DNA of 25,360 bases from Alphaproteobacteria bacterium (GCA_015163825.1 JAAOIL010000162.1:1-25360), one strand, 5' to 3'. Positions 1 through 25,360 are shown, counted from the first letter of the stretch. Notes: generated by a model not told the origin, from the letters alone. A program made the numbers and translations.

Positions 1-612
1 ACAGGCATTATTACAGATATAGGGTGTGTGAAAAAAATCACACAAGGGGGCGATGTCCGCTTTGACATAACCACGACATACGAAACGGCGGGGATAAATA
101 TAGGCGCGTCTATAGCATGTTCGGGTGTGTGTTTAACGGTCATAGAAAAAGGCGCAGATTGGTTTGCGGTAGAGGCTTCGCAAGAAACTTTGTCATTAAG
201 CACGGCTGGAACATGGCAAGCCAACACCCCCCTTAATCTAGAACGTGCCCTAACAATGGGTGATGAGTTAGGCGGGCATATTGTATCTGGTCATGTTGAT
301 GGTGTGGCGAAGATAGAGGCGATAGATAATGTCGGCGACAGCAAGCGATTCACATTTTGCGCCCCGCCCGACCTTATGAGGTTTGTGGCGATTAAGGGAT
401 CTATTGTGCTGGATGGTGTATCGCTCACGGTAAATTCACTTAATGTGAATAGTCCCACAGAAAATACATTTTCTGTGAACATTATTCCCCATACACAAGG
501 GGCGACCACTTTTGGTGCGGCGCAAATGGGTGATAAAGTGAATATAGAGATTGATATGCTAGCCCGCTATGTTGCGCGGTTGCAAGACTGGAAAGGAGAC
601 AGCGATGTCTGA
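1..612 (+). CDS. ribE: Riboflavin synthase alpha chain, 5'-truncated by the window edge
   Basis: Frame from base 1 reads TGIITDIGCVKK, matching the canonical MFTGII N-terminus, so the true start lies about 6 nt before the window rather than at the GTG at 28. Motifs GASIACSGVCLTV, GGHIVSGHVDG, KGSIVLDGVSLTVN and VNIEIDMLARY are present. Confidence 0.95.
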   Translation, partial: TGIITDIGCVKKITQGGDVRFDITTTYETAGINIGASIACSGVCLTVIEKGADWFAVEASQETLSLSTAGTWQANTPLNLERALTMGDELGGHIVSGHVDGVAKIEAIDNVGDSKRFTFCAPPDLMRFVAIKGSIVLDGVSLTVNSLNVNSPTENTFSVNIIPHTQGATTFGAAQMGDKVNIEIDMLARYVARLQDWKGDSDV

Positions 613-1711
613 ATATAGCCAATACTTATCCTCTGCGGAGGAGATAATAGAAGATGCCCGCAATGGCAAAATGATTGTGCTGGTTGATGCCGAAGACAGA
701 GAAAACGAGGGCGACCTTGTTATTCCGTCTCAAATGGCAACGCCCGATGCGATTAATTTTATGGCGAAGTTCGGGCGTGGTTTGATTTGCCTGACCCTAC
801 CAGAGGCAAGAGCCGCCCAGTTGCAATTATCTTTGATGTCGCAGAACAATGCGACTCGTCATCAGACGGCATTCACGGTTTCTATTGAAGCGCGGGAGGG
901 TGTGACGACTGGTATCTCCGCCCATGACAGAGCCCATACGATAGCGGTAGCGATAGACCCGACCAAAAATGCCAATGATATTGTCACGCCCGGTCATGTA
1001 TTCCCACTGGTGGCGCGGGAAGGCGGCGTGTTAGTGCGGGCAGGGCATACCGAAGCGGCAGTAGATATATCTCGTCTGGCGGGGCTTTATCCATCTGGGG
1101 TTATTTGCGAGATTATGAATGATGATGGCACAATGGCACGACTGCCAGATTTAGTGCAGTTCGCGCAATTGCATGGGTTAAAACTCGGCACCATTGCAGA
1201 CCTCATCGCCTATCGTCGGCGCAAAGATACGTTGGTGGAACGCGTCTATGAAGGCACATTTGAAGCGCAAGCGGGGGGTACATTTCAAGCGATGGTCTTC
1301 ATCAATAAAATCACCAATGAAGAACATATCGCTTTGGTGAAAGGCGACATAGCGAGTGGTTCTAAACCAGTGCTAACGCGCTTCCATGCAGAGAATATCG
1401 TTAATGATGTGCTGGGCAGTGCCGCACCTCGTGCCAATACTTTGCAAAAATCAATGGAGATTATTGGGAAAGAAGATAGGGGCGTGATTGTCTTTATTCG
1501 CAACACCTCCCCCACGCCATTTTCTGATGTGCTAAACCTACAAGCCAGCGATGATAAACCTTCGCAATTGCGTGATTATGGTATTGGGGCGCAGATTGTT
1601 TTAGATTTGGGCGTGCATGATATTGAATTATTATCAGATACGCCTCGTAATGTTGTCGCTCTTGATGGCTATGATTTAAAAATATCTGGCAGACGCCCTA
1701 TTTTAGGGTAA
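605..1711 (+). CDS. ribB: 3,4-dihydroxy-2-butanone 4-phosphate synthase fused to a degenerate GTP cyclohydrolase II-like domain (RibBX-type)
   Basis: Motifs [34 protein letters not shown] and [18 protein letters not shown] at 605 follows a GGAG RBS and overlaps the end of ribE. The C-terminal domain has the [10 protein letters not shown] motif but no Cys. Confidence 0.93.
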
Positions 1712-1719
1712 GGTGAATT

Positions 1720-2169
1720 ATGGCACAAAAAATCCTCATCGTGGAAGCACGTTTTTATCCCGCTATGGCAGATGCTCTAGCGCAAGGGGCGATTGCCGCT
1801 ATAGAAGAAGCGGGGGCAAGTTATGACCGCCTAGCCGTGCCGGGTGTTTTGGAACTGCCCTATGCGATAAAATCTGCTTCAACAATAGCGGGAGAAAATC
1901 ATTACGATGCTTATGTGGCGCTGGGTGTTGTCATGCGGGGCGAGACCAGCCACTATGATGTCGTGTGTAATGAAAGTGCCAGAGGGCTTATGGATTTAGG
2001 GTTGCAATATAATCTGGCGATAGGCAATGGCATTCAAACCGTTGAAGACGAAGCGCAAGCATGGGCAAGGTGCAAACCAGATGACAAAGATAAAGGTGGT
2101 GGTGCGGCGCACGCAGCATTGGCATTATTAGACTATCAAACAAAACTCCGCATAATGACAGGCGCATGA
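1720..2169 (+). CDS. ribH: 6,7-dimethyl-8-ribityllumazine synthase
   Basis: Motifs IVEARFY, VPGVLELP and ALGVVMRGETSHYDVV; located in the rib operon. Confidence 0.95.
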   Translation: MAQKILIVEARFYPAMADALAQGAIAAIEEAGASYDRLAVPGVLELPYAIKSASTIAGENHYDAYVALGVVMRGETSHYDVVCNESARGLMDLGLQYNLAIGNGIQTVEDEAQAWARCKPDDKDKGGGAAHAALALLDYQTKLRIMTGA

Positions 2170-2172
2170 GAT

Positions 2173-2679
2173 ATGGGACAAGATAAACACGAGGCAAAAA
2201 GAGCCGCACGATTATGTGCCGTGCAAGCCCTTTATCAAATGGACATTGCGACCTCTGATTTAGACACAACGATAGAGCAGTTTCGCGAGCATCAATTCAA
2301 TAATGATGTCAGCGACTTTAAGGAAGTTGATGGCGATTATTTTGAATTCATTGTGCGGGGCGTGTTTGACCATCAATCTCGTATTGATAAAATCATTGAT
2401 GAGCATTTATCGGTTAAGTGGCGTCTGTCGCGTTTGGATAGCACTTTGCGAGCTTTGTTGCGGTGTGGCGTGCAAGAATTATTACACACGCCCGACATCA
2501 CCTCTGCGATTTTGATAAAACAATATGTGGATATGGCACACGCTTTCTTTGCCGATGCAGAAGGCGGTATGGCAAATGCCGTGCTAGATAAAATCGCTAA
2601 AGATTTACAAGATGCCAAAGATTTACAAGATGCCAAAGATTCACAAGATGCCAAAAATTCACAAAATGAAAGAGTTTGA
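2173..2679 (+). CDS. nusB: Transcription antitermination factor NusB with a repeat-encoded C-terminal extension
   Basis: Motifs ARLCAVQALYQMD, W-RL-RLD-LRA-LR and NAVLDKIA; conserved position after ribH. Confidence 0.95.
   Translation: MGQDKHEAKRAARLCAVQALYQMDIATSDLDTTIEQFREHQFNNDVSDFKEVDGDYFEFIVRGVFDHQSRIDKIIDEHLSVKWRLSRLDSTLRALLRCGVQELLHTPDITSAILIKQYVDMAHAFFADAEGGMANAVLDKIAKDLQDAKDLQDAKDSQDAKNSQNERV
2599..2670 (+). repeat. 18-bp tandem repeat, 4 copies (AAAGATTTACAAGATGCC consensus)
   Basis: Units at 2599, 2617, 2635 and 2653 with polar degeneration. They encode KDLQDA-KDLQDA-KDSQDA-KNSQNE in nusB. Confidence 0.95.
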
Positions 2680-3628
2680 ATTAATAGAGTCATTATTTTC
2701 ACAACAAGCAGGGCAGGCGGGCTTGGGCTTGCAAGATGATGCCGCTTGCTGGCAACCACCACCCGACCACGACATTATATTATCCGTCGATATGCTGGTG
2801 GCAGGGGTGCATTTCCCTGTGGGGGCAAGCCCCGCCCTTGTGGCAGCAAGATTGGTCGGCTGTGCCTTATCAGACCTCGCCGCCAAAGGGGCAAAACCAG
2901 AAGGGTGCTTGCTCACTCTAGCTTTTGGGGGAGCATTCGGGGGAGCATTCGGTCAATGGGATGAACTATTCTTGCAAGACTTCGCCGCTGCCTTCCATAA
3001 AGAATGTACCCGCCATAATGTGTCGCTATGGGGTGGCGATAGTGTATCGGCACCCACCCCAAGTGTATCGCTCAGTGTGTATGGGGTTGTGCCGCATGGC
3101 ACAATGATAAAACGAAGCGGCGCCAATGTCGGCGATGATGTCTATGTCAGTGGTGTCATAGGCGGTGGCATTGTCGGTCTGCAAGAGGCTCTAAAAGATA
3201 TAAAGTCTAGCACCAAAACTTATAGCAATCCCGAGCCACGCCTCGCTTTGGGGCAACATTTGCGAGACCTAGCAAGTGCCAGCATAGATATTTCAGACGG
3301 ATTGCTCGCCGATGTCGGGCATATCTGCAAAGCCAGCGATGTCGCCATAGATATGGAGTGCAACGCTATTCCCCTCATCAATAATACGCTCAATGATGCT
3401 CTGACTTTTGACGATATGATTACAGGCGGAGACGATTATGAACTCGCCTTCACCGCCAACCCCACCCATCGCACCGCCATTACTAGCCTTGCGAAAACCC
3501 TATCGCTCCCCCTCACACGCATCGGAATAGTTAAAGAAAAAGGAGCAACAGGCGAATCTCTAACCCTCATCACCGCCGAGGGCAAACCCCACCCGCTTCC
3601 CAAAAAACGCGGCTTCTCACATATTTGA
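2666..3628 (+). CDS. thiL: Thiamine-monophosphate kinase
   Basis: MKEFELI N-terminus, DDAA, DMLVAGVHF, LSDLAAKGA, GGDS, SIDISDGLLADVGHI and GGDDYELAFT. Start placed at ATG 2666; the upstream in-frame ATGs are products of the repeat. Confidence 0.93.
   Translation: MKEFELIESLFSQQAGQAGLGLQDDAACWQPPPDHDIILSVDMLVAGVHFPVGASPALVAARLVGCALSDLAAKGAKPEGCLLTLAFGGAFGGAFGQWDELFLQDFAAAFHKECTRHNVSLWGGDSVSAPTPSVSLSVYGVVPHGTMIKRSGANVGDDVYVSGVIGGGIVGLQEALKDIKSSTKTYSNPEPRLALGQHLRDLASASIDISDGLLADVGHICKASDVAIDMECNAIPLINNTLNDALTFDDMITGGDDYELAFTANPTHRTAITSLAKTLSLPLTRIGIVKEKGATGESLTLITAEGKPHPLPKKRGFSHI
2921..2956 (+). repeat. 12-bp tandem repeat, about 3 copies, in thiL (AFGG-AFGG-AFGQ)
   Basis: gcttttggggga / gcattcggggga / gcattcggtcaa. 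Confidence 0.85.
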
Positions 3629-3700
3629 GGGAAAACCCTTGCTTTTTTGTGCGAATCCTGCGATGTTTCCGCCACTTAAACTTAAATTCGGGAGATAATT

Positions 3701-5809
3701 ATGAGCAATTTAATGTGGCTTATCATCGCGTCGGGCTTTTTGGCGTTGATTTATGGCATGGGAACGGTGCGTGGCATTCTTGCGGCACCGACTGGTAATG
3801 AACGGATGCAGGAGATTGCTTCTGCCATTCAAGAGGGGGCATCGGCTTTCCTTAGTCGGCAATATAGGGCGATTGCTATTGTAGGCGTCGTGATTGCCAT
3901 TTTGGTCTATTATTTGCTTGGCTGGAAGGTGTCTGTTGGCTTTATCGTTGGCGCGACTTTATCGGGGCTTGCTGGCTATATCGGTATGTTGGTATCGGTG
4001 CGCGCTAATGTTCGCACGACACATGCGGCATCGGTCAGTTTAGCGGCTGGCTTATCTATGGCGTTCCGTTCGGGTGCGGTCACAGGTATGTTGGTTGCGG
4101 GTCTGGCTCTTCTTGCGGTAGCGGGTTATTTTGCTTTCTTAATCTTTGGGCTTGATATTGCCCCCGATAGTCGCGAAGTCGTTGATGCGATGATTGGGCT
4201 AGGCTTTGGGGCATCACTTATTTCTATATTCGCGCGACTTGGCGGCGGCATATTCACCAAAGGCGCAGATGTCGGTGGTGATTTAGTCGGCAAAGTAGAA
4301 GCGGGTATTCCCGAAGATGATCCTCGCAATCCTGCGACCATAGCAGATAATGTCGGCGATAATGTTGGCGACTGCGCTGGTATGGCGGCAGATTTATTTG
4401 AAACCTATGCTGTTACAATCGTGGCGACTATGGTGCTCAGCTCCATATTCTTCTCGGCAGATGCATTGGTAATGATGTTGTATCCGCTAACAATCGGGGC
4501 GACTTGTATTATCACTTCTATCATCGGCACATTTTTTGTGCGTCTGGGTAAAAGTCAATCCATTATGGGGGCGCTTTATAAAGGCTTTATTGCTTCGGCG
4601 GTGTTCTCGCTGATTGCGCTTTATTTCGTGACCGACCATGTTATCGGGCTAGAAACACAGCGCATCGTGGAAGGGCAAGCCGTTACAGGGCTAGACCTTT
4701 ATCTATGTGGTGTGGTGGGGCTTGCCATTACGGGTCTCATCGTGTGGATTACTGAATATTATACAGGCGTTGATTATCGCCCTGTTAAATCAATTGCCGC
4801 CGCTTCCGAAACAGGGCACGGCACAAATGTTATTCAAGGGCTGGCTGTTTCTATGGAAGCGACTGCTTTGCCATCATTGGTTATCGTGGTTGGTATTTTC
4901 GCAACCTATGCATTGGCGGGCTTGTTCGGCATTGCGATTGCGGTGACAACGATGTTGGCACTGGCGGGTATGGTCGTGGCACTAGACGCATTCGGTCCCG
5001 TTACAGATAATGCTGGTGGCATTGCGGAAATGGCTGAACTGCCAGAAGATGTCCGCAAAACAACAGACGCATTAGACGCTGTTGGCAATACAACAAAAGC
5101 GGTCACCAAAGGCTATGCGATTGGCTCTGCTGGTTTGGGTGCTTTGGTGTTGTTTGCGGCTTATACGCAAGACCTAAAATACTTTGCGAATAATTCGTCT
5201 TATGCCTATTTTGAAGGTGTCACGCCTGACTTTTCTTTGTCCAATCCTTATGTGGTTATTGGCTTGTTTGTTGGTGGTATGTTGCCTTATCTTTTTGGTG
5301 CTATGGGTATGATGGCAGTGGGGCGCGCAGGGGGTGCTATCGTTGAAGAAGTGCGCCGCCAGTTCCGTGAAAAGCCCGGCATCATGAAGGGCACAGAAAA
5401 ACCAGATTACACTGCGGCAGTAGATTTACTGACACGCGCGGCAATCAAAGAGATGATTGTTCCGTCTTTATTGCCCGTGTTATCGCCTATCGTTTTATAC
5501 TTTGTGATAAGCAGTGTTGCGGATAAATCTGCAGGGTTCTCGGCTTTGGGTGCGATGTTGTTGGGTGTTATTGTGACGGGGCTATTCGTGGCTTTGTCTA
5601 TGACGGCTGGCGGTGGCGCATGGGATAATGCCAAGAAATATATTGAAGACGGGCATCATGGCGGCAAAGGCTCTGAGGCACATAAGGCGGCGGTGACAGG
5701 TGATACTGTTGGCGATCCTTATAAAGACACAGCAGGTCCTGCTATCAATCCTATGATTAAGATAACGAATATCGTAGCGTTGTTATTGCTGGCTATACTA
5801 GCCCATTAG
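3701..5809 (+). CDS. hppA: Membrane-bound proton-translocating pyrophosphatase, K+-independent type
   Basis: Motifs [57 protein letters not shown] and [23 protein letters not shown] carries Lys at the K+-dependence determinant position. Confidence 0.96.
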
Positions 5810-5833
5810 GGATTAGGTTTTAGGGGTGGTGGT

Positions 5834-6280
5834 TTATAAATCGCCGCCACTCCCGAACCGCCCGAAATTACCCAAAATTTGTCGCAAAGCAGATAGAGTG
5901 CTGCCTTGTGTTTGTGTTTCCTCATCGCTATAGGCAACGATGATACCATCGTCTAATCCATATTTATTGATAGCGGTAACTTTATCATTTCCGTCAAATT
6001 CTATTGCCATTATGCGCCGCTCTTTTTCGTCTGGGCTGAATAGGGTGTGTGTTTCGTAGCGGCTATAGATATAATATATGGTGCGATTATCAATTGCCGA
6101 TTGCGATGAGGGCACACCCAATAGGGCGATGACTTCTAATCTGTCTGTGCCGTTTTCAACTTGTGCTAGCCGTGATGGTTCAAACACATAGCCACGATAA
6201 TCCACAACGGGGGTGCAAGCGGCAAGGCTTGTTGCCAAAGCAACAGCGCATAGGTGTTTTGTGTATTTGTTATATTTCAT
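5834..6280 (-). CDS. bamE: Outer membrane protein assembly factor BamE (SmpA/OmlA) lipoprotein
   Basis: LAAC lipobox followed by TP-VDYRGY, a V--LLG-PS motif and 'LRQILGNFGR'. Conserved position divergent from the Cbp3-type chaperone. Confidence 0.88.
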   Translation of the reverse strand: MKYNKYTKHLCAVALATSLAACTPVVDYRGYVFEPSRLAQVENGTDRLEVIALLGVPSSQSAIDNRTIYYIYSRYETHTLFSPDEKERRIMAIEFDGNDKVTAINKYGLDDGIIVAYSDEETQTQGSTLSALRQILGNFGRFGSGGDL

Positions 6281-6358
6281 CTATAATCCTTATCTGCAAT
6301 GCTTCTACTTTATATAGAGGCATTTTACAAGTCATGCGATAAAAGGCTGAGAAAAATA

Positions 6359-6928
6359 ATGGGACTATGGAATTTATTATGGGGGCGACGCGCGCCAGAT
6401 GTGTCGCGCACTTATACGGCATTGGTGGCGGCGGCTAGGGCATTGCCCCTTTACGAGGCGGGGGCACCCGATACATTAGATGGGCGTTTTGATATGTTGG
6501 TTTTACATTTGCACCTTGTTTTGCGCAGATTGCGGGTGCTGGGGCAGGATAACAGCCCCGAATCACATCGTTTCGCGCAAGCCTTATTTGACCATTTTTT
6601 CCAGAATATGGACGAAACCTTGCGTGAAATGGGCGTGGGGGATACGAGCGTTGGCAAACGTATTCGCAAGATGGCGCAAGCCTATTATGGTCGGGCGAAG
6701 GCTTATGACATTGCTTTGTCGGGGGCATTATCCGCTTCCAGCCCCGACCAGATAGACAAAGTGGCGGTGGTCTTGGCTCGCAACCTCTATCCTGATTGTG
6801 CCCCTGATAGTCATACACCCCCATCGCTTGCGAGATTGGCGACTTATATTATTTCGTTTGAGGCGGGTTTGGGTGTATGCTCATTGGCACAAATCAGTGC
6901 TGGTTCTGTGCCGAATATATCCCCTTGA
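6359..6928 (+). CDS. Ubiquinol-cytochrome c chaperone (Cbp3/UQCC1 family)
   Basis: Motifs PDTLDGRFDMLVLH, MDETLREMGVGD-SVGKRIRKM and YYGRAKAYD. Start ATG 6359 is preferred over 6299. Confidence 0.9.
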   Translation: MGLWNLLWGRRAPDVSRTYTALVAAARALPLYEAGAPDTLDGRFDMLVLHLHLVLRRLRVLGQDNSPESHRFAQALFDHFFQNMDETLREMGVGDTSVGKRIRKMAQAYYGRAKAYDIALSGALSASSPDQIDKVAVVLARNLYPDCAPDSHTPPSLARLATYIISFEAGLGVCSLAQISAGSVPNISP

Positions 6929-6970
6929 TATACTCCTTGATATACTCCTTGATATACTCCTTGATATATT
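6923..6970 (+). repeat. 12-bp tandem repeat, 4 copies (CCTTGATATACT), mostly intergenic
   Basis: Three exact units at 6923, 6935 and 6947 plus CCTTGATATATT at 6959. The first unit contains the TGA stop of the chaperone gene. Confidence 0.97.
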
Positions 6971-7016
6971 CTGAAAATTGTCGCATTTTACAGGTTGAAA
7001 AAAAGGAAAAGATTTT

Positions 7017-8075
7017 ATGAAGCATACAGAGACGAAAGTCACGATAGCCGTAGATGCGATGGGTGGTGATCATGGAGCCTCGGTTGTTATTCCGTCTTTG
7101 GTTCGTGTTTCGCAACATTATACGGAGGGCTTTTTCATTCTGTATGGGGATGAGGCGCAGATAGAGGCGCAGTTGAGCGAGCACCCCTCATTGCGGAGCA
7201 TCACACGGGTAGAGCATTGTGAAATGGCGATACCGATGGATATGAAGCCGGCGCGTGCTTTGCGTGTTGGTCGCCGTGTTAGCAGTATGTGGCAAGCGAT
7301 AGAAGCGGTTAAAGCGGGTCAGGCGCAAGCGTGTCTTTCGGCGGGCAATACTGGTGCGTTGATGGCGATGTCCAAGATTATTTTACGCACCCATGCGGGG
7401 ATAGAGCGACCCCCGATTGCGGGGCTATGGCCGACATTAGAGGGCGAGAGTGTTGTGCTAGATGTTGGCGCAACGATAGGTGGCACGGCATCACAATATG
7501 TGCAGTTTGCGGTTATGGGTGTTGCTTATGCGAAGATTGTTTTGGGATTGGATAATCCTCGTGTTGCGTTATTGAATATCGGCATAGAGGATATCAAAGG
7601 CACGGATAGCATTAAGCATGCGGCGGAATTATTGTCTTCGTCTAATTTGAATTTCATCGGCTTTATTGAGGCAGATGCGATAGGGCGCGGCGAGGCGGAT
7701 GTCGTTGTGACAGACGGCTTTACAGGCAATGTCGCGGTAAAAGCGGCGGAGGGGACATCACGACAAATCTCGGCGATATTGAAAATCTCTATGGAGCGCA
7801 GTCTTATGGCACGGCTTGGGTTTTTCTTGGCGCGGGGGGCCTTTACGACATTGCGCGGCAAGATGAACCCGAATGCGTCAAATGGGGGCATGTTGCTTGG
7901 CTTGCGTGGCAGTGTTATTAAAAGTCATGGCGGTGTTGATGCAGAGGGTTTTGCTATCGCGGCTGAGGTGGCGATAGAAGTTGCGAAAGCCGATATCGCC
8001 AGCGTCATTGAAAGAGATATAGAAGCCATGCAAACTCTATTAGATGAAGCATGGGCAGAAGAGGTGGAAGGATGA
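7017..8075 (+). CDS. plsX: Phosphate acyltransferase PlsX
   Basis: Motifs IAVDAMGGD, SAGNTGALMA, IERPPIA, LDVGA, LLNIGIEDIKG, DVVVTDGFTGN and GSVIKSHG. Confidence 0.96.
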   Translation: MKHTETKVTIAVDAMGGDHGASVVIPSLVRVSQHYTEGFFILYGDEAQIEAQLSEHPSLRSITRVEHCEMAIPMDMKPARALRVGRRVSSMWQAIEAVKAGQAQACLSAGNTGALMAMSKIILRTHAGIERPPIAGLWPTLEGESVVLDVGATIGGTASQYVQFAVMGVAYAKIVLGLDNPRVALLNIGIEDIKGTDSIKHAAELLSSSNLNFIGFIEADAIGRGEADVVVTDGFTGNVAVKAAEGTSRQISAILKISMERSLMARLGFFLARGAFTTLRGKMNPNASNGGMLLGLRGSVIKSHGGVDAEGFAIAAEVAIEVAKADIASVIERDIEAMQTLLDEAWAEEVEG

Positions 8076-9043
8076 TACGCGCAAAAATAACAGGACTTGG
8101 TGTTTATCTACCGCAGAACATTGTGACGAATGATGACCTCGCCAAAACATTGGATACCAGTGATGAGTGGATAAAATCGCGTTCAGGTATTCGCCAACGC
8201 CACATAGCGGCGACGGGGGAGACGACGGCGCAATTGGGTTATCATGCGGCGGTGCGGGCATTAAAAGATGCGAGCCTAACCATAGACGATATTGATACGA
8301 TTATTGTTGCCACCACCACACCGGAGCGCACCACACCCTCGACAGGGGCATATATTCAGCATCAGTTTGGTGTAAGTCATGGGGCGGTGTTTGATGTGCA
8401 GGCGGCTTGTTCGGGCTTTGTCTATGGGCTGGATACGGCGGCGGCGCGGATAGAGACAGGGCGGTCGCAAAATACTTTGATGATAGCGGCAGAAACGATA
8501 AGTCGCATTACAGATTGGCAAGATAGAAGCACGGCAGTTCTATTTGGCGATGGGGCGGGTGCTGTTGTTATGCAAGCCAGCGAAACCCCCGATAAAAAGA
8601 GCGGTGCACAAGTGTTGGGTAGTTACCTTCGCCTTGATGGTATGTTGACGGATATATTAGAAACCGATGGCGGGGCTTCTTATAATCAAACATCGGGTGT
8701 GTTGCGTATGCACGGCAAAGAGGTGTTTCGCCATGCGGTCAGAAACATTGCTTCATCGGTGGAAATTTTACTAGAGCAAGAAAATATGACAATGGATGAA
8801 ATAGATTGGTTCATTCCCCACCAAGCCAATCTGCGTATTATAGATGCGGTCGGCAAAAAACTTAACTTCCCCGAAGCAAAAACGATTATCAGTGTAGATA
8901 AACACGCCAATACATCGGCTGCCTCTATCCCTCTGGCACTGGCGGTGGGCGTGGAAGACGGACGCATAAAAAGAGGCGACACCCTTATGTTGGCGGCTAT
9001 GGGGGCTGGTCTCAGTTGGGGGTCTAGCCTCGTGCGTTGGTAA
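8072..9043 (+). CDS. fabH: 3-oxoacyl-ACP synthase III
   Basis: DTSDEWI, catalytic AACSGF, LFGDGAGA, PHQAN and ANTSAASIP. ATGA overlap with the plsX stop. Confidence 0.96.
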   Translation: MIRAKITGLGVYLPQNIVTNDDLAKTLDTSDEWIKSRSGIRQRHIAATGETTAQLGYHAAVRALKDASLTIDDIDTIIVATTTPERTTPSTGAYIQHQFGVSHGAVFDVQAACSGFVYGLDTAAARIETGRSQNTLMIAAETISRITDWQDRSTAVLFGDGAGAVVMQASETPDKKSGAQVLGSYLRLDGMLTDILETDGGASYNQTSGVLRMHGKEVFRHAVRNIASSVEILLEQENMTMDEIDWFIPHQANLRIIDAVGKKLNFPEAKTIISVDKHANTSAASIPLALAVGVEDGRIKRGDTLMLAAMGAGLSWGSSLVRW

Positions 9044-9113
9044 GGTGCGGCGTGGTAATTGCGCTGTAATTTCGCTTGCTATATCATAAATTTAGCCCTT
9101 ATATGGTGGGATT

Positions 9114-9434
9114 ATGGAAGACACAAAACCCGATACGCTAACACGTGCCGAATTGGCAAATCTCGTCCATATAGAAATCGGCTTGCCTAAACAGGAATCT
9201 ACCAAAATAGTGGAAACTTTATTAGACGAAATATCTATCGCATTAGAAAGAGGCGAAGAAGTTAAACTCGCCTCATTTGGCAATTTTTCATTGTTGCAGA
9301 AAAAAGAAAGAGTCGGGCGTAACCCTAAAACGGGGGTGGTCGTGCCGATTTCACCGCGCAGGGTTGTCAGTTTCAGAGCCAGCCAAGTGCTTAAAAACAA
9401 AGTGGATAAATCTATGAGCGATATTAAAAAATGA
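9114..9434 (+). CDS. ihfA: Integration host factor subunit alpha
   Basis: Motifs TLTRAEL, VKLASFGNF and RVGRNPKTG-VVPISPRRVVSFRAS; conserved position after fabH. Confidence 0.95.
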   Translation: MEDTKPDTLTRAELANLVHIEIGLPKQESTKIVETLLDEISIALERGEEVKLASFGNFSLLQKKERVGRNPKTGVVVPISPRRVVSFRASQVLKNKVDKSMSDIKK

Positions 9435-9898
9435 CCGAAACAAAGCCCACGCCGCAAACTACAAGCACCTTTCAAAGCATCGCACAAGTGGCAGCAGATC
9501 TGGGGGTGGAGCCGCATGTGTTGCGCTTCTGGGAAACAAAATTTACTGAAATAGCACCGCATAAACATACAGGCGGGCGCAGACTCTATCGGGCAGATGA
9601 TATTGCTTTAGTGCGCGGTATTCATCATTTACTCTATGGGCAAGGGCTTACGATTAAGGGGGCGCAAAAAGTGCTCGCCGATAATGGCACCGCCTATATT
9701 CGCAATATGGGCGCAAACATTACCAAAGGTAAAGCCCCAACGCTTGTCTCTATGGCAAATGCCGCCGCACCCGTCGCCCACGACGCTCTGCTAAATGGTG
9801 CCAATAAACGCACCCTAGAAGATATTCGCGAAAAATTAACACAAGCCCACGCATTGCTAACCGCTAACCCCGACAACACAGCCCCCGATACAGACTAG
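9431..9898 (+). CDS. MerR-family transcriptional regulator
   Basis: Motifs SIAQVA-DLGVEPHVLRFWETKF, GGRRLYR and LLY-QGLTIKGA; conserved ihfA-MerR-tRNA-Pro arrangement. Confidence 0.9.
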   Translation: MTETKPTPQTTSTFQSIAQVAADLGVEPHVLRFWETKFTEIAPHKHTGGRRLYRADDIALVRGIHHLLYGQGLTIKGAQKVLADNGTAYIRNMGANITKGKAPTLVSMANAAAPVAHDALLNGANKRTLEDIREKLTQAHALLTANPDNTAPDTD

Positions 9899-9939
9899 AA
9901 CTTGTGAGACGCATAAAAACCTGTTAAAGCGAGGGCAGT

Positions 9940-10016
9940 CGGAGTGTAGCGCAGCTCGGTAGCGCACTTGTCTGGGGGACAAGGGGTCGTGGGTTCAAAT
10001 CCCGCCACTCCGACCA
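9940..10016 (+). tRNA. tRNA-Pro (GGG)
   Basis: 77 nt. CGGAGTG acceptor stem, anticodon stem CTTGT/ACAAG with loop CT-GGG-GG, GTTCAAATC T-loop, encoded CCA. Confidence 0.96.
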
Positions 10017-10017
10017 T

Positions 10018-11127
10018 TTATTTTTTTGATGAGAGCGTGAGGGCATAGTTCGTGCTTCGCCCACCTGCAGAATTTTTTTGTAAAATACCACGTTCTATTA
10101 AATCGGTGATGTCGCGCAGAGCGGTATCTTGTGAGCACTTACCAATTTTCGCCCATTTGCTAGAGGTCAGATTTCCTGTAAAGCCATCAAATAAGCGATT
10201 GATAAATAAACGTTGCCGCTCATTAAATAAGTCCTCTTTATGATTATCCCAAAAATGCGACTTGGTTAATACAACCGCAAGCATTTTATCAGAGGCTATA
10301 ATCGTGTTCCGCAAACACTCCAAGAACCAGATAATCCATAATGTTATATCCAGCCCCCCTTTTTGACATTGTTCTAGCACATCATAATATCCCTTGCGCT
10401 GCTTTTGTATTTGCGAAGACATACTATAAAAACGCTTTTGACTTTGCTCTGCTTGCGCCAATGTCATATCAGCAATGGCACGGGCAATGCGTCCATTACC
10501 ATCATCAAAAGGATGAATAGTGACAAACCAAAAATGCGCCAATGCCGATTTCAAAACTAAATCCATATCAGAGGGCGTGTTATACCACGCCATAAAATCC
10601 ATCATCTCTTTTTCTAAGCGATCAAAGGTGGGGGCTTCATAATGCACTTTTTCTTTGCCAATAGCCCCCGATACAACTTGCATTGCCCCCGCAGAATCAT
10701 CTCGCCATTCCCCGACATTGATATGCTGCATACCACTGCTACCCGCACGAAAAAGCGCAGTGTGCCAATTACACAAACGCTCTTTCGTTAAAGGCTTGTT
10801 GTGTTTTTGCGTGGCATCTAACATTATTTCAACAATGCCCTCAACATCGCGCGAGGGCGGGATAGGGGTGGCAATATCCATACCCAGTTTGCGCGCAATT
10901 GAAGATCGCACTTGTTCAGCATCTAGTGTTTCACCTTCAATCTCTGATGTCTTGGTGACATCATGAGTTAGTGTCTCCAGCGAGGCTTCCTCTTGCAAGA
11001 TAAACCCAAGCGTTTCCATACGCCCCAGTAGTTTGCCTTGCAAATGCCGAACATCAGCAAGCAAATCTGCAGTTTTTGTATGGTCAATCGTTAGGCGAGG
11101 CCAATTTTTCTGATTATGGATATACAT
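10018..11127 (-). CDS. Fic family protein with DUF4172-type N-terminus and probable C-terminal HTH
   Basis: MYIHNQKNWP N-terminus, inhibitory TSEIEG motif, catalytic HPFDDGNGRIAR, and the C-terminal 'SKWAKIGKCSQDTALRDITDL' HTH. Start ATG 11127 follows a GGAGA RBS. Confidence 0.93.
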   Translation of the reverse strand: MYIHNQKNWPRLTIDHTKTADLLADVRHLQGKLLGRMETLGFILQEEASLETLTHDVTKTSEIEGETLDAEQVRSSIARKLGMDIATPIPPSRDVEGIVEIMLDATQKHNKPLTKERLCNWHTALFRAGSSGMQHINVGEWRDDSAGAMQVVSGAIGKEKVHYEAPTFDRLEKEMMDFMAWYNTPSDMDLVLKSALAHFWFVTIHPFDDGNGRIARAIADMTLAQAEQSQKRFYSMSSQIQKQRKGYYDVLEQCQKGGLDITLWIIWFLECLRNTIIASDKMLAVVLTKSHFWDNHKEDLFNERQRLFINRLFDGFTGNLTSSKWAKIGKCSQDTALRDITDLIERGILQKNSAGGRSTNYALTLSSKK

Positions 11128-11128
11128 A

Positions 11129-11209
11129 TATTCTCCGCATTTTGTGCGGCGAATATAGCCTTTATTCTCCGCATTAGCAAGAATAATCACCGCACTTTAT
11201 GCGGAGATT
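11129..11209. promoter_or_regulatory. Array of operator-like palindromes (CCGCA-N5-TGCGG) upstream of the Fic gene
   Basis: Imperfect palindromes at 11131-11153 (TTCTCCGCA-TTTTG-TGCGGCGAA) and 11185-11209 (AATCACCGCA-CTTTA-TGCGGAGATT), plus the 13-bp direct repeat TATTCTCCGCATT at 11129 and 11163. Confidence 0.6.
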
Positions 11210-11236
11210 AGCGCATAATTCCCACACTTACGCCAT

Positions 11237-11455
11237 TTATTCGGGTTTTTGCATCCATTTGATGAGTATGGCGGGGGGGATTGTCCATAACAGCCCTGCA
11301 CTCAAATAGAATAAGAAGGTTGCCAGCGCATTATCCGCCACACCACTTTCAAGAAAGGGGGTGCTGATGACAACTGCCAATACCATCATCGCATAAATTG
11401 GTAGCCATATAATAATGGCAATCATACCGAAGAATTTCCGTGTTCTCTTTTTCAT
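11237..11455 (-). CDS. Small two-TM membrane protein, DUF2842-like
   Basis: Basic 'RTRKFFGMI' N-terminus, two hydrophobic helices and a 'GLLWTIPPA-LIKWM' end. Divergent from ctaA as in other alphaproteobacteria. Start ATG 11455 chosen. Confidence 0.75.
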   Translation of the reverse strand: MKKRTRKFFGMIAIIIWLPIYAMMVLAVVISTPFLESGVADNALATFLFYLSAGLLWTIPPAILIKWMQKPE

Positions 11456-11515
11456 AAAAAGACTATAGCGCATTTTGTGCGTGATAAAATCACCTTTATT
11501 ATTTATAGTGATTTT

Positions 11516-12514
11516 ATGAAAAGAGATGTAGCGATATGGTTATTCACCCTTGCGGCTTCGGTTGTGGTGTTGGTGTTGGTGGGGGGGCTAACGCGTTTAA
11601 CGGATAGTGGTTTGTCTATCACGCAGTGGCAGCCGATAGCGGGGATAGTGCCGCCGCTTACAGATGAAGCGTGGGCACAAGCCTTTGCGCTTTATCGGCA
11701 GATACCGGAATATCAGCTTATCAATCATGGTATGAGCCTTGCGGACTTCCAATATATTTATTGGTGGGAGTGGGCGCATCGTGCTTTAGGCAGAATGGTT
11801 GGGTTGATATTTCTTGTGCCGTTCATTATTTTTCTTATGCGGCGGCGCTTATCCCGCCACGAACTACCGCCTTTATTGATATTATTTGCCATGGGGGCGG
11901 CGCAAGGTATTTTGGGTTGGTATATGGTGCAGAGCGGTTTGGTTGATAACGTTGATGTTAGTCATTATCGTTTGGCATCGCATTTGGGATTGGCGTTGGG
12001 GATATTCGTATTTAGTCTGTGGCTGGGGCTTTGCTATTGGTATGGGCGACCGCGCAATAGGGGCAGTCATCACAGACAAGCGGCATTTATTCTGGCTTTG
12101 GTGTGGGGGCAATCTTTGTTGGGGGCATTGGTGGCGGGGTTAGATGCTGGCACAATCTATAATGATTTTCCCCTTATGGATGGCGCATGGTTCCCCGAAG
12201 GTTTATTTTCCCCAATAAAAGGGGGTGTGCTGGGTGACCCTTTAAGCGTCCAATTCCTCCACCGCATAACAGCCTATGCCTTGCTTGGGCTGGCTCTGTG
12301 GCATATTTTTAGCACCAGAGGAAACGGCAGAGGAAACGGCAGAGGAAACGGCAAAGCCTTATTAACCGCCATTTTCGGGCAGATGTTATTGGGCATAGCC
12401 ACTCTCCTTTATACAGCGCCCTTATTATTGGCGGTGGCACATCAAATCGGGGCGGTGGTGGTTTTGGCTCTGGCAACGGCGCATCTCTATAATTTACGCT
12501 ATATGGTAAAATAG
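11516..12514 (+). CDS. ctaA: Heme A synthase (COX15/CtaA)
   Basis: Motifs GGLTRLTDSGLSITQW, EWAHRALGR, GWYMVQSG, RLASHL, HRITA and HQIG. Start ATG 11516 chosen. Confidence 0.94.
   Translation: MKRDVAIWLFTLAASVVVLVLVGGLTRLTDSGLSITQWQPIAGIVPPLTDEAWAQAFALYRQIPEYQLINHGMSLADFQYIYWWEWAHRALGRMVGLIFLVPFIIFLMRRRLSRHELPPLLILFAMGAAQGILGWYMVQSGLVDNVDVSHYRLASHLGLALGIFVFSLWLGLCYWYGRPRNRGSHHRQAAFILALVWGQSLLGALVAGLDAGTIYNDFPLMDGAWFPEGLFSPIKGGVLGDPLSVQFLHRITAYALLGLALWHIFSTRGNGRGNGRGNGKALLTAIFGQMLLGIATLLYTAPLLLAVAHQIGAVVVLALATAHLYNLRYMVK
12316..12353 (+). repeat. 12-bp tandem repeat, 3 exact copies (CAGAGGAAACGG), in ctaA
   Basis: Encodes RGNG-RGNG-RGNG in a loop between TM helices. Confidence 0.97.
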
Positions 12515-12577
12515 ATGTTGATTTTCTGCGGATTTATCAGTAGAAGGACGCAATCATTCAAGAAGGAAAGATAAGTG

Positions 12578-13039
12578 ATGAAAACATACTCTGCCAAACC
12601 TGCGGAAATAGAAAAGAAATGGGTGCTGATTGATGCGACCAATATGGTGGTCGGGCGTCTAGCGGCTGCCATTGCTTTGCGTTTGCGTGGTAAGCATTTG
12701 ACGCATTACACACCGCATATGGATTGCGGCGATAATGTTATCATCATCAATGCCGATAAGATTTCTTTCACAGGCAGAAAAATGAGTAACAAAAAATATT
12801 ATCGCCATACTGGTTATCCGGGCGGCATTAAAGAGACGACTCCTGAAAAGATATTGGAAGGTCGTTTTCCCGAACGTGTTGTAGAGATGGCGATTAAAAG
12901 AATGCTACCGAGCGGTCCTTTGGGGCGGCAGTTGATGCGTAATCTAAAAGTCTATGCGCGTGATACACATCCACACGAAGCACAGTCACCAGTGGTGCTA
13001 GATTTAGCGGCAGCCAATGCCAAGAATGTAAGGAAATAA
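12578..13039 (+). CDS. rplM: 50S ribosomal protein L13
   Basis: Motifs [32 protein letters not shown] and MLP-GPLGR. Confidence 0.98.
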
Positions 13040-13040
13040 T

Positions 13041-13580
13041 ATGTCCGAGACGACACTAGAAAATCTTGACGAAGCCCTCGCCAATGCAAAGCGTGAAGAG
13101 AAAGCGGCAGATGCAAATCCCGCCTCTACTGCTTCTGCCGCAGCTGATGCGCCAGAAGAGGCATCAGTGCTTGTGGAACCTCAGATAGATGATTTGGGTC
13201 GTTCTTATGCGACTGGCAAACGCAAAGATGCGGTTGCTCGTGTCTGGATTAAGCCCGGCACAGGTAAAATCACCGTCAATGGTAAAGACGAAACAATATA
13301 TTTCCCTCGTCCTGTGTCGCGTATGGTTATGCGTCAGCCTTTGGTGGCGGCAGGTCGTGATGGTCAGTTTGATGTTGTGGCGACCGTTCGTGGTGGTGGT
13401 CTTTCTGGGCAAGCGGGTGCCGTGCGGCATGGATTATCTAAGGCGTTGACCTATTATGAGCCTGCTTTACGGGCAGTTTTGAAAAAAGAGGGCTTCCTCA
13501 CGCGCGATAGCCGTGTGGTAGAGCGCAAGAAATATGGACGAGCGAAAGCCCGCCGTAGCTTCCAATTCTCTAAACGATAA
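13041..13580 (+). CDS. rpsI: 30S ribosomal protein S9 with an acidic/Ala-rich N-terminal extension
   Basis: Motifs [27 protein letters not shown] and [23 protein letters not shown]. Confidence 0.98.
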
Positions 13581-13605
13581 GATAAAATGGTCAAATAGCC
13601 TTGAG

Positions 13606-13633
13606 AAAGGGGGAGCCATTAGGCTCCTTTTTT
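13606..13633 (+). terminator. Intrinsic terminator after rplM-rpsI
   Basis: GGAGCC-ATTA-GGCTCC hairpin followed by a T run. Confidence 0.85.
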
Positions 13634-13667
13634 GTTATGAATAAGGCTTGAAGCAAAGGAGATTGAT

Positions 13668-14144
13668 ATGAATAAGACAATAGACGGAACAAGTGTCACA
13701 ATAGATGACATTATGGAATATCTTCCGCATCGTTATCCATTTCTTTTGGTGGATAGGGTGGAGGAGATGAATGGTGAAGACAGCGCCGTCGGTATTAAAA
13801 ATATCACGGCGAGCGAGCCATGGTTTACGGGACACTTCCCGACCGAACCGATATTTCCGGGTGTGCTGATTATTGAGGCGATAGCACAAACTTCGGCAAT
13901 CCTTGTGGCGCACGCGAAAAAGCAAACGGGGGAGCATGTGAAATCTAACATCGTTTATTTTATGGCGGTGGATAATATGCGTTTTCGTCATCCTGCCAAG
14001 CCGGGTGATCAGTTGCGCATCCATGTAGAAAAGATGAAGTCGCGCGGCTTTATTTATCGCTTCAAGGGCAGAGTTATGGCGGGGGATAATCTCATCGCTG
14101 AAGGCGAAACAATGATGATGGCAGTGGTAGAAGAAAACAAATGA
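13668..14144 (+). CDS. fabZ: 3-hydroxyacyl-ACP dehydratase
   Basis: Motifs [42 protein letters not shown] and PGDQL; AAGGAG RBS. Confidence 0.93.
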   Translation: [158 protein letters not shown]

Positions 14145-15178
14145 CAAAGAAAATAAAAGTAGGGGTGATTGGGGCATCGGGCTATACAGGTGCGGATGCC
14201 GTGCGTTTGCTGGCAGGGCACCCCTATGCAGAGATTGTCGTTCTTTGTGCTCATACGCATGCAGGGCAAAATATGGAGGATATATTCCCTCAATTTACGG
14301 GGCTTGCTCTGCCGCCTTTGCAAAAGGTGGAAGATGTTGATTGGTCTAAAATAGATGTTGTGCTTTGTGGCTTGCCGCATGCGACGGCACAAGATGTGAT
14401 TTGCACACTACCAGATGATTTGAAGATTATAGATATGTCTGCCGACTTCCGCTTGCGCAATGCGGATACTTATGCGCAATGGTATGGTCGCGCCCACACA
14501 GCACCTGCTTTATTAAGCCAAGCGGTTTATGGGTTAAGCGAACATTATGGCGATGAAATAAAATCGGCAAGACTTGTTGCGTGTCCGGGTTGTTATCCGA
14601 CAGCCGTTTTGCTTTTGCTTTTGCCATTGGTGAAGGCGGGATTGATAGATGTGGACGACCTCATCATTGATGCGAAATCAGGTGTCAGTGGGACGGGGCG
14701 CAACGTGAAAGAGAGCAATTTATTTTGCGAAACAGCCGAAGGCACACAAGCCTATAGTGTCGCCGCCCATCGCCATGCACCAGAGATTGAACAAGAACTG
14801 GCGCGTGTGGCGGGGTGTGATGTTGTGGTTAATTTCACGCCCCACCTCATCCCGATGAATAGGGGGGAGTTGGTTAGTATTTATGCCAAAAGCAAAAGTC
14901 GGGCAGCAGATATTCGGGCGGCATTGGCAAGTGCTTATGGGGATGCGGCGTTTATTCATATCGGGGCGACAGGGCTTGTGCCTTCCACGCGTCATGTGCG
15001 GGGGTCTAATTATGCGATGCTCAATGCTTTTGACGATAGAATTGACGGGCGGGTAATTTTGTTTGCAGCGATTGATAATTTGGTAAAAGGCTCCAGTGGT
15101 CAGGCGGTGCAGAATATGAATCTTATGTTTGGCTTCGGCGAGACTTGCGGGCTAGAACAACAACCGCTAGCCCCATAA
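14141..15178 (+). CDS. argC: N-acetyl-gamma-glutamyl-phosphate reductase
   Basis: Motifs GASGYTG, LPH, DMSADFRL, catalytic ACPGCYPT, DAKSGVSG, HRHAPEI and IDNLVKGSSGQAVQNMN. Confidence 0.97.
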   Translation: MTKKIKVGVIGASGYTGADAVRLLAGHPYAEIVVLCAHTHAGQNMEDIFPQFTGLALPPLQKVEDVDWSKIDVVLCGLPHATAQDVICTLPDDLKIIDMSADFRLRNADTYAQWYGRAHTAPALLSQAVYGLSEHYGDEIKSARLVACPGCYPTAVLLLLLPLVKAGLIDVDDLIIDAKSGVSGTGRNVKESNLFCETAEGTQAYSVAAHRHAPEIEQELARVAGCDVVVNFTPHLIPMNRGELVSIYAKSKSRAADIRAALASAYGDAAFIHIGATGLVPSTRHVRGSNYAMLNAFDDRIDGRVILFAAIDNLVKGSSGQAVQNMNLMFGFGETCGLEQQPLAP

Positions 15179-15191
15179 TGGAGACGGAATA

Positions 15192-16394
15192 ATGGAAGAA
15201 GAATTTCAACGTATTGCCCGACTGCCGCCTTATGTGTTTGAGCGGGTTAATCAGCTAAAGGCGCAATCGCGGGCGGCGGGCAACGATATTATTGATTTTG
15301 GTATGGGTAATCCAGATTTGCCGACCCCCCCGCATATTGTTGAGAAATTGGTGGAAACCGTTCGCAATCCGCGTACGCATCGCTATTCTGCGTCTAAGGG
15401 GATTGTTGGTTTGCGCCGTGCGCAGGCAAGATATTACGAACGTCGCTTTGGGGTTAAGCTCAATCCAGATACGGAAGTTATCGCCACACTCGGCTCTAAA
15501 GAAGGCTTTGCGAATATGGCGCAAGCGATTACCAATCCGGGTGATGTGTTTCTTGTGCCTAACCCGACTTATCCTATCCATCCGTTTGGTTTTATTATAT
15601 CGGGTGCTACTATTCGGCACTTACCCTTATCGGATGATACCGATTTTATGGAAGTGCTAGATAAAGCCGTGGCACATTCCCACCCCAAGCCGAAAGCATT
15701 GGTGCTTAACTTCCCTGCCAATCCGACAGCGCAAATTGTGGATTTAAGTTTTTATAAAGAAGTGGTGCGCTATGCGAAAAAACACGATATTATTTTATTG
15801 TCAGACCTCGCCTATGCGGAGATTTATTTTGATGAAAATGCGCGACCCCCTTCTATTTTACAAGTAGAGGGGGCGCGTGATGTGGCGGTAGAATTTACGT
15901 CTTTGTCTAAAACTTTTTCTATGCCGGGTTGGCGTGTCGGGTTTGCGGTGGGTAATGAAAATCTTATTCGGGCTTTGACGCGTATTAAATCCTATTTAGA
16001 TTATGGGGCATTCACCCCTATACAGGTGGCGGCGGTAACAGCGTTAGATTCCCCTGATAGTGTCATACAAGAGATTCGCGACACCTATAAAGAACGCCGT
16101 GATACGGTGGTAGATGTATTCGCAAGGGCTGGTTGGCATGTGCCAGCACCAGCCGCAACAATGTTTGCGTGGGCGAAAATCCCCCCGATATTTGGCGATA
16201 TGAAATCGCTAGAGTTCTCGACTTTGCTATTGCAAGAGGCGCATGTTGCGGTTTCACCCGGCATTGGCTTTGGTGAATATGGCGATGGTCATGTTCGTAT
16301 TGCTTTGGTGGAGAACGAGCAACGTGTGCGCCAAGCAGGGCGCAACCTCAAGCGATTTATTGAAGATTATAGCCGCGAAAAGAAATCGGCATGA
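15192..16394 (+). CDS. PLP-dependent class I/II aminotransferase (AlaC / LL-DAP aminotransferase-like)
   Basis: Motifs RLPPYVF, DFGMGNPD, GSKEG, NFPANPT, SDLAYAE and the PLP-lysine SLSKTFSMPGWRVG. Conserved position upstream of hom. Substrate not determinable from the sequence. Confidence 0.88.
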   Translation: MEEEFQRIARLPPYVFERVNQLKAQSRAAGNDIIDFGMGNPDLPTPPHIVEKLVETVRNPRTHRYSASKGIVGLRRAQARYYERRFGVKLNPDTEVIATLGSKEGFANMAQAITNPGDVFLVPNPTYPIHPFGFIISGATIRHLPLSDDTDFMEVLDKAVAHSHPKPKALVLNFPANPTAQIVDLSFYKEVVRYAKKHDIILLSDLAYAEIYFDENARPPSILQVEGARDVAVEFTSLSKTFSMPGWRVGFAVGNENLIRALTRIKSYLDYGAFTPIQVAAVTALDSPDSVIQEIRDTYKERRDTVVDVFARAGWHVPAPAATMFAWAKIPPIFGDMKSLEFSTLLLQEAHVAVSPGIGFGEYGDGHVRIALVENEQRVRQAGRNLKRFIEDYSREKKSA

Positions 16395-17662
16395 GTGCGC
16401 CTTCTTTACGCATTGGTCTTGCAGGGCTAGGGGTCGTGGGGGCGACGCTTGCCAAGCGATTATTATCGGGGGCGGTGTCGGGTGCGGTATTGACGGCAGT
16501 ATCGGCGCGTGATGCTAACCGAGATAGAGGCATAGATTTATCGGGGCTAGAATTTGTCGCCGATGCCACCACCCTTGCCCAATCGGATAATGTTGATGTG
16601 GTGGTGGAGTTAATCGGGGGTAGCAATGGGGCGGCATTAAATCTTGTGCGGGCGGCAGTGGCGGCGGGTAAGCCTGTTATCACTGCCAATAAAGCGATGT
16701 TGGCAGAACACGCCGATGAGTTATCGTTAGCCACCACGCCCATATCGTATGAGGCGGCGATAGCGGGGGGTATCCCGATTGTCAAAACCTTGCGTGAGGG
16801 TTTGGTAGGAAATAATATCCTCGCGCTTGGTGGTATTTTGAATGGCACTTGTAATTACATATTAACACGCATGGAAGAGGCGGGGTTATCTTTTGATGAT
16901 GCTCTGGCAGAAGCACAAGCGGCAGGGTTTGCGGAAGCCGATCCAACACTAGATATAAGCGGTGCCGATGCGGCGCAGAAATTAATTCTGCTGGGGGCGT
17001 TAGCGTTTGATGTGCGCCCCGATATAAATAAGTGGTCGGTGCTGGGTATTGAACATATCACGGCACGCGATATTGCTTTGGCGCAAGAGTTCTCTTATGT
17101 CATTCGCTTGGTGGCGATTGCCTCGTGTCGCGATAATCAAATCTATATGCAAGTTGCGCCTATGCTTGTGCGACAGGGCTCGGCATTGGCACAGATAAAA
17201 CGAGAGACCAATGCGGTATTCATTGAGGCAGAGCCAGTCGGGCGATTGATTTTGCAAGGCGCGGGTGCGGGTGGTGGTGCGACTGCCTCTGCGGTGTTGG
17301 CGGATATTGCCGATATGGTGGCGGGGCGTGGTCGTTCCCTATTTGCGCATCCGACAAAAGATATGCGCGAATCGCCAGCCGATGGTGTGATGTCTGCCCC
17401 CGATAGGATGTGGTATTTGCGCCTTATGCTAACGAATAAGGCGGGTAGCATTGCTCAAATCACGCAAATTTTGGCAGAAAATGGCGTTTCGGTAAAAGAA
17501 GTTGTGCAAAGGTCGCAACACGGTGATGACAATCGCTTGCCGATTGGCTTTATTACGGATAAGGCTTCGGCACAGGCGATAATGCAGGTGGGCGCGGCAT
17601 TACAGGCGCGGGACGATATCTGTAGTGATATTGTGCATTTGCCTCTTTATGACGATGATTGA
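16391..17662 (+). CDS. hom: Homoserine dehydrogenase with C-terminal ACT domain
   Basis: Motifs GLGVVG, VVVELIGG, VITANKAMLA, YEAAIAGGIP, GILNGTCNYIL, GFAEADP and GAGAGGGATASAV. Confidence 0.96.
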   Translation: MSAPSLRIGLAGLGVVGATLAKRLLSGAVSGAVLTAVSARDANRDRGIDLSGLEFVADATTLAQSDNVDVVVELIGGSNGAALNLVRAAVAAGKPVITANKAMLAEHADELSLATTPISYEAAIAGGIPIVKTLREGLVGNNILALGGILNGTCNYILTRMEEAGLSFDDALAEAQAAGFAEADPTLDISGADAAQKLILLGALAFDVRPDINKWSVLGIEHITARDIALAQEFSYVIRLVAIASCRDNQIYMQVAPMLVRQGSALAQIKRETNAVFIEAEPVGRLILQGAGAGGGATASAVLADIADMVAGRGRSLFAHPTKDMRESPADGVMSAPDRMWYLRLMLTNKAGSIAQITQILAENGVSVKEVVQRSQHGDDNRLPIGFITDKASAQAIMQVGAALQARDDICSDIVHLPLYDDD

Positions 17663-17674
17663 TAAGGATTAAGA

Positions 17675-18673
17675 ATGACAAAAAAGACAGATAGAATAAA
17701 TCGGGTTTTAACGATGGAACTGGCGCGTGTAACAGAACGCGCGGCTGTTTCGGCGGCACGATTGATAGGTCGTGGTGATGAGAAGGCGGCAGACCAAGCG
17801 GCGGTTGATGCCATGCGGCGCGAACTCAATGCGCTAGACATTGATGGCGAAGTTGTCATAGGCGAGGGCGAGCGCGATGAAGCCCCGATGTTATTCATTG
17901 GCGAAAAAGTTGGCACGGGCAAAGGTCCCAAAGTAGATATTGCCTTAGACCCATTAGAAGGCACGACATTAACGGCAAAGGGTATGGGTAATGCGCTTGC
18001 GGTTGTGGCGATGGCACAAGCGGGTAGCCTATTGAATGCGCCCGATGTTTATATGGATAAGATTGCACTTGGCGGTGGCTATCCTGATAACCTTGTTGAT
18101 TTAGATGCCGACCCTGCCGATAATGTTAAGGCGGTGGCGAAAGCGAAGGGTGTTGATGTTGCGCATTTGAATGTGTGCATATTAGATCGCCCTCGCCATG
18201 CGGAGATGATAGCGAAAGTGAGAGAGATTGGGGCGCGGATAACACTCATCACGGATGGTGATATTGCTGGCATTATTCACACGACAGACCCCAGCACGGG
18301 CATAGATTTATATATGGGCACGGGGGGGGCGCCAGAAGGTGTTTTGGCAGCCGCAGCCTTGCGTTGCACAGATGGGCAAATGCAGGGGCGGCTGGTGCTA
18401 AACGATGACGGACAAAAAAAGAGAGCCCAGAAAATGGGTATTACCGATTTCACAAAAAAATATAGCGTAGAAGAAATGGCAAAGGGTGATGTTGTGCTAT
18501 CGGCTACGGGTGTGACGTCTGGCTCTATGCTTTCGGGTATTGTTCATGTTAATGGGGTAAAGGGGGCGCAAAATGAAATCTGGACGGATACATTGCTGAT
18601 GCGCTCTTCCACTGGCACTATTCGCTGGATTAAAGCGCGTCATACACACGCGCACAAATTTCACCTCGCCTAA
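17675..18673 (+). CDS. glpX: Fructose-1,6-bisphosphatase class II
   Basis: Motifs ELARVTERAA, VIGEGERDEAPML, DPLEGT, DGDIAG, GTGGAPEGV and SATGVT. Confidence 0.96.
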   Translation: MTKKTDRINRVLTMELARVTERAAVSAARLIGRGDEKAADQAAVDAMRRELNALDIDGEVVIGEGERDEAPMLFIGEKVGTGKGPKVDIALDPLEGTTLTAKGMGNALAVVAMAQAGSLLNAPDVYMDKIALGGGYPDNLVDLDADPADNVKAVAKAKGVDVAHLNVCILDRPRHAEMIAKVREIGARITLITDGDIAGIIHTTDPSTGIDLYMGTGGAPEGVLAAAALRCTDGQMQGRLVLNDDGQKKRAQKMGITDFTKKYSVEEMAKGDVVLSATGVTSGSMLSGIVHVNGVKGAQNEIWTDTLLMRSSTGTIRWIKARHTHAHKFHLA

Positions 18674-18687
18674 ACAATGGTAGCGCA

Positions 18688-20460
18688 ATGAAAGAGGCGG
18701 CAGCATATCAAGTGCAACGTTCTGCTTCGGCGCGATTTTGGAAAATGCGTCCGATTGATGATAATAAAATCCTCGCCATAACCCAACGCCATCAACTACC
18801 AGAGATAATCGCCCGCCTTTTATGTTTGCGCGGGGTTGCGCTTGATGATGTGCCGCATTATTTATCGCCTAAACTGCGTGATATAATGCCAGATCCCCTA
18901 TCATTGCGTGATATGGATAAAGCCGTTTCCCGCCTAGCAACCGCCATAGAGCAAGGCGAGACAATCGCTGTGTTCGGCGATTATGATGTTGATGGCGCAA
19001 CCTCATCGGCTATTTTATATCATTATTTATCGGCGCTAGGCTTGCCGCCACGCCTTTATATCCCCGACCGCCAAACGGAGGGCTATGGTCCCAATCATAA
19101 TGCGTTTTCTATTCTGAAAGAAGAGGGGCATAATATAATCGTCTGTGTTGATTGTGGCACAATGGCACATGATGTATTGGCGAAAGCCAAAGCGGACGGC
19201 ACAGAAATTATCGTCATAGACCATCACCAAAGCGGGGGTGGTTTGCCGTCTTGTGCTGCCCTTATCAACCCGCGCCGTGCTGATGATGATAGCGGGCTAG
19301 ATTATTTAGCAGCCGTTGGTGTGGTGTTTTTTGTGGTCGTCGGGTTGCATCGGGAACTTCGCAAACGCGGCTTTTTTGATGAAAAAGAAATGCCCGATTT
19401 AATGGGCTATTTAGATTTAGTGGCACTCGGCACGGTCTGTGATGTCGTGCCATTGCAAGGGGTTAATCGGGCTTTCGTGCAACAGGGCATAAAGGTTCTA
19501 CAAGGCAAAAATAGTAATATGGGGCTAGGGGCGTTGGCACGGGCGGCTAAATCCGAGCCGCCTTATGGCACTTATGAAATGGGCTTTCAATTAGGACCCC
19601 GCCTCAATGCTGGGGGGCGTGTCGGGCAGGCTAATCTGGGGGTGCGCCTATTGACCAGCGATGATGCAGAAGAACTGGTCGGCATTGCCGCGCGCCTTGA
19701 TGATTTCAACAAACAACGCCAAAGTATTGAAAAAACCGTGCTAGCGGAATCCCTCGCTATGGTGGAAACAAAAATAGGCTCGTCAAATACACCGCCGCCT
19801 TTTTTATTGGTCGCTAATGAAGACTGGCATATCGGGGTTGTCGGTATTGTCGCTAGTCGTTTGAAAGACCGCTATCATCGCCCAAGTTTTGTGTTGGGGT
19901 TTAATGACGGCAAATTTAAGGGGTCGGTGCGCTCTATCAGTGGCGTGGATATCGGGCGGATGGTGGCAACAGCCGTTGATAACAATATCATTGAGGGCGG
20001 GGGAGGGCACGCTATGGCAGCAGGGGTCACCCTGACCCCCGCACAATTACCCGCCTTTGAATCTTATCTGGCAGAAGCCCTTGAAGGCAAAGTGCAAGAC
20101 ACACCAAAAGAACTTATGCTTGATGGATCGCTAACACCAAAGGCGGCGACGCGTGATTTTTATGAAAGTTTGCAAGAGGTTGGTCCCTTCGGGGCAGGTA
20201 ATGCCGAGCCATGTTTTGCTCTGCCTGATGTCAGAATCATAAAGGCGACAATCGTGGGCGACCAACACGTGCGCTGCATCATAAGCGGCATAGATGGCGG
20301 CAGTCTAAAAGCAATGGCGTTTGCCTCTGTGCCAGAAGATGTGCGTCATGCTCTGTTGCAAAACCCCTATCGCGCCCACATTGCGGGCACTCTGCGCCCC
20401 GACGATTGGAACGGCAAAAACGATACCCAATTCTTCATCCGTGATATAGCCCTACCCTAA
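18688..20460 (+). CDS. recJ: Single-stranded-DNA-specific exonuclease RecJ
   Basis: DHH motifs GDYDVDGATS, VDCG and DHH; LVALGTVCDV, PRLNAGGR, GVVGIVASRL, DHHA1 GGGHAMAAG and PFGAGNAEP. Confidence 0.97.
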   Translation: MKEAAAYQVQRSASARFWKMRPIDDNKILAITQRHQLPEIIARLLCLRGVALDDVPHYLSPKLRDIMPDPLSLRDMDKAVSRLATAIEQGETIAVFGDYDVDGATSSAILYHYLSALGLPPRLYIPDRQTEGYGPNHNAFSILKEEGHNIIVCVDCGTMAHDVLAKAKADGTEIIVIDHHQSGGGLPSCAALINPRRADDDSGLDYLAAVGVVFFVVVGLHRELRKRGFFDEKEMPDLMGYLDLVALGTVCDVVPLQGVNRAFVQQGIKVLQGKNSNMGLGALARAAKSEPPYGTYEMGFQLGPRLNAGGRVGQANLGVRLLTSDDAEELVGIAARLDDFNKQRQSIEKTVLAESLAMVETKIGSSNTPPPFLLVANEDWHIGVVGIVASRLKDRYHRPSFVLGFNDGKFKGSVRSISGVDIGRMVATAVDNNIIEGGGGHAMAAGVTLTPAQLPAFESYLAEALEGKVQDTPKELMLDGSLTPKAATRDFYESLQEVGPFGAGNAEPCFALPDVRIIKATIVGDQHVRCIISGIDGGSLKAMAFASVPEDVRHALLQNPYRAHIAGTLRPDDWNGKNDTQFFIRDIALP

Positions 20461-20472
20461 AGGGCATGCCCC

Positions 20473-20501
20473 TTGACAGAAAAAGGGGGGCGGCATATCT
20501 T
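20473..20501 (+). promoter_or_regulatory. Putative sigma70 promoter for the two-gene cassette
   Basis: Perfect TTGACA (20473-78), 17-nt spacer, TATCTT (20496-20501). A GAGGTG RBS lies before ATG 20541. Confidence 0.65.
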
Positions 20502-20540
20502 GTGAATCAGGAAAATTATATCCGCAAATGAGGTGGAATC

Positions 20541-20771
20541 ATGAAGACGAACGATTTAGATTTAATACACGAAGACGTACTGATTGATGGGCGTATGCCT
20601 AGTTTTTGGGAGCACTTTGCTGATATGTGGAAGCCTGTCGCGGATATAAAATTGCACAGACCTAAAGTTGGTATGGCGCGTTGGGATGCGGATACACAAA
20701 GGATTAAAACATATTATGACAAAGCCTTAAAAACTTTAGACACCGAGATAGACCAACATGTCCAACGATAA
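20541..20771 (+). CDS. Hypothetical 76-aa soluble protein, upstream partner of the DUF2335-like gene
   Basis: Strong GAGGTG RBS, promoter upstream, and 14-nt overlap with the next gene. No family recognised. Confidence 0.7.
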   Translation: MKTNDLDLIHEDVLIDGRMPSFWEHFADMWKPVADIKLHRPKVGMARWDADTQRIKTYYDKALKTLDTEIDQHVQR

Positions 20772-21192
20772 AGATGACAAAACACCCATTGCTTCGTCTG
20801 AGGAAACAAGTCCAGTTACAAAATTAGGTGATGATAATCATGTTATCACAACAAAGGGATTTTCTGGTCCTGTGCCGCCGCCCGATATGTTACACGAATA
20901 TGAAAATGTATTGCCAGGGGCTGCGGAAAGAATTTTTATTCTTGCAGAGAAAAATCAAAGTGCTAGTGAAAAAATTACTTATGGCGTTATATCAAATGAT
21001 AAAGAGAAAATCCGCTATAGTTTTATTGTGTCTATTGTTTCTTTAATTGTGCCATTTGCACCAGCCGCAATAAGTATGTATCTAGGGCAAAACCCCTTTT
21101 TGAGTGGTGGTCTAGGAATTATTGGGGCGATAATTTTGATTTTGCTTCCTAAAATTGGTGCACGTCCAGAAGCGGATTCATCTACCGAGTAA
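20758..21192 (+). CDS. DUF2335-like predicted membrane protein
   Basis: The FSGPVPPPDMLHEYENVLPGAAERIFILAE motif is typical of DUF2335 (from recall) and is followed by two C-terminal hydrophobic helices. Confidence 0.82.
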   Translation: MSNDKDDKTPIASSEETSPVTKLGDDNHVITTKGFSGPVPPPDMLHEYENVLPGAAERIFILAEKNQSASEKITYGVISNDKEKIRYSFIVSIVSLIVPFAPAAISMYLGQNPFLSGGLGIIGAIILILLPKIGARPEADSSTE

Positions 21193-21251
21193 GGAAAATC
21201 CCGCCTTGAAATTAGTGGCGATTGGGGTTATATGGGGCGCATAAGTCTGTT

Positions 21252-21326
21252 GCACCCTTCGTCTATCGGTTAGGACGCCAGGTTTTCAACCTGGAAAGAG
21301 GGGTTCGATTCCCCTAGGGTGTACCA
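21252..21326 (+). tRNA. tRNA-Glu (TTC)
   Basis: 75 nt. GCACCCT/AGGGTGT acceptor stem, anticodon stem CCAGG/CCTGG with loop TT-TTC-AA, GTTCGATTC, encoded CCA. Confidence 0.96.
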
Positions 21327-21347
21327 GACTTTTTCCCTAAATTCAGA

Positions 21348-21968
21348 TTATCTTGCGGCTTGGTAGATTTTGTCGTCGCCTTCCCATACGCGTTTGATAA
21401 ACTGGTCACGACCAGAACGGAAGCGATAATATTTATAGCGCACGGCATTGCGGCGATAATAATCTTGGTGATAATCTTCGGCGGTATAGAATTTATCGGC
21501 TTTTTCAAGGCTTGTTGCGATGGTGTTAAACTTGCCCGATGCTTCTAGTGCTTTGATAGCCCCTTTGGCTAATCTTTTTTGTTTGGTGTTGGCATAATAT
21601 ATTGCGGTGGAATATTGTCGCCCTCTATCCACGAAACTGCCAGTGCCATCGCTTGGGTCGTGCATACGCCAGAATGCGCTCAGCAATTCTTGATAGCTAA
21701 CGATGTTGGTATCGTAAGGCACTTTGACCGTTTCGCGGTGTTGCGTTGCCCCCGATGCGACATCCCGATAAGCAGGGCGCACCTTCGCGCCACCCATATA
21801 GCCAGAGATAACATCGCCAACCCCTTCTATTTGTTCAAAGTCTGATTCCGTGCACCAGAAGCACCCGCCAGCGAAATAGGCAATTGCTTGTTCCGCTTGT
21901 GCTTGGGTGGTGGCGAGCGGGGAAGCCAGAATGGTGGAAAAGATGAGGGCGTATAATATATGTTTCAT
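21348..21968 (-). CDS. msrA: Peptide methionine sulfoxide reductase A with N-terminal signal peptide
   Basis: Motifs FAGGCFWCTE, SGYMGG, HDP, DRGRQYSTAIY and AEDYHQDYY; signal-like N-terminus ending AQA. Confidence 0.93.
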   Translation of the reverse strand: MKHILYALIFSTILASPLATTQAQAEQAIAYFAGGCFWCTESDFEQIEGVGDVISGYMGGAKVRPAYRDVASGATQHRETVKVPYDTNIVSYQELLSAFWRMHDPSDGTGSFVDRGRQYSTAIYYANTKQKRLAKGAIKALEASGKFNTIATSLEKADKFYTAEDYHQDYYRRNAVRYKYYRFRSGRDQFIKRVWEGDDKIYQAAR

Positions 21969-22543
21969 TGGTTTGTCTCCTTGTTTTCATTATGGCTTAT
22001 TTTATAGGCGGGTGTCCAGCCCCGCGCTCTTTCTTTGCCGAGCAACCAGTCGCGCTTGCTCATTTTTTTGCGTAAGCGCGCTATGGCATCGGCGGCGAGG
22101 ATAGGCACTCCCAGATTTTGTCGGGCGGGGTTGGTGAGATAAAGATTTGCCCATTTAGCACCTTCGCGGAGGTCGGCATTGGGGGGCGTGGCAGTCGCAT
22201 AGAGTTCAACCAGCAAGGCTTGTGCCGTGAAATGTCCGGCATTGGCAGCACGATCTATCCACATAATGCCAGTTTTGTTGTCGCCAATATCCAGCAGACA
22301 TTCGCCCAAGGCGGTTTGGGCATCTTCAAAGCCTCTGCCTTGTGTGGCGATGGGTTCTAGTGCTTCTATTGCGCCAGTGCAATCGCCGCTTTGCTTCAAC
22401 GCAAACGCATCCCAATAGGGGGAGGGGGCGCGCCGTCCCTCTAATTGCTTGGCACGGACTTTATCTTTTAGCTCTGCGGGCAAAGCGTCGCCTCCCGCAA
22501 GCAAGGGCAACATAAAAACAATAAGCAAAAGAGAACGCCGCAT
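21965..22543 (-). CDS. Exported Sel1-like repeat (TPR-type) protein
   Basis: Hydrophobic signal and Sel1-like segments 'AQTALGECLL...WIDRAANAGHFTAQALLVELY'. ATGA overlap with msrA. Confidence 0.7.
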   Translation of the reverse strand: MRRSLLLIVFMLPLLAGGDALPAELKDKVRAKQLEGRRAPSPYWDAFALKQSGDCTGAIEALEPIATQGRGFEDAQTALGECLLDIGDNKTGIMWIDRAANAGHFTAQALLVELYATATPPNADLREGAKWANLYLTNPARQNLGVPILAADAIARLRKKMSKRDWLLGKERARGWTPAYKISHNENKETNQ

Positions 22544-22547
22544 AAGA

Positions 22548-22967
22548 CTACCAATGCCCCTTATTTTTCATAGATGCCCATGGCTCGCAAGGCGGTAATG
22601 ATGCCCCTGCTTGTAATAATTCTACGGAGACATCATCGGGGGAGCGCACAAATGCCATGCGTCCATCACGAGGCGGACGATTGATAACAATCCCGGCATT
22701 TTGCAATTTTTGGCAGGTTTCGTAAATGTTCTCTACCTCATAAGCCAGATGCCCGAAATTGCGCCCCTCGCCCAGAGTCTCTGCGTCCCAATTATAGGTC
22801 AGTTCTATTTGGGCATCGGGTTGGTCGGGCGGGGCGAGGAATAATAGCGTGAAACGCCCTTCTTCTATTTCAAAGCGCCCCATTTCTGCCAGCCCCAAAT
22901 GTGTGCAGTAAAACGCCACAGACGCATCTATGTCGCTTATGCGAAGCATAGTGTGTAGATATTTCAT
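22548..22967 (-). CDS. gloA: Lactoylglutathione lyase (glyoxalase I, VOC family)
   Basis: Motifs MKYLHTMLRISD, GRFTLLFL, ELTYNWD, GRNFGHLAYEVENIY and MAFVRSPD-SVELLQ. Confidence 0.92.
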   Translation of the reverse strand: MKYLHTMLRISDIDASVAFYCTHLGLAEMGRFEIEEGRFTLLFLAPPDQPDAQIELTYNWDAETLGEGRNFGHLAYEVENIYETCQKLQNAGIVINRPPRDGRMAFVRSPDDVSVELLQAGASLPPCEPWASMKNKGHW

Positions 22968-22978
22968 ACCAATCCCCC

Positions 22979-22993
22979 TTAACCTTTCCTTAA
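22979..22993. promoter_or_regulatory. CtrA-type box TTAA-N7-TTAA
   Basis: TTAA-CCTTTCC-TTAA in the gloA/csp divergent intergenic region, 12-26 nt upstream of the gloA start. Confidence 0.5.
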
Positions 22994-23118
22994 ATAGTGT
23001 GCGTTAGTCTAACATTATGAAAGATATGCGCAATAAGAATTTGTTTTTTAGAGGCAAGTGCTATATAAGATAGACTTCACTTTTGAAAAATAATAATTTA
23101 ACGATAAGAGGTAATACA

Positions 23119-23751
23119 ATGTCAGAGGAAATAGAAGAAGACAACACACAAGAAGAAGCCGTGCCAATAGAGGGCACCGTCAAATGGTTTGATCCTGTTA
23201 AGGGTTATGGCTTTATCATTCCTGATGAGGGGGATACGGATATTCTTGTGCATCATTCCACTTTGCGCAGAGGCGGGCACGAGGCTCTTTATACAGGGGC
23301 GCGGGTTAAATGCACTATCGTGGAACGCTCGCAAGGCTTCCAAACCGATAGCATTATTGCCGTTGATAATACCGATGCGGAACTTCCCCATCAACGCCAA
23401 CAGATGGAATCTATGATAGACCAAGTTGAAGATGTGGGCGAACAAACAAGAGCGATTGTTAAATGGTTTAATCGCTTGCGCGGTTTTGGTTTTGTCAATG
23501 TAGAAGATGGCGATGATGATATTTTCGTGCATATGGAAGTGCTTCATGCGGCGGGGCTAGATGTGCTTGTGCCGGGTCAATATATATTGGTGCGTTATGG
23601 TATGGGTCCTAAAGGCTTGATGGCGACAGAAGTTGTGCGCATAGATGGCGCAGGCGAAGTCGGCACTTACGATGACGACGACTATGATGATGAAGACTAT
23701 GATGACGATGACGATTTCATAGACGACGATATGGACGATGACGAAGAATAA
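23119..23751 (+). CDS. Cold-shock protein with two CSD domains and an acidic C-terminal tail
   Basis: Two RNP1/RNP2 sets: GTVKWFDPVKGYGFI...DILVH and VKWFNRLRGFGFV...DIFVH. ATG 23119 follows a GAGGT RBS. Confidence 0.92.
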   Translation: MSEEIEEDNTQEEAVPIEGTVKWFDPVKGYGFIIPDEGDTDILVHHSTLRRGGHEALYTGARVKCTIVERSQGFQTDSIIAVDNTDAELPHQRQQMESMIDQVEDVGEQTRAIVKWFNRLRGFGFVNVEDGDDDIFVHMEVLHAAGLDVLVPGQYILVRYGMGPKGLMATEVVRIDGAGEVGTYDDDDYDDEDYDDDDDFIDDDMDDDEE

Positions 23752-24223
23752 TTCCGCCCCAGATTATTCTGCAGATTATATTGCATCACTAGCCCCGCCC
23801 GAACCATTTCGGTTGAGTGTGCGGCGGGGACCTTTCACAACACATAACGGACCATGGTTTCACTGGGCAAAAGATGATGCGTTCAGGCAGGGTGTTCGTG
23901 TGGCAAAAAACCACTGCAACAGCAGAGGTATTGTGCATGGCGGCTTTTTAAGTAGCCTCGCTGATGGGCTGGCGGCGACGGCAGTCTTTCGTTCATTGGG
24001 GCGCAATTCTGTTACGATAAAACTCTCTACCGAATTCCTCGCTAGTGCAAAAGTCGGGGACTGGCTGCAGGGCACGGCTTGGGTCGTGCGTTCCACCCGC
24101 TCCCTCGCCTTTGTGGAGGCACGGGCGTGGCTGGGCGAAGGGCAAGATATGCCAAGTGCCACAGATGACGGTTATATATTCACCGCCTCCGCCATATTCC
24201 GCTTATTCGGGGAAACTTCTTGA
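23738..24223 (+). CDS. PaaI-family (hotdog-fold) thioesterase
   Basis: HCNSRGIVHGGFLSSLAD motif, 'VTIKLSTEFLASAKVGDWL' and 'RSTRSLAFVEA'. Confidence 0.85.
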   Translation: MTKNNSAPDYSADYIASLAPPEPFRLSVRRGPFTTHNGPWFHWAKDDAFRQGVRVAKNHCNSRGIVHGGFLSSLADGLAATAVFRSLGRNSVTIKLSTEFLASAKVGDWLQGTAWVVRSTRSLAFVEARAWLGEGQDMPSATDDGYIFTASAIFRLFGETS

Positions 24224-24259
24224 AATTAATCTCATAATTGCTTAATAGAGGCGGTATGT

Positions 24260-24336
24260 CGGGGCATGGCGCAGTCTGGTAGCGCACCTGGTTTGGGACC
24301 AGGGGGTCGCAAGTTCGAATCTTGCTGCCCCGACCA
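24260..24336 (+). tRNA. tRNA-Pro (TGG)
   Basis: 77 nt. CGGGGCA acceptor stem, anticodon stem CCTGG/CCAGG with loop TT-TGG-GA, GTTCGAATC, encoded CCA. Confidence 0.96.
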
Positions 24337-24361
24337 ACTATAACAATCGGAGGAGACTATT

Positions 24362-24661
24362 ATGAAAACGACAAAACTTTTTACGGTTATTTTACTGTCA
24401 TCTACGCTTCTTATCAGCGCTTGTGCTGATAAGCAAATATTCGTTCTTAAACGAGGCGGCGGCAGTTTGGTTGAAGATGCGCGTCATACTTTCCATTTTG
24501 GCGGTATTGGACAAAGCCAAAGCGTTAATGCTGCTGCTATTTGTGGTAGTGCTGAAAGAATTGTTAGTGTTGAAGCGGAAGATACATTTATTAATGGCTT
24601 AATTGGACTCATCACGCTTACAATTTATACCCCACGTCAATATCGTGTGCGTTGCGGTTAA
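24362..24661 (+). CDS. Bor/Iss-family lipoprotein, copy 1
   Basis: ISAC lipobox. 'GGIGQSQSVNAAAICGSAERIV...TFINGLIGLITLTIYTP...RVRC' parallels lambda Bor (GIGQKKTVDAAKICGGAENVV...TFVNGLLGFITLGIYTP, from recall). GGAGG RBS. Confidence 0.9.
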   Translation: MKTTKLFTVILLSSTLLISACADKQIFVLKRGGGSLVEDARHTFHFGGIGQSQSVNAAAICGSAERIVSVEAEDTFINGLIGLITLTIYTPRQYRVRCG

Positions 24662-24682
24662 TTTTGGAACAGGAGAAATATT

Positions 24683-24979
24683 ATGAAAACGGCAAATTTT
24701 TTTACGATAATCTTACTTGCATCCACTTTATTTGTGAGTGCATGTGCTAGGCAAGAATTTTCTATCAATGGCGGCAGTGGGAATGTTGCTCGCGATGAAG
24801 GCAATCATTTCTTCATTGGCGGCACTTTTCAAAGTCAGACAACCAACGTTGCGGAAATATGCGGAGGCGCAAAAAAAGTTGTGAGTGTTGAAGCCGAACA
24901 TACTTTTTTGAATTCTATAATCAGTCTTGTGTCTTGGGGCATATATACACCGCGTCAATATCGCGTTATTTGTCGCTAG
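24683..24979 (+). CDS. Bor/Iss-family lipoprotein, copy 2
   Basis: VSAC lipobox, HFFIGG, ICGGAKKVV, TFLN and GIYTP...RVIC. GGAG RBS. Confidence 0.9.
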   Translation: MKTANFFTIILLASTLFVSACARQEFSINGGSGNVARDEGNHFFIGGTFQSQTTNVAEICGGAKKVVSVEAEHTFLNSIISLVSWGIYTPRQYRVICR

Positions 24980-24996
24980 TAACAAAATGCTTCAAC

Positions 24997-25032
24997 AAGC
25001 CCCGCTATTGTGAAAATGATAGCGGGGTTTTT
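24997..25032 (+). terminator. Intrinsic terminator after the bor pair
   Basis: CCCCGCTAT (25000-08) / ATAGCGGGG (25019-27) stem followed by TTTTT. Confidence 0.85.
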
Positions 25033-25062
25033 CTTTATGGGGTGATGTGTTAATATCACGCT

Positions 25063-25360
25063 ATGGGCGACCTCCGCATAAAACTGGTTTCTAAAAACCC
25101 GATTTCAGCATTTCAATTATTTGATTTGCCGCAACACAATAAAAATGTGCGCTTTGTGCTGGAAGGTGATGATTACGATTGGCTTGTCGTTTGGGACGAT
25201 CTACCCCCCAGCAAGGGCGAGCGGCTGAGCAATAGCATTGTGCGGGGGCAGTGTTCGCAATCGCGCACGGCTTTGATGACTTACGAACCATCATCGGTGA
25301 AACATTATGGCAAAGATTATGTGAAGCAATTCGGGTTGGTTTTAACCTCGCACGAGCCAC
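25063..25360 (+). CDS. Partial ORF running off the window; probable glycosyltransferase family 10 (fucosyltransferase-like) N-terminus
   Basis: Open frame from ATG 25063 to the window end, absent from the ORF track: MGDLRIKLVSKNP...DYDWLVVWDDLPP...TYEPSSVKHYGKDYVKQFGLVLTSHEP. The DWLVV and EPS-VK-Y---QFG-VLT segments resemble bacterial GT10-like proteins (from recall). Confidence 0.6.
   Translation, partial: MGDLRIKLVSKNPISAFQLFDLPQHNKNVRFVLEGDDYDWLVVWDDLPPSKGERLSNSIVRGQCSQSRTALMTYEPSSVKHYGKDYVKQFGLVLTSHEP

Follow-up and report, generated by a model that had tools for sequence, protein, structure and literature searches.

Two small overlapping genes of low GC content lie between recJ and tRNA-Glu in a 25,360-nucleotide stretch of an alphaproteobacterial genome (GCA_015163825.1, JAAOIL010000162.1:1-25360; this whole stretch is referred to hereafter as the window). 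They raise the question of how such a pair came to lie there, whether its two genes belong together, and whether it represents an undescribed toxin-antitoxin or anti-phage module, as had been suggested in an initial annotation made from the sequence alone.

A low-GC two-gene cassette between recJ and tRNA-Glu

ORF1 (20541-20771, + strand) encodes a small soluble protein of 76 aa, which is predicted to be helical and is a divergent member of an unnamed partner family described below, while ORF2 (20758-21192, + strand) encodes a DUF2335 protein of 144 aa. Their coordinates bear out the 14-nt overlap that had been claimed. A ribosome-binding site, GAGGTGG (20530..20536, + strand), can be read from the sequence 4 nt before the ATG of ORF1, in line with the strong site noted earlier. 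A sigma-70-like promoter (TTGACA-17 nt-TATCTT; 20473..20501, + strand) starts 12 nt past the recJ stop codon; with 10/12 positions matched it supports the claim that the cassette has a promoter of its own, although promoter-like sites are no more numerous in the cassette region than in shuffled sequences.

The inserted segment (20461..21203, + strand; ~0.73 kb) extends from the stop codon of recJ (18688-20460), its left flank, to the promoter of tRNA-Glu (CTTGAAA-17 nt-TATAT; 21205..21233, + strand), which marks its right edge. The tRNA-Glu(ttc) gene itself (21252..21326, + strand; ARAGORN) lies outside the cassette and, at 60.7 bits to the tRNA family, is the sole match in an Rfam search of the stretch. 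The GC content of the insert is 0.40 (0.41 in ORF1 and 0.38 in ORF2) compared to 0.51 in recJ and 0.49 in msrA, confirming the difference from recJ first estimated by hand, and third-position GC (GC3) is 0.26 in ORF2 versus 0.47 in recJ. Neither an integrase nor an IS gene is found within ~3 kb on either side, according to the ORF list of the window and the gene/Pfam table of a near-identical contig, and the placement of the pair between recJ and tRNA-Glu, away from such genes, holds over this distance.

The cassette was inserted into a conserved junction

In 15/15 relatives from the same family and order, recJ runs straight into tRNA-Glu with no cassette, and by hand count its stop codon lies 0-40 nt before the tRNA-Glu promoter (GCTTGAAA-N17-TATATC). 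In the window, 791 nt separate the recJ stop from tRNA-Glu, and the tRNA-Glu promoter has the relatives' form and their distance to the tRNA, with 2 mismatches to the 15-relative consensus. Vertical conservation across the order, which the initial annotation had named as one outcome that would speak against a new system, is therefore not what this junction displays. We conclude that the cassette was horizontally acquired and inserted between recJ and tRNA-Glu in the source genome. It is intact in two further assemblies of the same organism, ~99.6% identical, with one amino-acid change, located in the tail of ORF2. Apart from this, we note that in several of the relatives (L181-L195) the -35 box of the tRNA-Glu promoter, TTGAAA, contains the recJ stop codon, TGA.

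The promoter of the cassette occupies the position at which the relatives carry their tRNA-Glu promoter. With 4 mismatches to the relatives' consensus it is no significant copy of it, and it could either be the old tRNA promoter, captured by the insert, or have been brought along with the incoming DNA. A duplicated tRNA-Glu promoter bracketing the insert was considered and rejected as unproven, the left site failing on the same mismatches; a pattern drawn from the two promoter sites matches only those two, which makes that test circular. No target-site duplication was seen, and the best pair of flanking direct repeats (15/20 bases) is at chance level by estimate.

Some information on the source organism comes from public sequencing runs and from the assembly. 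Between 82 and 93% of the words sampled from window positions 20300-21400 occur in three runs from a single study of sponge metagenomes. All runs that contain the stretch are DNA sequencing of such metagenomes, and the one RNA run has 4% of the words. The organism is therefore probably a sponge-associated alphaproteobacterium. Its genome is small, with 1.13 Mb assembled at 79% completeness. Elsewhere in the window, at 24362-24979, two tandem paralogous genes for Bor-family lipoproteins (PF06291, E 9e-19 and 7e-20) lie in low-GC DNA directly 3' of tRNA-Pro(tgg); Bor is a lambda-type moron gene, and no prophage is in view. The near-identical assemblies L008 and L009 lack window positions 24351-24937 (587 bp) and have one Bor copy instead of two.

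ORF2 is a DUF2335 protein with a predicted membrane hairpin

ORF2 scores 39.8 bits to PF10097 (DUF2335), above the gathering cut-off of 25, with an E-value of 4.3e-10; its residues 40-67 align to profile positions 1-28 of 50. It also matches PHROG 3996 (phrog_3996; 'membrane protein', in the moron/host takeover category) at 6.4e-19. To our knowledge, the DUF2335 family has no known function. The protein carries the conserved motif domain SGP-PPP-YE-PGAAERI, predicted to be cytoplasmic, which follows the family pattern G-P-x-P-x-P...Y-E...P-G-A-A-x-R-I and precedes two C-terminal membrane helices; residues P38, P40, Y48, G54, A56 and E64 fall in nearly invariant columns of the family alignment. 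Hydropathy gives two hydrophobic stretches, 85-106 and 114-137. In the AlphaFold2 model (72 relatives; mean pLDDT 81.6) the first ~40 residues are disordered and are followed by a helix at 42-51, an unbroken helix at 55-108, a four-residue turn and the second membrane helix at 113-134. The earlier description of ORF2 as this motif domain followed by two transmembrane helices is thus upheld by the Pfam match and by the helices of the hydropathy profile and the model, which agree.

The long helix 55-108 forms, in the model, a stalk linking the conserved cytoplasmic domain to the first membrane span, and lysine and arginine residues lie on both cytoplasmic sides of the helices, which fits an N-in/C-in hairpin. 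We suggest that a helical hairpin anchors ORF2 in the inner membrane, that its two termini both face the cytoplasm, and that its conserved cytoplasmic domain of ~50 residues is borne on the long stalk helix. ORF2 differs from the family in having no HR(H) motif behind its EKxQ helix, and its ends are acidic, those of most members being basic.

Searches for a related fold with the ORF2 model returned only generic helical hairpins, whether run against Swiss-Prot in the AlphaFold database, against the PDB with Foldseek or against the PDB with VIA-align in its wide setting, and the best scores (E 0.39, Z 6.7) are below the noise level for helical models. CorA/Mrs2 proteins appear among the results at insignificant scores (E 4-9, Z 5.9), the likeness being one of the 'stalk plus two helices' plan only. 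PDB profile searches with the DUF2335 and partner families likewise gave nothing significant, and rows with the hydrophobic hairpin of pore-forming toxins (E 0.3-1) were discounted. The best fold match in Swiss-Prot was Q9ZD18, the uncharacterised protein RP532 of Rickettsia prowazekii (probability 0.94, 24% identity over 78 residues); RP532 of this obligate intracellular alphaproteobacterium is probably a DUF2335-type protein.

DUF2335 genes are preceded by a conserved partner gene

The initial annotation had proposed to look for a conserved partner with a profile of the ORFs immediately upstream of DUF2335 genes, and such a partner family exists. DUF2335 loci were gathered from 400 further genomes of the class, from 80 genome contigs of many phyla and from 69 viral contigs. 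With a profile of 21 upstream ORFs (A1) as query, the 21,250 six-frame ORFs of at least 30 aa in 168 DUF2335 loci gave 144 matches at E<=10, 143 of which lie directly upstream of a DUF2335 ORF on the same strand; the one remaining match has an E-value of 0.04. After three profile iterations a partner was recognised in 155/168 loci, 150 of them at E<0.001. The 13 loci with no profile match include four cut by a contig end, one with a partner in an overlapping frame, three with a divergent partner of the type seen in the window (L033, L035, L037) and two with a recognisable variant (L047, L053). Altogether, ~95% of evaluable DUF2335 loci have a partner upstream. The order is always partner, then DUF2335, with overlaps or gaps of a few bases. 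At one locus (L106, 3889-4856) two tandem DUF2335 ORFs (E 3e-14 and 4e-10) directly follow a large gene, and no partner ORF can be recognised.

We conclude that the partner and the DUF2335 gene form a pair of fixed order that is almost obligate, in bacteria of many phyla as well as in phages and plasmids. A small gene that comes first and often overlaps the next is the usual layout of antitoxin-toxin operons; conservation of the pair alone, however, shows no relation of toxin and antidote. Complex prediction of ORF2 with ORF1 from their own alignments scored 0.00, with both chains poorly folded, and speaks neither for nor against a complex. Inter-protein covariation over 98 non-redundant pairs (mutual information with APC) reached a top value of 0.33, below the mean maximum of the shuffles (0.365). 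The type of partner motif is associated with the HR(H) motif of DUF2335 in a naive Fisher test (p = 0.016), and this was not relied on because the clearest cases probably form one clade.

ORF1 is a divergent member of the partner family

ORF1 is hydrophilic, with no hydrophobic window, and is predicted to be soluble. Its AlphaFold2 model, made with the family alignment, has a short helix at 22-29 and a long C-terminal helix at 42-75, with a pLDDT of 94-98 over the last 30 residues, which substantiates the earlier guess of a small, probably helical protein. Scans of Pfam, NCBIfam, PHROGs and PADLOC assign ORF1 to no family. In word-based homologue searches ORF1 retrieved nothing but itself and ORF2 a single relative, and no relative of ORF1 was found in 40 related genomes.

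ORF1 nevertheless resembles the partners in both position (directly upstream, same strand, overlapping) and sequence. The small ORFs that precede the DUF2335 genes in two related genomes (L003 and L005) align with it by BLASTP at 5e-6 and 2e-7, jackhmmer recovers these two and L025, and both conserved blocks of the partner family can be aligned with ORF1. The family consensus begins with a basic N-terminus, continues with a block resembling PSFLEGLARLLDLGG and closes with a C-terminal helix of the type EAD..AL.SDW..VG.D[ML]..A. Within this helix, the motif D-W-x-x-V-G-x-D-[ML]-x-x-A reads D-T-Q-R-I-K-T-Y-Y-D-K-A in ORF1, so that the first D, the I/V position and the final A are kept, and other residues stand in place of W, G and the second D. 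This variant recurs in L003, L005, L025 and L033, pointing to a subfamily rather than to decay of ORF1. Members of this subfamily, in which the C-terminal helix takes the form D...I..Y[FY]..A, are found at L003, L005, L025, L033, L035 and L037.

It could be argued that ORF1 is not a real gene and that the DUF2335 gene functions alone, given the lack of database relatives by word-based search and the missing W, G and D residues of the motif. Against this stand the alignments with partner ORFs in the same position, the six-locus subfamily, the strong ribosome-binding site, the confidently modelled C-terminal helix and the fact that the sequence of ORF1 is identical across three assemblies. We regard a spurious ORF1 as extremely improbable.

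Taken as a whole, the partner family is large. A profile of 78 partners (A4), searched against 1.84 billion proteins in clusters at 50% identity, matched 6,792 cluster representatives at E<=0.001, of which 624 also pass E<=1e-10, and nearly all of the 150 matches listed are 60-150 aa long. No convincing family match was obtained for partner-family members in Pfam and NCBIfam scans, and the profile has no counterpart in PADLOC either. Two of the top matches were inspected in their contigs: in one case a DUF2335 gene comes next, its start truncated by the gene caller, and the second match is a fusion protein that has no DUF2335 neighbour. In this fusion (P0146, 237 aa; L205/L206, 2501-3214) the partner domain is C-terminal, behind a part of ~150 aa with a sub-threshold match to PadR-like winged-helix proteins (E 0.002), and no DUF2335 gene follows; it is a rare fused, orphan form of the partner. 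Another partner protein (P0004, 115 aa) carries the C-terminal motif EA..SDWQAVGDD as a tandem duplicate.

The pair occurs in chromosomes, temperate phages and plasmids

Distribution within the class is patchy, with PF10097 present in 16/401 sampled genomes (4%). In one genus (g3), two species have divergent copies at different loci, one behind lpdA and the other between pccA and lipB. The pccA-lipB site is empty (171 nt) in the species with the lpdA copy, the intergenic DNA there being too diverged to give exact insertion boundaries. The nearest large neighbours of 38 chromosomal copies belong to 98 Pfam families, mostly housekeeping enzymes, with two phage genes among them; no integrase occurs among the common neighbour families of these loci. 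Nor is there a clear signal of defence-island enrichment near chromosomal copies, where single matches to defence models are scattered. One DUF2335 copy (L004/L014, genome G031) is broken by a TAG stop, is without the membrane part and adjoins an IS1595-like transposase ORF, from which we take it to be decayed.

DUF2335 is also carried by 69 viral contigs. In Pseudomonas phage MD8 the pair lies between the integrase and the tail fibres, in Escherichia phage vB_EcoP_ZX5 it adjoins the antirepressor, and in Staphylococcus phage IME-SA4 it is placed between endolysin and integrase; a small overlapping ORF precedes the DUF2335 gene in each. In a metagenomic contig (L007) the pair is inside a tail/baseplate module. 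Temperate-phage hosts with the pair are Escherichia, Klebsiella, Pseudomonas, Staphylococcus and Leptospira; carriage on plasmids was seen in Leptospira, Enterobacter, Escherichia, Rahnella and Azospirillum; and the phyla represented include Saccharibacteria, Bacillota, Chloroflexota and Proteobacteria. We conclude that the two genes travel together, unaccompanied by mobility genes. The initial picture of a moron-like unit found near prophages or defence genes is therefore borne out in part: moron positions in temperate phages are real, whereas the neighbours of the chromosomal copies are not enriched for defence.

These moron positions, by integrase, tail-fibre or lysis genes and also in tail modules, would suit a non-lethal superinfection exclusion system, in which ORF2, in the manner of P22 SieA, T4 Imm or HK97 gp15, would block the entry of incoming phage DNA or assembly of the conduit for it, and ORF1 would be an assembly factor or regulator and no antidote. 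PHROG files the membrane protein under moron/host takeover, and the window holds a second lambda-type moron gene, Bor, both of which are in keeping with such a role. However, the predicted outside loop of ~5-10 residues offers little surface for a phage conduit, and the pair spans the differing envelopes of Saccharibacteria, Bacillota, Chloroflexota and Proteobacteria, while exclusion proteins are usually phage-specific. Furthermore, many copies are isolated inserts in housekeeping DNA, and the obligate second gene is left unexplained. Exclusion of this kind is in our view an unlikely explanation, albeit one with some weight.

Another function known from phage genomes is the timing of lysis, with ORF2 as a class II-type holin and ORF1 as its antiholin or regulator. 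The N-in/C-in two-helix topology, the charged C-terminal tail of most family members and the position of the pair directly after endolysin in IME-SA4 agree with this. Yet a holin is already annotated in IME-SA4, the pair lies away from the lysis genes in MD8 and ZX5, and no endolysin or phage gene lies near most of the chromosomal copies, that of the window included, so that the pair does not qualify as a class II holin. ORF2 also possesses an extra conserved cytoplasmic N-terminal part of ~85 residues, which is unlike holins. Taken together, these observations make a role in lysis very unlikely.

A tentative membrane conflict module

We tentatively propose that the pair is a toxin-antitoxin-like membrane conflict module, a reading to which we give somewhat less than an even chance. 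It is favoured because the layout of a small soluble protein followed by a membrane protein, the selfish pattern of insertion and the moron positions in prophages fit it best. Under this proposal, ORF1, translationally coupled to ORF2 in a self-contained two-gene operon, would bind or control the cytoplasmic part of ORF2. ORF2 would damage or block the membrane and be held in check by ORF1; once a phage infection or the loss of the element removed or overrode the partner, either the cell or the invader would be stopped. In lysogens the outcome might be abortive infection or exclusion, and chromosomal and plasmid copies might be retained by addiction. The intact state of the cassette in the three ~99.6% identical assemblies speaks for retention.

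The conflict-module proposal has to be set against several null results. No family in PADLOC-DB 2.0 matches ORF1 or ORF2 at E<=1, and the pair belongs to no PADLOC system. A DNA-binding domain of the kind that most type II antitoxins have (HTH, RHH, AbrB or Phd) was found neither in ORF1 nor in 20 other partners by Pfam and NCBIfam scans. No functional study of DUF2335 or PF10097 came up in full-text literature searches; two papers on T6SS that mention a 'DUF2335 phospholipase' were set aside, as the DUF2235 lipase family is almost certainly meant. What was put forward initially therefore holds for the partner, the insertion and the moron positions, but the toxin-antitoxin or anti-phage function gains nothing from PADLOC, from the chromosomal neighbours, which are not enriched for defence, or from the fold and profile searches, which point to no mechanism. 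The suggestion that the cassette is the best candidate for a new system in the window is fair as a lead.

The absence of any match to a defence or toxin family could also mean that the pair has a membrane function unrelated to conflict, for instance as a tethered regulator or a stress or envelope factor, with the small protein as an adaptor on the cytoplasmic domain and the pair as a fitness gene of phages and plasmids. The heterogeneous housekeeping contexts and the stable retention in a small genome are compatible with this, and a stalk with two membrane helices is the plan of many signalling and transport proteins, as in the weak CorA/Mrs2 and HAMP-transducer rows of the fold searches. On the other hand, patchiness (4% of genomes of the class), foreign composition and a presence on phages and plasmids are what one sees in accessory conflict genes and not in genes of physiological function, and there is no conserved third gene or target nearby. 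We consider a non-conflict function rather improbable.

Returning to the conflict module, its boldest form would be a very widespread new class of two-gene membrane conflict system. DUF2335 would form a channel-like oligomer through its stalk helix and hairpin, on a CorA-type plan, gated by the partner; it would kill or arrest the cell upon phage infection or loss of the element, and the system would spread as a sub-kilobase cassette without a recombinase. We regard this fuller version as doubtful.

Regardless of its exact function, the cassette is one instance of a widespread module, found here in the small genome of an alphaproteobacterium that is probably sponge-associated. If it is a conflict module, it would be among the commonest unnamed ones, with a partner family of ~6,800 clusters at 50% identity. 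The present analysis contributes the size of that family, the near-exclusive adjacency of the two genes, the integrase-free housekeeping contexts and an insertion precisely bounded by comparison with 15 relatives. The window, for its part, supplies a clean example of an integrase-less cassette inserted at a conserved junction, in the small genome of a probable sponge symbiont, together with a divergent subfamily of partners. The pair is only ~0.7 kb long, has homologues in laboratory phages and strains, and comes with a simple predicted phenotype, namely membrane toxicity relieved by the partner or phage exclusion.

Comparison with known systems

RexA/RexB of lambda, gp44/gp43 of CarolAnn and gp30/gp31 of Sbash are prophage-expressed pairs of a cytoplasmic and an inner-membrane protein for which depolarisation upon infection has been proposed; RexA-type proteins contain DUF4747 and are ~280-370 aa long, and RexB-type proteins span the membrane with four helices (PMC6426606). 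The cassette shares with them the two-gene unit of a soluble and an inner-membrane protein, which is an analogy only. There is no sequence relation, ORF1 has 76 aa and no Pfam match, and ORF2 has two helices, not four, which places the pair outside the RexAB type.

CptB, an antitoxin, is a soluble protein of 88 aa encoded upstream of the toxin CptA, which has two membrane helices. CptB/CptA (YgfY/YgfX) is a type IV system of E. coli in which a membrane-bound toxin and a protein antitoxin share one operon (PMC3827094, citing Masuda et al. 2012); CptA acts on FtsZ and MreB, and the two proteins are said not to interact directly (PMC3827094). Here too the likeness, a membrane protein and a small soluble partner in one operon, is an analogy only, and neither ORF1 nor ORF2 has a Pfam match to either family that would indicate homology.

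Among superinfection-exclusion proteins, P22 SieA, T4 Imm and HK97 gp15 (PMC10883804, PMC3594210) are similar to ORF2 as small inner-membrane proteins of temperate-phage morons made in the lysogen. These, however, are single-gene systems of narrow phage specificity, whereas that of the window is an obligate pair, which extends across phyla and is also found outside prophages.
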